From assembly GCF_035456085.1 (NCBI RefSeq), contig NZ_DATIDY010000040.1, forward strand, positions 7,609 to 71,608: DNA of 64,000 nucleotides, written 5' to 3'. The position numbers and the translations under genes are program-made. The notes under the pieces are model-generated. The model had not been told where the DNA came from and made no database searches. It saw nothing but the letters and a program-made list of their open reading frames with translations. This document shows positions 1 to 64,000 of the stretch, in pieces. Positions within the stretch are counted from its first letter, which is position 1. Each line of letters opens with the position of its first letter. The stretch comes from Flavobacterium sp. Lineage in GTDB: Bacteria > Bacteroidota > Bacteroidia > Flavobacteriales > Flavobacteriaceae.

Positions 1-2055
1 AGACCCAACCAAGAGGAGATAATCAACTGTATACTTTCTGGAAAAGATACTTTAGCAATTATGCCAACCGGAGGTGGTAAATCGATTTGTTTCCAACTAC
101 CTGCTTTGGTATTTTCTGGAATTACTATTGTTATTTCTCCACTTATTGCTTTGATGAAAGATCAGGTTGATAGCCTGAAAGCCAATGGTATAGCTGCTTG
201 TTTTATTAATAGCAGCCAATCTAATGAAGAGCAAGAAATGCATATTCAAAACTTGAAAGACAATAAAGTCAAACTTGTGTATGTTGCTCCCGAAAGTTTA
301 TCGTTTTTGGAAAATGCTTTTAGCCAAATTACTGTAAACTTAATTGCCATTGATGAAGCTCATTGTATTTCTGCTTGGGGTCACGATTTCAGACCAGCTT
401 ACACCAATTTGGGATATTTGAAAAACCGCTTCCCTTCTACTCCAATTCTAGCATTAACAGCGACCGCTGATAAAGCTACACGTACAGATATTTGTGAACA
501 GCTAAATTTAAACAGTCCCAAAATTTTTATATCTTCTTTTGATAGAAAAAATTTAAGTCTGGAAGTAAGACCAGCTTTGGATCGGGTAAAACAAATTATT
601 GATTTTATAAAAAACAAACGGAATGAATCTGGCATCGTTTATTGTTTAAGCCGAAAGACCACTGAAGAACTTGCAGAAAAATTGCAAAAAATTGGAATTA
701 GAGCCAAAGCATATCACGCCGGATTGGATAATAAAATTCGTTCCAAAACTCAGGATGAATTCATAAATGATGAGTGTCAGGTGGTTTGTGCAACAATTGC
801 TTTTGGAATGGGAATTGACAAATCCAATGTTCGCTGGGTAATACATTATAACTTACCAAAAAATATCGAAGGTTATTATCAGGAAATTGGAAGAGCTGGT
901 CGTGATGGATTACCTTCCGAAACAGTATTGTTCGAAAGTTATGGTGACGTAGTCCAATTACAAAAATTTGCTTCCCAAGGGTTGAATGCTGAAGTGCAGC
1001 TTGCAAAACTAGAGAGAATGAAACAATATGCTGATGCTTTGAGTTGTCGCAGGAAAATTTTACTTTCTTATTTTGGCGAACTAGTTCCAGATAATTGTGG
1101 CAATTGTGATATTTGTAACAATCCGCCTGCTTTTTTTGATGGAACAATAATTGCACAAAAAGCGTTTTCTGCTATTATTCGATTACAAGAATCAGAATCT
1201 TTACCGGTTATTGTTGATTTTTTAAGAGGTTCTAAAAATGCATCTATTTATGACAAACAATATCAAAATTTAAAAACATATGGAGTTGGTGCTGATATTT
1301 CCTGGTATGATTGGAATCATTATATTATTCAATTAATTAATTTAGGATTTTGTGAAATAGCTTTTCATGAAAAAAATAAAATCAAATTAACACCATTTGC
1401 TAAAAAAGTTTTATTTGAAGGTGAAAAAGTACAACTGACCAACGTTCAGAAAAAAATAAATCATTCTGAACAAAGCAAAGTTGAAAAAACTAAAACTACA
1501 ACTAATTCTCTTTTTGAGTTTTTAAGAAAGCTTCGTGCAGAAATTGCAAAAGAAGAAGCTGTGCCTGCTTATGTAATTTTTAATGATGCCACTTTAAGAC
1601 AATTAGAAATTGAAAGACCAATGAATGATGAAGAATTTCTAAGTATTGATGGTGTTGGAAAAGCAAAGCTAGAAAAATACGGCAATGTGTTTATGAAAGC
1701 AATAAGTGAATTTCAAAAAATAAAAAAAGAACGTTCCAAAAAAGAAAGTACTACTTATAAAGAAACTTTAGAATTATTCAAAAGTGGTTTGTCTGCTGAA
1801 GAAATTGCAACTAAAAGAAAATTAGGAGTTCCCACAATAATTTCACATCTAGCAAAATTATACACCGATGGGCATCCAATTGATTTAAGTAAATATATTA
1901 ATAAAGATGAAATCTCTAGAATTGCTGAAGCTAAAATTAAACTTGAATCTCCATCAGCATTAAAACCGTATTTTGATTTTTTTGAAGAACAAATATCTTA
2001 TGATAAAATAAGAATAGCTTTAACCGTCCTAGAAAAAGAAAATGTAAGTATATAA
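1..2055 (+). CDS. recQ: ATP-dependent DNA helicase RecQ (5' end lies outside the window)
   Basis: MPTGGGKS Walker A, AIDEAHCISAWGHDFRP, ATIAFGMGIDK, QEIGRAGRDG, Zn/RQC (CRR..CGNCDIC), HRDC and C-terminal HTH. The frame stays open back to base 1 (RPNQEEII...). Confidence 0.97.
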   Translation, partial: RPNQEEIINCILSGKDTLAIMPTGGGKSICFQLPALVFSGITIVISPLIALMKDQVDSLKANGIAACFINSSQSNEEQEMHIQNLKDNKVKLVYVAPESLSFLENAFSQITVNLIAIDEAHCISAWGHDFRPAYTNLGYLKNRFPSTPILALTATADKATRTDICEQLNLNSPKIFISSFDRKNLSLEVRPALDRVKQIIDFIKNKRNESGIVYCLSRKTTEELAEKLQKIGIRAKAYHAGLDNKIRSKTQDEFINDECQVVCATIAFGMGIDKSNVRWVIHYNLPKNIEGYYQEIGRAGRDGLPSETVLFESYGDVVQLQKFASQGLNAEVQLAKLERMKQYADALSCRRKILLSYFGELVPDNCGNCDICNNPPAFFDGTIIAQKAFSAIIRLQESESLPVIVDFLRGSKNASIYDKQYQNLKTYGVGADISWYDWNHYIIQLINLGFCEIAFHEKNKIKLTPFAKKVLFEGEKVQLTNVQKKINHSEQSKVEKTKTTTNSLFEFLRKLRAEIAKEEAVPAYVIFNDATLRQLEIERPMNDEEFLSIDGVGKAKLEKYGNVFMKAISEFQKIKKERSKKESTTYKETLELFKSGLSAEEIATKRKLGVPTIISHLAKLYTDGHPIDLSKYINKDEISRIAEAKIKLESPSALKPYFDFFEEQISYDKIRIALTVLEKENVSI

Positions 2056-2059
2056 TTTT

Positions 2060-2539
2060 ATGAAAATAAATTCATTTCCATATTTTATTGATTCCGATAC
2101 CGAAATTTTGATTTTAGGAACTATGCCTGGAGCAATGTCTCTGGAAAAGCAAGAATATTACGCTCATCCAAGAAATCATTTTTGGAGAATTCTATATACT
2201 ATTTTTGATGCATTACCCATTGATGTTGATTTTGAAGATAAGAAAAAATTCTTGAAAGCTCACAAAATAGGACTTTGGGATGTATTAGAAAATTGCGAAA
2301 GAAAGGGAAGTCTGGATATTCATATCAAAAATCAAAAAGAAAATGATTTTGAAGTTTTGCTAAAAGAATTCCCAAGAATCACTAAAATTATTTTTAACGG
2401 AAAACAAAGTCATGCTTTCTTCTATAAAATATTTGGACAAATTAAAGGCATTACTTATTTTGTAATGCCTTCAACTAGTCCTGCAAATACTATGAGTTTT
2501 GAGAATAAACTAAAAATTTGGTCAAGTTGTTTTGAATAA
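2060..2539 (+). CDS. DNA-deoxyinosine (hypoxanthine) glycosylase, UDG superfamily (family 6/MUG-like)
   Basis: ILGTMPG, YYAHPRNHFW, IGLWDV, FNG and PSTSPA motifs. Confidence 0.85.
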   Translation: MKINSFPYFIDSDTEILILGTMPGAMSLEKQEYYAHPRNHFWRILYTIFDALPIDVDFEDKKKFLKAHKIGLWDVLENCERKGSLDIHIKNQKENDFEVLLKEFPRITKIIFNGKQSHAFFYKIFGQIKGITYFVMPSTSPANTMSFENKLKIWSSCFE

Positions 2540-2554
2540 ATATTTGATTAAATT

Positions 2555-3070
2555 TTACAAATATCTTTCCGCAAAAACTTTTTGATGATGTTTTAGATGA
2601 CCTAAAAGTAAAAAACCTATTGCTCTCACTGAAATCTCATGATTTGATGCAATTCCAATTCTTCTCAATTGCTCATCAGAAAAACTTTTGAACATTAACA
2701 AATTTGAATGTCTCACTGCTGAAAATTCAGTTAATAAATCCTGAATACTTCTTGATTTTGCATCTGTGTTTGCAACAAAATCATTTTCTTCAAATCCTGG
2801 CAAAGGAGTTTTATCATTTCTGGAAATCCTCAGTGCACGATAAGCAAAAATTCTTTCGGTATCGATTACGTGCTGAATTATTTCTTTTATAGTCCATTTT
2901 CCTTCAGCATAACTGTAATCAAATTTGTCCAAAGGAATATTTTGGACAAATTTGATAAATTCATGCAAACTAATTTCTAATTCTTCGAACAATTCAACAT
3001 TTTCTAACGCTTGTATATAAGTCGCATTAAATTTTGAATATTCATCTACTGGCAACTGATTAGAATTCAT
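2555..3070 (-). CDS. DinB family protein
   Basis: YAEGKWTIKEIIQHVIDTERIF and C-terminal GHLKHH His motif. Confidence 0.85.
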   Translation of the reverse strand: MNSNQLPVDEYSKFNATYIQALENVELFEELEISLHEFIKFVQNIPLDKFDYSYAEGKWTIKEIIQHVIDTERIFAYRALRISRNDKTPLPGFEENDFVANTDAKSRSIQDLLTEFSAVRHSNLLMFKSFSDEQLRRIGIASNHEISVRAIGFLLLGHLKHHQKVFAERYL

Positions 3071-3106
3071 ATGTCAATTTTTTTAGAAATTTTATTTTTT
3101 AATATT

Positions 3107-5692
3107 TTAAGCAGAGTTTCTACTTGCGTTAGTATTTCCAAAAAGAGAACGAGTAACTATCTTTTCATAAACTTTTATTAAGTTTTGGTCTGGATTTTCA
3201 TTCTTATTAAGTTCACTAATTTTTAATAAAGCATATTGTTGTATTGTCAACAGTGGCAATACTATACGTTCTCTCATTTCAATCGAAGCTATACCGTCTG
3301 GATAATTTTCCATCAGTTCTTTATGGCCAGCAATTTTTAATAACAACCTTTTTGTATCTAAAAATTCATCGTAAATAATTTGCCAGAATGCACCAAATTC
3401 AGGATCATTTTTCATGTATGCCGTTAAAGGGAAAAATGATTTTGCCAATGACATCATACTATTTTCAAGTAACGTTTTAAAGAATAATGAATTGTTGTAT
3501 AAATTCTGAACTTTATCCCACTGACCATTATCTTCAAAATGTTTCAATGCTGTACCTACACCAAAAAATCCAGGAACGTTTTGCTTTAATTGGCTCCAAG
3601 AACCCACAAATGGAATTGCTCTTAAGTCAGCAAAATCAAGTTTTTCAGATTTGCTTCTTTTTGAAGGTCGGCTTCCAATATTGGTTTTGGCGTAATATTT
3701 TAAAGTACTCATTTGTTCCAAATACGGAATAAATTTAGGATGATTTTTAAAACTTAAATACTTATCATATCCTAATTCAGCCAATTTGTCCAAAATATTC
3801 TTTTCATCAGAACTTAGTTCATTTTGACCTTGATTAAATACTTGATTGGCAACACCAGCGCTCAAAAGATTTTCTAAATTGTAACGACAAGAATCTAAGG
3901 TTCCAAAATTAGAACTGATTGTTTGCCCCTGAATCGTTATCTGAATTTCGTTATTTTCAATATTTGGTCCTAGTGATGCATAAAATTTATGAGTTTTCCC
4001 ACCACCACGTGCTGGAGGTCCTCCTCTACCATCAAAAAATATTGCATGAATGCCATACTTTCTGGAAATTGCTGTTAAAGCTTCTTTTGCTTTATAGATA
4101 CTCCAATTTGCCATTAAGTATCCACCATCTTTTGTTCCATCAGAAAAACCAAGCATTATTGTTTGCTTATTATTTCTTTTTTCCAAATGCTTAAGATATT
4201 CAGGATTTGAGTATAATTTCTCCATTTCTAAATGTGCGTTCTGTAAATCGTCCACGGATTCAAAAAGAGGAATAATATCTACTGTTGCATTTTCCCAATT
4301 ACATAATTTGAATAACGCATAAGTTTCCATAACATTCAATGCACTTTCGTTGTTACTTATAATGTAACGGTTTGAACCAAATTCACCATTTTTATCCTGA
4401 ATAGTTTTAATGGCATAAATTGATTCAATTGTTGATCTTGTCATTTCGTTATCAAAATCAGTAGGATCTAAATTTCCTTTTAATTTTGACAAAACATTAA
4501 TTTTTTCAGCTTCGGTCAAAGAAAAATAATTTTCAGGGAATACATTTTCTTTAGATTTTGAATAATAATTTACAATATCATAAAAGACACTTTGGTGAAT
4601 TTTACTGTTTTGTCTAATATCTAAAGTAGCAAAATGGAAACCAAACAAATTCAATCTAATAAGTAAAGCATCTATTTGGTCAACGTATAATGATTGATGT
4701 TGTTCAATTATTATAGTTTTAATTTTAATAAGTTGAGATTTGAATTCTTCATGAGTAATAAATACTTCACCTTTAGAATAAAATACAGAACGATATAATT
4801 TTTGTTCCAATTCCATTACTAAAGAATCAACAACTGGGAAAGTAAGCTTTCTTTTTAAGTTTCTTATTTCAAAATAGTAGCATTTTAAAATCGAAGTTCT
4901 CAAGCGTTCAGCTACTTTAAGAGTAATTTCGGTAGTTACAAATGGATTTCCATCACGGTCACCCCCTGGCCAGAAACCAAGTTTGATTAATGGATTGTTT
5001 ATTGATTCACCTTCGAAAACATTTTTTTGCAGATAATGAATCATCTCTCCAGAAGTATTGTAAAATACATTTTCTAAGTACCAAATTAAACTTACCGCTT
5101 CATCAAATGGATTTGGTTTTTCATTTTGGATAAAAGGAGTTTTACCTAATTGAGCCAATAATTGCTTGATTTCAAGCAAATTATTATTTCTAATTGCTTC
5201 TGTCAAATCATTAATGATTCCTAATACAGGTCCAGGATAAAATTGAGTCGGATGTGCAGTTAAAACAGTACGAACGTTGAAATTTTCTAAGAAATTAATT
5301 AACTCTTCCTTATTGTTTTTAACATCTGATTTTTCTTTGATGTCGCGAAGAGAGCCTCTTCCTTCCATATTATTGACTACTGGAAAAGCAGCATCTTCAA
5401 TAGCATCAAACAAAACTATTTGACGTTCAATATATTGTATAAAATGAAACATCAAATTGATTTTGTCCTTTTCAGAATCACTATGCATATATTTATCCGA
5501 AAAGAAATCAAATATTTCTATTGGAGTTTTTTGTTTTTTGAAACCACTATCACATAGTTCTGCAAAAATTGGCAATAAAACACCTGTATTATCCACAGAA
5601 TCAAATGGTAATGTTATAAATACACTATTGTAAATGTGGTATTTAGATAAAACATTTTGATTAAAACGTTCTATTTTAGGTAACGTGTACAT
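3107..5692 (-). CDS. ppc: Phosphoenolpyruvate carboxylase
   Basis: VLTAHPTQ, WPGGDRDGNPFVT, MLGFSDGTKDGG, FDGRGGPPARGGG, LRAIPFVGSWSQ. Confidence 0.96.
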   Translation of the reverse strand: MYTLPKIERFNQNVLSKYHIYNSVFITLPFDSVDNTGVLLPIFAELCDSGFKKQKTPIEIFDFFSDKYMHSDSEKDKINLMFHFIQYIERQIVLFDAIEDAAFPVVNNMEGRGSLRDIKEKSDVKNNKEELINFLENFNVRTVLTAHPTQFYPGPVLGIINDLTEAIRNNNLLEIKQLLAQLGKTPFIQNEKPNPFDEAVSLIWYLENVFYNTSGEMIHYLQKNVFEGESINNPLIKLGFWPGGDRDGNPFVTTEITLKVAERLRTSILKCYYFEIRNLKRKLTFPVVDSLVMELEQKLYRSVFYSKGEVFITHEEFKSQLIKIKTIIIEQHQSLYVDQIDALLIRLNLFGFHFATLDIRQNSKIHQSVFYDIVNYYSKSKENVFPENYFSLTEAEKINVLSKLKGNLDPTDFDNEMTRSTIESIYAIKTIQDKNGEFGSNRYIISNNESALNVMETYALFKLCNWENATVDIIPLFESVDDLQNAHLEMEKLYSNPEYLKHLEKRNNKQTIMLGFSDGTKDGGYLMANWSIYKAKEALTAISRKYGIHAIFFDGRGGPPARGGGKTHKFYASLGPNIENNEIQITIQGQTISSNFGTLDSCRYNLENLLSAGVANQVFNQGQNELSSDEKNILDKLAELGYDKYLSFKNHPKFIPYLEQMSTLKYYAKTNIGSRPSKRSKSEKLDFADLRAIPFVGSWSQLKQNVPGFFGVGTALKHFEDNGQWDKVQNLYNNSLFFKTLLENSMMSLAKSFFPLTAYMKNDPEFGAFWQIIYDEFLDTKRLLLKIAGHKELMENYPDGIASIEMRERIVLPLLTIQQYALLKISELNKNENPDQNLIKVYEKIVTRSLFGNTNASRNSA

Positions 5693-5727
5693 AATTATAC
5701 TGTTATTTGGTTATAGTTAATTTTACA

Positions 5728-5757
5728 TAAAAAAACCTCAAGAGTACACTTGAGGTT
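5728..5757 (-). terminator. Intrinsic terminator after the Lrp gene
   Basis: AACCTCAAG-agtaca-CTTGAGGTT hairpin with an A-run on + (U-tract on -). Confidence 0.7.
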
Positions 5758-5784
5758 ATATTTACATATAAGCAATCAAGATTT

Positions 5785-6264
5785 TTACATTTCTTTGAAA
5801 ATGGTATGCATCAAGCGCTTCTTATCATTGATACTTTCTTCAAGAGAAATCATAGTTTCAGTTCTATAAACGCCATCGATATCATCAATCATAAAGATAA
5901 CATCTTTTGCATGCTTAGTATCCTTTGCTCTAATTTTACAGAAAATATTGAATTTACCAGTAGTAACAGATGCTACTGTTACAAATGGAATCTCATTAAT
6001 ACGCTCTAAAACAAATTTAGTTTGAGACGTATTGTTAAGAAAAACACCTACATAAGCAATAAATGAATATCCTAATTTATCATAATCAAGAACTAATGAA
6101 GATCCCATAATAATTCCAGCATCTTCCATTTTTTTAACTCTAACATGCACCGTTCCAGCTGAAATCAATAATTTTTTAGCAATGTCAGTAAACGGAACTC
6201 TTGTGTTGTCTATCAACATATCTAAAATCTGGTGATCTACTTCATCTAAACGAAACTTACTCAT
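5785..6264 (-). CDS. Lrp/AsnC family transcriptional regulator
   Basis: N-terminal HTH (PFTDIAKKLLISAGTVHVRVKKMEDAGII) plus RAM domain. Confidence 0.93.
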   Translation of the reverse strand: MSKFRLDEVDHQILDMLIDNTRVPFTDIAKKLLISAGTVHVRVKKMEDAGIIMGSSLVLDYDKLGYSFIAYVGVFLNNTSQTKFVLERINEIPFVTVASVTTGKFNIFCKIRAKDTKHAKDVIFMIDDIDGVYRTETMISLEESINDKKRLMHTIFKEM

Positions 6265-6340
6265 AATTCTTTTATTATATGGTTATTTTATACTTAAAAA
6301 GTTAAAATTATAAATTAAAATTAAATAATCTGCAAAAAAA

Positions 6341-7495
6341 TCATTTTTTTATTTTTCCATTAACGAAAAACACTTTATGATCAAAATTAAAATTAGCCAT
6401 TTGTCCAATTTTTGGAGAATTACCTAAATCATCGTGATATAAAGCTCCTTTTGCATCATATTCGAAATGACCGAATTTTTCTTTTAAATCACCAATTTCA
6501 ACTATATAAGAATTAAAATTTAATTTATTATCAATTAACTCTTCTTTATACTGAGCGACAAAATTCGTAATTATTTCAATACCATCATAATTTATTTTGA
6601 CATTTTTATACATAAAATCAAAAAATACAACATTATTCTGAGGAATGTTTAAATATTTATCATTTCTATTATGAACTATATCGTTTTCGTTAAGAATAAT
6701 GAAACTTGAAACTAAAGACATAAATACGAATTTTCTTGTTTTTTCTCTTTCGTAATCATCTTGAAAATGACCAGCTTCAAATAAAATTGTAGGAGTTCCT
6801 AAATATTGAAAAGTATCTCCAATACAATTAATATTAAAAGAATCATCAAATCTTCCAATTTGTCCGGGAATATATTTTTGCAACACTTCATTTATGCCAG
6901 CTATCAAATTAATTGCTTTCAATCTTGATTCATTGACTTCCCTTTCTTCGTTATATGATGGAGCTAAAAAAGAAAGAGTAGCAGGTTTACCAGTATCCGC
7001 AACGCCGAAAATGGTACGCTGATCATGAAGATTGAAACAGAAATCTGGTTTAAATTCTTCATAAACCGCTCTCAGAACTTTACTTTCTGGTTGAGAAAGA
7101 TCTTGTGAATCTCTGTTTAAATCAATATTGTTTGCATTGGCTCTGGTATATAACTCAGCACCATCGGGATTCAACATCGGAATGCAGTAAAATGTAAAAG
7201 TATCTAAAAGTTGATTAGCTAAGTCAGAACCATTATTTAGAAGATTAATAAAATCAAATAATGCTTTTGTAGTTGTACTTTCATTACCGTGCATTTGTGA
7301 CCAAAGATAAATTTTTATCTTACCGTGTCCTTTTTGATAACTATAAATTGGTTTCCCTAAAATTGATTTTCCAATTATTTTTACATCCTTTTTAATGGAA
7401 TCTTTATTTAATAATGGTTCAATTTCATTCAAAGTAATATAACGCCCTTGAATTGTATTTTCTTTATTCTGATTAAATAGTTGTTCTAAATCCAT
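6341..7495 (-). CDS. M14 family zinc carboxypeptidase
   Basis: HGNE, NPDG, DLNR, NLHDQ and ILFE motifs. Confidence 0.88.
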   Translation of the reverse strand: MDLEQLFNQNKENTIQGRYITLNEIEPLLNKDSIKKDVKIIGKSILGKPIYSYQKGHGKIKIYLWSQMHGNESTTTKALFDFINLLNNGSDLANQLLDTFTFYCIPMLNPDGAELYTRANANNIDLNRDSQDLSQPESKVLRAVYEEFKPDFCFNLHDQRTIFGVADTGKPATLSFLAPSYNEEREVNESRLKAINLIAGINEVLQKYIPGQIGRFDDSFNINCIGDTFQYLGTPTILFEAGHFQDDYEREKTRKFVFMSLVSSFIILNENDIVHNRNDKYLNIPQNNVVFFDFMYKNVKINYDGIEIITNFVAQYKEELIDNKLNFNSYIVEIGDLKEKFGHFEYDAKGALYHDDLGNSPKIGQMANFNFDHKVFFVNGKIKK

Positions 7496-7509
7496 GTTAT
7501 TATTATTTG

Positions 7510-7815
7510 GTTTACAAAAGTAAACATCTTTATTTTTACAATTGTAAACAAATGAAATTTATTAAAAATTAGAATTGTAAACACAATCCGTTTAACTTTA
7601 TAAACAGCTATCCATTAAAAGATATAATTGGATCTTTAAATTAATATTTATATTATTATTTCCTAAATATCAACTAATTATATTGTTTATTTAAAATATT
7701 ACTTTAATACTTTATAGAACAATAATTTGTTTTAACATTATAATTTAGCATAATTATTAGCTTTTATTTACTTTTGTAAATACATCAATTTTAAATAAAA
7801 TTTACAATGGTAAAC
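7510..7815. promoter_or_regulatory. Divergent promoter region with repeated TTTAC-N4-GTAAA palindromes
   Basis: Copies at 7511-7524, 7535-7548, 7767-7780 and 7801-7814. Two of them contain the TACTTTTG -7 box (one per strand). Confidence 0.7.
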
Positions 7816-8256
7816 ACAGATGATTTTATAAAAAGATTGGAGATTATACTCGATTATTATAATCTAACAGCTTCTTCATTTGCAGATAAAATTGGGGTTC
7901 AACGATCTAGTATGTCTCATTTATTATCTGGTAGAAATAAACCGAGCCTAGATTTTATTTTAAAAATTGTGGAGTTTTTTCAAGAAGTTGATTTGTATTG
8001 GTTGCTAAATGGAACAGGATCATTTCCTAAAAAAAATGAATCTATTGAAAATTCAAAGCCACCAATTCAAACTTTAAATTCCCCTACTCCAATTGATTTA
8101 TTTTCTGAAATTCAAACTGTCACACAAAAAGAAAAAATTCAGGAAGAAGTAAAACCAAAATCTTTTTTTATTGAAAATGAAAATCCGAAAGAAATAGAAA
8201 AAATAGTTATTTTTTATAAAAACGGAACTTTTAAAGCGTACAATCCAAATTCATGA
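7807..8256 (+). CDS. XRE-family HTH transcriptional regulator
   Basis: ASSFADKIGVQRSSMSHLLSGRNKPSLD HTH followed by YWLLNGTG. Confidence 0.9.
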   Translation: MVNTDDFIKRLEIILDYYNLTASSFADKIGVQRSSMSHLLSGRNKPSLDFILKIVEFFQEVDLYWLLNGTGSFPKKNESIENSKPPIQTLNSPTPIDLFSEIQTVTQKEKIQEEVKPKSFFIENENPKEIEKIVIFYKNGTFKAYNPNS

Positions 8257-8320
8257 GAATTCAATATTTCGCACAAATGATCAGAAAAAATAAAATATGC
8301 GATTCTCAGGCGTTTAGTTT

Positions 8321-8875
8321 TTAAGATACAGAATACCCATTTTCAGGTATTTTCCCTTTCGCACCAACAAAATGTTTGTTCAAAATAATAAAATCTGACT
8401 CTATATTTCCAGTTGGATTGAAAGGATTTCCAAAATGAACCACTTTTTTTTCAAAGTTTATAGAAACTGGAATAATTGGTACATTTGCTTTTAATGCAAT
8501 ATAATAAAATCCCGTTTTAAGTGTTTCAACTTTTTTACGAGTTCCTTCTGGTGACAATCCCAAGCGAAAAGTCTCTTTTGTTTTAAATATATTAGCAATA
8601 GATTCAACTTTATTCAAACCTCCGCTCCTATCAAGTGGAACACCGCCTAATGAGGTGAAAAAATAACTAAAAGGAAAACGAAATAATTCTTTTTTGCCAA
8701 TCCAATTTATTCCGCTTCCAACTGCGCCTCGACAAATAATAGCAATATAGAAATCATGCCAGCTTGTATGCGGCATAACCATTAAAATACTTTTTTTTAT
8801 TTGCTCATCGAAGTTACCTTCTATTTTCCAGCCCATTAAATTCTTAAAAATCCACTTATAGATTTGTTTCTTCAT
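8321..8875 (-). CDS. 1-acyl-sn-glycerol-3-phosphate acyltransferase (PlsC-like)
   Basis: PHTSWHD, SPEGTR and KTGFYYIA acyltransferase motifs. Confidence 0.9.
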   Translation of the reverse strand: MKKQIYKWIFKNLMGWKIEGNFDEQIKKSILMVMPHTSWHDFYIAIICRGAVGSGINWIGKKELFRFPFSYFFTSLGGVPLDRSGGLNKVESIANIFKTKETFRLGLSPEGTRKKVETLKTGFYYIALKANVPIIPVSINFEKKVVHFGNPFNPTGNIESDFIILNKHFVGAKGKIPENGYSVS

Positions 8876-8939
8876 TTCTCATTTCATTTTGTACAAATAA
8901 AACAATTAAAATGTTATTTTTGAAAAAAACACCAAATTA

Positions 8940-9605
8940 ATGCTGAAGAAATTACTGAGTTACCTCATTCCAATTAAAATATTTAAAACCAAATCAACTT
9001 TAAGTAAAACCATTGAAGTAACCTGGGCAAACGGAGAATTAGTACTGGATTCTGAAAATACAAATTATTCTTATGGCAGTTTGCAACGCATTTTAAGATT
9101 AGGACTAAAACATTTTGGCTTTGAAAAAATAGTAGCAATGCAAAACATCCTGGTTCTTGGTGTGGCAGGAGGAAGTGTTATCAAAACGTTAGTTGATGAA
9201 ATTCAATATAAAGGTAAAATCACTGGGGTTGAAATTGACTCAGAAATTATTGAAATTGCTAATAAATACTTCCAACTCAATGAAATTAAAAATCTTGAAA
9301 TTGTTATTGAAGATGCATTTGACTTTGTATTAAAAACAAAAGATAGTTACGATTTAATTATCATTGATATATTTCAGGATACAACGATGCCTAACTTTTT
9401 ATTCGAAAAATTTTTTATTGACAGAATTTGTTTTTTACTCAAAAGTAAAGGAGTTGTCCTCTTTAATACAATGTGTTTAAACAATAATAATAATGTTAGA
9501 AATCAAAATTTCATCAAAGAATTTGATATAATGAATTATAAAATTCAATCTATTCCTAGAGTTGAAGTACACAATGAATTGATTATTATTGAGAAATTGA
9601 ATTAG
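8940..9605 (+). CDS. Spermidine synthase-like SAM-dependent methyltransferase
   Basis: LVLGVAGGS, GVEID, IEDA and YDLIIIDIF Rossmann motifs. Confidence 0.8.
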   Translation: MLKKLLSYLIPIKIFKTKSTLSKTIEVTWANGELVLDSENTNYSYGSLQRILRLGLKHFGFEKIVAMQNILVLGVAGGSVIKTLVDEIQYKGKITGVEIDSEIIEIANKYFQLNEIKNLEIVIEDAFDFVLKTKDSYDLIIIDIFQDTTMPNFLFEKFFIDRICFLLKSKGVVLFNTMCLNNNNNVRNQNFIKEFDIMNYKIQSIPRVEVHNELIIIEKLN

Positions 9606-9635
9606 GCATTGAACAAAAATATTCAATGCCTAATT
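9600..9635. terminator. Hairpin between convergent genes (probable bidirectional terminator)
   Basis: AATTAGGCATTGAA-N8-TTCAATGCCTAATT perfect 14-bp arms. Confidence 0.65.
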
Positions 9636-9642
9636 TTATAGT

Positions 9643-10374
9643 TTATACTGTTAGCATTTTTCTTGCTTTTTCTAAATCTTCAGGAGTATCGATTCCTATT
9701 CCAACATGAGTGGTTTCAACCATTTTGATACGTTTTCCAAATTCCAAATAACGCAATTGTTCTAATTTTTCGGATGCTTCTAATGATTTCATTGGCAAAC
9801 CATAGAAATCCAATAAAGCCTGTTTTCTAAAAGCATAAATTCCGATGTGCTGCATGTAGCGAACGCCAACATTAACTTCTCTAGGATAAGGAATTACCGA
9901 ACGTGAAAAATACAATGCAAATTGATTTTGGTCTACAACTACTTTTACATTATTTGGATTATTGATTTCGGTTTCATCTTTTATTTCACGCATTAAAGAA
10001 GCTAAATCGACTTGTTTTTGAGTATCATTTTTAAAAACTTCAATAACTTTCGCCAAAGGTTCAGCATTTATAAATGGCTCGTCACCTTGCACATTTATGA
10101 CAATATCAACATTGAGATTTTCAACAGCTTCTGCAATACGGTCACTCCCCGACTCGTGTTCTTTGATACTCATTATGGCTTTTCCACCATTTGAAACAAT
10201 TTCATTATAAATTAAATCGGAGTCGGTTACTACAAAAACATCATCAAATAATTGTGTGTTTATTGCTGCTTCATAGGTTTTTAGAATTACTGTTTTTCCT
10301 CCCAAGTCCTGCATTAATTTGGCTGGAAATCGTGTAGATGCGTAACGTGCGGGTATGACTGCTATTATTTTCAT
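9643..10374 (-). CDS. kdsB: 3-deoxy-manno-octulosonate cytidylyltransferase
   Basis: [45 protein letters not shown]. Confidence 0.96.
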
Positions 10375-10433
10375 TTATATTTATTCTTCAATTATAATTT
10401 TAGTTTCCAAATATATGTTTTTTATAATATAAA

Positions 10434-11267
10434 CTAATTCGAAATCTTAATGGAAGTCATACTCAACGAACCTCCAACCAATTTATCATTAAACAAACTC
10501 AACTCTTCTTGATTTTCTTTTAGTCCTAAAGTATAAATTAGAGGTAAATAATGCTCTGGAGTAGGAATTGATAACTGAAATGCTTTGCTCTGTTTTTCAA
10601 AATCAATAAGTGGTTGAAAATTCCCGTCTAACAAATAATTATTGATATTCTCCCTGGCTTCAAAGGCCCAATCGTAGCCATAATTATCGGTATTGATGTT
10701 TCTAAAATCTACCAAACGCAAATTGTGAATAATGTTACCGCTGCCTACAATCAGGATTCCTTTGCTTCGCAATACACTTAATTTTTGCGCCAAATCAAAA
10801 TGATATTGACCAGATTTTGTATAATCTATACTCATCTGAATTACAGGAATATCAGCCGCCGGATATAAATGTTTAATTACACTCCACGCGCCATGGTCCA
10901 AACCCCAATGATGATCTAATTCAACTGCTGTTGGCAACAACAATTCCTGAGTTAATGTTGCTAAATTTGGATTGCCTTTAGCTGGATATTGTACCTCAAA
11001 TAATTCTTTAGGAAAACCTCCAAAATCATGAATGGTTCTTGGCATTTCCATCGCGGTAATTTTGGTACCATTAGTAAACCAATGCGCCGAAATACATAAA
11101 ATTGCATTGGGTTTGGGTAATGTTCTGGCTATATTTCGAAAACCTGTTACAAACTCATTCTCTTCAATGGCATTCATTGGGCTTCCGTGTCCAAGGAATA
11201 ATACAGGCATTTTTTCGGTATTCGAAAAAGTGATTGAAATATTATGTAAATCGTTTAAAGTGTTCAT
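10434..11267 (-). CDS. ygiD: 4,5-DOPA dioxygenase extradiol (LigB family)
   Basis: FLGHGSPMNA, ISAHW, TIHDFGGFP, LDHGAWS, PTPEHYLPL. Start placed at MNTLND rather than the 11333 upstream start. Confidence 0.9.
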   Translation of the reverse strand: MNTLNDLHNISITFSNTEKMPVLFLGHGSPMNAIEENEFVTGFRNIARTLPKPNAILCISAHWFTNGTKITAMEMPRTIHDFGGFPKELFEVQYPAKGNPNLATLTQELLLPTAVELDHHWGLDHGAWSVIKHLYPAADIPVIQMSIDYTKSGQYHFDLAQKLSVLRSKGILIVGSGNIIHNLRLVDFRNINTDNYGYDWAFEARENINNYLLDGNFQPLIDFEKQSKAFQLSIPTPEHYLPLIYTLGLKENQEELSLFNDKLVGGSLSMTSIKISN

Positions 11268-11429
11268 AGACAAATATCTAAAATTTAAAACAGACAAATT
11301 ATTTTTTAAACCATATAAGTCATATAAGGTCATTTAAGTTTTAGCATGATTGTTTTAAAAATTTATAAAAACTTAAAAATTCATCTCAATACTAGCTTCA
11401 ATGAACTTATACGGTTAATTATCAATTTA

Positions 11430-12851
11430 TTACACAAAACTATCATCCTTAAATCCTATCAAATATAGCTTATTTTTGGCTCTAGTCATAGCGGTGTATA
11501 ACCAACGAATGTAATCTCTGTCGATTCCATTCGGCAGATAAGGTTGTTCTATAAAGACTGTATTCCACTGTCCTCCTTGCGATTTATGACAGGTAATGGC
11601 ATAAGAGAATTTAACTTGCAGTGCATTGAAATATTCGTTCTCTTTTACTTTTTGAAACTTTTTGTATTTGGTAGTTTCATTTTCATAATCTTTCATCACT
11701 TCCTGATACAATCTGTTTGATTCTTCAAAAGTTAATGATGGCGACTCACTTTTTATAGTGTCCATTAAAAGTACGGTTTCAAACGGCTTTTGATCAGGGT
11801 AATCAATCATTCGGATTTTTACTTTGGCAAATTTAAAACCGTATAATTCTTTGATTCCGAACATTTCTAAAACTTCGATAATATCACCATTGGCAATAAA
11901 TCCCGCTTCATCCGAATCCTTTAGCCAAAAATAATTATTCTTCACCACCATCAAGAAATCGCCTGTTGATAGTTCACTTTCTTTATCAAGGATTTTGGTT
12001 CTAATTTGTTCATTGTATTGATTCGCTCTTTTATTGGAACGGACAATAAAAGCCGTGTCTTCGATGCTGTAATTACTATAAGCTGAATTAATAGCATCTT
12101 GAATATCATAACCGTCAATCAGCCGGACAATGTCTTTGAATTTTCGGACATTGAACTTGAATTCGGATATGAAAGAATCTTTTAATAATTCTCTTAATTC
12201 GGTGGCGTTGTACAAGATCCCTGAGTTTTCTTCCTGACGCATTACTTCGTCAAGCTCGATATGTTCTACTTCTTTATTATAATGAAAACTTAAAGTTTCA
12301 ATATCCAGAGCTGGGCTTACTTCTAAATTTACCGGTGGTAGCTGAGCAGTATCTCCCAACAGTATCATTTTGCAATTGGTTCCTGAGTATACATAGGAAA
12401 TCAAATCATCGAGCAAAGAGCCGTTTTCATATAATTTGGAATCCGAATTAACATCGGAAATCATCGAAGCTTCATCGACTATGAAAATGGTGTTTTTGTG
12501 TTTGTTTTGCTGTAAAGTGAATGAAACGCCTCCACCTGAATTTTTCTTTGGAAAGTATATTTTTTTATGAATTGTAAAAGCAGGTTTATTCGAATAATTT
12601 GAAATTACTTTGGCCGCACGACCAGTTGGAGCTAACAAAACATACTTTTTATTAATATCCAATAGACTATTTACAATCGTAGAAATCACGGTTGTTTTTC
12701 CTGTTCCGGCATATCCTTTTAGCACAAAAATCGTATCATTATGAATGTCAGTCAAAAAAATGGCTATCTTTTGAAAAAAAATATCCTGATTATACGTGAG
12801 TTGAAAAGGAAACTTTTTTTGTAAATGATTATAAAATGCAGAGGAGTTCAT
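11430..12851 (-). CDS. RecD-like SF1B ATP-dependent helicase
   Basis: GYAGTGKT, APTGRAAK, VDEASM, GDTAQLPPV, YAITCHKSQG, YTAMTRAK. Confidence 0.88.
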   Translation of the reverse strand: MNSSAFYNHLQKKFPFQLTYNQDIFFQKIAIFLTDIHNDTIFVLKGYAGTGKTTVISTIVNSLLDINKKYVLLAPTGRAAKVISNYSNKPAFTIHKKIYFPKKNSGGGVSFTLQQNKHKNTIFIVDEASMISDVNSDSKLYENGSLLDDLISYVYSGTNCKMILLGDTAQLPPVNLEVSPALDIETLSFHYNKEVEHIELDEVMRQEENSGILYNATELRELLKDSFISEFKFNVRKFKDIVRLIDGYDIQDAINSAYSNYSIEDTAFIVRSNKRANQYNEQIRTKILDKESELSTGDFLMVVKNNYFWLKDSDEAGFIANGDIIEVLEMFGIKELYGFKFAKVKIRMIDYPDQKPFETVLLMDTIKSESPSLTFEESNRLYQEVMKDYENETTKYKKFQKVKENEYFNALQVKFSYAITCHKSQGGQWNTVFIEQPYLPNGIDRDYIRWLYTAMTRAKNKLYLIGFKDDSFV

Positions 12852-12885
12852 TGAGTTTTATTTGAATTACAAAGAACGGCTTTTT

Positions 12886-12990
12886 CAATATCAATTTCAA
12901 TATCAATAAAAAATTCAATGCTGTTCACCATTAACTTTTGCAATTGACTTTTGCTATTGTAGTTGATATTGATTTTTGAAATTGATATTG
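12886..12990. repeat. Low-complexity intergenic inverted repeat built from TCAATA-like units
   Basis: CAATATCAATTTCAA (12886-12900) pairs with TTGAAATTGATATTG (12976-12990). Confidence 0.65.
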
Positions 12991-13030
12991 CTATTTTAAT
13001 TTGTAAGTTTGCATTGTTGAAAAAAAATCT

Positions 13031-13837
13031 ATGAATATCACTGACAAGAAATATAAAAAACTTTCAATTCAAGTTTCACTTACGGGGCTTTCGTTTTGTT
13101 GCTTTGACACGCTTCATAACAGAATTGTGTCTATAAATGAAATTCAGTTTGATACTTTTCATAAGTCGATTAAGATTGAAGAATTGTTTTCGGATGCTTT
13201 TAAAAATTATCCAGAGCTGAGTGATAGTTATGATGAAATTCAGGTGATTCACAATAATAATCTTTCAACATTTGTGCCTACTGCCCTATTTGATGAAAAC
13301 TTTTTAGGCAGTTATTTACAGTACAATACCAAAGTTTTTGAAACGGATTTTTTTGCATTTGATGAAATCACTAATTATCAGATGAATGCGGTTTACATTC
13401 CTTATGTGAATATCAATAACTTTTTTATTGACCAGTTTGGTTCTTTTGACTACAAACATGCTAATACTGTTTTGGTTTCTAAGCTTTTGGATGCTTCCAA
13501 AAACAATGACAACAAGAAAATGATTGTTCACTTTAATCCGGGTCATTTTGAAATTATTGTGATTCAGAATCAAAAACTGCTTTTATTCAATTCATTTGAA
13601 TACAAAACGCCTGAGGATTTTATTTACTATCTGCTTTTTACAGCCGAGCAGTTAAATATGAATCCGGAAAGTTTTCACTTAGAATTATTAGGAGCGATTT
13701 CGGAAGAAGATGATTTTTACAAAATTGCGTACAAGTACATTCGCAATGTTTCTTTCTTGGATGTAAGCGATTTACAAAAAAACAACAACTTTTCAGCAGC
13801 ACAAAATCTGCAACATTTTATACTTTTAAACTCATGA
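13031..13837 (+). CDS. DUF3822 family protein
   Basis: LSIQVSLTGLSFC start, FVPTALFD and FEYKTPEDFIYYLLF; position next to rsmD. Confidence 0.8.
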   Translation: MNITDKKYKKLSIQVSLTGLSFCCFDTLHNRIVSINEIQFDTFHKSIKIEELFSDAFKNYPELSDSYDEIQVIHNNNLSTFVPTALFDENFLGSYLQYNTKVFETDFFAFDEITNYQMNAVYIPYVNINNFFIDQFGSFDYKHANTVLVSKLLDASKNNDNKKMIVHFNPGHFEIIVIQNQKLLLFNSFEYKTPEDFIYYLLFTAEQLNMNPESFHLELLGAISEEDDFYKIAYKYIRNVSFLDVSDLQKNNNFSAAQNLQHFILLNS

Positions 13838-14439
13838 GAATCATATCTGGAAAATACAAAGGAAGACGCATTTTTCCGCCAAAAGGTTTGCCCGTTCGAC
13901 CTACAACCGATATGAGTAAAGAGGCATTATTTAATGTTTTGAATAATCATTTTAGTTTTGAAGGCTTGAAAGTATTGGATTTATTTTCGGGAACAGGGAA
14001 TATTAGTTATGAGTTTGCTTCGCGCGGAAGTTCACCAATTACTTCGGTGGATGCTGATTTTGGTTGTGTGAAATTCATCAAACAAGTGGCAGCAGAATAT
14101 GATTTTAATATTGCAGCGACCAAAAGTGATGTATTTACTTTTTTAGAAAAAAACAAAACGACTTACGATATTATTTTTGCTGATCCTCCTTATGGTTTAG
14201 ACCAAAAGACTTTTGAAAAAGTGGTTTTAACGGTTTTTGAAAAAGGATTATTGGATGAGGAAGGCATGATGATTATTGAACATTCTAAATACACTAAACT
14301 GGATCATTTGATTAATTTTTCTTTTCAAAAAAGTTATGGTGGTTCTATTTTTAGTTTCTTCGAATTGAATTCCACTGATGAAGAAGAAGAACTTCCAGAA
14401 AATTTATCAAATAAAGTTACTGAAGACGACGAGCTATAA
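13834..14439 (+). CDS. rsmD: 16S rRNA (guanine966-N2)-methyltransferase RsmD
   Basis: MRIISGKYKGRRI, RPTTD, LDLFSGTG, FADPPY, IEHS; extra acidic C-terminal tail. Confidence 0.93.
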   Translation: MRIISGKYKGRRIFPPKGLPVRPTTDMSKEALFNVLNNHFSFEGLKVLDLFSGTGNISYEFASRGSSPITSVDADFGCVKFIKQVAAEYDFNIAATKSDVFTFLEKNKTTYDIIFADPPYGLDQKTFEKVVLTVFEKGLLDEEGMMIIEHSKYTKLDHLINFSFQKSYGGSIFSFFELNSTDEEEELPENLSNKVTEDDEL

Positions 14440-14440
14440 T

Positions 14441-16567
14441 CTATCGTATTCTATTCGAATTGTCGTCAATATTTTTTTCTTTAAACTTAGAAGCTTTTAT
14501 TTTTCCAAAAGAATATTTAATTGCTATCGAAAATTCATTTGCATCGACCAAATACCTAGCTTTTGATCTAATATTATTTATCGTAAATTTTTCTTCGTAG
14601 ATCGTGTTTTTAAAAATATCATTGTAACTCAAAGTACAATTCCAATTGGTAAATAATGTTTTAGAAACACCTAAATCCATAATGAACCAAGCTTTTCTTT
14701 CAAAAACTCCTTCTTTTTGATCTGTTAAACCATAGGCTGTCAGCACAAACGAATAGCCTTTTGGCAGTTTAAACTCATTGCTTGAATAGTAATATAAATA
14801 CGGTTTTGAGTCCATAAACAATGCAAAATCATCTTCAATTTTATTCAATATGCAACTTAAACTATTAGTTGATGTCCAAATTTTATAAGTAAAAGGCAAA
14901 CTAAATTCTAAATTGAATCCTGATTCTTTTTCGAAATTAATTTCTTTAAAAGTCAATATATTATTTTGATTATCAAATACAAAACTACTATAAACAGGAT
15001 CTGTGTTTACATAATAGCTTAACTTCACCGATTTGTCATTATATTGAAAACTGGACGAAATTTGATTGCTGATAATTGGATTTAAATTAATATTCTTGGA
15101 ATACAGAAAGTACGGATTGATATAAGTGGCTCCCTGACTAGTAGATGAATAATTGGGTCTGGAAATACTTTTTGAATAATTTAAAGTTACAGATTTCGTA
15201 CTGTCAATCGGAATATCAAACTGAACCTTCGGAAAGAAATCGGTGTAATTCTTTTTGATTAAAGGTATATCATCATTTTTGAATTTCCCTTTTATGTCTG
15301 TATTCTCAACTCTAAAGCCAACTGAATAGCCAATCTTTTTTAAACTTCCTGATAACTGCGCATATCCAGCGCTATTTTTTTCATCGAAATCATAAATTGA
15401 ATTGATTGTAGAATTGGTTTCAAAATTTAAAGTTTCGAAATCAGTTTTGGCATCGGCAGACAAATAAAGCCCGCCATATTCCAGCTTCATTTCATTTTTA
15501 AATTTCTTTTCGAAATCAATTCTTCCGGAAAACACATTCACTTTGAATTTTTGATCGCTGTTTTGTACTTTTTCAAATTGAGTTTCATTATAATTATTCT
15601 GCACAAAAGCTTTTGAATCCTGATCAAAAGCAGAATATTGAAAACCTGTAAATAACTGTGTATCTATTGGTTTTATTTTCTTCGAATAGTTGATAAATGA
15701 ATTGATAAAATTCTTCTGGCTCTTATTATCACTGTAAGTCACCACATTATTTTCGACATCGCCATTCTTGTTGTATGATGTGGTATTTATGTCAAAAGGT
15801 TCGCTCTGTAGCTTGCCATTCATATTAATTGAGAAATAATCTTCTTCATTAATTTTATAAAAAAGACCACCACCAAAAAGATACTGCTTCCTTTTGGTAT
15901 TTGCTGTGGCAACATTATAATTTGAAATAATATCCTCATCTGGAATTTGATAATCGATGCTATGGCTTTCCCAAGGACTTAATTTATTGTAATTAAAATT
16001 AGCTTTCCATTCGAGTTTATTCTTTTTGAAACTTGAATTTATCCCGAGATAGTTATTGTATTCTTTTTTAAAAGATGCCACCTCAGATATTGTTGTTTGC
16101 GAACCTTCCTTTTTACTAAATTTTCTGGTAATCAAAATAACGGCTCTCCCTTCAGCTTCATATTTGGAGGATGGATTATTGATTATTTCGATACTTTTTA
16201 TATCATCTACAGACAGGGCATTTAGATCATTCATTCCAATTTTTTGATTGTCCATATAAATCAAAGGAGTTCCTTTTCCAATAACCGTTATGTTTTCCTT
16301 GTCGGCGCTGATGGTAACATTGGGCAATTTGGACATTAAATCCAGTGTATTTGGAACTGAATTTAGTATCGTATTGGCCACATCAACTTTGATATTACCA
16401 TTTTTATTGGTGAACATTTTCTTTTCTTTGGTGACAACTACTTCAGTTAATTTATTGGATATACTGTCATTTTCGGTTGTATTTTGTGCAAACCCAAAAA
16501 CAGAAATCATAAGAAAAATGACAATAATTATATTTTTAAATTCTAATCTGTTTTTTATTGATAGCAT
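14441..16567 (-). CDS. Outer-membrane beta-barrel protein (TonB-dependent receptor-like, plug plus barrel)
   Basis: Signal peptide, plug motifs (LPNV, IEIINNPSSKYEAEG), barrel-like aromatic strands. Confidence 0.8.
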   Translation of the reverse strand: MLSIKNRLEFKNIIIVIFLMISVFGFAQNTTENDSISNKLTEVVVTKEKKMFTNKNGNIKVDVANTILNSVPNTLDLMSKLPNVTISADKENITVIGKGTPLIYMDNQKIGMNDLNALSVDDIKSIEIINNPSSKYEAEGRAVILITRKFSKKEGSQTTISEVASFKKEYNNYLGINSSFKKNKLEWKANFNYNKLSPWESHSIDYQIPDEDIISNYNVATANTKRKQYLFGGGLFYKINEEDYFSINMNGKLQSEPFDINTTSYNKNGDVENNVVTYSDNKSQKNFINSFINYSKKIKPIDTQLFTGFQYSAFDQDSKAFVQNNYNETQFEKVQNSDQKFKVNVFSGRIDFEKKFKNEMKLEYGGLYLSADAKTDFETLNFETNSTINSIYDFDEKNSAGYAQLSGSLKKIGYSVGFRVENTDIKGKFKNDDIPLIKKNYTDFFPKVQFDIPIDSTKSVTLNYSKSISRPNYSSTSQGATYINPYFLYSKNINLNPIISNQISSSFQYNDKSVKLSYYVNTDPVYSSFVFDNQNNILTFKEINFEKESGFNLEFSLPFTYKIWTSTNSLSCILNKIEDDFALFMDSKPYLYYYSSNEFKLPKGYSFVLTAYGLTDQKEGVFERKAWFIMDLGVSKTLFTNWNCTLSYNDIFKNTIYEEKFTINNIRSKARYLVDANEFSIAIKYSFGKIKASKFKEKNIDDNSNRIR

Positions 16568-16619
16568 TACATTGCAAATTTTATAATTGCAAAAATGAGT
16601 TTAAAAATATCTTCTATAA

Positions 16620-16647
16620 GTTAATCGAAGGTTAATGCAGGGTTAAT
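16620..16647. promoter_or_regulatory. Triple GTTAAT direct repeat with 11-bp period; probable OmpR-type binding site
   Basis: GTTAAT at 16620, 16631 and 16642, between the OMP gene and the divergent HK-RR operon. Confidence 0.55.
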
Positions 16648-18058
16648 GACGAATTTGAATAATAAAAGAATTATTTTTGACCACAATTTTCATCGAATGA
16701 ATAAGAGAATCAATTTATTAATAGCATTTTCGGTAGTAGCTTTGATTGCTCTGTCGACTGTGCAATGCTATTTGGTAAAAACTGCCTATGACTACAAAGT
16801 AGCTCAATTTCACTCTGAAATTAAAGAGGATATTGCTAAAATAACGAATGAATTCAGTGATATTGATTCGGCATACGTCAATAAAAAGGAATTACTGTAT
16901 AACCAATTGGCGCAAAACTATGTTATAAATAAAAGGTCAAAGATTGATATTAAAAATACTTTAATTGAAAATGAGTCTAACGACCCATTAACCCGAAAAT
17001 TACAACTTAGATTTAAAAGAGATTTTCCAAATATTGATATTGATTTTGCTATTGTTCTGAACAAATTTGTCATTTATAATAGCTATAAAAAACCCGACAC
17101 TCTTTTTTCAGAAAAGCCTGTTATACAGAATAAAATATATGGTCATTTAAAGTCTTTGGATAATGCCTTTTTGGTCAGAAATTATGTGAGTACCACAAAC
17201 GGGTCTGCAGTACTGAAAGATTATAAATTACTCACTGAGGACTCCATGTACGTTTCTGTAGCTGATTGGGAAATGATCATTTTTGAAAGAATGAGAATGG
17301 TTTTATTACTGTCATTAGCATCCATTCTTACCTTAATAACTCTTTTTGTTATTGCGATTAAAGCACTTATAAAACAAAAGAAAGTAAGCGATGTCAAAAC
17401 CGATTTTATTAATAATATCACCCACGAACTCAAAACTCCTTTGACAACTTTGGGAATTTCCACTAAAATATTGGAACGAAAAGACATTCGTGAAAATGAT
17501 GGGCAATTCGACAGTATTTTGAATACAATTTCACGTCAAAATAGTCGCCTTCAAAATTTAATTGATCAGGTAATGGCTAATTCACTGGGAGAGAACGAAG
17601 TTGAACTGCAAAAAGAAAAAGTTGAAGCAGAAACCTTTTTGAAATCTATTGTTGCTGATTTTAAGGTTGCATTTCCAAAAGTTACTCTTGAAACTCAATT
17701 TAATACTAACGAAACGCTATTGGTTTTGGATAAGTTTCATTTAACGACAGCCATCTTAAATGTATTCGAAAATGCCGTAAAATATGGCAGTAGTACAATT
17801 ACACTCAAAACTGAATTAGTTAAAAATCAATTTAACATCAGTATAAAAGATGATGGAATTGGGATTTCAAAAAGCAAACATTCTCTATTGTTTGATAAAT
17901 TTTACAGGGTTGAACAAGGCAATTTACATAATGCAAAAGGTCTGGGATTAGGACTGTTTTATGTAAAGCAAATCATAAAAGCGCATCAAGGCACAATTGG
18001 TGTTATAAGTGATTTAGGAAAAGGCTCGGAATTTACTATTATGTTTAAAATTCAATAA
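16646..18058 (+). CDS. Membrane sensor histidine kinase (start probably 16697)
   Basis: Two TM segments, H-box THELKTP, N-box ENAVKY, G1 DDGIG, G2 GLGLGL. Confidence 0.93.
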   Translation: MTNLNNKRIIFDHNFHRMNKRINLLIAFSVVALIALSTVQCYLVKTAYDYKVAQFHSEIKEDIAKITNEFSDIDSAYVNKKELLYNQLAQNYVINKRSKIDIKNTLIENESNDPLTRKLQLRFKRDFPNIDIDFAIVLNKFVIYNSYKKPDTLFSEKPVIQNKIYGHLKSLDNAFLVRNYVSTTNGSAVLKDYKLLTEDSMYVSVADWEMIIFERMRMVLLLSLASILTLITLFVIAIKALIKQKKVSDVKTDFINNITHELKTPLTTLGISTKILERKDIRENDGQFDSILNTISRQNSRLQNLIDQVMANSLGENEVELQKEKVEAETFLKSIVADFKVAFPKVTLETQFNTNETLLVLDKFHLTTAILNVFENAVKYGSSTITLKTELVKNQFNISIKDDGIGISKSKHSLLFDKFYRVEQGNLHNAKGLGLGLFYVKQIIKAHQGTIGVISDLGKGSEFTIMFKIQ

Positions 18059-18065
18059 TTTAAAG

Positions 18066-18749
18066 TTGAAAAAAATACTTTTAGCTGAAGACGATGCTGA
18101 CTTTGCAAGCGTTCTCAAACAATATTTAGAATTGTGTCAATTTGAAATCACTTGGGCAGAAAATGGTGAAGAAGCATTACAACTGTTCCAATCCAAGACT
18201 TTTGATATTTGTGTTTTTGATGTAATGATGCCAAAAATGGACGGCTTCACGCTTGCTGAAAAAATCATTACAATAAATCCCGAAATTCCTTTTGTTTTTC
18301 TAACTGCCAGAAAATTAAAAGAAGACAAAATTATTGGTTTAAAATTAGGTGCCGATGATTATATCGTAAAACCTTTTGAGGCTGATGAACTTGTTTTACG
18401 CCTGAATAATATCATAAAAAGAAGCAGTCAAAATCATTTTTCTAAAGTAGCTGATGAATTGCAAATTGGCATTTATGTTTTTGACACTAAAAGGTTATGC
18501 CTCAAAAATGGCGAAACAACTCAACAACTTACAGAAAAAGAAGCTGATTTAATTCATTTCTTTTATACTCATAAAAATCAGATGATAAAAAGAGAGCAGA
18601 TTTTGAAAACGATTTGGGGTAATGACGATTTTTTTTCAGGAAGAAGTATGGATGTGTACATCAGTAAAATACGAAAATATTTCAAAGATGATTCGCGAAT
18701 AAGTATTGAAAGTGTACGGAATATTGGATTGGAATTTAAAATAATATAA
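18066..18749 (+). CDS. OmpR-family response regulator
   Basis: LLAEDD, DVMMP, GADDYIVKPF, winged-helix RSMDVYISKIRK. Confidence 0.94.
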   Translation: MKKILLAEDDADFASVLKQYLELCQFEITWAENGEEALQLFQSKTFDICVFDVMMPKMDGFTLAEKIITINPEIPFVFLTARKLKEDKIIGLKLGADDYIVKPFEADELVLRLNNIIKRSSQNHFSKVADELQIGIYVFDTKRLCLKNGETTQQLTEKEADLIHFFYTHKNQMIKREQILKTIWGNDDFFSGRSMDVYISKIRKYFKDDSRISIESVRNIGLEFKII

Positions 18750-18963
18750 AAAAGCGGTTAGAATGACTTCTTCAAACTATTTGTAAGTTCATCAATTTTA
18801 TAAAGTGGATAAGAAATAGTTATAAATAAATTTTAAATCGTTCAAACAAAAAAATATTAGTAAATTCCGAAAACAACTTCCATAGCGTTAATTTGTTTGT
18901 TACTGTCACAACACGACAAAAACTAAGAATAATGCTTTAAATGGAAAATTACATGCAAAATCA

Positions 18964-19182
18964 GTGATATCAACTATTGAAATCAAACAAAAATTACATT
19001 TTATATCTAGAAGTAATTTTTCGAATGAAGATGTTTTAAATCAGATCAAAAAACAAAGAAATTCAGTCAACAAGATCGAAGAACAGCTTAATAATTATAT
19101 ATCTATGGATGTTAATAAAAAAAGCTATTACAAACTGTTAAAATGCTTTTTTGGGTTCATTAATTTTTTAATTTTAATATAA
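18964..19182 (+). CDS. Hypothetical protein
   Basis: ORF track only; GTG start; no recognisable motif. Confidence 0.35.
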   Translation: MISTIEIKQKLHFISRSNFSNEDVLNQIKKQRNSVNKIEEQLNNYISMDVNKKSYYKLLKCFFGFINFLILI

Positions 19183-19208
19183 AGATTATTAATCTAAAAT
19201 GATGGAAT

Positions 19209-19454
19209 ATGGAAAAAGCAGTACTTTTAAGAATTCGCAAAGACTTAGATAGCCGTCAGCAACAAAATATAATCAAATTGAAGGGAACTTTAATTTCAAA
19301 AGGATATACAGAAATAATCCACATTAAAGATCAAGATGAAGACTTTCATATCAATTCTTTTGAAATCCCAGAAGCCTTCAGCAATGAAGTCCACGAATAT
19401 ATAAGTGATTTTATCGCAGGTCAAAATTTAGGAGATACAATAGTACTTTGTTAA
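19209..19454 (+). CDS. Small hypothetical protein
   Basis: ATG start, 81 aa, plausible composition. Confidence 0.6.
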   Translation: MEKAVLLRIRKDLDSRQQQNIIKLKGTLISKGYTEIIHIKDQDEDFHINSFEIPEAFSNEVHEYISDFIAGQNLGDTIVLC

Positions 19455-19511
19455 ATCTCATCCATTATTGCTTAGTCCCTACTTTTGAACTTAATCCGTA
19501 TTTTTTTAAGC

Positions 19512-19544
19512 AAAAAAAAACGTTTCAATTGCTTGAAACGTTTT
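19512..19544 (-). terminator. Intrinsic terminator of tRNA-Tyr
   Basis: AAAACGTTTCAA-ttgc-TTGAAACGTTTT followed by a long U-tract on -. Confidence 0.8.
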
Positions 19545-19546
19545 AG

Positions 19547-19627
19547 TGGGGAGAGCAGGATTCGAACCTGCGAAGTTCACACAGCAGATTTACAGTCTGC
19601 CCTCGTTGGCCGCTTGAGTATCTCCCC
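19547..19627 (-). tRNA. tRNA-Tyr(GTA), CCA not encoded
   Basis: Minus strand reads GGGGAGA...GCAGA-CTGTAAA-TCTGC...GGTTCGAATCC...TCTCCCC-A: acceptor stem, GTA anticodon, long variable arm and T-loop. Confidence 0.96.
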
Positions 19628-19760
19628 GAGCCTTATTTGGTAATGCTTATTGCGTTATCCGGGTGCAAATATAGAGACACTTTTTAGTTTTACAAACTTT
19701 TTTTGCACTTTATTTTAGTATTATTTTACTATTATTTTTAATGTATTGGTATTGAATAAA

Positions 19761-19790
19761 ATAAAAAATCTCCACTAGGGAGATTTTTTA
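19761..19790 (-). terminator. Terminator downstream of the TlpA domain
   Basis: AAAAAATCTCC-acta-GGGAGATTTTTT hairpin. Confidence 0.65.
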
Positions 19791-19810
19791 TTTTTAAATA
19801 TTACCAAGGC

Positions 19811-20215
19811 TTATTTTCCTAGTAATTCTATGATTTTTGCTTTCAATTCGGCACCTCTTAAATCTTGTGCAACTACATTTCCTGATTGATCAAGGATAAA
19901 TGTTGCTGGAATTGATTCCACTTTGTATTGCATTGCAATTGGTTCTTGCCAACCTTTAAGATTTGAAACCTGTGTCCAAACTAATTTATCTTTTGCAATA
20001 GCTTCTTTCCATTTTACTGGATCTTCGTCTAGAGAAACACCAATTATATTAAGACCTTTTGAATGTAATTCTTTATAAATTGCAACAACATTCGGATTTT
20101 CTTTTCGGCATGGACCGCACCATGAAGCCCAAAAATCAACGATTGTTACTTTTCCTAAACTTTCTTTAAGGCTAATTGTTTTGCCTTCTGTATTAGGAGC
20201 AGAAAAATCTGTTCT
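19811..20215 (-). CDS. TlpA/AhpC-TSA thioredoxin-like domain, in frame behind the UGA of the upstream ORF; not in the ORF track
   Basis: RTDFSAPNTEGKTISLKESLGKVTIVDFWASWCGPCRKENP...IPATFILD...LRGAEL...K*. 405 nt in the same frame; no ATG/GTG/TTG before WCGPC. Confidence 0.88.
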   Translation of the reverse strand, partial: RTDFSAPNTEGKTISLKESLGKVTIVDFWASWCGPCRKENPNVVAIYKELHSKGLNIIGVSLDEDPVKWKEAIAKDKLVWTQVSNLKGWQEPIAMQYKVESIPATFILDQSGNVVAQDLRGAELKAKIIELLGK

Positions 20216-20971
20216 TCATTTAGCTGGAGTACCTGTTGGAGCAGCTGTTGCGCCTACTGAAGGTTGTTTTGCTGCAGCAAGTTTTGTTTTTACATTCTTA
20301 CCGTGTTTAGAATCTTTTAATGAAGCTTCTAAATTATTGAACATCGTTTCAATTTTTTTAGAATCTACAGTTGGATCATTGCTCATCCCTTCAATAATTA
20401 ATAAACTAATGAAAGCTTTTGGATGAGTATTAGCATAATCCACATATTTATTTTTTGAAGTATTACCAATTTCAGTTTGGATTTTAGTGTATTCTTTCAT
20501 TAAGCTATTGATAACAGCAGTATCTTTAGTTTGTTGTGCTGTTTGCATTTTTTGCATGTTAGCATTTTGAAAGTCCATTAAAGGTTTCTGAATTTTTGTG
20601 ATTTCTTCATTAAATTTCACATACTCATCGTTATTGTAAGTACCAGAAATTTTAGATTTTTGAATTGTATCTTTATTTACTACAATTGTAATTTCACCAT
20701 TTTCTAAGATAAATGGAATTTTACCTTGTACTCCTTCAATTTGTAAAGTATGGAAAGCTGGTTCTGTTACTTTTCCTTTAATTTCAAATTTACCGTCTTC
20801 GATTTTTACTGTGTCAACAGGAATTAATCCCATTCCTTTATCATCTTGTGCTTCTAGTACAACTGTTTTTCCGTTTTCAAATCCTTTCGCAGTTCCTGAG
20901 ATAGTGTATTTGTCTTTGCTACAAGAAGTAAGTAAAGCTGTAGCGGTAAGAAATAAAATAATTTTTTTCAT
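20216..20971 (-). CDS. DUF4369 lipoprotein (N-terminal part of an AhpC/TSA-TlpA protein)
   Basis: Lipobox LLTSC, YTISG..DT..GKF..G DUF4369-like start; ends ...PTGTPAK-TGA. Confidence 0.85.
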   Translation of the reverse strand: MKKIILFLTATALLTSCSKDKYTISGTAKGFENGKTVVLEAQDDKGMGLIPVDTVKIEDGKFEIKGKVTEPAFHTLQIEGVQGKIPFILENGEITIVVNKDTIQKSKISGTYNNDEYVKFNEEITKIQKPLMDFQNANMQKMQTAQQTKDTAVINSLMKEYTKIQTEIGNTSKNKYVDYANTHPKAFISLLIIEGMSNDPTVDSKKIETMFNNLEASLKDSKHGKNVKTKLAAAKQPSVGATAAPTGTPAK

Positions 20972-21218
20972 TTTTATTAGTTAATTGTTTTTAAGGTTAC
21001 AAAAGTATTTAAAATTATAAATTAACAATAACTTTAGAACCCTAAATTTATGTTATAATTTTCCTCATTTTAAAGCTATTTGTATAAAGAAATATTGTGT
21101 TTATAATTTTTTTAAATATTATTTTCTTTAAATAGTAATCATTTGAAATTTAATTCCGTGCATGTTTTAAAAGTATTATTTTTTATAGGCTTTTTATTTA
21201 AAAGGTTAGTAAAATAAT

Positions 21219-21437
21219 TTAAAGATTGTATTGATGAAGATATGACTCAATATGCTCAATTTCATTTTGAGTAATTGTAATATCTAAATTTACATCTCTT
21301 AAATCTTTGTTTAAATAAGAACAAACAGGATTATCTTTTAATTTCAAATCGATGTCAGCTTTTATTTGTTTTAGTTTTTCAATTGTTACCAAAGCATTTT
21401 TGTATTGCTTTTGATAGTTTTCAATTTTTTCATTCAT
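21219..21437 (-). CDS. Small coiled-coil hypothetical protein
   Basis: 72-aa ATG ORF with helical heptad character. Confidence 0.6.
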   Translation of the reverse strand: MNEKIENYQKQYKNALVTIEKLKQIKADIDLKLKDNPVCSYLNKDLRDVNLDITITQNEIEHIESYLHQYNL

Positions 21438-21608
21438 TTTGGTTAAGTTAAAATAGTTTGGGATTGCTAATTTATCGAAAACCTTGTTAAATAAATGTTA
21501 ACTATTTTTTGTTTTCAGTTTATCGTTTTTTTTAAAGCGTTTCATCTTCTATGAACAAAAAAAAAGCACCCGGTTAAGAGTGCTTTATAATTATTTGTTT
21601 TTTTTAAA

Positions 21609-22049
21609 CTATTCTTGGTTAGTTGTTTTTCTCCAAGGATAAGCATTAAAAATATGTCTTTTTGCAAAACGACCTGGTGAATCTGCATTGACCATTTTTA
21701 CATAAATAGCTTTAGGAACACTGATATATTCGTAAACACTACCATTTGAGAAATTCACGATTAATCTAGATTCAACATATTTATAGTCAGTGATTGTTGA
21801 AGTAGAGATAGTCTCAGTATATTCAGGTAAAAGTTGTTTGATTGTCTCTGGGTTGATGCTTACCAAGAAGTGGTATGCTTCAATTATTTTTTTACTGTTT
21901 TCTTCAGCTTGTTTTAAACCAGCTTCATCACCTTGAAATTTATCGGGATGCGCATCTTTCATCGCATTACGATAGATGGTTTTCAATTCTTTAAGCTCTA
22001 CTGTTTTTTCTACATTTAGTAGTTTGCGGTATTCAACTATTTTTTTCAT
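21609..22049 (-). CDS. J-domain (HPD) plus KTSC domain protein
   Basis: LKTIYRNAMKDAHPDKF...IIEAYHFL (J-like) then LIVNFSNGSVYEYISVPKAIYVKMVNADSPGRF (KTSC). Start set at MKKIV; TACCTTTG -7 box upstream. Confidence 0.85.
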   Translation of the reverse strand: MKKIVEYRKLLNVEKTVELKELKTIYRNAMKDAHPDKFQGDEAGLKQAEENSKKIIEAYHFLVSINPETIKQLLPEYTETISTSTITDYKYVESRLIVNFSNGSVYEYISVPKAIYVKMVNADSPGRFAKRHIFNAYPWRKTTNQE

Positions 22050-22217
22050 AAATAAGGTAACTACTTGTCTTTTACTATTAAACCAAAAAAACTGGTTGGG
22101 TTTCGACAAATTTTTTGCAAAGGTACACTTTTTTTTAACTTTTCCTTTTCGAGCAAAAAAAAAATCAAAAAATGTACTTTTTGATTTTTTATATTATTCT
22201 AAAACTTTAAACAGCTG

Positions 22218-22460
22218 TTATTCAGGCTTGTTATTTGCCTTATCAAAATTTCTAGATTTCTTAGGGTATTTGTTATAACTGATATCACTAGGGTTTTCAA
22301 TTACACTTTTGATCGTAATCCAATCACCCAGATTGTGTTTTTGAGCCATTTTATAATCTAAAAGATATTCTCCACAAAAATAGTTTTTGTTTTCATCTTG
22401 CTCCATTATTCCAGTAAAAACGCCTTTTTGTAGCATTTTTTGTTCTCCTGATTTGCTCAT
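22218..22460 (-). CDS. Small hypothetical protein
   Basis: 80-aa ORF with its own TACCTTTG box upstream. Confidence 0.65.
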   Translation of the reverse strand: MSKSGEQKMLQKGVFTGIMEQDENKNYFCGEYLLDYKMAQKHNLGDWITIKSVIENPSDISYNKYPKKSRNFDKANNKPE

Positions 22461-22738
22461 ATCTATTTTCTTTAAATGAAAAATTATACCGCAAAGGTAT
22501 GTATTTATTGAGAATTAATTTTATAAAGAGATCACATTACAAATTTAGTGCATGCAAAGATTTTGTTAATGGTAAGTCCTACTGCAAAACTGATATACCA
22601 TTTATACATTTTTAAAACTTAAGTGAATTTCCTTTGAAGCAAGCTACCAAAGTAGCGAAAAGCCCGGCCCAAATAGAATTAACAATTGCTTATTTTGAAA
22701 TACTTTGGTAAGTGATCGTTTGTGAGTACCTTTGTTTC

Positions 22739-23296
22739 ATGGAAAAAATGTTTCGTCCCAGTCCCAAATCGTTTAAAAATACATTTTGTGTTTTTCATGA
22801 AGTTTTACCCGAAAGAATTGCGGGTATGACGGTGCAATATGATAGTCAATCGGGAAGCAAATACTATTATACCACAGAAGGAATGTACCGATTATCCAAT
22901 CATTGGGGGCGTTTGGCAAATAGCAAATGGCGTTTGGAACCGATGGAACCCGAAACGGAATCAAAGTTTAAAATTGGTTTTGCTCGTTGGAATGAATTTT
23001 ATCCGGATAATGCAGAGGATGAATTATATTATTTGGAGGCAGATTTTGAAAAGAAAAAGGTGAATTATCAGCATCGAAATAATCCTAAATATAATGGAAA
23101 ACCAATCCTAAGAACGAGTTTTGAGACAGGGAAAAAGATCAAACAGATTCGGAATTTATTTGAGTTGACTTCTTGGGCAAAGTATTTTGATTATGATGAT
23201 ATTGATGAATTGCGCAAGGAAATTATTAATGAACTGATTTTTACCAACAGAACATTAGAAGAAATAAAAAGAGATATTAACGGTTATACATCATAA
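22739..23296 (+). CDS. Hypothetical protein (start uncertain: 22739 or 22748)
   Basis: Long ORF rich in aromatic residues (YRLSNHWGRLANSKW). Confidence 0.7.
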   Translation: MEKMFRPSPKSFKNTFCVFHEVLPERIAGMTVQYDSQSGSKYYYTTEGMYRLSNHWGRLANSKWRLEPMEPETESKFKIGFARWNEFYPDNAEDELYYLEADFEKKKVNYQHRNNPKYNGKPILRTSFETGKKIKQIRNLFELTSWAKYFDYDDIDELRKEIINELIFTNRTLEEIKRDINGYTS

Positions 23297-23297
23297 A

Positions 23298-23450
23298 ATG
23301 GGCAGAAATAACGAAGGAAATATCAAGAAACACAACGATAAACTGCATAAAGCTCAGGCAAAAGCCAAGAAAGCTGAAATGGATCGTAAGGAAAAATTGA
23401 AACTGATTACTAAAAAATTCAACGAGGATAGAGCTTCGGAGAATAACTAA
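23298..23450 (+). CDS. 50-aa basic small protein (not in the ORF track)
   Basis: MGRNNEGNIKKHNDKLHKAQAKAKKAEMDRKEKLKLITKKFNEDRASENN*; fills the gap between two co-oriented genes exactly. Confidence 0.6.
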   Translation: MGRNNEGNIKKHNDKLHKAQAKAKKAEMDRKEKLKLITKKFNEDRASENN

Positions 23451-23461
23451 AAAATATTGAC

Positions 23462-23695
23462 ATGGATGCAACTAAATTTGACGGATTAAAAAATGGAGTT
23501 CAGGAAATAATTGACTTCATTGCAGCTAAAAATGCTACAGATGCTTATAATAAATTAGCAGATGTTAGCGAGGAATTAGACGAACTTTTGGATCATACTG
23601 ATGAGGATGAAGATCTTATTGAGATTAGTAAATTTCAAGTGTTATTGAATCAATTGCAACAGAAGATAGTTTTGCTTAAAGCACAACTTAATTGA
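23462..23695 (+). CDS. Small acidic helical hypothetical protein
   Basis: 77-aa ATG ORF in an apparent operon. Confidence 0.7.
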   Translation: MDATKFDGLKNGVQEIIDFIAAKNATDAYNKLADVSEELDELLDHTDEDEDLIEISKFQVLLNQLQQKIVLLKAQLN

Positions 23696-23792
23696 GTTTG
23701 TTTTTTTGGAGACGAATTTCACTAATTAACACAAATAAAACGAACAAAATAATTTCACTAACTATTTTGGATGAAAAGCAGTCGATAGTTTT

Positions 23793-24206
23793 GTGAATAT
23801 TATAATTATGACCATGCTTGAAAATATGACAGATAAAAATTGTTACTGCGGTTCTGATAAACCTTTTGCTTTATGTTGCAATCTTTATATTAGTGGAGTT
23901 GAAAAAGCTCCAACAGCTCTGGCTTTGATGAAGTCCAGATATGCAGCTTATGCTACACATCAAGCTGATTATTTATTGGCAACCACTCATAGTTCTGAAA
24001 GGAAATACTACTCGAAAGAGGAAATTCTGAAATGGGCTGTTTCCAATCAATGGCAAAAACTGGAAATTATTGCTTTTAGCGATGATACAGTTGAGTTTAA
24101 AGCTTATTATAAAGATGAAAATAAATTAGATCAAATACATTATGAGTTTTCCACTTTCAAAAAAGAAAATGACTGTTGGTTTTATGTAGATGGGAAGTTT
24201 AAATAA
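23793..24206 (+). CDS. YchJ family protein (SEC-C motif); start likely 23826
   Basis: CYCGS...CC, APTALALMKSRY, YLLATTH, VEFKAYY, STFKKENDCWFYVDG. Confidence 0.88.
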   Translation: MNIIIMTMLENMTDKNCYCGSDKPFALCCNLYISGVEKAPTALALMKSRYAAYATHQADYLLATTHSSERKYYSKEEILKWAVSNQWQKLEIIAFSDDTVEFKAYYKDENKLDQIHYEFSTFKKENDCWFYVDGKFK

Positions 24207-24311
24207 TTTTTTTTGAAATAGTTTCTAAGTTGCTAAGACTTGATTGGTACTTTTTATAAAGCATTAATAAGAGAAAAAATTAGAGACTCGATAACTTGGT
24301 AACTAAAAAAT

Positions 24312-25100
24312 ATGGCAAAAGGAATTCAATTATTAGCAATCACTTTGATTTTTGTTTGTTGTAAAACTCATTTGCCAGCACCAAAGGTTGTTGAAACTAC
24401 TGAACCAACAACTGCTTACAAACAGCAAATAGAAAATTTGGAGAGCGGGATTTATTTTAGAGGCAACGGAAATGAACCTGAATGGGTTTTAAAAATATCT
24501 GAGAAAACCATCACATTTACATCATTAAAACCTGGCTATGAATCTTTGAGTGGAAATCATGTAGAACCAGTTCAAGCGATGGATGCGAATGTAAAAATGT
24601 ATCGTGTTGCTACGGTTGCGGGTTTGATGATCATTCAAATTATGCAGCAAGAATGTATCAATACAATGAGTGGAGATAAAGCATCATATTCAGTTAAAAT
24701 TGAGGTTGTTAAAGATAATAAATCTATATTTTTTAATGGATGCGGAAACTACATTACGAATCCAAGTTTGCATGATATTTGGGTTTTAGAAAAACTAAAC
24801 GGCAAGGAAGTTTCTGTAACAGATTTTACAAAACAGTTGCCAAATCTTGAAATAAATACCACCAAAAATACCTTCATGGGTTTTGCAGGTTGCAATAGTA
24901 TGAGTGGTGATATTTTCTTCGAAAGAGGTTTGCTTCGGTTCACAAATGTTATTACGACCAAAATGTTTTGTGGGGAAAATAATAAAGAAAATAGTTTTCT
25001 TAAAACCTTACAAAACACTACAAATTATAAAGTCGAAAATTTAAGATTGACACTTACCAATTCATCTGGTAGTGAATTAGTTTTCAAAAAAGTAGATTAA
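24312..25100 (+). CDS. META/HslJ domain lipoprotein
   Basis: Lipoprotein signal (FVCC), FRGNGNEPEW, C..MSG domain, GFAGCN and TTKMFC META motifs. Confidence 0.85.
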   Translation: MAKGIQLLAITLIFVCCKTHLPAPKVVETTEPTTAYKQQIENLESGIYFRGNGNEPEWVLKISEKTITFTSLKPGYESLSGNHVEPVQAMDANVKMYRVATVAGLMIIQIMQQECINTMSGDKASYSVKIEVVKDNKSIFFNGCGNYITNPSLHDIWVLEKLNGKEVSVTDFTKQLPNLEINTTKNTFMGFAGCNSMSGDIFFERGLLRFTNVITTKMFCGENNKENSFLKTLQNTTNYKVENLRLTLTNSSGSELVFKKVD

Positions 25101-25177
25101 TCACCCTAAAACCTTTTAACTTAAAATTATAAATTGTTTGTTGTCAGTTCATTTAAAAATAATCTAAATTTATATTT

Positions 25178-26296
25178 ATGAACAATACAGTAAAAAAAGG
25201 ATTTTATTTTAAGACTTACGAAGCTCCGTTTCAATCGCCTTTTGATAAGCTCTTTGCTATTTTCAAAGAACTTATCACACATACTTCAGGTGATTTTGAT
25301 GAAGCTATCAATTGGTTGCGCGAATTAGACAAAGAATACAAATTAACCGATTCGTCCTATACTATTGATGATTTTATTGAGGATTTAAAGAAAAAAGGAT
25401 ACATCCGAGAAGAAATAAAAGATGATGGAACATCTGGTACCGGTATCACAGCTAAAACAGAACGCGCCATTAGACAACAAGCTTTGGAAACTATTTTCGG
25501 AAATATAAAAAAATCAGGGAGTGGAAACCACAAAACCAAGCATGTTGGTAATGGAGATGAACATGCCGGTGAATTTCGGGAGTTTCATTTTGGAGATGCA
25601 TTAGAAAATATCTCTATAACGGAAAGTTTACGCAATGCACAAATCAATAATGGCGTTGGTGATTTTATACTCACAGAAAATGACCTCATTGTTGAGGAAA
25701 CGCAATATAAATCCCAGATGAGCACTGTTTTGATGATTGATATCAGCCACAGTATGATTTTGTATGGTGAAGACCGAATTACTCCTGCCAAAAAAGTAGC
25801 AATGGCGCTAGCCGAATTAATCACAACACGTTACCCAAAAGACACTTTAGATATACTCGTTTTTGGAAATGATGCCTGGCGAATTTCGATTAAGGATTTG
25901 CCGTATTTAAAAGTTGGCCCTTATCATACCAATACCGTTGCTGGTTTGCAATTGGCAATGGATTTGTTGAGAAGAAAGAAAAACACCAACAAACAAATTT
26001 TCATGATTACCGATGGAAAACCTAGCTGTGTGATAGAAAAAGATGGTACTTATTATATGAATAGCAATGGTTTAGATCAATATATAGTTGACAAATGTTA
26101 TACTCAAGCGCAACAAGCTAGAAAATTACATATTCCAATAACCACTTTTATGATTGCAAATGATCCTTATTTGCAAAAATTTGTAAATTATTTTACCGAA
26201 GCCAATCAAGGAAAAGCTTTTTATACTGGTTTAAAAGGTTTGGGCGAAATGATTTTTCAGGATTATGAAACCAATAGGAAGAAACGGATTAAGTAA
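25178..26296 (+). CDS. von Willebrand factor A domain protein
   Basis: MIDISHSM MIDAS, HTNTVAGL and MITDGKPS. Confidence 0.88.
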   Translation: MNNTVKKGFYFKTYEAPFQSPFDKLFAIFKELITHTSGDFDEAINWLRELDKEYKLTDSSYTIDDFIEDLKKKGYIREEIKDDGTSGTGITAKTERAIRQQALETIFGNIKKSGSGNHKTKHVGNGDEHAGEFREFHFGDALENISITESLRNAQINNGVGDFILTENDLIVEETQYKSQMSTVLMIDISHSMILYGEDRITPAKKVAMALAELITTRYPKDTLDILVFGNDAWRISIKDLPYLKVGPYHTNTVAGLQLAMDLLRRKKNTNKQIFMITDGKPSCVIEKDGTYYMNSNGLDQYIVDKCYTQAQQARKLHIPITTFMIANDPYLQKFVNYFTEANQGKAFYTGLKGLGEMIFQDYETNRKKRIK

Positions 26297-26418
26297 TTAT
26301 AAATTATGAATTATAAATTATGAATTATGAGTTTTTGCTGCTTTTTTGCTATTATAAAAACAAACAAAATTAATCAAACTTGATTCTTAGAATTAGCAAC
26401 TTAGAATCTTAGCAACTT
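26295..26418. repeat. Short tandem oligomer repeats (AATTAT[A/G] x5; TTAGCAAC-type x2)
   Basis: Seen directly. The reverse-complement unit TCTAAGTTGCTAAG also occurs at about 24224-24237. Confidence 0.6.
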
Positions 26419-26430
26419 TAAAAAGAATAT

Positions 26431-27894
26431 ATGAAAATTGAAAACATAAATAATCTGGGCGAATTAAAGAAATCCGGATATCAAAGTAAAAGTATAAAAA
26501 ACGAATTACGCCATAATTTGAGAGAGAAAATTAAATCAGGAGAGCCAACTTTTGAAGGCATTCATGGATTTGAAAATACTGTTATTCCTGAATTAGAACG
26601 AGCAATACTTTCTCGCCATAATATTAATTTATTGGGGCTTCGTGGTCAGGCAAAAACTCGATTAGCTCGAAAAATGATTGAGTTGTTGGACGAATATATC
26701 CCATACGTAACCGGATCTGAGATAAATGATGATCCATTGCAACCGCTATCTCGTTTTGCAAAAGATTTAATTTTGGAAAAAGGTGATGATACTCCAATTT
26801 CCTGGTTGCATAGAAATGATCGTTTTTTCGAAAAACTAGCAACACCTGATGTAACCGTTGCCGATTTGATAGGCGATGTAGATCCAATAAAAGCGGCAAA
26901 TTTAAGGTTATCTTATGCAGATGATCGAGTAATTCATTTTGGAATGATTCCTCGTGCTAATCGTTGTATTTTTGTGATTAATGAGTTACCTGACCTTCAA
27001 GCTAGAATTCAAGTAGCTTTATTTAACATTCTACAAGAAGGAGACATACAGATTCGAGGTTTCAAACTTAGATTGCCTCTTGATATGCAGTTTGTATTCA
27101 CCGCAAACCCTGAAGATTACACCAACAGAGGAAGTATCGTTACTCCTTTGAAAGACAGGATTGGCTCTCAAATTCTGACTCATTATCCTGAAAACATTAA
27201 AATCGCACGTACTATCACAACTCAAGAAGCTAAATTAGATACCAATCAAACTGACTTGGTTTATGTTCCTTCTTTGGCAAAAGATTTACTAGAACAAATA
27301 AGTTTTGAAGCTCGTGAAAGTGAATTTATTGATAACAAAAGTGGTGTAAGTGCCCGATTGAGCATTACTGCTTACGAAAATTTATTAAGCACAGCCGAAC
27401 GTCGCGCTCTAAAAGCTGGAGTTGACCGAACTTCAATTCGTTTATCTGACTTCATGGGGATTATTCCATCGATTACTGGTAAGGTAGAATTGGTTTACGA
27501 AGGAGAACAGGAAGGAGCTGCTATAGTGGCAAGTCATTTGATAGAAGATGCCATCCGCACTTTCTTTCCATTATATTTTCCTAAAATTGAAAAATTAGAA
27601 AAGCAAGGTGTTAGAACTGATTATACCGATATTTTGGATTGGTTTTTTACTGAAAATGGTTTTGAAATATTAGACGATTATAGCGATGAGGAATACCAAA
27701 CAACTTTGAATAGCATTCCGCCATTGAATAAACTAATTAAGAAACACCATCCAGATTTAAGCCCGGAAGATCAATTTTTCATGAAAGAATTTGTGCTTTG
27801 GGGATTAGTTGAATTTAAAAAATTGAGTAAAGATCGCTTTTCCGAAGGATATCAATTTAAAGATATGTTTGGGAGCTACATTAATAAATTATAA
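26431..27894 (+). CDS. AAA+ ATPase, magnesium chelatase ChlI/MoxR-like
   Basis: GLRGQAKT Walker A variant, INELPDL, FTANPEDY, LKDRIG. Confidence 0.85.
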   Translation: MKIENINNLGELKKSGYQSKSIKNELRHNLREKIKSGEPTFEGIHGFENTVIPELERAILSRHNINLLGLRGQAKTRLARKMIELLDEYIPYVTGSEINDDPLQPLSRFAKDLILEKGDDTPISWLHRNDRFFEKLATPDVTVADLIGDVDPIKAANLRLSYADDRVIHFGMIPRANRCIFVINELPDLQARIQVALFNILQEGDIQIRGFKLRLPLDMQFVFTANPEDYTNRGSIVTPLKDRIGSQILTHYPENIKIARTITTQEAKLDTNQTDLVYVPSLAKDLLEQISFEARESEFIDNKSGVSARLSITAYENLLSTAERRALKAGVDRTSIRLSDFMGIIPSITGKVELVYEGEQEGAAIVASHLIEDAIRTFFPLYFPKIEKLEKQGVRTDYTDILDWFFTENGFEILDDYSDEEYQTTLNSIPPLNKLIKKHHPDLSPEDQFFMKEFVLWGLVEFKKLSKDRFSEGYQFKDMFGSYINKL

Positions 27895-27915
27895 AGAATA
27901 AACATAGATTTTATT

Positions 27916-27966
27916 TAACCATTAAGAAATTGACAAAAATGATTTAGCTCAATTTCTTAATGGTTA
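27916..27966. terminator. 18-bp perfect inverted repeat between convergent genes
   Basis: TAACCATTAAGAAATTGA-N15-TCAATTTCTTAATGGTTA. Confidence 0.7.
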
Positions 27967-27985
27967 TTTTTATTAAAATATTGAA

Positions 27986-28780
27986 TCAGTGGAAAAACAT
28001 GGCAATCATAATTTCCAAAAAGATTAGAATAATCACGATCCATTCTAATCGAGAACTTTCCCGAACATTTAAAACATCTGTAAATAACCTAAGATTATCT
28101 TCGACAATATCCAGACGATAGTCCAAATCCCTGAAGCGTGGATTGATATCAAAATTAGCTTTTAGTTGCCTGTTTAAAAGGTTGAGTTCTTCATTATCCC
28201 AAACCAAATTAGGATCGTCCAGAATATACAGATTATCAACGATGCTATTTTTGACATTCAGCACTTTTCCAATGTATTTAAGCAAATTACTTTTTGAAAT
28301 ACTGAGTCTTCCTCTTTTCTCCAACTCTAATATATAGACTCTGGAAGAGCTGATAAGCTCATTTGTAAGTTCTTCATAATAATCTAAAGCGACAGATTGC
28401 CCGATGTTGAGCATTATAATTCTCATTACTAAAGGATTTACAAAAGGAACTGTAACATAATCATTCTTGATTACTACTTTTGGAATATTTGGGTTAATTT
28501 CTATTTGGTACTCTTCGGACAAGTCCAAATCAACTATTGTGGTGGCATAATTACGAACAAAATCAATCAATTCCTTTTTTTCAGAAGCAGAATAATTAGC
28601 CAAAACAATAACTCCATAATCGAAAATATAGAGATAACTATTTTTGTCATTTAACGTATAAAAAATTTCAGATGGAGAACTAGAATGTGATTCATGACCG
28701 AATTCGTTGCGTAGTTTTTTAATATTAAATGATTCGGCAATTTGAATAGCTTCGATTTTTATAAAATCAGTTTCGACCAT
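27986..28780 (-). CDS. RMD1/DUF155 family protein
   Basis: YIFDYGVIV, IGQSVALDYYE, LDDPNLVW, SSRLEWIVIILI C-terminal TM. Confidence 0.85.
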   Translation of the reverse strand: MVETDFIKIEAIQIAESFNIKKLRNEFGHESHSSSPSEIFYTLNDKNSYLYIFDYGVIVLANYSASEKKELIDFVRNYATTIVDLDLSEEYQIEINPNIPKVVIKNDYVTVPFVNPLVMRIIMLNIGQSVALDYYEELTNELISSSRVYILELEKRGRLSISKSNLLKYIGKVLNVKNSIVDNLYILDDPNLVWDNEELNLLNRQLKANFDINPRFRDLDYRLDIVEDNLRLFTDVLNVRESSRLEWIVIILIFLEIMIAMFFH

Positions 28781-28876
28781 ATTTTACTATTTGATGCTTT
28801 TTTAAATTTTAATCTTTATAAACGCCTTAATGGTTTTACTGTCTAAAAATTAAATTCAGAGAAAGGTAGCAGACAA

Positions 28877-29188
28877 TTATAAAAAATCTAGTTTTCCATT
28901 GCTTTCAATAATTAATTTTTCTAGAATTTGTGCTGCCTCATTATCAGAATTAGCCGAAAAACCAGAAACAAACACTCCTTTTACACCAAAAATAGAAGCG
29001 ATACCATACACAACCGATTCATCACCTGGGTCTGTTTCACCTTCATAACGATACACATGTTCGACACAATAGTCTTGTGGATTTGTTACAATAATTTCAT
29101 GATGAAGATTAAAATCATGAACGAAACCTTTTTCTTTTAAATCTTCTAAAGCCTCTAGAACTGTGGTATAATGATAGGTCGGTTTCAT
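28877..29188 (-). CDS. Conserved small Bacteroidota protein of unknown function
   Basis: LKEKGFVHDF...YRYEGETDPGDESVVYGI pattern; start set at MKPT. Confidence 0.75.
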   Translation of the reverse strand: MKPTYHYTTVLEALEDLKEKGFVHDFNLHHEIIVTNPQDYCVEHVYRYEGETDPGDESVVYGIASIFGVKGVFVSGFSANSDNEAAQILEKLIIESNGKLDFL

Positions 29189-29276
29189 CTTTAAAATATT
29201 TACAGTTATCATCTAAAGTTAACCATTTTAATTTTAAGTCATTATAAAATGATTGTTAAAGTAAAAAATGTAATTC

Positions 29277-29307
29277 TTGACTTACCATAATTAATATTGT
29301 AAGTTTG
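29277..29307 (+). promoter_or_regulatory. Bacteroidota primary-sigma promoter of rnpB
   Basis: TTG (29277-29279), 20-nt spacer, TAAGTTTG (29300-29307) immediately before the RNA. Confidence 0.75.
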
Positions 29308-29311
29308 CACC

Positions 29312-29623
29312 GCAGACCGCCTTATCGTCGTCCGCCTCGGCGGAGGGAGGAAAGTCCGGACACCATAGAGAAGCATAGCGGGTAACACCCGTCGGTTCCA
29401 AGCAATTGGAATTAGGACAAGTGCAACAGAAAGTATGTACAGGTAATGCTGTAGTGAAACCAGGTAAACTCTATGCGGTGAAATATCAAGTATATCAGCA
29501 TTTAAGGGCTTCTCGTCCGTTGCTGAAGGGTAGATAGCTTGAGCTTATGAGTAATTATAAGTCTAGATAAATGATAAGGTATCGTTAGAAATAACGAGAA
29601 CAGAATCCGGCTTATAGGTCTGC
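29312..29623 (+). ncRNA. rnpB: RNase P RNA (type A)
   Basis: GAGGAAAGTCCGGAC, AGTGCAACAGAAAG, GTGAAAC..GGTAAACTC, TAGATAAATGA and ACAGAATCCGGCTTATAG. 5' GCAGACC pairs with 3' GGTCTGC (P1). Confidence 0.97.
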
Positions 29624-29984
29624 TTTTTAATTTTTTTTAATTTCTCTTCCCTGATAAATATTTTTATTCTTTTCGTTCTAAAGTAATAAAATTCTAGCTG
29701 AAATGCATTTTCACTTCAAATTTTAGTATTTACAATAGAACTCAATAGTGATTTGTTGTGCGGTTGTTTTGCAATCGCTTTTTTTATTATAAGATTAATT
29801 ATTGAGTTTTATTTTTCTTAGCGTTTTATCAATTCAATATTTTTTTACTTGTTTTTTTAGTAGATATATTTTTTTATACTGAAAAAACATGATAAACACT
29901 TAGCTAAGACTATAATATACCCTAAAACGTACTTTTTTACTCTCTGTTAGAATCAATATTATTCAATTTTGTATCGAAATCATT

Positions 29985-32900
29985 ATGACAAAATGTGATG
30001 GTGATTTTAAAAAAACTAATCTATTTAATAACCAAAAATTACAATCTAGAATGACAAATTTTACTAGAATTAAAAAAGATACTGATTGCGTATCTGGATT
30101 TAATTTGAAAAAGAAAGTGATGATCTTCTGTTTATTGCTTTCTTTATCTCAGATCCATGGATACGCCATTAGTTCTAAAAGCACGGATGTGTCAAAAGAT
30201 TTACAACTCCGAAAAGAAATTAAGGGACAAGTTAATGATGAAAACGGTATACCACTGGCAGGTGTGAATGTTTTAGAAAAAGGAACTAAAAATGCTGCTT
30301 TAACAGATTTTGACGGAAAATTTACTTTAACAGTAGATAACGAAAATTCAGTATTAGAATTATCTTATTTAGGTTATATAACTAAAGAAGTTATTTTAAA
30401 GGGCGAAACTTCAATTACTGTAAAATTGCAAAAAGCAACAACTTCATTGGAGGAGGTTGTCGTAGTCGGGTATGGTAAAATGAAGAAAAAGGATTTAACT
30501 GGGGCGATCGTTCAGATTACGCCAGATAAACTGGCAAACCAAAACCCACAAACCGTTCAAGATATTTTGAGAGGAGTTCCTGGTCTAAAAGTAGGTTATG
30601 ACGCTTCTGCAAAAGGAGGAGGTAAAATGCAAATTCGTGGACAAACTTCTGTTTACAATCCCAATAATGATGGCGTTCATAACTCACCACTTATTATTTT
30701 AGACGGAATGCAATTTTACGGTGAGCTTTCAGAAATCAACCCTGATGATATTGGCCAGATCGATATTTTAAAAGACGCAGCGTCTGCATCTGTATATGGT
30801 GCAAAAGCGGCTGCAGGTGTTATTGTTATTTCAACCAAAAAAGGTAAAACAGGCAAACCTATTATTAGTCTTACTACAAACACTACGGTTAATACTAAGA
30901 GTGCCTATCGTACTGTGTATTCTCCAGAAGGGTATTTAAAATATCGTGAAGATTGGGAGACTGCAGCAACTTATGGACCTAATACAACAACAGGCCAATA
31001 CGAAGCGTGGATATCCGGGACAGTTGCTAATGGTAAACCGGGATATTTCTCAAATCCTAATGATTTAACCAAGTGGGGTATTACTGAAGCTCAATGGTTA
31101 GCTTATCAACCAGCTACGCAAACAGCAGGCAAAAGTGTGAAGGAAGTATGGGGAACTCGTTTGGGTTTAAATTTCGATCCTTCTCTGATGGCCAATTTCT
31201 TAGCTGGAAAAACACAGAATTGGAATGATCTTTCTTTTAGAACAGGAATTAACCATGACAATAATTTGAGTATTTCTGGAGCAGGTGACAAAGTAAATTA
31301 TTATATGTCTTTTGGTTATTTAACTGCACAAGGAGCTATTGTTGGAAATGATTATAAAGCAGCTCGTGCCAATATGAAAATTGATGCTAAAATTACTGAT
31401 TGGCTTGACTTTGGAGCAAACGTCAATTTTCAAGATCGTTCAGATGGAGATATCACACCTTCATTAGGTACTAGATCTGGAGATAATAATATGTTGCGAA
31501 CCAGTCCTTTTGGAACCCTTAAAGATGCAAATGGCAACTATGAAAGACAACCAATGGGAAAAAATGTTTCCGGACAGAATTACAACTATTACTACGAACG
31601 CCAATTTATTGAGAAAGAGACAGGATATGTTACATTGAATTCCATTTTCAATACTAAGGTGACTTTGCCTTTGGGGATCACTTACACATTTAATATTTCT
31701 CCTCGTTATCAATTCTATCACGATCGCTATTTCAAGTCTACAGCGAATCCAAATAATCCTCCTGCTACCAATGGAGCAAATAGAAATAATAATATGAGAT
31801 TTGATTATAGTTTAAATAATACATTAGCATGGGATTATACATTTGCTGAGAAACACCATTTCGTAGCAACTTTTGTTCAAGAAGCTGAAGAACGCCGTTA
31901 TTGGTCAGATGGAATGGATGCATATAATATTCTGCCTAGTGATGCTTTGGGTTTTCACAATGTTGATACAGCAACAATGGCAAATAGCAAGCTTAGATCA
32001 GAAGACACGCATCAAACAGCAGATGCATTGATGGCAAGACTTTTCTATTCGTTTGATAATCGTTATATGTTGACGGCTTCTATCCGTCGCGATGGATATT
32101 CAGCTTTTGGAGCTTCAAATCCTTATGCAGTTTTTCCTTCTCTAGCTGTTGCATGGAACTTTAAAAATGAAAACTGGATTAATTGGGATGCGATGTCCGC
32201 TGGTAAATTACGTTTGTCTTGGGGTGAAAATGGAAATAGATCGCTTAATGATCCGTACATTTCTTTATCAAACTTGGTAAGTAATGGAACAATGGGTTAT
32301 CTCGATGCTTCAGGAAAAGCTCTTGAGATGAAGTATTTATCACTTGATCGTATGGCAAATCCAAATCTAGAATGGGAAAAAACAGGCGCAGTAAATATTG
32401 GTCTTGACTTAGGTTTCTTAAATAATCGCATTTCTGCTACTGTTGACCTTTACAAAACGGCTACCCATGATATGATTATGAGTCAAGCTTTACCTGGGTT
32501 TACAGGTTTTTCATCAATTGCAACCAACCTTGGAGAGGTTCAAAATAAAGGTTTTGAAATAACTATCAGCACTGTTAATATGACAAAACCTAATTTTGAA
32601 TGGCGTACCGGATTAGGAATATCTTATAACAATAATACTATTATATCATTATATGGCAATATGGTAGATATTAAAGATGCAAATGGCAATGTTATTGGAC
32701 AGAAAGAAGGCGATGATTCAAACAATGGATGGTTTATAGGTAAATCGATCACTGAAATTTGGGATTACAAAGTATCTGGAATTTGGCAAAAGGATGAGTG
32801 GAAAGAAGCTGAAAGATACGGACAACGTCCTGGTGATCCAAAAGTCGAAAATAGCTATACTGGAGACGATGTTGATGCCGTAGACAGAGATGGTGTTGCT

Positions 32901-33440
32901 TATAAAAAAGCAGTTTATAATGAAAAAGACAAGCAGTTTTTAGGCGATAAAACTCCTCCTGTACAGTGGTCGTTGCGAAATGAGTTTAAGATTTATAAAA
33001 ATTGGGATCTTACTATAAATATGTATTCTAATATGGGTCAAAAATCACTTAATTCAAGCTATGTGAATACTTTCAACGATAGTAGTTTGTATAAGTTCAA
33101 CTTCAATCCATATGTAAATCCATATTGGACACTTGACAACCCAACCAATGATTGGGCGCGTCTTGATGGTAAGGGTCCTGCTGGAACTCCAGCTGCACCA
33201 GGGAAATTGTATGACCGTAGTTTTATCCGTCTTGACAATATTTCGTTGGCCTACTCTTTTCCAAAAGATCTTACAACAAAACTAAAAATTAAAAATTTAA
33301 AAATTTATACTTCGGTTCAAAACGTAGCAACATGGTGTGCTTCTAAAGAATGGAAATATTATGGAGATCCAGAAGGAGATACTGATAACGGGGGATTGGC
33401 CACACGAATGTTTAATTTAGGTTTGAATGTACAACTTTAA
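29985..33440 (+). CDS. SusC/RagA TonB-linked outer membrane transporter (start may be 30051)
   Basis: CarboxypepD_reg-like N-terminus, EEVVVVGYG, DLTGA, PLIILDG, INPDDI..LKDAASASVYGAKAAAGVIVISTKKG, NPNLEWEKT, FNLGLNVQL. Confidence 0.95.
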   Translation: MTKCDGDFKKTNLFNNQKLQSRMTNFTRIKKDTDCVSGFNLKKKVMIFCLLLSLSQIHGYAISSKSTDVSKDLQLRKEIKGQVNDENGIPLAGVNVLEKGTKNAALTDFDGKFTLTVDNENSVLELSYLGYITKEVILKGETSITVKLQKATTSLEEVVVVGYGKMKKKDLTGAIVQITPDKLANQNPQTVQDILRGVPGLKVGYDASAKGGGKMQIRGQTSVYNPNNDGVHNSPLIILDGMQFYGELSEINPDDIGQIDILKDAASASVYGAKAAAGVIVISTKKGKTGKPIISLTTNTTVNTKSAYRTVYSPEGYLKYREDWETAATYGPNTTTGQYEAWISGTVANGKPGYFSNPNDLTKWGITEAQWLAYQPATQTAGKSVKEVWGTRLGLNFDPSLMANFLAGKTQNWNDLSFRTGINHDNNLSISGAGDKVNYYMSFGYLTAQGAIVGNDYKAARANMKIDAKITDWLDFGANVNFQDRSDGDITPSLGTRSGDNNMLRTSPFGTLKDANGNYERQPMGKNVSGQNYNYYYERQFIEKETGYVTLNSIFNTKVTLPLGITYTFNISPRYQFYHDRYFKSTANPNNPPATNGANRNNNMRFDYSLNNTLAWDYTFAEKHHFVATFVQEAEERRYWSDGMDAYNILPSDALGFHNVDTATMANSKLRSEDTHQTADALMARLFYSFDNRYMLTASIRRDGYSAFGASNPYAVFPSLAVAWNFKNENWINWDAMSAGKLRLSWGENGNRSLNDPYISLSNLVSNGTMGYLDASGKALEMKYLSLDRMANPNLEWEKTGAVNIGLDLGFLNNRISATVDLYKTATHDMIMSQALPGFTGFSSIATNLGEVQNKGFEITISTVNMTKPNFEWRTGLGISYNNNTIISLYGNMVDIKDANGNVIGQKEGDDSNNGWFIGKSITEIWDYKVSGIWQKDEWKEAERYGQRPGDPKVENSYTGDDVDAVDRDGVAYKKAVYNEKDKQFLGDKTPPVQWSLRNEFKIYKNWDLTINMYSNMGQKSLNSSYVNTFNDSSLYKFNFNPYVNPYWTLDNPTNDWARLDGKGPAGTPAAPGKLYDRSFIRLDNISLAYSFPKDLTTKLKIKNLKIYTSVQNVATWCASKEWKYYGDPEGDTDNGGLATRMFNLGLNVQL

Positions 33441-33453
33441 AGATTACTCAAAA

Positions 33454-35466
33454 ATGAAAAAATATATAAAAAATAAAATTTCAAGACTGGTGCCTTTGGC
33501 AGTATTGGCCGCTATGTCTGTTTCTTGTTCCAAAGATTTTCTTGAAGCAGATCCTCTTTCATTTTATAAACCTGAAAATACATTTAACACCGAAGCTGGG
33601 TTGCAGGCAACATTAGCACTATGCGATAAACAGCTTCGTAATAATTATGTTCATTATAATTTTTCTGGTGTTAGTGTTCCTATTGGTACTGAGTATCTTT
33701 TTTCTGATATGGCGCAATATGGAAAAACGGATACGAATGGTAGTATTGCTGATTATGCTAATACTATCGTTCCTTCTGCCGGTACAGATGTGTTCCGAAG
33801 AGATGCAGGTGGTGAGTCAATTTATCTTGGGTTTCTTTGGACTGAAGCCTATACAGGGATTAAGAATGCTAATACCATATTAACGTATATTGGTGATGTG
33901 AAAAGTTTATCCGAGGATGTTAAAAATAAATATATTGGACAAGCTTATTTTCATAGAGCTTACCGCTATCTTAATCTTGTGTATGAATTTGGAGACATAC
34001 CATTGATTACTAAAATTTTGGAAGTTCCAAAGCAGAGTTATTACTCTACTAAAAAAGAAGCCATCATAGAAATGATTACAGCTGATATGGAGAAAGCTGT
34101 ACAATGGGTACCAGACCAATCAAAAATTGGGTATGTAGGTATGGTTAGTAAAGGAGCATGCCGTCAGTTACTGATTAAGTGTTATTTGGCGTCGGGCAGA
34201 TTTGCTGATGCTGAAGCACAAGCAAACATTCTTATTAATCAATCAGGTTACTCTTTGGTGCAAAACAATTTGGGAATTTTTGATCCGGGAGGAAATCCTA
34301 CGGCATGGCCTATTACCAGAAATGTGATCTGGGATTTACACAGACCTGAAAACAAAGTTATAGGTTCTAATACTGAAGCTATATTGGTTGCACCAAATGG
34401 AGGAGCACAATCATTTTTAGCATTTGCTTCGATGAGAATTTTTGGGCCTAACTGGAATGATGCTAATTTAATTACTCCTGATGGTAAGACTGCAGCACCT
34501 CGTTTCCCATTGACTGATAAAACTAATTATAATGCAAAATATGATTATCAAAGAGCATTAGGACGCGGTATTGGTACCATAAGTGCTTCTTATTATTCAC
34601 AACATCCTATGTGGGTTGTAAACGGTGTTGAGGATAATCAAGATCTTAGACATAATAGCACTGTCGGTAACTGGGTGCATATGAAAGATCTAAAATATGC
34701 TTCTGGTGCAGGTGGTAGTGTTACATGGGCTGGACAAAATTTTAGAATGAAAGATGCAAATGGAAAACTGTTAGCATTGGATTCTATTCGTGATTGGTTT
34801 GATTTTCCTCATTATAAAATCTTTTATCATGATGTTGTAGCTGAAACCACCCCAACTGCTAATGATTTTCAGGGAGCTACTGCTGGAGCCAGTGCACATA
34901 TGTACATATATCGTTTGGCTGAGACCTATCTATTACGTGCAGAAGCTCGTTTTTATCAAGGGAATGTTGCAGGTGCAGCTCAGGATGTGAATGTTGTAAG
35001 AACAAGAGCAAAAGCTTCACAAATGTATACCACTGTAACTATTGGTGATATTTGTGCTGAAAGAGGAAGAGAACTTTATCTAGAAGAATGGAGAAATGTG
35101 GAGTTAAAACGTATTTCGCACTGTCTCGCTCTTAGCGGAAAACCGGATGAATGGGGTAATATTTACAGCAAAACCAATTGGGATAAGCAATCTGGAAGAG
35201 ATGCATCTGGAGGCAGTTATTGGTGGCAACGTATTGTGCATTATACCCTTTACAACAAATATCCAGCTGGTATTTCTATTAAACCAGGTGTAAAGTTTTA
35301 TACTATGGATAAGCGTAATAATTACTGGCCAATTCCATACAAACTTGCTATAGAACCTAATATTAATGGACAATTAAGTCAAAACTTTGGGTACGATGGT
35401 TATGATGCGAATGTGAAGGTTTGGACTAAATGGCAGGATGCTGTTGAAGATGAAAGCAAAATTTAA
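33454..35466 (+). CDS. RagB/SusD nutrient-binding lipoprotein
   Basis: Lipobox SVSC-SKDFLE, GQAYFHRAYRYLNLV..FGDIPL, YRLAETYLLRAEA, ERGRELYLE, WPIP. Confidence 0.95.
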   Translation: MKKYIKNKISRLVPLAVLAAMSVSCSKDFLEADPLSFYKPENTFNTEAGLQATLALCDKQLRNNYVHYNFSGVSVPIGTEYLFSDMAQYGKTDTNGSIADYANTIVPSAGTDVFRRDAGGESIYLGFLWTEAYTGIKNANTILTYIGDVKSLSEDVKNKYIGQAYFHRAYRYLNLVYEFGDIPLITKILEVPKQSYYSTKKEAIIEMITADMEKAVQWVPDQSKIGYVGMVSKGACRQLLIKCYLASGRFADAEAQANILINQSGYSLVQNNLGIFDPGGNPTAWPITRNVIWDLHRPENKVIGSNTEAILVAPNGGAQSFLAFASMRIFGPNWNDANLITPDGKTAAPRFPLTDKTNYNAKYDYQRALGRGIGTISASYYSQHPMWVVNGVEDNQDLRHNSTVGNWVHMKDLKYASGAGGSVTWAGQNFRMKDANGKLLALDSIRDWFDFPHYKIFYHDVVAETTPTANDFQGATAGASAHMYIYRLAETYLLRAEARFYQGNVAGAAQDVNVVRTRAKASQMYTTVTIGDICAERGRELYLEEWRNVELKRISHCLALSGKPDEWGNIYSKTNWDKQSGRDASGGSYWWQRIVHYTLYNKYPAGISIKPGVKFYTMDKRNNYWPIPYKLAIEPNINGQLSQNFGYDGYDANVKVWTKWQDAVEDESKI

Positions 35467-35546
35467 GCCGCTTTTAAATAAATTATTCAAATTAATTGAG
35501 CGCTTAAGGCTAAACCATTAAGCTATACACTTAGCTTTTACATACT

Positions 35547-35597
35547 AAAAATCCCTAACAATCAAGATTTAAATTCTGTTTGTTAGGGATTTTTTTT
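35547..35597. terminator. Bidirectional terminator between the SusD and CHRD genes
   Basis: AAAAATCCCTAACAA...TTGTTAGGGATTTTT arms. Confidence 0.7.
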
Positions 35598-35674
35598 AAA
35601 TAAAAAGTATATCATCTTACATTCGTTTGAATTAAAGAGGTCATTTTAATAACATTTTTTTGTTTTGTTTGCTA

Positions 35675-36148
35675 TTAATATGGACCACCTCCTCCTCCAC
35701 CAGTTCCGGTAGTTGAGCCTTTCATAAGTATTCCGCTGATTTCTCCACCAGGATTACTTGTGGTATGTAAGTTAACATAATAATGATTAGCCATAAGCTC
35801 CAAAATTTGAGCATCAGTTATAGTACCAGTAACAGTAAATGGTGAGGTTGCAATAGTTGCATCAGGAAAAGGAATTACAACTGCTCCATCGGCTCCATGA
35901 ATATGACCATGGGTCGGTGTTAGTCCTGTGTAAGTTACGGTAATTTCAAATGTTTTTTTGGTTTGATTTAATTTAAGTACTGCAGTTCCAGATGCTGATG
36001 AAGTGACACCAGTTGCAGCGGACAAAGTAGCATTAAAAACAGTAATGACATCAGTTGGAGGATTTGTATCCTCATTATCATCATTGGAGCACGAAGGAGT
36101 TATCAAAACAAGAAAAAACATTGCGGGAATAATTAATAATCGTTTCAT
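35675..36148 (-). CDS. CHRD domain lipoprotein
   Basis: Lipobox TPSC, SASGTA, YTGL.PT.GHIH and YYVNLHTTSNPGGEISG. Confidence 0.88.
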   Translation of the reverse strand: MKRLLIIPAMFFLVLITPSCSNDDNEDTNPPTDVITVFNATLSAATGVTSSASGTAVLKLNQTKKTFEITVTYTGLTPTHGHIHGADGAVVIPFPDATIATSPFTVTGTITDAQILELMANHYYVNLHTTSNPGGEISGILMKGSTTGTGGGGGGPY

Positions 36149-36295
36149 AATTGCAATTTTTTATTAGTTAATAATGAATTTAAAAGGTTCAGTAATAATT
36201 GGATTATTCCAATTGTAATTTTGGTAGAAATAAGTAGAAATAAATACTACTATTTCACTTTAATTTTTAATTAAAAGTGTGGCAAATTTTTTAGT

Positions 36296-36697
36296 CTATA
36301 CTCCAACATTCAAATTAAAATGTTGCAAAATTTGTTTGGGCGGCATTATTACTTCTTTACAAGCATTGTCAAACCACTCTACTTCTATCGTTACTTCTGC
36401 ACAATGTTCTCTTTTGGAATTTAAAAAGTAACTTTTAATACTGATTTTATTATCTATATAACATTGTTTCAACTCAACCGAAAAGCGTTCGGTAAACATT
36501 AGATCTTTATAACAAACTAATGCTTGATTTTTTTCCTGCAAACCTAAATTCAAAATGTTGAGTTTCTCTTTAGAAAATCCTTTATCAAACAAAAAATGAT
36601 ATAATAATCGAAGTGTGTATGAAATATAGGCTTTGCTTTCCATTACCATATAATCATTCACATCTTCTCCGGTAACACTATAGTTTTTACTGAACAT
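36296..36697 (-). CDS. Hotdog-fold thioesterase-like protein (degenerate)
   Basis: VTGEDVNDYMVM...Y and YKDLMFTERFSVEL resemble the 4HBT/YbgC fold. Confidence 0.55.
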   Translation of the reverse strand: MFSKNYSVTGEDVNDYMVMESKAYISYTLRLLYHFLFDKGFSKEKLNILNLGLQEKNQALVCYKDLMFTERFSVELKQCYIDNKISIKSYFLNSKREHCAEVTIEVEWFDNACKEVIMPPKQILQHFNLNVGV

Positions 36698-36792
36698 ATA
36701 AATTTGTTTAAGGTTATAAAAAAATAAATATTGAATTATTAATTAAATGATAAAGAGCATTTATTTAAACTATTACATCAATTAAAACTAAA

Positions 36793-37347
36793 TTATTTAA
36801 CCAATAAAAAATTGTAATTGATTTTCACTTTGTCCGCCACTTTTTGTCTGACAATGCTTGGAATTTTAATATCAAAATCTTCAGGTTTTACTTCAAAGGA
36901 ACCTATAATAGTAATCCCATTTGCAACTTTAGAAGCTCTCACAATTACTGCTAACGGCTGTATTTTTCCATGTATGGTAAGCTCACCTTTTAAATTAAAA
37001 TCTTTAGAGATGTTTGTGATTTTTGAAATATCAAAATCTTCAATTTTACCTTTTAGAGTTGCTTTTGGAAACTTTTCAGATTCCATATAGTTTTCATTGA
37101 AATGTTCTTCCATTAGAGCAACTTTAAACCGAAAACCTTTTACAAGAACCAAAGCAGCAAAATCTCCAGTTGATGATTCCAAAACCGCCGAAACACTTTT
37201 GCTTTCTGCTGCCACTTCTTCATACCCTGGCACAGAAGCCTGAAATTTTATAGTTCCCGTTTTTGTTATTAATTTTTGGGCAAAACCATTTGTATGTACA
37301 GCAGCAATCAACAGTATCAGAAAGATTTTTAGAACTGATTTTTTCAT
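36793..37347 (-). CDS. YceI family protein
   Basis: Signal peptide, TGTIKF, LMEEHFNENYMESEKFPKATLKG, GELTIHG, FDIKIP. Confidence 0.9.
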   Translation of the reverse strand: MKKSVLKIFLILLIAAVHTNGFAQKLITKTGTIKFQASVPGYEEVAAESKSVSAVLESSTGDFAALVLVKGFRFKVALMEEHFNENYMESEKFPKATLKGKIEDFDISKITNISKDFNLKGELTIHGKIQPLAVIVRASKVANGITIIGSFEVKPEDFDIKIPSIVRQKVADKVKINYNFLLVK

Positions 37348-37352
37348 CACTA

Positions 37353-37730
37353 TTAATTTTTTAATCCATCTGTATTCCATTTTAGAATCAAATCAATATT
37401 GGCTTGAGACATTCTTCCAGTTTTAGGCATAAGACCTTCCTGACCATTTTGCAACTGAATTCTATCTAATAATTGTGCGGTTTGTACAGCTGCTTTTACT
37501 TCAGCATATGTAGTTAGTGGTCTGAAAGATGCAGCCCCTCCACTTTTGTGACAACCTATACAATTAGCATCAATAACTGCTTTTACATCTTTGGTATAAG
37601 TTATTATCGATGGGTCAGTTATAGGTGGCGTAACAGTTTCTGGTGGTGTTGAGATATCGTCATAGGTATCAGAATTACTACAACTTGCTAATGAGGCTAA
37701 TAAAATTGTGAGTGCGATTGCTTTTTTCAT
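37353..37730 (-). CDS. c-type cytochrome lipoprotein
   Basis: Lipobox LASC, ITYTKDVKAVIDANCIGCH (CxxCH), distal LMP (possible Met ligand), LILKW. Confidence 0.8.
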   Translation of the reverse strand: MKKAIALTILLASLASCSNSDTYDDISTPPETVTPPITDPSIITYTKDVKAVIDANCIGCHKSGGAASFRPLTTYAEVKAAVQTAQLLDRIQLQNGQEGLMPKTGRMSQANIDLILKWNTDGLKN

Positions 37731-37750
37731 CGTGTATATATTTATAGTTA

Positions 37751-38593
37751 TTAAAATACTCTGTATATGTTAAATCCGAAGAAGAAATCTCCTTTACCCC
37801 AATTTCCGGCTGCATTTGTGAGATACCCGCTTTCGCTCATGGATTGTGAATTGGTAAATAATAATTGAAAAACATGCCCTCCAGTTTCAATATCCAAACC
37901 TACTGACAATGGATTTTCATAAAAACTAGGTTGATCAAAATTGTACATATATTCTAAGTTTACGGACAGCCTCTTAGTGATTTTATAGCGTCCTCCCCCA
38001 CCAAACGAAAACTGATTATCATTTTCTAAAGCTGGATCGTAAAGATTTCTATGTATAAAAGAAGGGATCACTTCTAATGATAATTTTTTATTGACTTTTC
38101 TTGAAATCAACAACTGTTGAATGCCTATATTCCGATGCTTAAATTCTAAACCCGGATATTGATCCGTGTCTAGAAATGTGTTGATATCCCACACACTATA
38201 CCCAACAATATCCAGAGGAAAATTATCGTCTTGTCTCATCAATCGGTATTTCAGTCCGATTTCGTACATTTTGTTTAATGTATGTCTGGAAAGGCTAACA
38301 GACAACCAATCGGTAATTCCGTAAATACCACCCAATTTTGTAGTCGCATTATCAAGACCAAAAAAGCCATCCAAACCATCCTTGACAGAACCGAAACGAT
38401 GTGATATCACAAAATAGAACTCCTTTTTGGCTGGTAATTTTGTGGATTGTAATGTTACCAATTGCAAAGCTTTGAAAGTGGCTGTTGCATAGCTGTCTTC
38501 TACCTGCGTAGAATCAATACTTTTGAGTAAATCATCTTGGGAATACGCTATCGTGGCCAAGAAAATACAGACTGTGACAAATAATTTCTTCAT
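37751..38593 (-). CDS. DUF5777 family beta-barrel protein
   Basis: ATFKALQLVTLQSTK, ISHRFGSV..FFGLD, GLDIETGGHVFQLLFTNS, FGFNIYRVF (C-terminal Phe). Confidence 0.85.
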   Translation of the reverse strand: MKKLFVTVCIFLATIAYSQDDLLKSIDSTQVEDSYATATFKALQLVTLQSTKLPAKKEFYFVISHRFGSVKDGLDGFFGLDNATTKLGGIYGITDWLSVSLSRHTLNKMYEIGLKYRLMRQDDNFPLDIVGYSVWDINTFLDTDQYPGLEFKHRNIGIQQLLISRKVNKKLSLEVIPSFIHRNLYDPALENDNQFSFGGGGRYKITKRLSVNLEYMYNFDQPSFYENPLSVGLDIETGGHVFQLLFTNSQSMSESGYLTNAAGNWGKGDFFFGFNIYRVF

Positions 38594-38600
38594 AAATTCA

Positions 38601-38999
38601 TTAATTGTTTTGTTTACTAATAATGCATTGATCCAATTTAACTTCCTGAAATAAATCATCGTAACCGATACATTTTCCTTTAATGGTTACTATATTGTTT
38701 TTAGGAATATTTTTTATTTTTTTAGTAAAAAGACAGAAAACTGTATTTTCAAGAATAAGTACCGAATCTGTTTTTTTGGTTATTAGTCCCGTTATTTCAA
38801 TAGTTTTATTGAGATAAACTAAATCCGCTTCTTTCGGATTTGCATCATACTCTTTAAGTAAAGTTGTTGCTGTAATGTTGGAATCAGGCATTTCTAAGGC
38901 TATATTGCGTGCTTCTTTAAAAACAACTCCGTAATACAGATAAATACCTACGGAAATCATTAATAACAAGACGATTACAAAAACTATTGATTTTTTCAT
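38601..38999 (-). CDS. Membrane-anchored OB-fold protein (tRNA_anti-like)
   Basis: N-terminal TM, A..L...Y..N...AD..YLNK.IEITG, VTIKGKCIGYD. Confidence 0.8.
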   Translation of the reverse strand: MKKSIVFVIVLLLMISVGIYLYYGVVFKEARNIALEMPDSNITATTLLKEYDANPKEADLVYLNKTIEITGLITKKTDSVLILENTVFCLFTKKIKNIPKNNIVTIKGKCIGYDDLFQEVKLDQCIISKQNN

Positions 39000-39025
39000 T
39001 TTTTTCTTATAATGAGATTCAATAG

Positions 39026-39054
39026 TAAAACAGTCTTGTAGTAGATTACCCTAC
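39026..39054 (-). promoter_or_regulatory. Putative ECF sigma promoter, copy A
   Basis: Minus strand GTAGGGTA-atctactacaagac-TGTTTTA, 27 nt before the 38999 start. Confidence 0.75.
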
Positions 39055-39100
39055 CAAAAAATTGTTATTTTTTTTGGAAAAAAATATATGAATTTTATTT

Positions 39101-39185
39101 TGACACGAATTACACGAATTAGCACGAATTGATTGTTTTTAAAAATTTCACAAATCAATTAATGGAATTATGTATAATCGAGTCA
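39101..39185. repeat. CACGAATT tandem repeat with a decayed inverted arm
   Basis: CACGAATT at 39104, 39113 and 39123; a related reversed unit lies at 43548-43567. Confidence 0.55.
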
Positions 39186-39190
39186 TACTT

Positions 39191-39352
39191 CACAATCTGG
39201 TCATTCTGACGAAGGATGAATCCCAGTGCCGTATATCCATATCGTATTTCCATCATCTAATAGTAAGAATTACAAAACTATTTTGATATTGATGAATTAC
39301 TTTGTCGAGCTACTTGCGGAGATTCTTCCTTCGTCAGAATGACAAGATTGTG
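39191..39352. mobile_element. REP-doublet/MITE-like element with about 34-bp imperfect inverted arms
   Basis: CACAATCTGGTCATTCTGACGAAGGATGAATCCC (39191-39224) vs GGAGATTCTTCCTTCGTCAGAATGACAAGATTGTG (39318-39352). Confidence 0.7.
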
Positions 39353-39396
39353 TCAATATTTTGTGAAGCAATGAAGTAATAATGTAACATAAAACC

Positions 39397-41928
39397 TTAA
39401 AATGAAGCTCTAAAACTCACATTTGGAGTTCTTCGGAGTGCGAAAGTTTCGACTTGTTCGATAGAATTTGTTATTGAGCTGATTCTGTAATATTCGCCTA
39501 TTGCATTCTTTCTGTTAAGGATATTTAAGATAGAAACCCCTATTTTGAATTGATTTCCATTTGCCGTTTCCCACTTGTAAGTCGATGAGAAATTAATTTG
39601 AGCAAAAATATTGATATTGGTATTATTGGGTTTATTATAAATCAAAGTAGGATTCGAAAGGTCAATTTGCGAATTATCAGGAGTCGTGGTAGGTTTTCCG
39701 GAGGACCATTTTGCACCCAAAGCAATTTTGAAATTGTTCTTTTCATAAATTCCTGCCCAAGATAAAGTGTGAGTCAACTCAAAGTTGTTTGGAAAAGTCG
39801 GAGGTATATAATTGGAAAAATTATAATTATTGTTATTGTAGGTATAACTAAACCAGGTCAGGAAGGAGTTAATTTTTTTCTGAACAAGCATTTCTGTCCC
39901 AAAAACTTCGTAATCGCCTGCCATTCGGATAAACTCTAATTGGTTTTGAAAACCTTGGCTTGAAGTCGTAATTCCGCTTACTTTTTTATAAAAATTCTCT
40001 ATGTCTAACAACCAATCATTCTTTTGGTAGATTAGATTTAAAGATAGCTGTTTACTTCTTTGAATAGGAATTGTGGAGTCATTTGAGATAATCCAACGCC
40101 TTTTTTCAATGCCAAAATAATCTTTTTGCAAATCAATAATTTGTTGAGAATTTTGGCTTTTTAATTCGCCCAAAAGTTCTAAATTCAAGCTTTTACTAAC
40201 TCCATAAACCAGTTGCACGCGCGGTTCTACAATGTACTTTTTAAATTTTTCGATATAATTAATTCGGGTTCCGACTTTAGCATACATTCTGGATAGTGTG
40301 TCATTGTATTTTCCTTCCAAAATTAATGCATGAGTTCTCAAAACATCTTTGACTTTGCGGTAGAATTGAGGAGTATTTACCTGCTCAAAATTTGTAATCC
40401 CAATTTCGTCAAATTGATATCCATTGTTAAAACTCAATTTAGGGCTCAGAATATGATTGTTTTCTAAATTTACTCCATTATTATTTACTTTATTTTCCTG
40501 AACAGCTACTTGGTCATTGACAGTGCTGTTTTGATTAGCCAGAAGTTCATAGGAAGAATTATAGATATTAATTTTGGTCGAATTGAAGCTGTTCCAGTCT
40601 CTTTTCCAAGACAGATTTCCGCCATAATTTTGTTGTTGCAACGTATTGTTTTCCGTTTTGTATGTGTCGTCTGAAGTGGCGCTTTGAAAAACTTCCAGAT
40701 TGTCTTTTATTGTTATTAAATCTAATACTAGCTGGTCTTTGTTTCCTATTTTTTGCGCAAATTTTAATGTTGCATCATAAAAATCAAATTTTTTATCGCT
40801 TTTATAATCAATATTTTGCGGAAGCGAAAAATCAGTAATGGTAGTGTTTTGAAATACTTTATTAAAATATTCTTTGTATGTAGGAGTTTCTACAAAATCT
40901 GTGATGGATTTACGAGCTGAAATTTCGATATAATTTTTTTTCGAAAGATTGTATTTGCCATAAATATCAGCATTAATCATATTGATTCCTGCACTAAAAG
41001 AGTTCTTTTCCGGTATTTCGGGAGTAGATGAGATAGCAACTACGCTCGAAACACTTTCGCCATAAAAAGCAGAACTTCCGCTTTTATAAATAGAAATCGT
41101 GTGCGCCAAATTGGGATTAAAGACTGATATTAAACCAAAAAAATGTCCCGTTTGGTACATTCGTATTCCATTCCATAAAAACAAATTTTGATCATGTGTA
41201 CCACCACGAACATTAATGCTTGAAACACTTTCGTCAATACTGTTTACACCAGGAATTTGTTGCATGGTTTGTAATGCATCTGGCTCAATAAGTCCAGGCA
41301 AAATACCAAATTTCTTAGGTTTGATTTCAAATGAACCATCTTGTTTTTTTGAAATACCCGAAGCCAAGATTGCATTGGTTTTAATTTCTTCTAGTTCGGT
41401 TATTTCTGGTTCTAAAATTATTTCGAGACAATCGGAGTCTGAATTATCCACTTCAATTCTTTGGGATTTGAATCCTACATGGCTAATCAAAAGTGTATTT
41501 TGATCTTCTTTTTTAAATTCAAAATATCCTTTTGGATCAGTTGTAATTTGTGATTTATCATTCAAATTAATATTTACGTTTTCGATAGGTTTTTTATCAG
41601 AAATGGAAAAAACGTAACCACAAATTGTTTCCGTGTGATTTTCTTTTTTATAAATATTAATGAATTTGTTATCTAGATTTTCAAAAGACAAATTAGTTTT
41701 TCTGGCAAGATATTCGAGTTTTTGCTCTAGAGAAAGTGTTTTTTTGGGTGGAATTAATTGCAGTCCGGCAATTGTATTTTCGGTATAATTGAAAGTAACC
41801 TGATGTTGTTTTTCAATATCGTTTATGATTTTTTTGAAAGGCACAAGTTTCCCCGAGTCCTGGGCAGAAAGATGCAGAACACAGAAAAATATAAAAAGCA
41901 AAAAACGAAATCGTTTGGGGAGCAACAT
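39397..41928 (-). CDS. TonB-dependent receptor with N-terminal signalling-like domain (FecA-type)
   Basis: STN-like N-terminus, CarboxypepD_reg-like domain, plug (LPG..EPD..QTMQQIPGV, NVRGG..DQNL), C-terminal Phe. Confidence 0.9.
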   Translation of the reverse strand: MLLPKRFRFLLFIFFCVLHLSAQDSGKLVPFKKIINDIEKQHQVTFNYTENTIAGLQLIPPKKTLSLEQKLEYLARKTNLSFENLDNKFINIYKKENHTETICGYVFSISDKKPIENVNINLNDKSQITTDPKGYFEFKKEDQNTLLISHVGFKSQRIEVDNSDSDCLEIILEPEITELEEIKTNAILASGISKKQDGSFEIKPKKFGILPGLIEPDALQTMQQIPGVNSIDESVSSINVRGGTHDQNLFLWNGIRMYQTGHFFGLISVFNPNLAHTISIYKSGSSAFYGESVSSVVAISSTPEIPEKNSFSAGINMINADIYGKYNLSKKNYIEISARKSITDFVETPTYKEYFNKVFQNTTITDFSLPQNIDYKSDKKFDFYDATLKFAQKIGNKDQLVLDLITIKDNLEVFQSATSDDTYKTENNTLQQQNYGGNLSWKRDWNSFNSTKINIYNSSYELLANQNSTVNDQVAVQENKVNNNGVNLENNHILSPKLSFNNGYQFDEIGITNFEQVNTPQFYRKVKDVLRTHALILEGKYNDTLSRMYAKVGTRINYIEKFKKYIVEPRVQLVYGVSKSLNLELLGELKSQNSQQIIDLQKDYFGIEKRRWIISNDSTIPIQRSKQLSLNLIYQKNDWLLDIENFYKKVSGITTSSQGFQNQLEFIRMAGDYEVFGTEMLVQKKINSFLTWFSYTYNNNNYNFSNYIPPTFPNNFELTHTLSWAGIYEKNNFKIALGAKWSSGKPTTTPDNSQIDLSNPTLIYNKPNNTNINIFAQINFSSTYKWETANGNQFKIGVSILNILNRKNAIGEYYRISSITNSIEQVETFALRRTPNVSFRASF

Positions 41929-42828
41929 TTATTTTTCTTCAAAAATTATTTTGTCTTTTGAAACTTTTTTTGCTTCTAAATGATAAGTTGTACTGATAAT
42001 TTGCAAAGCCACATCTAGATCTTTACTTGGCAATTTTCCAGTGAATAACGAAACTGTATCTTTTGCTTTCAATTCGACTTCGATATTATATTGTCTTTCA
42101 ACTTCATCTAATAAAGTTCTGATGTTTTCTCTGGAAAAACTGATTTGATTGTCTATCCATTCTGGTCTTGCTGAATTGATAAGCATTTTAACTTGTTTTC
42201 CATTTTCAAAACTAACACCTTGTCCGTGAGTCAATAGAATTTGAAAGTTTGAATAATTCACCTTAACACGACCTTCATAACACACAACATCAAACCTGTT
42301 TTTTCGGGTTTTGACATTAAATTGCGTTCCTAAAACAGAAACTTTTCCAAGGCTGGTTTGTACTTCAAAACGTCTGCCTTTTGCAACTTTGAAATAAGCT
42401 TCTCCTTTAAGTTCTAAACGCCGATTGTTATCCCAATTCCATTTTTTATACTGAATTTCAGAGCCTGAATTTAGCACCACTTCCGAATTATCAGGTAATA
42501 AAAACATTGTTTTTTCTCCAAAGTTTGCTGTTTCTGTTTGTGCCACTAAAACCTTCAAAGCATATGTAATTCCAAGCGCCAGAACCAAAACAGCTACTGC
42601 TTGAAAAATCCATTTTTTGTATAAAGGAACGACTTTGACAGGCTTTTTTTCCTGTTTGAGAATATTAAATAACATGGCATTTTCATCCAAATCATCTACT
42701 TCTAAATGATCTGTATATGCTTTTATTTTTTGGTATTTCTCAAAATCAGGACTTGCTCTAAATTCAACTAATTCAGCCTCCGATAAATCGTTGTCGAGCC
42801 ATTTTGCTAATAAGCGATTCTTTTTCAT
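41929..42828 (-). CDS. FecR family anti-sigma factor
   Basis: TM helix, LPDNSEVVLNSGS, LKGEAYFKV, VLGTQFNV, VCYEGRV, VERQYNI. Confidence 0.93.
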   Translation of the reverse strand: MKKNRLLAKWLDNDLSEAELVEFRASPDFEKYQKIKAYTDHLEVDDLDENAMLFNILKQEKKPVKVVPLYKKWIFQAVAVLVLALGITYALKVLVAQTETANFGEKTMFLLPDNSEVVLNSGSEIQYKKWNWDNNRRLELKGEAYFKVAKGRRFEVQTSLGKVSVLGTQFNVKTRKNRFDVVCYEGRVKVNYSNFQILLTHGQGVSFENGKQVKMLINSARPEWIDNQISFSRENIRTLLDEVERQYNIEVELKAKDTVSLFTGKLPSKDLDVALQIISTTYHLEAKKVSKDKIIFEEK

Positions 42829-42847
42829 TGTATTCGTATTACATCAT

Positions 42848-42876
42848 TAAAACAATTGAAACTCCTTGTACCCTAC
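42848..42876 (-). promoter_or_regulatory. Putative ECF sigma promoter, copy B
   Basis: Minus strand GTAGGGTA-caaggagtttcaat-TGTTTTA, between the sigma stop and the fecR start. Confidence 0.75.
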
Positions 42877-42878
42877 TT

Positions 42879-43394
42879 TTATAACTCTACCTCTTTGCGC
42901 AAACTCAGCAAAGCCAAATGAATTCGTTTTTCTACTGCCTTTACGCTAATATTAAGCTCTGAGGCAATTTCGCTGTATTTTTTTCCATCAATTCGATGCA
43001 TCAAAAAGGCAACTCGCTGTTTTTCGTTTAAATTTTCAATAGCTTTCAAAAGCTTTGCTTGATACTGTTTCTCTTCCAAAATATATTCGGGGCTTTCATT
43101 GGTTTTATCCAAACCTGTGAAGTTTTTTTCATACCTCAAAACAACTTTTTGATGTGCAATTTCATTAAGACTGCTATTGTTTGCAATCGTATAAATATAT
43201 GATTTCGCCTTATCTAATGGCACCGAAGCACAGTTTTGCCAAAGTTTTATAAATGCTTCTTGTGCCAAATCCTCGGCTCGACCAATATTGCCGTATTTGT
43301 AAAAAAGAAAATTCCGAAGTGATTTTACATGACTTTTAAAAAAAGACGAGAAAATAACTTCGTCACAAGTATTTGATTGGTTTTTATCTGGCAT
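42879..43394 (-). CDS. ECF-subfamily RNA polymerase sigma factor
   Basis: Region 2 (AEDLAQEAFIKLW, YIYTIANN) and region 4 (RVAFLMHRIDGKKYSEIA..LNISVKAVEKRI). Confidence 0.94.
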   Translation of the reverse strand: MPDKNQSNTCDEVIFSSFFKSHVKSLRNFLFYKYGNIGRAEDLAQEAFIKLWQNCASVPLDKAKSYIYTIANNSSLNEIAHQKVVLRYEKNFTGLDKTNESPEYILEEKQYQAKLLKAIENLNEKQRVAFLMHRIDGKKYSEIASELNISVKAVEKRIHLALLSLRKEVEL

Positions 43395-43433
43395 GTAGGT
43401 TTTTCTATTGGTATAAAAAATATTTTAATTAAA

Positions 43434-43462
43434 GTAGGGTAAAAATCAAGCTGAATGTTTTA
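43434..43462 (+). promoter_or_regulatory. Putative ECF sigma promoter, copy C
   Basis: GTAGGGTA-aaaatcaagctgaa-TGTTTTA, pointing towards the 43652 gene. Confidence 0.7.
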
Positions 43463-43651
43463 TTAGAGTGTCTGGACATTGGTTTATTTCAAACAAACAA
43501 GAACAGATAATTGGTTTAAATTTATTTTGCAATTATAGCAATAGCGTAAATTCTTGTAATTCGTGGCAACAAAACAACTTAAACCCTTGATGTCAAATTT
43601 ATTAAAAAAAACAATTTCTTTTAATTTTATTACATTTGTAAAAATATAAAT

Positions 43652-44671
43652 ATGTCCCCTTTAACAAAATATTTATCAATAGTCATGATTTTGTTCTTAT
43701 TCTCCTGCCAAAACGAGATGGAAGAACAGAGTTATAATGCACCGGAAACCGTTACAAATACTTCTCCGCTGACTTCGTATTTGCAAAGAGTTTCAATGGT
43801 AAAAACGGTTCAGGATAATGTGATTGACGGATCTACTTATTGTACCATTAAACTCCCTTATACAGTTACTGTCAATAATGCTAAAATTGCCGTAAACACT
43901 ACCGCCGATTACCAGAAAGTACAAGACAATATCAATGCAAATAGCTATGACGATGATATTGTAAAAATAGATTTTCCTGTAACTATGGTCTACTACAATT
44001 ACATCGAAAAACCAATTCCAAATCAAGCTGATTTTGATGCTTTAATTGATTATTGGAATCTTTACCCTGATCTTTTATACAAAATCAATGGGTTGAACAT
44101 CAATTATCCAATAACAATTGATACTTACAATAGTGCCAATCAATTCGCAAGTTCAACATCCATTGTGAGTGATCAGGCTTTTTTTAATTTTATAAAAAAC
44201 CTGAACAGTAGTCAGTACATTTCGTTAAAATATCCAATCACCGTTGTTGACTACAATAATCAAACAAAAATAATTGCAAACAATTCCGATTTCGAAGATG
44301 CTATCGAATATGCAATTAAATACTGTCCAGAAAACAACATTGTCACACTTGATTTTGTAAGTGCAATAACAAATGGCACATGGAAAATCCCTTATTTTTT
44401 CTTTGATACAGACCAAACTTCTTCCTATAGTGGCTATTCATTTGTTTTTAAAAATGACTATTCTGTTGTTGCTACCAAAGGAACGATTTCGGAAACTGGT
44501 CAATGGGAAACTAAAGTAAACAATGGTGTTAGGGAAGTAAAATTAAGTTTCAATTCAGACGTACTCAAAAAGTTGAATAATAACTGGGATGTCTACGAAT
44601 TTAATAATTCGCATATACGATTGCGAAATGAAGGCGGTAGTACTGCTAGTTATCTTTATTTTGAGAAATGA
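43652..44671 (+). CDS. Lipoprotein with internal [FY]P[IVY]T repeats and a C-terminal lipocalin-like beta domain
   Basis: Lipobox LFSC; four repeats (LPYTV, FPVTM, YPITI, YPITV); GTWKI..F, GQW, WDV. Confidence 0.75.
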   Translation: MSPLTKYLSIVMILFLFSCQNEMEEQSYNAPETVTNTSPLTSYLQRVSMVKTVQDNVIDGSTYCTIKLPYTVTVNNAKIAVNTTADYQKVQDNINANSYDDDIVKIDFPVTMVYYNYIEKPIPNQADFDALIDYWNLYPDLLYKINGLNINYPITIDTYNSANQFASSTSIVSDQAFFNFIKNLNSSQYISLKYPITVVDYNNQTKIIANNSDFEDAIEYAIKYCPENNIVTLDFVSAITNGTWKIPYFFFDTDQTSSYSGYSFVFKNDYSVVATKGTISETGQWETKVNNGVREVKLSFNSDVLKKLNNNWDVYEFNNSHIRLRNEGGSTASYLYFEK

Positions 44672-44844
44672 CAGACTGTTTGAGTTCTATTTAATAGCAT
44701 AAACTACAAACTATTATATTTCAATAAATTTATTTTTCATTGATAATTTTTTAATACCTCCTAGATTTTTTCTTACCAAAATCTAAATTTTTCATCATCC
44801 AATAATAATTTGTAAATTAGAAATTACAAAAACCAATTATTGTA

Positions 44845-45630
44845 ATGATCATGAAAATAGCCACTTATAATGTAAATGGAATTAACGGACGCTTAAATGT
44901 TTTGCTGCGGTGGCTTGAAGAAAGCGCCCCAGATATTGTGTGTCTACAGGAATTGAAAGCACCTCAGGATAAATTTCCTGAAAAAGCCATAGCTGATGCC
45001 GGATATAACGCCATCTGGCATGGACAAAAACAATGGAACGGCGTCGCGATACTTGCCCGTAATATGGAAATTGAAGAAGTGACCCGTACACTTCCAGGAA
45101 ATGACGAAGATGTTCAAAGCCGATATATTGAAGCGCTTATAAACGGCATTGTCATTGCGTGTTTATATCTGCCCAACGGCAATCCCGCACCAGGTCCGAA
45201 ATTTGAATATAAATTAAAATGGTTCGAAAGACTTTCAGAAAGAGCCGAAGTGCTTTTGAGCTTGAAAACTCCGGTAATTCTCATCGGCGATTTCAATGTT
45301 ATGCCAACAGAACTTGATGTTTATAAACCTGAAAAATGGGTCAAAGATGCCCTTTTCAGACCTGAAGTCCGCAAAGCTTTTAGCGATATTACCGCACAAG
45401 GATGGACAGATGCAATTCGTACTCTATATCCAAACGAAAAGATTTATACTTTCTGGGACTACTTTAGAAATGCCTATCAAAGAGACGCTGGTCTTCGCAT
45501 CGATCATTTTTTGTTAAGTTCGGAGCTAGCACCAAAGCTTCTTTCCGGCCAAGTGGATCGTCATGTACGCGGTTGGGAAAAAACCAGTGATCATGCTCCT
45601 GTGTGGATTGAAATTGATCACAAAATTTAG
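44845..45630 (+). CDS. xth: Exodeoxyribonuclease III / AP endonuclease
   Basis: ATYNVNG, LQELK, YLPNG, GDFNV, YTFWDY, GLRIDHFL, SDHAPV. Confidence 0.94.
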   Translation: MIMKIATYNVNGINGRLNVLLRWLEESAPDIVCLQELKAPQDKFPEKAIADAGYNAIWHGQKQWNGVAILARNMEIEEVTRTLPGNDEDVQSRYIEALINGIVIACLYLPNGNPAPGPKFEYKLKWFERLSERAEVLLSLKTPVILIGDFNVMPTELDVYKPEKWVKDALFRPEVRKAFSDITAQGWTDAIRTLYPNEKIYTFWDYFRNAYQRDAGLRIDHFLLSSELAPKLLSGQVDRHVRGWEKTSDHAPVWIEIDHKI

Positions 45631-45749
45631 CAACGAAGTTTGTTCTTATTATTTGCAAAAATTCAAATCCTGTAACATATCGTATTGATTTTGTAATTAT
45701 TACCCCGATTAGTATTTTAATTTTATCATTCATTTTAAAATAATATATC

Positions 45750-45929
45750 ATGGATAATAAATCAAAAACAGGAAAAAGTGATGATTCACGTATTAATGTA
45801 AATGAATCGTATGAATTGCAATACTGGTCTGAAAAGCTCAATGTGAGCAGAGATCAGTTGAGAAATGCTGTCCAGGCAGTTGGTCCAGATGTGAATGAAG
45901 TTACTCAATATCTTAAACAAAAATCATAG
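45750..45929 (+). CDS. DUF3606 domain small protein (not in the ORF track)
   Basis: MDNKSKTGKSDDSRINVNESYELQYWSEKLNVSRDQLRNAVQAVGPDVNEVTQYLKQKS*. Confidence 0.85.
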   Translation: MDNKSKTGKSDDSRINVNESYELQYWSEKLNVSRDQLRNAVQAVGPDVNEVTQYLKQKS

Positions 45930-45933
45930 CATC

Positions 45934-46146
45934 ATGCCTTGGTATAACGGGGATTATCCTCCATCATATAAGAATCAGCCCATAGCACTGAGGGAAAAAG
46001 CCGTCGAAATAGCCAATGGACTCCTTGGTGATGGAGTTCCTGAAGGCATTGCAATTGCCACTGGACTAAAGCAGGCACGTGAATTATTAAAGAATCATAA
46101 AGAGAAAAATTCAACAACAGAAACCAATGGAAAAAGATCTAAATAA
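45934..46146 (+). CDS. Small protein, MPW..DYP family (DUF2188-associated type)
   Basis: MPWYNGDYPPSYKNQ...KAVEIANGLL..G..EG.AIATGLKQA; start set at the ATG at 45934. Confidence 0.7.
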   Translation: MPWYNGDYPPSYKNQPIALREKAVEIANGLLGDGVPEGIAIATGLKQARELLKNHKEKNSTTETNGKRSK

Positions 46147-46366
46147 AACGGAAAATAATGCCGATGAAAATACCGATCTAAATGCCAATAGCGCCTACAG
46201 TGGTTCTGGAAACTGGCAACCAGGTGGTAATAACGGAGAACCAGACAAATTGGAAAATTACACAGAAAGTGCCTTAAATGATGATAATGATACAACTGAT
46301 ACAGTAAACGAAAACATCAACAAGGCTTCTAATACTTCAAAGCTTTCAGACCTTAAAGGCTTTTAA
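46127..46366 (+). CDS. Small hydrophilic, low-complexity protein
   Basis: N/D/E/T-rich 79-aa ORF. Confidence 0.6.
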   Translation: MEKDLNKTENNADENTDLNANSAYSGSGNWQPGGNNGEPDKLENYTESALNDDNDTTDTVNENINKASNTSKLSDLKGF

Positions 46367-46383
46367 TTTTAAATCGAAACACA

Positions 46384-46611
46384 ATGGAAAATACAAATAA
46401 TAAATTCAGCGAGGATATTTCAAATTGTCCGTATCATAACCAGCAAAATACAGGAGACAAAAACAACAGTAATTCAGCTGACAAAGATGCTAGTAATGGC
46501 GACTGGGACAATGAGCGTGATACGGAGCAAATTGACGAAGGTTATAATACCGACCGAAATGACAATAGCGGCGGATCCGGAAGTTCTGGAAGTGCTAGTA
46601 CAAATAGTTAA
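46384..46611 (+). CDS. Small hydrophilic, low-complexity protein
   Basis: N/D/S/G-rich 75-aa ORF followed by a terminator. Confidence 0.6.
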   Translation: MENTNNKFSEDISNCPYHNQQNTGDKNNSNSADKDASNGDWDNERDTEQIDEGYNTDRNDNSGGSGSSGSASTNS

Positions 46612-46653
46612 AATGATTAATATTCTCATTATAAAAAGAGTAATTATAAATTT

Positions 46654-46680
46654 AAAAGAGCTGTAAAAGGCTCTTTTTTT
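46654..46680 (+). terminator. Intrinsic terminator
   Basis: AAAAGAGC-tgtaaaag-GCTCTTTTTTT. Confidence 0.7.
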
Positions 46681-47059
46681 GTTTTTTATATTACTTAAAA
46701 TTAGATACATAAGTTCAAGCGCAGTCGATAACATAATACTATCTCCACTGCGCTCTATTTTTTAATAAACCAGTTACCAATTCTGATTCATTCATTTTTT
46801 CTTCTCTTAAACTTCATTTTTTTTATAAATAATTGAAAATGAGATTAATTACCTCCTTATTTAAATGCGAAATGTATAACATCAGCTTGTAATGTTATAA
46901 AAAAATGTCCTCTCCTTACATGAAATTTGTTTCTATACGATCAACATCTGTGCTTTAATCTTTTATATAAACTAATTACTAGCAGTTATTAGCACACGAA
47001 CAACATCAAATAGAACAACATTTATATAATCACTGAAGTTTAATTAAATATTAAAAAAT

Positions 47060-48214
47060 ATGCTAGCAATGAATTACCGCGGACCACATAGAGTCCGACT
47101 GGATCGGGACAAACCGATTCCCGAAATCCTTCATCCCGAAGACGCCATCGTGAGAGTGTTACGTTCCTGCATTTGTGGTTCGGATTTGCATTTGTATCAT
47201 GGACTTGTGCCTGATACGAGAGTGGGTTCTACCTTTGGTCATGAATTTATAGGCGAAATTGTAGAAACTGGTTCTGCAGTTGATAAAGTAAAAATTGGTG
47301 ACCGTGTTATGGTACCATTTAATATTGCTTGTGGTAAATGTGCTTTCTGCCGTCAGGAATTATATGGCAATTGTCATGAATCCAACCCCGAAGCTACTGC
47401 TGTTGGCGGAATCTTTGGTTATTCCCACACTGCAGGAGGTTACGATGGCGGTCAAGCCGAGTTTGTACGCGTTCCTTATGCTAATGTTGGTCCGGTTGTA
47501 ATACCTGAATGGATGGATCCTGATGATGCAGTATTATTGACCGATGTTGTTCCGACAGGATATCAGGCTGCAGAAATGGGCGGCATCCAGCCTGGGGACA
47601 CAGTTGTAGTTTTTGGTGCTGGACCAATCGGAATTATGGCGGCAAAATGTTCTTGGCTTTTTGGCGCAGGCCGAGTAATCATAATTGACCATATTGATTA
47701 TCGTTTGGAATTTGCCGAAAAATATGCCCAATGTGAAGCCTATAACTTTAATTCAATTGGAGATCCGGTTGTATTTCTTAAAACCATTACCGATTCTCTC
47801 GGCGCAGATGTCTGTATTGATGCCGTTGGTTGCGAAGCATCAGGAAATACTATTAACACAATAACGGGACGAAGATTACTGCTACAAGGCGGTGCAACGA
47901 CTGCACTTCACTGGGCTATCAATGGAGTGAAAAAAGGCGGAATTGTTTCTATAGTTGGTGTTTACGGACCAATCGACAGCCTAGTTCCTATTGGAAATGT
48001 GGTTAATAAAGGAATTACAATCCGTGCCAATCAAGCTTCTGTTAAAAGACTTTTGCCAAGACTTATTGACCATGTTCAATCGGGAGTGCTTAATCCTAAA
48101 GGACTAATAACACATAGGATTCCGCTTGAAGAAGTTTCTGAAGCATACCACATATTTTCCTCAAAACTAGATAATTGTATAAAAACTGTTTTGATTCCGC
48201 CATCTGCAGACTAA
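47060..48214 (+). CDS. Zinc-dependent alcohol/formaldehyde dehydrogenase (glutathione-independent FDH-like)
   Basis: ICGSDLH, GHEFIG, CGKCAFC..C Zn site, GGQAEFVRVP, GAGPIG. Confidence 0.92.
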   Translation: MLAMNYRGPHRVRLDRDKPIPEILHPEDAIVRVLRSCICGSDLHLYHGLVPDTRVGSTFGHEFIGEIVETGSAVDKVKIGDRVMVPFNIACGKCAFCRQELYGNCHESNPEATAVGGIFGYSHTAGGYDGGQAEFVRVPYANVGPVVIPEWMDPDDAVLLTDVVPTGYQAAEMGGIQPGDTVVVFGAGPIGIMAAKCSWLFGAGRVIIIDHIDYRLEFAEKYAQCEAYNFNSIGDPVVFLKTITDSLGADVCIDAVGCEASGNTINTITGRRLLLQGGATTALHWAINGVKKGGIVSIVGVYGPIDSLVPIGNVVNKGITIRANQASVKRLLPRLIDHVQSGVLNPKGLITHRIPLEEVSEAYHIFSSKLDNCIKTVLIPPSAD

Positions 48215-48234
48215 TTAACTTTAAATTTTATATT

Positions 48235-48774
48235 ATGATAACAGATCAAACAAGTCCCGAAGATTTTTCAAATAAAAGACGGGGCAATCACAACCATATT
48301 AAAGGATGGGGAGTCGATATGAACTTAGAAAACGATCCCACCTACCCTATTAAAAAAAGAAACAATGACGAACATAAAGGATATTCCTGGGAACGTCCTG
48401 ATCAACAAGATGAAACTGTAGAAATACTCCATTCAGTTGAACGACCAAATCTTCCGGCGGTTTATGGCACTTCAAGACCTCCAAGTGGTTTAAGCGGATT
48501 CATTCGAAGAATTGCGTATAAATTTAGTGAATCAACTTATATGAGATGGCTTCCGTTGATGATTGCTGACCGAATTGACATGATCGAAGGTTTCGTTGAT
48601 GATTTGTCAAGAGGACATATTCCGAATGTTCCAAAAGAAATAGGATTAAAATCAGAATGGAAATACAATAAAGAAAAACTTTTAATCAGGACTGCCGTAG
48701 GTATTCTTATTACTGGCGCTGTCTTATTGTTGCTGTTTTCATCTGACAAGAAAACCAGACGAATTAGAACTTAA
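48235..48774 (+). CDS. Hypothetical membrane-anchored protein co-transcribed with the dehydrogenase
   Basis: IKGWGVD..PTYP, S.ERP, PPSGLSG.IRR.AY..SE, C-terminal TM; start set at ATG 48235. Confidence 0.7.
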   Translation: MITDQTSPEDFSNKRRGNHNHIKGWGVDMNLENDPTYPIKKRNNDEHKGYSWERPDQQDETVEILHSVERPNLPAVYGTSRPPSGLSGFIRRIAYKFSESTYMRWLPLMIADRIDMIEGFVDDLSRGHIPNVPKEIGLKSEWKYNKEKLLIRTAVGILITGAVLLLLFSSDKKTRRIRT

Positions 48775-48809
48775 CCACACACTATTTTTAATCATTTAAA
48801 ACTAAAGTC

Positions 48810-49181
48810 ATGAAAATTATTGATACCAAAACCCACGGATATATCGATTATATAATGGGAATATTTTTGTTAGCAGCGCCTTCATTGTTCGGTTTTAACA
48901 TGAATGGGAAGGAGAGTATTGTACTTTATGTAGCGGGTATTGCAGTAATTATTTATAGTCTGCTCACTGATTATGAAGTAAGTTTTTTTAAACTCATTCC
49001 GATGCAATTTCACCTAATACTTGATATCCTTTCAGGAATTTTACTGGCGGCATCACCATGGATTTTGGGTTTTTCAGAAATTGTTTATGGACACCATGTC
49101 ACTTTAGGTGTGATTGAAATTGCTGCTGCACTAATGACCAGAACTGTGCCTGAGCGCACAAGAATTGAAATCAGAGATTAA
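48810..49181 (+). CDS. SPW-repeat membrane protein
   Basis: HGYIDY, TDYE, HLILD, ASPWILGF. Confidence 0.82.
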   Translation: MKIIDTKTHGYIDYIMGIFLLAAPSLFGFNMNGKESIVLYVAGIAVIIYSLLTDYEVSFFKLIPMQFHLILDILSGILLAASPWILGFSEIVYGHHVTLGVIEIAAALMTRTVPERTRIEIRD

Positions 49182-49206
49182 TTTTTCATAAAATCTATTT
49201 ATAAAA

Positions 49207-49233
49207 TAAAGCTGCCTATTGGTGGCTTTATTT
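49207..49233 (+). terminator. Intrinsic terminator
   Basis: AATAAAGC-TGCC-tatt-GGTG-GCTTTATT. Confidence 0.55.
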
Positions 49234-49239
49234 TAATCT

Positions 49240-49953
49240 ATGAATCAAATCCTAAATACATTTACAATGAAAATAACAAATTTCAAATTCATTTTAACAA
49301 CAAGTATATTAGTCACAACTAACGGCTATTCCTGTGTTAACTGCAATAAGCAACTACAAAACTGCATTGCAAAAAGTTATGATCTGCAAGGCTTTAAGAT
49401 GTTTTCTGCATTTATAGTGTTAACAATTGTTTTAATTCTTTTGACCTATTTTTCTTTACGATCATATAAACACGTTTATTCGCAATTGTTTGCTCCACAG
49501 ATTGCCGCTGCATTAATCATTGGGATTGGAATGGGCGGATTTGCAGATGGAATTGTGTTGCATCAAATATTGCAATGGCATCAAATGCTTTCGAACTCAA
49601 TACCTTCAAATACATTGCTTAACAAAAGTGTAAACATGTTTTGGGATGGCATTTTTCATCTGTTCACATTTCTAGCAACAACGATCGGAATCTATTTGCT
49701 TTGGAGATTGCAAAACCAGAATAATATCAATAAATCTGTACAACTTTTAATCGGAGGAAATTTAACTGGCTGGGGAATTTTTAATTTAATTGAAGGAATA
49801 ATAAACCACCAAATTTTAAAACTTCACAATGTGAGAGAAGCAACCGCGAACCCCGAATTATGGAACTATGGGTTTTTAATGTTCGGAATAACTTTACTAA
49901 TTGCTGGTTTTATTTTGATAAAAAATGAAATAAAAAAAGTTGAAAATCTCTAA
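49240..49953 (+). CDS. DUF2243 membrane protein
   Basis: GGFADGIVLHQILQWHQM, WDGIFH, FNLIEGIINHQILKLHNV. Confidence 0.88.
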   Translation: MNQILNTFTMKITNFKFILTTSILVTTNGYSCVNCNKQLQNCIAKSYDLQGFKMFSAFIVLTIVLILLTYFSLRSYKHVYSQLFAPQIAAALIIGIGMGGFADGIVLHQILQWHQMLSNSIPSNTLLNKSVNMFWDGIFHLFTFLATTIGIYLLWRLQNQNNINKSVQLLIGGNLTGWGIFNLIEGIINHQILKLHNVREATANPELWNYGFLMFGITLLIAGFILIKNEIKKVENL

Positions 49954-50006
49954 TAAAAAGATTGTCAACTGATTTGAAACTTATCGAGAATCACTTAATA
50001 GATTCA

Positions 50007-50363
50007 TCAAGCATATTGCACTTCTGATTTTGTTAAAATAGCAATACCTATTTCGATCAAACCTAAAATCACGTGTGGCAAATAAATAGTGTGGTAAAAT
50101 CCAAATATCCAAGGTGATGTCAGTAGAAAAACACCTGCTAGCAAATCCGCAATAAGATGCATTCTCATAGGAAGCACTTTATAAACTCCTAATTCATAAT
50201 CTGTAAGAATACTGTAAAACAAAGTCAAAATTGAAAGAATGTAAAATATAAGACTCTCTAGACTATTACTATCCAATTGCAAAAGTGAAGGAACTAGTAA
50301 TAAAATAAATCCTAATACGTAGTCGAGATATCCATGAACTTTTGTATAAATTACTTTCATCAC
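50007..50363 (-). CDS. SPW-repeat membrane protein (paralog of 48810)
   Basis: HGYLDY, TDYELG, HLIAD, TSPWIFGF. Confidence 0.82.
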   Translation of the reverse strand: MMKVIYTKVHGYLDYVLGFILLLVPSLLQLDSNSLESLIFYILSILTLFYSILTDYELGVYKVLPMRMHLIADLLAGVFLLTSPWIFGFYHTIYLPHVILGLIEIGIAILTKSEVQYA

Positions 50364-50635
50364 ATGCTAAGTTTAATGTTTGAAAAATGTTTATTTCTTA
50401 ATATCCTAATCTTCCTTCCTTCTCATTAAGAGATAATTTTTTATTCAAAAATAAAATTAACAGTAACTCTATCTTTTACATTTATCCATAAATAATTTAC
50501 ATAATTTTTATAACAAATTACCTAATACACTAATTTAAAACCGATTATATCGATATTCTGTAAAAACTAAACAATATTCTATAACAAAAACTGATATAGT
50601 AGAATTAAATTTAGTTAATTAAAAAATAGACAATT

Positions 50636-51013
50636 ATGATACAGATTATTGATAGCCCTTATAATGTGGCAGCTTTTAAAGCAACAGGAGAAGTAACAGC
50701 AGAAGACTATAAAACAGTGCTGATACCAGCTGTAACACAACTTGTGAAAAACATCGATGAAATTAATTTTTTGTTTTTGATTGATACCGAAATTAAAAAC
50801 TTCACTGCTGCAGCTTGGCTTGAAGATGCATTGGTAGGTTTGAAAAATCTGGGCAAATGGAATCGCGCTGCTATCGTGACGGACAATGAAAGCGCAATAA
50901 GTTTTACAAATGGCTTCAGTTATATTGTTCCTGGTGAATTTCGTGGGTTTAAAAAATCCGAGTTTCAGCAGGCTTTAGATTGGGTTCAGGGTGGCGAAAC
51001 AACTAATCCATAA
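50636..51013 (+). CDS. STAS/SEC14 (SpoIIAA-like) protein
   Basis: G.VT.EDY...L.P, AAWLEDA, RAAIVTD, F......ALDWV. Confidence 0.85.
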   Translation: MIQIIDSPYNVAAFKATGEVTAEDYKTVLIPAVTQLVKNIDEINFLFLIDTEIKNFTAAAWLEDALVGLKNLGKWNRAAIVTDNESAISFTNGFSYIVPGEFRGFKKSEFQQALDWVQGGETTNP

Positions 51014-51077
51014 TGATTAAAGCTACTATATTATTGATTGTTTAAATGAATAAATCATAATGCATTAACTTTTCGAT

Positions 51078-51800
51078 ATGGGTAAAATAAAGGAAATATT
51101 AGCAAACACGGATAATAGACAGTTTCCACTTCCACAAAAAAAATGGAAATATTTTCAGGAATGGCATCATACTATTTTTCTACATTGGGAAATTCCTGTT
51201 TATTATATAGAAGAGTTTATACCAAAAACAATTAAGCTCGATACTTTCAATAATATGGCTTGGATTTCGCTAGTCGCATTTGATGTCAAAAACATGCGAT
51301 TGCGAAACCTTCCTCCGTTTCCTTATATTTCCAATTTTCACGAAATAAATGTCCGTACTTATGTTATAAAAGATGGCATACCGGGAATTTATATGTTTTC
51401 GATCGAAACCAATAAGTTGATAGATGTTTTACTAACTAGAGTTTTTATTGGACTTCCCTATCAAAAATCAGATATTAAATGGGAACAAAAGAGGCTGATT
51501 TCTAAAAATACCGAAAACTATCAATCCCTGGACATCAACATTGGAAAAACCAGGCCGCTGGCAGAAAAAACAGCCTTGGATTTGTGGCTTACTGAAAGAC
51601 ACGCTCTTTATGAAACCTCGAACAACAAATTGTACCGATTTGATATTCATCATAAAGAATGGGAACTTCAAAACTTAGATGTTACAATAAATGATATTCT
51701 ATATGATACAGGAAAATACAGCCTCACCAATTTTCCTGATAGAATTCAATATGCAGAAAAACTTGAACTACTAATTTGGGGAAAGCGACTCTTAGATTGA
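51078..51800 (+). CDS. YqjF/DUF2071 family protein
   Basis: QEWHHTIFLHW, FHEINVRTYV..G.PGIYMFS, WLTERHALY, HHKEW. Confidence 0.88.
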   Translation: MGKIKEILANTDNRQFPLPQKKWKYFQEWHHTIFLHWEIPVYYIEEFIPKTIKLDTFNNMAWISLVAFDVKNMRLRNLPPFPYISNFHEINVRTYVIKDGIPGIYMFSIETNKLIDVLLTRVFIGLPYQKSDIKWEQKRLISKNTENYQSLDINIGKTRPLAEKTALDLWLTERHALYETSNNKLYRFDIHHKEWELQNLDVTINDILYDTGKYSLTNFPDRIQYAEKLELLIWGKRLLD

Positions 51801-51862
51801 ATTAATAAAAAGTTGGCTTCATTAACAAACAAAAAAAATAAACAGTTTACAAAATTTGCAAA

Positions 51863-54800
51863 ATGAATGCTTCTGAAAAACAAACTAATCAAAATATAAA
51901 CTCATCATTTCCAGTGGTTGGTATCGGAACCAGCTATGCCGAAATTGATAATTTAAAAACTAGTATTGCCAATCTTCCGCTCGATTCCGGGATGGCTTTT
52001 TTGGTATTTGAAGATTTGGCCGCCAGACAACATCAAAATTTAACCGAAGAAATTAGTTTGCATACCAAACTTCCAGTACATGAAATTGTCAGTACAATAG
52101 ATTTATCTCCGAATCATATTTATGTGATTCCTCCTGGAAATTTTTTAACCTGGGAAAATGGCGACCTTATGCTTAAACCCGCTATCCGAAGTAGCAAAAC
52201 CACAAACAGTCTTGATATATTCTTTTATTCGCTTGCGCAAAAATATTACAGCTATGCCGTAGGTCTTTTGTTGTCATGGTCAACGATGGATGGTGTTTCT
52301 GGGTTAAAAACAATTAGGGAATTTGGAGGTGCGACCATTTCGGCAGTAACCAAAAGCGGGTTTGTTCTCAATAAAACCACTTCAGATTTTATAGATTACA
52401 TTACATCGTCAGAACAAACAACTTCGATACTTCTCGAGATCAATAAAAGTTACTTGGCCAACCATGCCTATCAGGAACAAGAGGTCACTGTAGAGGAACA
52501 GAATATTTTTAACAGCATTGTCAACCTTGTAGTTTTAAGGTCTGGAACTAATTTTCATAACTATAAACCACAAACACTCCGCAGAAGAATTGCCAAGAGA
52601 ATGGTTTTTACCAAACAGGAAACGGGGGAACAATATCTTAATTTATTAAAAAACAGTCCAGCAGAACAGGATTTATTGTTTAATGATTTCCTGATTCCGG
52701 TAACGTATTTTTTTCGTGATCCGCAGTTTTATGATAGCTTGTCACAAATTGTTTTTCCTTCTCTGATCGAAAGATTGAGCGATAACGAATTGCGAATTTG
52801 GTCTGCTGGATGCTCCACAGGTGAAGAGGTTTATTCGCTAGCCATTGTGTTGGATGAATATTTGCAAAAAATTAATAACAGAAATATATCGGTAAAGATT
52901 TTTGCTTCTGATCTTTCGCTCAAATGTATTGAAAAAGCTCGCGCAGGTATTTACACGCTTCAGGATTTAAAAAATATAGATGCCAAAAGAATCGAAAAAT
53001 ATTTTATAAAAAGAGAAAATGGATACCATGTCAAAAAAGCGATACGGGACAATTGTGTTTTTGCTATGCATGATCTAACAAAGGATTTTCCGTTTTCACG
53101 AATTGATTTTATTTCATGCAGAAATGTCCTGATTTATTTTAATACTGAACTTCAAAATCAGGTGCTTACTTCGTTTCATTATGCACTTAAGGAAAATGGT
53201 TTTCTGTTTCTTGGAAAAGCTGAATCGGCTTATAGCCAACAAAATTTATTTACAGCAGTCGAAGAAAAAGAAAAAATTTATATTCGAAAAAATGTAGAAA
53301 GCGACCTTGTTATTCCTAATCTCATTAAAGATATCAATTTCCTCAGAAACCAAACTGCCGAACCAATAACTCCTTTACTGGCTAAAAAAGATTTTAGAAA
53401 AATTATTTCTGATATTCTGCTCGAAAGCTATTCGCCAGCGGCTGTTTTAATAAATGAAGATCTCGAAATCGTGTATTTTCATGGTGACACAAGTCCATTT
53501 TTACAGCCACCGCCGGGCAAACCGAGTTTTAATATTATGAACATGGCACCTCAGGAACTGCGGTTTTCTTTAAGAAATGCCATTTTAAGAGCCCGAAACG
53601 AGAAAAAAAACTTTGCTGCAGACAATATAAAAATCAAAAGTCAGGCGTTTTTAGTTTCGTTTGAGGTGGTGTATTTGGCCGCGCATACAGATTTGTTGAT
53701 GATTATTTTTTATAGAAAGTCAGGCAAAGGAGAAACATTTAATGGTGTGGATATTGATCCGAATAATGAAGAATTAATCATGCTTCAAAATGATTTTAAG
53801 CAGTTAAGCGAAGAACAACAAATTTATTTTGAAGAACTTCAAACCAGTAATGAAGAATTGTCCCGACGTACTGAAGAATTACAGCTTTTGAATGAACAAC
53901 TGGAAGTCGCTGCAGAAGAACTTCGGTCTAATAATGAAGAGCTTTCGTTTACAAACGAAGAACTTAATGACCGCCGTAAAGAATTAGCTTCGATGCGAAA
54001 TTTTTACGAATCAATTGTAAAAACAATTAAAGAGCCGCTGCTTATTATAGATAAAAATTTTATCGTTCACAGCGCCAATCCAGCTTTTTACAGCTATTTT
54101 GAAATGCAAGAAGAACACACAGAAGAATTTTCAATATTTGATTTGGGAAATTCTAATTGGAATACTGCCGAGTTTAAAGAATCTGTTCTAAAAAAAATCA
54201 GCCGCAACGAAACGGTAGACAATATTAAAATTCAATTTAATGAAAGTGGTGGCAAAGAAAAAACTATGCTAGTAAGCACCGCCTTCATTGAAGAATCTAT
54301 ACCGAAAGGAATGGTGCTGCTCGCTTTTGAAGACATTACTGAATCTGAGGAATATAATAAATCCTTACGGGCCAAAAATATCCAGCTTTCCAAACAAAGT
54401 CAACAACTGAAATCATTCACTGCGGCAGCTAGTCACAACCTTTTAGATCCGGTGAGTAAGATTTCGATGTTTGCCAAAAAAATCATTGATAGTGAAAACA
54501 ATTTATCTGAGGTTGGAAGATACAACATCAACAGATTATTGTCTGCGGCAAAAAATCTTAATCTGCTAATGGAAGATCTTATCAATTATTCTAAAATTAA
54601 TTTTGAAGAAAAAAAATTCAAAAAAACCGATCTGAATGTGCTGTTAAAGAAAGCGCTGAATACGCTAAAACCAATGATTAAAGAACGTAACGCTGTTATC
54701 GAAGCCGATTTGTTGCCCACCTTAAATGTTATTCCGTATCAAATTCATATGCTTTTTATCCATTTAATTTCAAATGCCATAAAATATGCAAAACAAGATA

Positions 54801-55132
54801 GTCATCCGCAAATAAAAGTAAACGTCCATCAACTTGAATTAGAGGATTTTGACCTTTTGGATGCTAATTCACACACAGAATATGTCAAATTATCTGTTAG
54901 TGATAACGGAATGGGATTCCAAAAAGATTTTGAAACACTTATTTTCAACCCATTTTATAAACTGCAAGGCAATAATATTCAATACGGTACAGGATTGGGT
55001 TTGACATTTGTTCAGCAAATTGTGTGGAATCATAAAGGTTTTATCAGGGCATCCAGTCTTCCAGGCGTAGGTACTTCTATTTATGTTTATTTGCCTTTGG
55101 AAATTTCGTATGCGGAGAAATTAGTGGTGTAG
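51863..55132 (+). CDS. CheB-like (degenerate)-CheR methyltransferase-coiled coil-PAS-histidine kinase hybrid
   Basis: CheB-like N-terminus; CheR (LIPVTYFFRD, IWSAGCSTGEEVYS, CRNVLIYF); EELQTSNEEL zipper; H-box SHNL; NAIKY, DNGMG, GTGLGL. Confidence 0.9.
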   Translation: MNASEKQTNQNINSSFPVVGIGTSYAEIDNLKTSIANLPLDSGMAFLVFEDLAARQHQNLTEEISLHTKLPVHEIVSTIDLSPNHIYVIPPGNFLTWENGDLMLKPAIRSSKTTNSLDIFFYSLAQKYYSYAVGLLLSWSTMDGVSGLKTIREFGGATISAVTKSGFVLNKTTSDFIDYITSSEQTTSILLEINKSYLANHAYQEQEVTVEEQNIFNSIVNLVVLRSGTNFHNYKPQTLRRRIAKRMVFTKQETGEQYLNLLKNSPAEQDLLFNDFLIPVTYFFRDPQFYDSLSQIVFPSLIERLSDNELRIWSAGCSTGEEVYSLAIVLDEYLQKINNRNISVKIFASDLSLKCIEKARAGIYTLQDLKNIDAKRIEKYFIKRENGYHVKKAIRDNCVFAMHDLTKDFPFSRIDFISCRNVLIYFNTELQNQVLTSFHYALKENGFLFLGKAESAYSQQNLFTAVEEKEKIYIRKNVESDLVIPNLIKDINFLRNQTAEPITPLLAKKDFRKIISDILLESYSPAAVLINEDLEIVYFHGDTSPFLQPPPGKPSFNIMNMAPQELRFSLRNAILRARNEKKNFAADNIKIKSQAFLVSFEVVYLAAHTDLLMIIFYRKSGKGETFNGVDIDPNNEELIMLQNDFKQLSEEQQIYFEELQTSNEELSRRTEELQLLNEQLEVAAEELRSNNEELSFTNEELNDRRKELASMRNFYESIVKTIKEPLLIIDKNFIVHSANPAFYSYFEMQEEHTEEFSIFDLGNSNWNTAEFKESVLKKISRNETVDNIKIQFNESGGKEKTMLVSTAFIEESIPKGMVLLAFEDITESEEYNKSLRAKNIQLSKQSQQLKSFTAAASHNLLDPVSKISMFAKKIIDSENNLSEVGRYNINRLLSAAKNLNLLMEDLINYSKINFEEKKFKKTDLNVLLKKALNTLKPMIKERNAVIEADLLPTLNVIPYQIHMLFIHLISNAIKYAKQDSHPQIKVNVHQLELEDFDLLDANSHTEYVKLSVSDNGMGFQKDFETLIFNPFYKLQGNNIQYGTGLGLTFVQQIVWNHKGFIRASSLPGVGTSIYVYLPLEISYAEKLVV

Positions 55133-55247
55133 TTTCATTTACAATAAAAAGTGGTGAATATTGCAACAATTGAAGATAATCATATAAAAATCAGATAATT
55201 AACTTATTTAAATTCATTCCTTATTAATTTTTATAATTTAAATTGTC

Positions 55248-56048
55248 ATGGAAAATCAACATCAATATGCCCTTATTACAGGTGCTACAGAAGGAATTGG
55301 TTATGAGCTTGCAAAACTTTTTGCAAAAGATAAATACAACTTGGTCATTGTTGCCCGAAATCAGGACGAATTGGATGTGACGGCAGATGAATTAAAGCAG
55401 TATGGAGTTCGTGTATTTACTTCTGCCAGAGATCTTTTTAAAAGTGAAGATGTTTTTGGTTTATGTCAGGAATTAGACGAGAGAGGTATTGAAATCAACG
55501 TTCTAGTCAATAACGCCGGACAAGGAATTTATGGACTTTTTAAGGATACTGATCTCAAAAGAGAATTAGATATTGTGAACTTAAATATTAATGCTACGAT
55601 TATATTAACCAAACACTTTTTAAAAAACATGTTGCTTCGAAACGAAGGGAAAATTCTTTATCTGGCTTCTATAGCAAGTAAAACTCCTGGACCTTGGCAA
55701 TCGGTGTACCATGGAACTAAAGCTTTTGTACTTTCATTTTCGGAAGCATTGCGATCTGAATTAGAAGATACAAATATCACCGTGACTGCTTTACTTCCAG
55801 GACCTACAAATACAGACTTTTTCAATAAAGCTAATATGACAAACAGTAAAATAGTGCAGGACAAAGATTCATTGGCTGATCCTCAGGATGTTGCTCTGGA
55901 TGGTTATACTGCATTAATGGGCAATAAAGACAAAATAGTATCAGGCTTAAATAATAAACTAAAAGTGGGTATGAGCAATGTTCTTTCTGATAGCCTGAAT
56001 GCTGAAATGATGAAGGAGCAGCAAAAACCAGTTGATGGACGAGATTAA
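55248..56048 (+). CDS. SDR family oxidoreductase
   Basis: ITGATEGIG, NNAG, YHGTK, LLPGPT. Confidence 0.93.
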   Translation: MENQHQYALITGATEGIGYELAKLFAKDKYNLVIVARNQDELDVTADELKQYGVRVFTSARDLFKSEDVFGLCQELDERGIEINVLVNNAGQGIYGLFKDTDLKRELDIVNLNINATIILTKHFLKNMLLRNEGKILYLASIASKTPGPWQSVYHGTKAFVLSFSEALRSELEDTNITVTALLPGPTNTDFFNKANMTNSKIVQDKDSLADPQDVALDGYTALMGNKDKIVSGLNNKLKVGMSNVLSDSLNAEMMKEQQKPVDGRD

Positions 56049-56074
56049 TTTTGTGGTAAATTTTAAAATATAAG

Positions 56075-56104
56075 AAAGCCTGTTATGAGTGAATAACAGG
56101 CTTT
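56075..56104. terminator. Bidirectional terminator
   Basis: AAAGCCTGTTAT-gagtga-ATAACAGGCTTT between convergent genes. Confidence 0.75.
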
Positions 56105-56152
56105 TGTTTTATATTTTTTTGAACTTAAAATTAATAGTAGAAACAAAACTTT

Positions 56153-57151
56153 CTAATCATTTTGATTCTGCATTCCGAAAAGATTTCCTTTTTGAAACAA
56201 TTTTGTGTCTTGTTTTAAAGCTTTACTATTGCGATTAGTAAGTTCTTTAGAATCTAAATTACTTAAATCAGGTTTTCCAGCATTTACCCAAGCTGTATAC
56301 CAAAAACTTGCCGTAGCAGTAATTGCTTTTTTCATCTGATTTTCGACCATTCCGTTTAATTGATTGTTCAGCTTTGTAGCATATTCATCTGAAAACACAG
56401 CAGAATTATATTTGTTTTTCACCACTTTCCCATTGGCATCCATAACAAAAATTTGATTTTCTGGAGTTGAAGTTCTTAATTTTTTATCAATTGTTAATAA
56501 TGGTTCAACTAAGCTGTGTGTATCATTAATCATATCCCAAGTAGCTTTATGAACATCTTCATAATAATGCGCTTCTGGAACATTCAATTTGTAGTTTTTG
56601 GCAAATAATTCAGGCAACCTGCTTTCCCATAATGAATGAATTCCCTTTTGATCGCTCAATTGTCCATCGTGATTTGCAGAAGTATGCAACGGCATATGAG
56701 CATCTCCAATATAATGCCCTAAATCGGCAGCAAGAAATAAAATTTCAGCTCTGTTTTTATCTTTGAATGCTTTGGTTAATTTAACCATCATATCTTCAAT
56801 ATACCAAGGCAAAATACCATTATCATTTAGAAATTTAGCATCATATTTTTTTTTGGCTTCTTCTAATGTTTTTGGCATATCTTCTACAGCACCAAAATTT
56901 TCCATATCCAAATAATGTCTCGGATTTTCCTCTTTGTAATTCAATGCGTATTTACGAATATCTGGAACAGAAGCTTCCTGAGTTATAAAATCAATGTGAT
57001 TGTAAAAAAATACTTGAAGCGGTTTAGGCAAAGCCATTACTGCAGCTTTGTTAATTCTTTCATGACCTACAATTCCCCACGACAAAGTGATAAAACCAAT
57101 ACCAATTACAGTGAATGTTAGGATAGTGTGTTTTAATTTAAAATTTTTCAT
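56153..57151 (-). CDS. Secreted S1/P1 nuclease / Zn-dependent phospholipase C family protein
   Basis: Signal peptide then WGIVGH, HYLD, GHYIGDAHMPLH, IHSLWE. Confidence 0.88.
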   Translation of the reverse strand: MKNFKLKHTILTFTVIGIGFITLSWGIVGHERINKAAVMALPKPLQVFFYNHIDFITQEASVPDIRKYALNYKEENPRHYLDMENFGAVEDMPKTLEEAKKKYDAKFLNDNGILPWYIEDMMVKLTKAFKDKNRAEILFLAADLGHYIGDAHMPLHTSANHDGQLSDQKGIHSLWESRLPELFAKNYKLNVPEAHYYEDVHKATWDMINDTHSLVEPLLTIDKKLRTSTPENQIFVMDANGKVVKNKYNSAVFSDEYATKLNNQLNGMVENQMKKAITATASFWYTAWVNAGKPDLSNLDSKELTNRNSKALKQDTKLFQKGNLFGMQNQND

Positions 57152-57248
57152 TATATTTATTTTATTGAATTACAAAAGTATCTTTTTTAAAGATAATTTA
57201 AACAAACTGGGGTTTAATTTTATATTAATTCAAAAGAACTAAATTAAT

Positions 57249-57995
57249 ATGTTTAGGCATCAAGGCAGCAACAGAACATCAAAACATAATTTACGTCTTG
57301 CCATACTATTATCTTTTGTGGCAGGGACTGTGAATATCACAGGAGTTTTGGCTGTAAATACGTTAACAACAAATGTAACCGGCCATTTTGCCTTTTTTGC
57401 AGAAGAAACAACCAAACATAACTATCAATCTGCTATTGTTTTTTTAATTTATACACTGTTTTTTTTAGCGGGTGCTTTCGTATCAAACTTTTTAGCTGAA
57501 TTAATTTCTAAAAAAAATAAAAATCTTTCTCATCTACCCGCAATAGCTATCGAAATTGCCATTTTGATTTCCGTAGGACTTTTTAGTATGCTTCCTAATT
57601 TTTATTTATTCGAAGAAAAATGGATTGCATTTGCCCTCCTTTTCGCGATGGGAATTCAAAATGCATTGGTGACCAAAATCTCAAAATCTACTGTTAGAAC
57701 CACGCATTTAACTGGCCTTTTTACTGACTTAGGAATAGAATTATCTCAATTATTTTTTTACAAAAAAACAGAAGAAAGAATCGCTTTAAAAACTATTATC
57801 TATCTAAGGCTTTCCATTATTTTTTTCTTCTTTCTAGGTTGTTTTATGGGCGGGTTCATATATGGTTTTCTGCTTCTAAAAACGCTGTTTATTGCTGTTA
57901 TTTTTCTCTTTATCGCCCTTTACTATGATTACATCCGATTCCATTTAATCACGATAAAACGAAAAAAATCAATTTTAATTAAACACAAGTACTAG
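57249..57995 (+). CDS. YoaK/DUF1275 family membrane protein
   Basis: LSFVAG, TTNVTGH, FAMGIQNA, RTTHLTGLFTDLG. Confidence 0.9.
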   Translation: MFRHQGSNRTSKHNLRLAILLSFVAGTVNITGVLAVNTLTTNVTGHFAFFAEETTKHNYQSAIVFLIYTLFFLAGAFVSNFLAELISKKNKNLSHLPAIAIEIAILISVGLFSMLPNFYLFEEKWIAFALLFAMGIQNALVTKISKSTVRTTHLTGLFTDLGIELSQLFFYKKTEERIALKTIIYLRLSIIFFFFLGCFMGGFIYGFLLLKTLFIAVIFLFIALYYDYIRFHLITIKRKKSILIKHKY

Positions 57996-58187
57996 TGAAG
58001 TTCAGCTAGTCCGTAAAATTATCCCATTCTGTTGTCATTCTAACCAAGGGAGATGAGCAAGACAATATTCCACAATTTTTTTTTACACAATATCTTGACA
58101 GCGAAATGCTGGAGGCTTTTATCCTATTCTGCAGTTTTAAAGAACATAAAAGAGAAAAGTCATGAACTATGCACAGCAGGCTAAACA

Positions 58188-58760
58188 TTAGTAAAAATTC
58201 GAATAAGCATTATGTTTAATCAATTGGTCACTTATTAAAGTTACTTTTTTTGTTTTGATATTTACTTTGCACCGAAAGTAAGACACACCTACTGACTCCT
58301 TATTGATATCTTCATATCCAACACTATAAACTACATATTCAAATTGTCTTAAAGGTTCTATATAAAGTCTTAGATCATCGAACTCCTCACCACGTTTCTT
58401 TTGCAAGTCAATTACAGTTTTATCTTTTTCCAATAAATCGTGTACAAGCATCCAATTTAATGTTTCTTCAATTACTTCCTGACTATGAATCTCACTCCAA
58501 AATTTCCCGTATCGTTTTTCGAGAATTTCATAGGTCTTTTTATTTAGTTTTTCAGCTACAGATGATCCGCTACAGCCTAACAGTTCGCATTCAATACCCC
58601 ATTTTTTATCAATAACTTTGCTACGTTCAAAAGCTTTCCAATCTGGAAGACCTCCAACATACATTGTAAGAACTTTATTTGTATCATCCTTTTCTTTTTG
58701 ATTGCAACTTGCAATAACAAATAATAGAGCAATTATCAAAGTTTTTAAAATATGTTTCAT
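58188..58760 (-). CDS. Hypothetical lipoprotein
   Basis: Lipobox IASC; KWGI....GC...LNKKTY..LEKRYGK.W segment. Confidence 0.7.
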   Translation of the reverse strand: MKHILKTLIIALLFVIASCNQKEKDDTNKVLTMYVGGLPDWKAFERSKVIDKKWGIECELLGCSGSSVAEKLNKKTYEILEKRYGKFWSEIHSQEVIEETLNWMLVHDLLEKDKTVIDLQKKRGEEFDDLRLYIEPLRQFEYVVYSVGYEDINKESVGVSYFRCKVNIKTKKVTLISDQLIKHNAYSNFY

Positions 58761-58822
58761 GGGGAAATTTTATTCTTCAATTAGTGTTTTTCATTTATAT
58801 GATATATGCAATACGAATTAAA

Positions 58823-59290
58823 TTACTGCATTAAAATGCTATACTTGATGGTTGTAAAAAACATTATCCTGTCTTTATTTAGGGATAGAGGACTGTTGTA
58901 TCTCCTTCTTAATGAAATGGTCTTATTGCCAATATTGGCCGCATAACACCCATATCGAAATTGAATAAGAGGTTGAGACATTTTTTTTTGGATTGATTCC
59001 AAAGTCGTATTTGGAACACCTTCATCCTCTTTCTCAGGAATTAAATTATACACAATGGTCACTATTATTCCGTTTTGAATACCTATAAGGATTTCACCTA
59101 GTTTCCTGTTATATAAATGCGATTCTTTGGGGCCAATGTATTGATAAGTTAAAACACGGGTCATGGGAGAAAAATCCAGTAATTTGAATTGTTTATCTGG
59201 TATTAATCGTTTCCCTATTTCAAATTTTTGAGAAAATGAGTTAGCCGAAAACAAAAAAACTATTGAGAAGATAAATATTTTGATTTTCAT
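58823..59290 (-). CDS. Hypothetical secreted protein
   Basis: Signal-peptide-like N-terminus (MKIKIFIFSIVFLFSANSFSQ). Confidence 0.6.
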   Translation of the reverse strand: MKIKIFIFSIVFLFSANSFSQKFEIGKRLIPDKQFKLLDFSPMTRVLTYQYIGPKESHLYNRKLGEILIGIQNGIIVTIVYNLIPEKEDEGVPNTTLESIQKKMSQPLIQFRYGCYAANIGNKTISLRRRYNSPLSLNKDRIMFFTTIKYSILMQ

Positions 59291-59481
59291 AAAATTATTT
59301 CGCTTAAGCATTGGTGTAATTTAGAATTGAGGGCGATATAAAAAGAGTTCTAAACTGTCGATTTCAACATTTATTATGCCTTTCAGCTTTTTTAACTATC
59401 GAAAAATAGTATTCAGCATGTTTTTTTTAACAGCCATTAATTTCAATCCATCGGAGATTTACTACTTTCAAGAACATTTAT

Positions 59482-59528
59482 AAAAGTTCGAAGGCGAATC
59501 CCGAAAACATTCGGAATCGAAGAGCGGG
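59482..59528 (-). repeat. REP-like palindrome R1
   Basis: AAAAGTTCGAAG...TCGAAGAGCGGG with an internal CCGAA-aaca-TTCGG hairpin; shares flanks with R3. Confidence 0.55.
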
Positions 59529-59600
59529 CTACTAGATCTTTGAGCATTTACTCCGCTCGCCACAATTCCAACTCGAATAAGTGATTTACACATAATATTG

Positions 59601-60002
59601 TTATTCAATTATTATTTGACTGTTGAATAGTGTCTTGAAAACAGCAAGCGATTGTTCATGGATGTCTTCGCAACTGTCAAGCATGATTAAATAAAACATT
59701 TTTCCTTTGAATCTGTCTTGGCTGTCGGTTGCTCTGTAGTAATTTACTTGACCTGGAATTCCTTTCGGCATCGTTGCAGGATTTTCTAAAAGCAGTCCAG
59801 GATATTTGGGCGCGTTTCTTTCAATGCCTATCATATACAAGTGTCCACCTCCCAAATTTTGATACATTGACTTTTCCTGAATTTCGTAAGCAATTATCTT
59901 ATCGTATTTGTCAGAGAAACTGATTTGCTTTTTATTGGAATACTTTGAAACAAAATTGTTAATATAGTCACTCAGTTTATCGTTGTCATTTGCTGTTTTC
60001 AT
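59601..60002 (-). CDS. C-terminal part of the TPR protein (frameshifted from 60853)
   Basis: Adding one A to the A6 run at 60026-60031 joins the ORFs as ...KKDKKITYSVVIFMKTAND... Confidence 0.6.
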   Translation of the reverse strand: MKTANDNDKLSDYINNFVSKYSNKKQISFSDKYDKIIAYEIQEKSMYQNLGGGHLYMIGIERNAPKYPGLLLENPATMPKGIPGQVNYYRATDSQDRFKGKMFYLIMLDSCEDIHEQSLAVFKTLFNSQIIIE

Positions 60003-60007
60003 AAAGA

Positions 60008-60853
60008 TTACAACGGAGTAGGTAATTTTTTGTCTTTTTTATTAGCAATAGATGGCGGTATCATAAGAATCGCTCCTATATTTTTTTTATAATCAGTAGG
60101 CTCTAAATTCCATGTTGAGTCAACTAAAATTTTTATTCCTAATGGCCGTGAAGTGAAAGCTATTTCATCGCTTTGGCTTGCTGTCCAAATATCTTCCTTC
60201 TTGTAAGATTCATTTTTGTCCATCGGAACAATTCTCCTGTATATTGCTTTACCAAGTTGTTGCTGAAAACTTCCTTCCTCTCCTGAAATGCTTTTCACTT
60301 TGTCCATTGCGTAAATGCAATGCGAAGGCATATTGGTTACTGCTGTTGCAGTAGCGTAATCATTCCAAAAGTCAGCAGGTTGTTCAGTTGGCAATAATTT
60401 CTCCGCATTCTTAAATTTTTCAATGGAGAAATTTGGATTTTTTGTAAATACGTAGTGATTACCAAGAAACCAATAACACCTATAATCTGTTGGGTTGCTT
60501 TTTACTGCTGTTTCATAATTTGTAATGGCAATGTTAAAATAAGCATTATCGTCCATGTTGTAGAGATAATGTGCAATGTCGCCAAGAAGCAAATAAGTTT
60601 CCTCGTTTTTTGACCTGAGTACAGAAAAAAATCTGAAGTATTGGTGGAGTTGTCTTACTAAAACCGCTTTCGGTTTGTCGTGACTCCATTTGCTTGTCCA
60701 TTTATCATAATATTTCGTGTTCTCCTTTAAAAAATTAAAAGCACTAACAAGTTTGGGGTCACTACTGATTTTGGAGATGTCAATGTAATTTACATTCGCA
60801 AATCCTTGAACTGACATCATTGTAAATGTTAAAAAAATGATTATCTGTTTCAT
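60008..60853 (-). CDS. Secreted TPR-repeat protein, N-terminal part
   Basis: Signal peptide; TPR-like helices (LLLGDIAHYLY, YETAVKSNP..YRCYWFLG.HY). Confidence 0.7.
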   Translation of the reverse strand: MKQIIIFLTFTMMSVQGFANVNYIDISKISSDPKLVSAFNFLKENTKYYDKWTSKWSHDKPKAVLVRQLHQYFRFFSVLRSKNEETYLLLGDIAHYLYNMDDNAYFNIAITNYETAVKSNPTDYRCYWFLGNHYVFTKNPNFSIEKFKNAEKLLPTEQPADFWNDYATATAVTNMPSHCIYAMDKVKSISGEEGSFQQQLGKAIYRRIVPMDKNESYKKEDIWTASQSDEIAFTSRPLGIKILVDSTWNLEPTDYKKNIGAILMIPPSIANKKDKKLPTPL

Positions 60854-60882
60854 ACTTTGTTTGTCCGTTTATGCAGTCAGTT

Positions 60883-60929
60883 TCGGGTTAGTTTTTACCC
60901 GCTCTTCGAAGTCTCTCGACTTCGAAGAG
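60883..60929 (+). repeat. REP-like palindrome R2
   Basis: TCGGGTTAGTTTTT, then CCCG-CTCTTCGAAGTC-tctc-GACTTCGAAGAG perfect 12-bp hairpin. Confidence 0.65.
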
Positions 60930-60947
60930 TTGTTATATCTCAAAACA

Positions 60948-61238
60948 TTATTTCTTATCTGGAAGACTACCAATAAATTCCTCGCACTCTTTATAAGTAC
61001 CGAAAAATACTATCTCAGGAATACTATCAGCATTTGGGTGTTTTCTTTGAACCAAATGCATTGACACAGTATCATTTGTAGCCTTATCTGTAATGATATG
61101 AGATACAATACTAATATGATGTCCACATAGCGAACCAAATCCTTTATACTTTGTAGTGTAAAATTTACTATGAATGTCTATTTCTTTTTTGTTTACCTCT
61201 AATTCAGCTTTAATTGTTAATTCCATTGTATTTATCAT
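60948..61238 (-). CDS. Small hypothetical protein enclosed by REP copies R2 and R3
   Basis: 96-aa ORF; no recognisable motif. Confidence 0.5.
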   Translation of the reverse strand: MINTMELTIKAELEVNKKEIDIHSKFYTTKYKGFGSLCGHHISIVSHIITDKATNDTVSMHLVQRKHPNADSIPEIVFFGTYKECEEFIGSLPDKK

Positions 61239-61406
61239 TTTAGATTTTATTAAAGTTCTTCTCTCTTTTTATTTCACACCAGCCACTTACAATAAACTTT
61301 AAAATCATTAGAAATTCCCTTCTCTATTGGAAAACATAATCCAACCTTTTAAGAAGAGCAAGTCTCAGCATACTTTTAATAGATTTACTGTTTTCAATAA
61401 TATTTA

Positions 61407-61440
61407 AAAAGTTCGAAGTTCATGAGACTTCGAAGAGCGA
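61407..61440 (-). repeat. REP-like palindrome R3 (inverted copy of R2)
   Basis: AAAAGTTCGAAGTTCATGAGACTTCGAAGAGCG; its reverse complement shares GCTCTTCGAAGTCTC with R2. Confidence 0.65.
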
Positions 61441-61598
61441 TGATTGGCTTATAAAGCTGAAAATTATAGAATAGTAGTGCTATCGATTATTCAGGACAAA
61501 AGGACTAATTGATGATTTAATTATTTTTAGATTTTTTTGATGTTTAGCAAGGTGTGACACACTAAAGATTCTTGCGGCAGCGGGACATATTTCCTTAA

Positions 61599-62426
61599 TT
61601 AGAATGGTAAGTCATCTATCTCATCAATTGGGTTGTTGCGCCTTAAATCCAATAAATTGCCATTTATGTTTGCTTCAATTGAATCAGCTTCTATTAAGTT
61701 GCCTTCTCTAATTTTTTGAGCAATTGTAGAATTTGCAAAATTGAAAGCATGAATATATAATCGTTGAGATGCTCTTGTCATCGCAACATATAATAGCTTT
61801 AGATCTGTTATTCCATCAGCATTAGCCATAATACAAATCCGACTTTCAAGCCCTTTTGATGAATGATATGTTGTAATAATTAATGTATTCTCAATTATTT
61901 CTTTGGTAACTTTTGCGTTAGATTGAATTTGGGGTGATAAGATCGAATAAAACTGTTGTGCATTTTGAAGTGTTGGGAACAAAATCATAATGTCTCCATA
62001 ATTGTATCCAACTATATTTATTAAGTTATGAAGTAAGTCAGCTATAGTGTTTGGTCCTCCCTCAATAAATTGAATCTCGCTCATTAAATTTGTTTCATTA
62101 TCAATCCCGTTCTTTCCTTCATAGAAACGTTCAACTTCTCTTTTTAATGTTTTATCTGTAAGTAATACTTTTAGCGCAAGATCTATGTGACTTTTTCCAG
62201 ACCTATATGTATGCTTAAGTAACTTACTTCTTCCTCTGATTTTAATCCCTAATTGCTCCCAACTGTGTTCTCTTGGATTGTATATACTTTGCAATCTGTC
62301 ACCTGCAAGAAATATGTTTTCCTTTAGTTCATTTTCATGATTATGTTTCTTGCAAATCTTAATACAAAGTTTTATCCAATCGTCATAAAAGTCTTGGTAT
62401 TCGTCAATTAGGACAGCATCATACAT
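61599..62426 (-). CDS. SF1 (UvrD-like) helicase C-terminal half with an SSB-like DDLPF tail
   Basis: IDEYQD Walker B, AGDRLQSIY, TYRS, TYHSSKGLE, LLYVAMTRA; ends IDEIDDLPF*. Confidence 0.85.
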   Translation of the reverse strand: MYDAVLIDEYQDFYDDWIKLCIKICKKHNHENELKENIFLAGDRLQSIYNPREHSWEQLGIKIRGRSKLLKHTYRSGKSHIDLALKVLLTDKTLKREVERFYEGKNGIDNETNLMSEIQFIEGGPNTIADLLHNLINIVGYNYGDIMILFPTLQNAQQFYSILSPQIQSNAKVTKEIIENTLIITTYHSSKGLESRICIMANADGITDLKLLYVAMTRASQRLYIHAFNFANSTIAQKIREGNLIEADSIEANINGNLLDLRRNNPIDEIDDLPF

Positions 62427-63427
62427 GGGACTGCTTTTTGAATTGCCTGATTTGGAAGTTCACCATTCCAAAATACTTCACTTGGATATTGTGGAACGCA
62501 AATATTTGCAATTTCTAGAGCTAGTTTATGAAAGGTGGAAATGAAGATATTTTCTCTTTCAATCCCCATATATAGAAAATCATTGTTCAACATATTCATC
62601 CTATTTTCTAATTTTCTTGCCAATGACCTATTATAAGTGACAATTTTAATTTTCCATGTAGGATTTTCTTTCAGCAGATGAATTGCCCGTGAAAGTAATA
62701 TAACTGTCTTGCCACTCCCGGGAACTCCACTTACCATATAATGCCCATTAGGGATTCTTTTCGCAAATTGTTCTTGGGAAGAATCTAATGCTTTAATTGT
62801 AGATAAGATTTCATCATTGTTACCTATATTTTCAACGTCGAGGTTAGTAGTGTCTAGAATTTTAATTTCAGGGAATAAAATACTTCTTAGAACCAACAGT
62901 TGTCCTTGCTGAATTAAACATGATGAATCACCAAATAACTCATTAAATCCAAGATTTCTTAGTTTTTCACTCAAAATTACTTTTGATGGTGGTTGATGTA
63001 ATACGTCTCCAAGTTTTGAATGTTCGCTTAAAGTCATATTTGGAAGAACAACAATACTGTAAAGATTATAGCACGGATTAGCATTATTATCTAATAATCT
63101 TATATCTGATTCAAAAAGTCCTTTTGAGAGATTGAAGTATTGGTTTGCTTTAAAAGCAGGATTGTCGTCTACCTTTCCTGTTTTAAGATTAACTTTTAAT
63201 CTGTTTATACTAGAGATATAATTCAAACTCCAGTCTTTAACTTCAATTATTGATACACCTTTGTATGGGTCAATTAATATAAAGTCGGGTTCTAGATTTC
63301 TTATTCGTGGTTTTAGGTATAAAAAAGCTTGATAATTTGTTGGGGAGTATAGACTTTTAATTTTACTAAAAACCTTTTCTTCACCCAAAGTAAATTCACT
63401 GTCGTTTCCTATTACTATAATACTCAT
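62408..63427 (-). CDS. NERD (PD-(D/E)xK) nuclease plus helicase N-terminal half; frameshifted relative to 61599-62426
   Basis: EPDFILID..KGVSIIEVKDW, QANQY-like KANQY, SQEQFAK Q-motif, GVPGSGKT Walker A, VTYNRSL. Confidence 0.85.
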   Translation of the reverse strand: MSIIVIGNDSEFTLGEEKVFSKIKSLYSPTNYQAFLYLKPRIRNLEPDFILIDPYKGVSIIEVKDWSLNYISSINRLKVNLKTGKVDDNPAFKANQYFNLSKGLFESDIRLLDNNANPCYNLYSIVVLPNMTLSEHSKLGDVLHQPPSKVILSEKLRNLGFNELFGDSSCLIQQGQLLVLRSILFPEIKILDTTNLDVENIGNNDEILSTIKALDSSQEQFAKRIPNGHYMVSGVPGSGKTVILLSRAIHLLKENPTWKIKIVTYNRSLARKLENRMNMLNNDFLYMGIERENIFISTFHKLALEIANICVPQYPSEVFWNGELPNQAIQKAVPCMMLS

Positions 63428-63450
63428 GGTTTGTATTTGCTAATTTTTGT

Positions 63451-63593
63451 TAATCCGATAGCACGGATTTATAATCAGTGCCCTTTCCAATTGTCAAGTC
63501 CAAATTGATTTTTCTATACTTTTTGTTACTGTGTTCTCTTTATCGATGTTCTGTGTGTACGGATTGCAAATCAGCGCTATCGGGTTAGTTTTT
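63451..63593. repeat. REP doublet R5/R6 (inverted pair)
   Basis: TAATCCGATAGCACGGATTTATAATCAGTG (63451-) vs TACGGATTGCAAATCAGCGCTATCGGGTTA (-63587); each arm is itself a hairpin. Confidence 0.65.
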
Positions 63594-64000
63594 TTATTCA
63601 GTTTCACAAATATATCTGTAAACACTTGACATCACAGAACCTGGAATAATTTTTTCGCCTTGTGTGTCATAATATTCCGGTCGTCGTGTTGGATTTCCAT
63701 TTTTATCATATTTTATTGCGTCAGAAGATGAATATTCTTTTTCTGCACAATCCATTTTAATATATTCAAGAGTATAACCTCCACCAGTTTTTATTAATTT
63801 TCCACTCTTATTTTTAATAGTTTTGATTGGTTCGGTTATTTTTAACCAAAATTCTTTTGTTCCGTAATTATCTTTTTCAAAATGTATATAAAGTTCATTA
63901 CCACTTTTAGAAGATGTTATATATTGAAATTCATCATCAGTTTGAGAAAAGGTTTTGCTTGATATTATTAAAATTAATAAAGTGAATAACGTTTTTTTCA
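63594..64000 (-). pseudogene. Secreted small protein (surface-adhesin-E-like), frameshifted; ATG at the window edge
   Basis: (A)TG KKTLFTLLILIISS...EFWLK...; one extra A at 63788-63791 continues as KTGGGYTLEYIKMDC...IIPGSVMSSVYRYICETE*. Confidence 0.55.

What the first reader, a model, noticed from the sequence alone, without database searches (positions are those of the whole stretch)
61599..61628. The nuclease-helicase ends in an SSB C-terminal-tip mimic (IDEIDDLPF*)
Seen: the last codons read GAT GAG ATA GAT GAC TTA CCA TTC TAA, after a low-structure linker beyond helicase motif VI. Established: the acidic DD(I/L)PF tip is the conserved SSB C-terminus that docks into pockets of SSB-interacting proteins such as RecQ, PriA and ExoI, and several defence nuclease-helicases (Nhi, Hna) respond to phage SSBs. 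Inference: the tail may recruit the enzyme to host replisome partners, or act as an autoinhibitory self-ligand displaced by a phage SSB, which would give a built-in sensing mechanism.
Basis: partly seen in the sequence, partly recalled or inferred. Interest (0 to 1): 0.66.

Follow-up and report, generated by a model that had tools for sequence, protein, structure and literature searches.

The report
SSB-tail mimic on broken nuclease-helicase
A candidate anti-phage nuclease-helicase of a Flavobacterium-like soil bacterium ends in the same five residues (DDLPF) that bacterial single-strand-binding protein uses to recruit its partners; close relatives keep this tail, so it is probably a functional docking tag, but the copy in this window is split by a one-base deletion.

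Summary
On the minus strand, 61602-61628 reads I-D-E-I-D-D-L-P-F, followed by TAA at 61599-61601. The tip is far more than chance and is under selection. Eight distinct relatives (59-95% identity) all end in DDLPF. Between the two subclades the linker in front of it is only 21% identical, and the tip codons differ synonymously. AlphaFold2 predicts the last 25 residues as disordered in two runs. The tip matches the SSB tip reported for Flavobacteriaceae (DLPF). Similar tips (DDSPF, DEVPF, DDDVPF, DEDLAPF) occur in three separate lineages of the same NERD + UvrD-like family, and most members have none.

There are two corrections. First, the gene in this window is not intact. A 1-nt deletion at about 62430-62433 splits it into a 339-aa ORF (NERD, Walker A) and the 275-aa tail-bearing ORF. 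Second, the family is PADLOC candidate 'C3a187 NERD+UvrD', not Nhi or Hna.

The most likely mechanism is inferred, not shown: the tail docks into SSB-tip pockets of SSB-client proteins. AlphaFold2 gives no support for the self-ligand idea.

The parts
61602..61616 (-). The tip D-D-L-P-F (GAT GAC TTA CCA TTC), the SSB-Ct-like short linear motif at the extreme C-terminus
   Evidence: It is invariant in 8 distinct relatives with synonymous codon differences (TTA/TTG, CCA/CCT, TTC/TTT, GAT/GAC).
61599..61601 (-). TAA stop codon directly after the terminal Phe, which leaves a free C-terminal Phe carboxylate
61617..61676 (-). Predicted disordered, hypervariable linker (about 20 residues, ...SIEANINGNLLDLRRNNPIDEI) between the last helix of the helicase and the tip
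   Evidence: AlphaFold2 gives pLDDT <50 for residues 585-609 of P0001 in two runs. Linker identity between subclades is 21%, against 64% for the preceding core and 100% for the tip.
61599..62426 (-). ORF2, 275 aa: the C-terminal part of the helicase (motif II DEYQD at 62391-62405, UvrD_C, motif VI AMTRAS at 61767-61784) plus the tail. Its ATG is an internal Met codon of the intact gene.
   Evidence: (PF13361, PF13538, PF00580), and (deposited as a separate protein).
62408..63427 (-). ORF1, 339 aa: NERD nuclease-related domain (about 63044-63388; conserved D48/D53...E62-x-K64) and the N-terminal part of the SF1 helicase with Walker A GVPGSGKT (62705-62728). It ends 7 codons after the frameshift.
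   Evidence: PF08378 2.9e-06, PF00580 8.9e-11; PDLC01087; conserved columns.
62429..62434 (-). Site of the 1-nt deletion (GCA-GT|CCC, against GCA AGT CCC, GCT GCC CCT or GCA ACA CCT in intact relatives) that splits the gene
   Evidence: DNA alignment A3, frame comparison with P0001-P0009, and the same sequence in an independent Logan contig at depth 24.

Best explanation
What it is (well supported). The region holds a solitary gene for a roughly 609-aa single-chain NERD (PD-(D/E)xK-type) nuclease fused to a UvrD-like SF1 helicase. It belongs to the PADLOC candidate defence family 'C3a187 NERD+UvrD'. In one Bacteroidota clade this protein carries a flexible C-terminal linker of about 25 residues, ending in a copy of the host-type SSB C-terminal tip (DDLPF-COOH). 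In this window the gene has been inactivated, or at least split, by a recent 1-nt deletion. The tail therefore sits on a 275-aa C-terminal fragment.

How it most likely works in the intact protein (inferred). The tip acts as a short linear docking motif. Its terminal Phe and Leu-Pro fit the hydrophobic pocket that SSB-interacting proteins use to recognise SSB, and the aspartates fit the basic rim of that pocket. Known clients of this kind include RecJ, ExoI, RecQ, PriA, RecG, the chi subunit of the clamp loader and DnaG. The docking would tether the nuclease-helicase to such a partner, or to replication and repair assemblies. This would either bring the enzyme to ssDNA-processing sites or bring a helper exonuclease to the strands it unwinds.
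For: - Domain assignment: Pfam NERD, UvrD, UvrD_C. PADLOC PDLC01087 'NERD+UvrD' at E 6.7e-51 over nearly the full length. The AlphaFold2 model has mean pLDDT 86.7, and its nearest solved folds are SLFN11 and UvrD/PcrA/Rep.
- Tip conservation: all 8 distinct clade members end in DDLPF. Between the two subclades, identity is 100% for the tip, 21% for the linker and 64% for the preceding core. The tip codons differ synonymously.
- Disorder: the tail is predicted disordered in two AlphaFold2 runs.
- Invariance of L, P and F: this points to a specific pocket rather than a generic acidic tail (only 2-4 acidic residues in the last 12).
- Host match: the window is Flavobacterium-like. SSBs of Flavobacterium psychrophilum and Psychroflexus torquis end in DLPF, whereas gammaproteobacterial SSBs end in DIPF (PMC3991886). 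The D. radiodurans SSB peptide EDDLPF binds RecJ through the Phe pocket and an Asp-Lys contact (PMC4846377).
- Recurrence within the family: DDSPF in the sister clade, DEVPF in a distant member, and DDDVPF and DEDLAPF in a 29%-identical lineage.
- Defence-type setting: the gene has no conserved neighbours. Copies sit beside a C5 DNA methylase, an HsdR remnant and a Card1 CARF nuclease.
Against: - No binding partner was identified or could be modelled here, so the recruitment step is inference from what SSB-Ct peptides do.
- A single tail on a presumably monomeric enzyme must compete with about 2000 tetravalent SSBs per cell (figure from 10.1101/797431).
- Most family members do without the tail, including another Flavobacteriaceae member (P0095). 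Three clade members (P0004, P0007, P0008) lack it.
- The defence role of the family itself is only a PADLOC candidate assignment.
- The copy in this window is frameshifted, so nothing can be said about function in this organism.
- The host's own SSB was not in the window. Its tip is inferred from two other Flavobacteriaceae.
Confidence: 0.5

Rival explanations
1. Cis-acting autoinhibitor. The tail folds back onto the enzyme's own ssDNA groove, or onto an SSB-Ct-type pocket of its own. It keeps the nuclease-helicase off until ssDNA, a host client or a phage SSB displaces it.
For: SSB's own tip binds its OB fold in competition with ssDNA (10.1101/797431, citing Kozlov 2010, Shishmarev 2014 and Su 2014). 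Hna is held in an autoinhibited state that a phage SSB relieves (PMC13381803). Many helicases (RecQ, PriA, RecG, DinG) do have SSB-Ct pockets (PMC10164576, PMC11981726).
Against: Two AlphaFold2 runs, with a deep alignment and with a tail-enriched alignment, leave residues 585-609 undocked at pLDDT 27-42. This is weak negative evidence. The tail has only 2-4 acidic residues in its last 12, so it is a poor DNA mimic. Tail-less relatives are the majority, so the core enzyme does not need this brake.
Confidence: 0.15
2. Targeting to SSB itself. The tip binds the DNA-free OB fold of host SSB, as SSB's own tip does. The enzyme would then be stored with the free SSB pool or its condensates and delivered where ssDNA appears.
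For: eGFP carrying only the last nine SSB residues, and the isolated tip peptide, become enriched in SSB droplets through the tip-OB fold contact. The eGFP fusions did so only under PEG crowding. ssDNA competes with that contact (10.1101/797431).
Against: The reported interaction is weak and was shown only for E. coli SSB in vitro. In that study the eGFP fusions did not partition without PEG. Nothing in the sequence data distinguishes this model from client docking.
Confidence: 0.12
3. Degradation tag. The C-terminal LPF is read by ClpXP or an adaptor, which keeps a potentially toxic nuclease at a low level.
For: In some Streptococcus mutans strains the last three SSB residues, LPF, are sufficient for ClpXP-dependent degradation of GFP (PMC5143411). 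A large proteobacterial subclade of the same family ends in ...GxAA, which is reminiscent of ssrA-type ClpX tags (resemblance only).
Against: The LPF tag was not recognised in E. coli, in other streptococci or in several S. mutans strains, and it was not degraded by purified ClpXP (PMC5143411). The essential host SSB carries the same tip. The two aspartates are as invariant as LPF, which a three-residue degron does not explain.
Confidence: 0.08
4. No present function: a chance or relic sequence on a decaying gene.
For: The window's copy is frameshifted. Some clade members lack the tip (P0004, P0007, P0008).
Against: The expectation is about 1e-6 per protein, and none of about 1150 background ORFs has such an end. 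The tip is invariant across 59-95% identical intact proteins, beside a 21%-identical linker, with synonymous codon changes. Similar tips arose independently in other lineages.
Confidence: 0.05

Closest known systems
Bacterial SSB C-terminal tip (SSB-Ct; DDDIPF in E. coli, (E/D)DDLPF in many other phyla)
   Same: It sits at the extreme C-terminus, ending in an acidic-acidic-(I/L)-Pro-Phe carboxylate, after a disordered linker of non-conserved sequence. The tip is identical to the last five residues of the D. radiodurans peptide EDDLPF seen in the RecJ pocket (PMC4846377). It also matches the DLPF ends of two Flavobacteriaceae SSBs (PMC3991886).
   Different: It is attached to a nuclease-helicase, not to an OB-fold tetramer, so there is one tail per chain instead of four per SSB. 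The third acidic residue is replaced (I-D-D-L-P-F). The linker of about 20 residues is shorter than most SSB linkers. The 31-residue C-terminal domain of F. psychrophilum SSB is comparable in size.
T7 gp4 primase-helicase acidic C-terminal tail, compared with the T7 gp2.5 SSB tail
   Same: It is a helicase whose flexible acidic C-terminal tail resembles the tail of the cognate SSB and competes with it for the same docking sites on a partner (gp5/trx basic patches; 10.64898/2026.05.20.726333). That both T7 tails end in an aromatic residue is from my own knowledge, not checked here.
   Different: It belongs to a phage replisome, is a hexameric SF4 helicase, and has a different tail sequence and partner. 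Here the mimicry is of the host SSB tip, on a candidate defence enzyme.
PADLOC-DB candidate family PDLC01087 'C3a187, NERD+UvrD'
   Same: It has the same two-domain architecture and aligns over nearly the full length (model positions 14-541 of 559, E 6.7e-51 for P0001).
   Different: The model ends before the tail, so the tail is a clade-specific addition. The family is only a candidate defence system. I found no experimental test of it in the literature searched.
Nhi (SERP2475) and 'Nhi-like' single-protein nuclease-helicase immunity
   Same: It is one roughly 606-aa polypeptide with an N-terminal PD-(D/E)xK-type nuclease followed by an SF1 helicase. Phage SSB C-termini matter for the outcome of infection (10.1101/776245). 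NERD is listed for 'Nhi-like' (PMC10952713).
   Different: Nhi's helicase is of the DUF2075/Dda-like SF1B type and has no SSB-like tip reported. The PADLOC Nhi model matches only the P-loop region at E 0.0075. In Nhi the full-length phage SSB protects the phage.
Hna
   Same: It is a single-protein helicase-nuclease defence whose activity is controlled through an SSB (phage 5A SSB breaks the autoinhibited dimer; PMC13381803).
   Different: Hna has an SF2 helicase at the N-terminus and the nuclease at the C-terminus. Its regulation is by dimerisation and ATP, and no SSB-tip mimic is described.
Schlafen group III (SLFN11) and UvrD/PcrA/Rep
   Same: These are the best structural matches of the AlphaFold2 model: SLFN11 7zep E 1.5e-15 and UvrD 4c30 E 8e-13. 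SF1A helicases commonly use C-terminal extensions to dock partners (own knowledge).
   Different: Sequence identity is 12-15%. The N-terminal nuclease fold and the tails are different.

Membership tests
SSB-Ct-type short linear motif | The motif lies at the extreme C-terminus and ends in Phe with a free carboxylate | tested here: met
   TTC (Phe) is directly followed by TAA at 61599-61601.
SSB-Ct-type short linear motif | Consensus of acidic residues followed by (I/L)-P-F | tested here: met
   The end is D-E-I-D-D-L-P-F. DDLPF is identical in 8 relatives. It matches DLPF of Flavobacteriaceae SSBs (PMC3991886) and EDDLPF of D. radiodurans SSB (PMC4846377).
SSB-Ct-type short linear motif | Preceded by an intrinsically disordered linker whose sequence is not conserved | tested here: met
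   pLDDT is <50 for the last 25 residues in two AlphaFold2 runs. Linker identity between subclades is 21% and the length varies.
SSB-Ct-type short linear motif | Binds the hydrophobic pocket and basic rim of SSB-interacting proteins | not testable with these tools
   No complex prediction or binding assay was available.
Bacterial SSB protein | N-terminal OB-fold ssDNA-binding domain | tested here: not met
   The domains are NERD + UvrD-like helicase. The protein is a mimic of the tip only, not an SSB.
NERD+UvrD nuclease-helicase (PADLOC candidate C3a187) | N-terminal NERD domain with PD-(D/E)xK-type residues | tested here: met
   PF08378 E 2.9e-06 on ORF1 residues 14-128. D48, D53, E62 and K64 are nearly invariant in 93 sequences.
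NERD+UvrD nuclease-helicase (PADLOC candidate C3a187) | SF1 UvrD-like helicase with Walker A, motif II and motif VI | tested here: met
   GVPGSGKT, DEYQD and MTRAS are present. PF00580, PF13361 and PF13538 match. PDLC01087 E 6.7e-51.
NERD+UvrD nuclease-helicase (PADLOC candidate C3a187) | Both domains in one uninterrupted polypeptide | tested here: not met
   In the window a 1-nt deletion splits the gene. The feature is met in homologues P0001-P0006 and in L064, L066 and L068.
NERD+UvrD nuclease-helicase (PADLOC candidate C3a187) | Protects against phage | not testable with these tools
   There is only context evidence: neighbours are a C5 methylase, an HsdR remnant and a Card1 nuclease.
Nhi | Significant match to the Nhi profile, with a DUF2075-type SF1B helicase core | tested here: not met
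   PADLOC Nhi PDLC02372 gives E 0.0075 on ORF1 residues 214-261 only. PF09848 gives only sub-threshold or faint hits.
Hna | N-terminal SF2 helicase followed by a C-terminal PD-(D/E)xK nuclease | tested here: not met
   The order here is nuclease then helicase, and the helicase is SF1. The Hna architecture is described in PMC13381803.

The most novel reading that the evidence does not exclude
The tail is a built-in bait. By displaying the host SSB tip, the nuclease-helicase would be grabbed by phage replication or recombination proteins that have evolved to hijack host SSB (lambda Red-beta is a reported SSB binder, PMC6393309). That contact would both bring the enzyme to phage DNA intermediates and switch it on. 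This would be a decoy-type sensor made of five residues. Its repeated independent appearance in the family would reflect selection by such phages.
Probability: 0.1. Interest if true: 0.85.

Novelty: new variant of a known kind. Interest (0 to 1): 0.57.

Why it matters
The SSB tip is the best-known protein-recruitment tag in bacterial DNA metabolism, and it is regarded as a property of SSB. I found no report of a cellular non-SSB enzyme carrying it (literature searches). The nearest precedent is the T7 gp4 helicase tail.

A conserved, repeatedly acquired copy on a candidate defence nuclease-helicase suggests that the tag can be borrowed to plug an enzyme into the SSB client network. It also fits the growing list of defence systems whose activity depends on SSBs (Nhi, Hna, AbpAB, Retron-Eco8, Hachiman, DARNA).

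The idea is directly testable with a five-residue deletion or a Phe-to-Ala change in an intact homologue. It would also give a simple sequence rule for finding other tip-bearing proteins.

Tried and rejected
- Programmed frameshifting or slippage at the A5 run (62435-62439). I considered this because a -1 shift there would restore a full-length protein. I rejected it. Intact relatives simply have one more base at GCA(A)GT, the run is too short for transcriptional slippage, there is no X_XXY_YYZ heptamer, and nothing else supports recoding.
- Assembly error. This is unlikely, because an independent Logan contig has the same sequence at depth 24. Only contigs, not raw reads, were available, so minority intact alleles cannot be excluded.
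- Scan of genome contigs with the family alignment. The patterns were too generic (Walker A, DEYQD). Only one true family member, an archaeal one, was returned, so I could not do a taxon-by-taxon comparison of tail tip and host SSB tip.
- Viral contigs. There are no close relatives, so this is not a phage gene.
- Plasmids. Only relatives of about 25% identity were found, and the E. coli plasmid one has no tail.
- Conserved partner gene. tblastx of the flanks against eight related loci found similarity only within the gene itself. Two 248-aa neighbouring ORFs are unrelated.
- The DEVPF member P0117 has no tail-bearing close relative, so conservation could not be tested in that lineage.
- AlphaFold2 test of cis docking was negative twice.
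- Base composition around the gene is unremarkable at 29-36% GC.
- Promoter and terminator scans are not above the shuffled expectation.

Full report
**1. The observation**

The feature lies on the minus strand. Read 5'->3', window 61628->61599 is ATT GAT GAG ATA GAT GAC TTA CCA TTC TAA, that is I-D-E-I-D-D-L-P-F-stop. It closes the ORF 61599..62426(-), which is 275 aa.

This ORF carries helicase motif II (DEYQD), UvrD_C/UvrD_C_2 Pfam matches and motif VI (AMTRAS). About 55 residues separate motif VI from the end.

**2. The gene is split in this window**

Immediately upstream, and overlapping by 19 nt, lies a second ORF, 62408..63427(-), of 339 aa. It has a NERD nuclease-related domain and the Walker-A half of a UvrD-like helicase.

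All relatives are single proteins of about 570-610 aa that cover both ORFs. Around the junction, the intact proteins read ...QKA(S/T/A)P(M/I)YDAVLIDEYQDF. The window reads QKAVPCMMLS* in one frame and KSSPMYDAVLIDEYQDF in the other.

A DNA alignment with three intact loci shows one missing base at about 62430-62433. An independently built Logan contig from the same soil-metagenome run has exactly the window's sequence at depth 24. I therefore treat the deletion as real in the dominant population.

Both halves are otherwise undamaged and 84-88% identical to intact relatives, so the lesion is recent. The ATG of the tail-bearing ORF is simply an internal Met of the intact protein. I considered programmed recoding and rejected it (see Tried and rejected).

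**3. What the protein is**

- Pfam finds NERD plus UvrD-helicase, AAA_19 and UvrD_C.
- PADLOC's best model is PDLC01087 'C3a187, NERD+UvrD' at E 6.7e-51 over nearly the whole length. The Nhi model reaches only E 0.0075 on the P-loop.
- NCBIfam has no equivalog.
- No solved structure of the family exists. By sequence the nearest is PcrA at 1e-05.
- The AlphaFold2 model of the 88%-identical intact homologue P0001 is confident (mean pLDDT 86.7, pTM 0.81). It resembles SLFN11 and UvrD/PcrA/Rep most closely.
- The PD-(D/E)xK-type residues of NERD and the helicase motifs are invariant or nearly so in 93 aligned members.

The window is a Flavobacterium-like chromosome. It has SusC/SusD pairs, and one of its histidine kinases falls in the same 90%-identity cluster as a Flavobacterium aquicola protein.

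The gene has no conserved neighbours. It is absent from viral contigs and has only 25%-identical relatives on plasmids. Related copies sit next to a C5 DNA methylase, an HsdR remnant and a Card1 CARF nuclease.

Together this describes a solitary, patchily distributed nuclease-helicase of the kind found among defence genes. Its anti-phage activity is not established.

**4. Is the tail more than chance, and is it conserved?**

From amino-acid composition I estimate about 1e-6 for D-D-[IL]-P-F at a given C-terminus. Six of these are members of this family, and the other four are not acidic.

Among the closest relatives, P0001, P0002, P0003, P0005, P0006 and the metagenomic loci L066/L067 and L068 all end in DDLPF. 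With the window, that makes eight distinct sequences.

| Segment compared between the two subclades | Identity |
|---|---|
| 30 residues after motif VI | 64% |
| Linker (also varies in length) | 21% |
| Five-residue tip | 100% |

The tip codons differ synonymously between loci: TTA/TTG, CCA/CCT, TTC/TTT and GAT/GAC. Selection therefore acts on the peptide. P0005 even has a second, internal DSLPF.

Two AlphaFold2 runs, one with 93 sequences and one with a 17-sequence alignment enriched in tail-bearing members, both leave residues 585-609 at pLDDT below 50. A conserved tip on a variable, disordered linker is the signature of a short linear motif, and it is the same layout as SSB itself.

**5. 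Distribution in the family**

In a neighbour-joining tree of 93 members, the DDLPF sequences form one clade. That clade also contains three members without the tip (P0004, P0007, P0008). Its sister pair P0116/P0120 ends in DDSPF. P0117 (DEVPF) sits in a distant clade and has no tail-bearing close relative.

In the search of 50%-identity representatives, one further member at 29% identity ends in ...SWSDDDVPF. Its nearest relative ends in ...DSRDEDLAPF. So SSB-like tips arose at least three times in this family.

Most members have no such tip, including a Flavobacteriaceae member (P0095) and all named archaeal members. Many end shortly after motif VI. Others carry different conserved C-terminal motifs:
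- xDYLSSF or IDEYLSF
- an HTH-like ...GGIKSRLKKLGLIK
- KYPxKSEHLxEPDLW
- SWFRF
- a large subclade ending ...GxAA

These are listed. The C-terminus of this family looks like a slot for lineage-specific add-ons.

**6. Does it match the host's SSB?**

The host SSB is not in the window; no other ORF there ends in PF. Published data give DLPF as the last residues of the SSBs of Flavobacterium psychrophilum and Psychroflexus torquis, both Flavobacteriaceae. The gammaproteobacterial SSBs end in DIPF and the Desulfotalea SSB in DVPF. The F. psychrophilum C-terminal domain is only 31 residues long (PMC3991886, Table 1).

The D. radiodurans SSB peptide EDDLPF has been seen bound to RecJ, with Phe in a deep hydrophobic pocket and an Asp-Lys salt bridge (PMC4846377). 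The window's tip is thus the phylum-appropriate version of a structurally characterised ligand.

I could not perform a taxon-by-taxon co-variation test, because the genome scan returned almost no family members.

**7. Mechanism**

These points are shown:
- The motif, its position and its conservation.
- The predicted disorder.
- Recurrence in the family.
- The match to Flavobacteriaceae SSB tips.

Function is inferred. I favour client docking. SSB-Ct peptides bind their partners autonomously, and L, P and F are as invariant as the aspartates. The tail is only mildly acidic, which argues for a specific pocket rather than DNA mimicry. SF1A helicases typically use C-terminal extensions to meet partners (own knowledge). 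T7 gp4 provides a precedent for a helicase tail that competes with the SSB tail for the same sites (10.64898/2026.05.20.726333).

The rivals are:
- a cis-autoinhibitory tail, which AlphaFold2 does not support;
- binding to the OB fold of free SSB, and hence co-storage with SSB (10.1101/797431);
- an LPF degron (PMC5143411), which was strain-specific even in the organism where it was found;
- no function.

The bait or decoy idea is given as the novel case.

**8. Relation to Nhi and Hna**

The analogy with SSB-responsive nuclease-helicases is reasonable at the level of 'works like'. Membership fails for both (see Membership tests).

In Nhi, phages with a full-length SSB escape and those with a truncated SSB are sensitive (10.1101/776245). 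In Hna, a phage SSB dissolves an ATP-dependent autoinhibited dimer (PMC13381803). Neither is reported to carry an SSB-like tip.

**9. Verdict**

This is a real, selected and recurrent SSB-tip mimic on a candidate defence nuclease-helicase. To my knowledge, and within the literature searched, it is not described elsewhere. In this window it is attached to a gene that a one-base deletion has broken. It is a new variant of known kinds (SSB-Ct motif; NERD+UvrD enzymes). The mechanism is plausible and easily testable, but unproven.

Noticed in passing
window 62408-63427 and 61599-62426 (junction about 62430-62433): The NERD-UvrD gene is split by a 1-nt deletion into two overlapping ORFs. The 275-aa C-terminal ORF is on record in public databases as a protein in its own right.
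   Followed up: yes
L072 (Ga0316603_10003354) 5592-7317, compared with L070: A 46-48% identical relative is also interrupted: a 269-aa ORF, with the rest of the match in another frame. Its near-twin L070 from a sister sample is intact. Repeated inactivation would fit a costly or toxic gene.
   Followed up: partly
Family-wide (P0009-P0026, P0035-P0112, P0280-P0396): The C-terminus after motif VI is a hot spot for lineage-specific conserved short motifs. These are xSLSDY(L/I)SSF and SEID(D/E)YLSF; archaeal HTH-like ...GGIKSRLKKLGLIK and KYPxKSEHLxEPDLW; proteobacterial ...SWFRF...; and a large subclade ending ...K(H/Q)KxGxAA, which resembles ssrA-type ClpX tags.
   Followed up: partly
window 61-2055 (+): A RecQ helicase cut at its 5' end by the window edge (DEAD, Helicase_C, RecQ_Zn_bind, RQC, HRDC, HTH_40). 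In E. coli, RecQ is a classic client of the SSB tip. It lies 60 kb from the tail gene, so no linkage is implied.
   Followed up: no
window 11430-12851 (-): A 473-aa RecD/Pif1-like SF1 helicase that matches the PADLOC candidate PDC-M16A at E 1e-113. It may simply be the housekeeping RecD2/Pif1-like helicase of Bacteroidota.
   Followed up: no
window 51863-55132 (+): A 1089-aa fusion of CheB methylesterase, CheR methyltransferase, PAS, HisKA and HATPase domains.
   Followed up: no
L087 5640-6800 and L088 2504-3664: The family member that ends in ...DSRDEDLAPF (P0279) is followed directly by a Card1-type CARF endonuclease gene in two independent assemblies.
   Followed up: no
L068 7966-10195: The intact DDLPF-bearing copy lies just after the ATP synthase operon, next to a C5 cytosine DNA methylase and an unannotated 359-aa ORF. 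This is a possible restriction-modification pair.
   Followed up: no
window 63594-64000 (-): Upstream of the gene is a small ORF that starts at the window edge with a signal-peptide-like sequence, (M)KKTLFTLLILIISSKTFSQ. No family match was sought.
   Followed up: no
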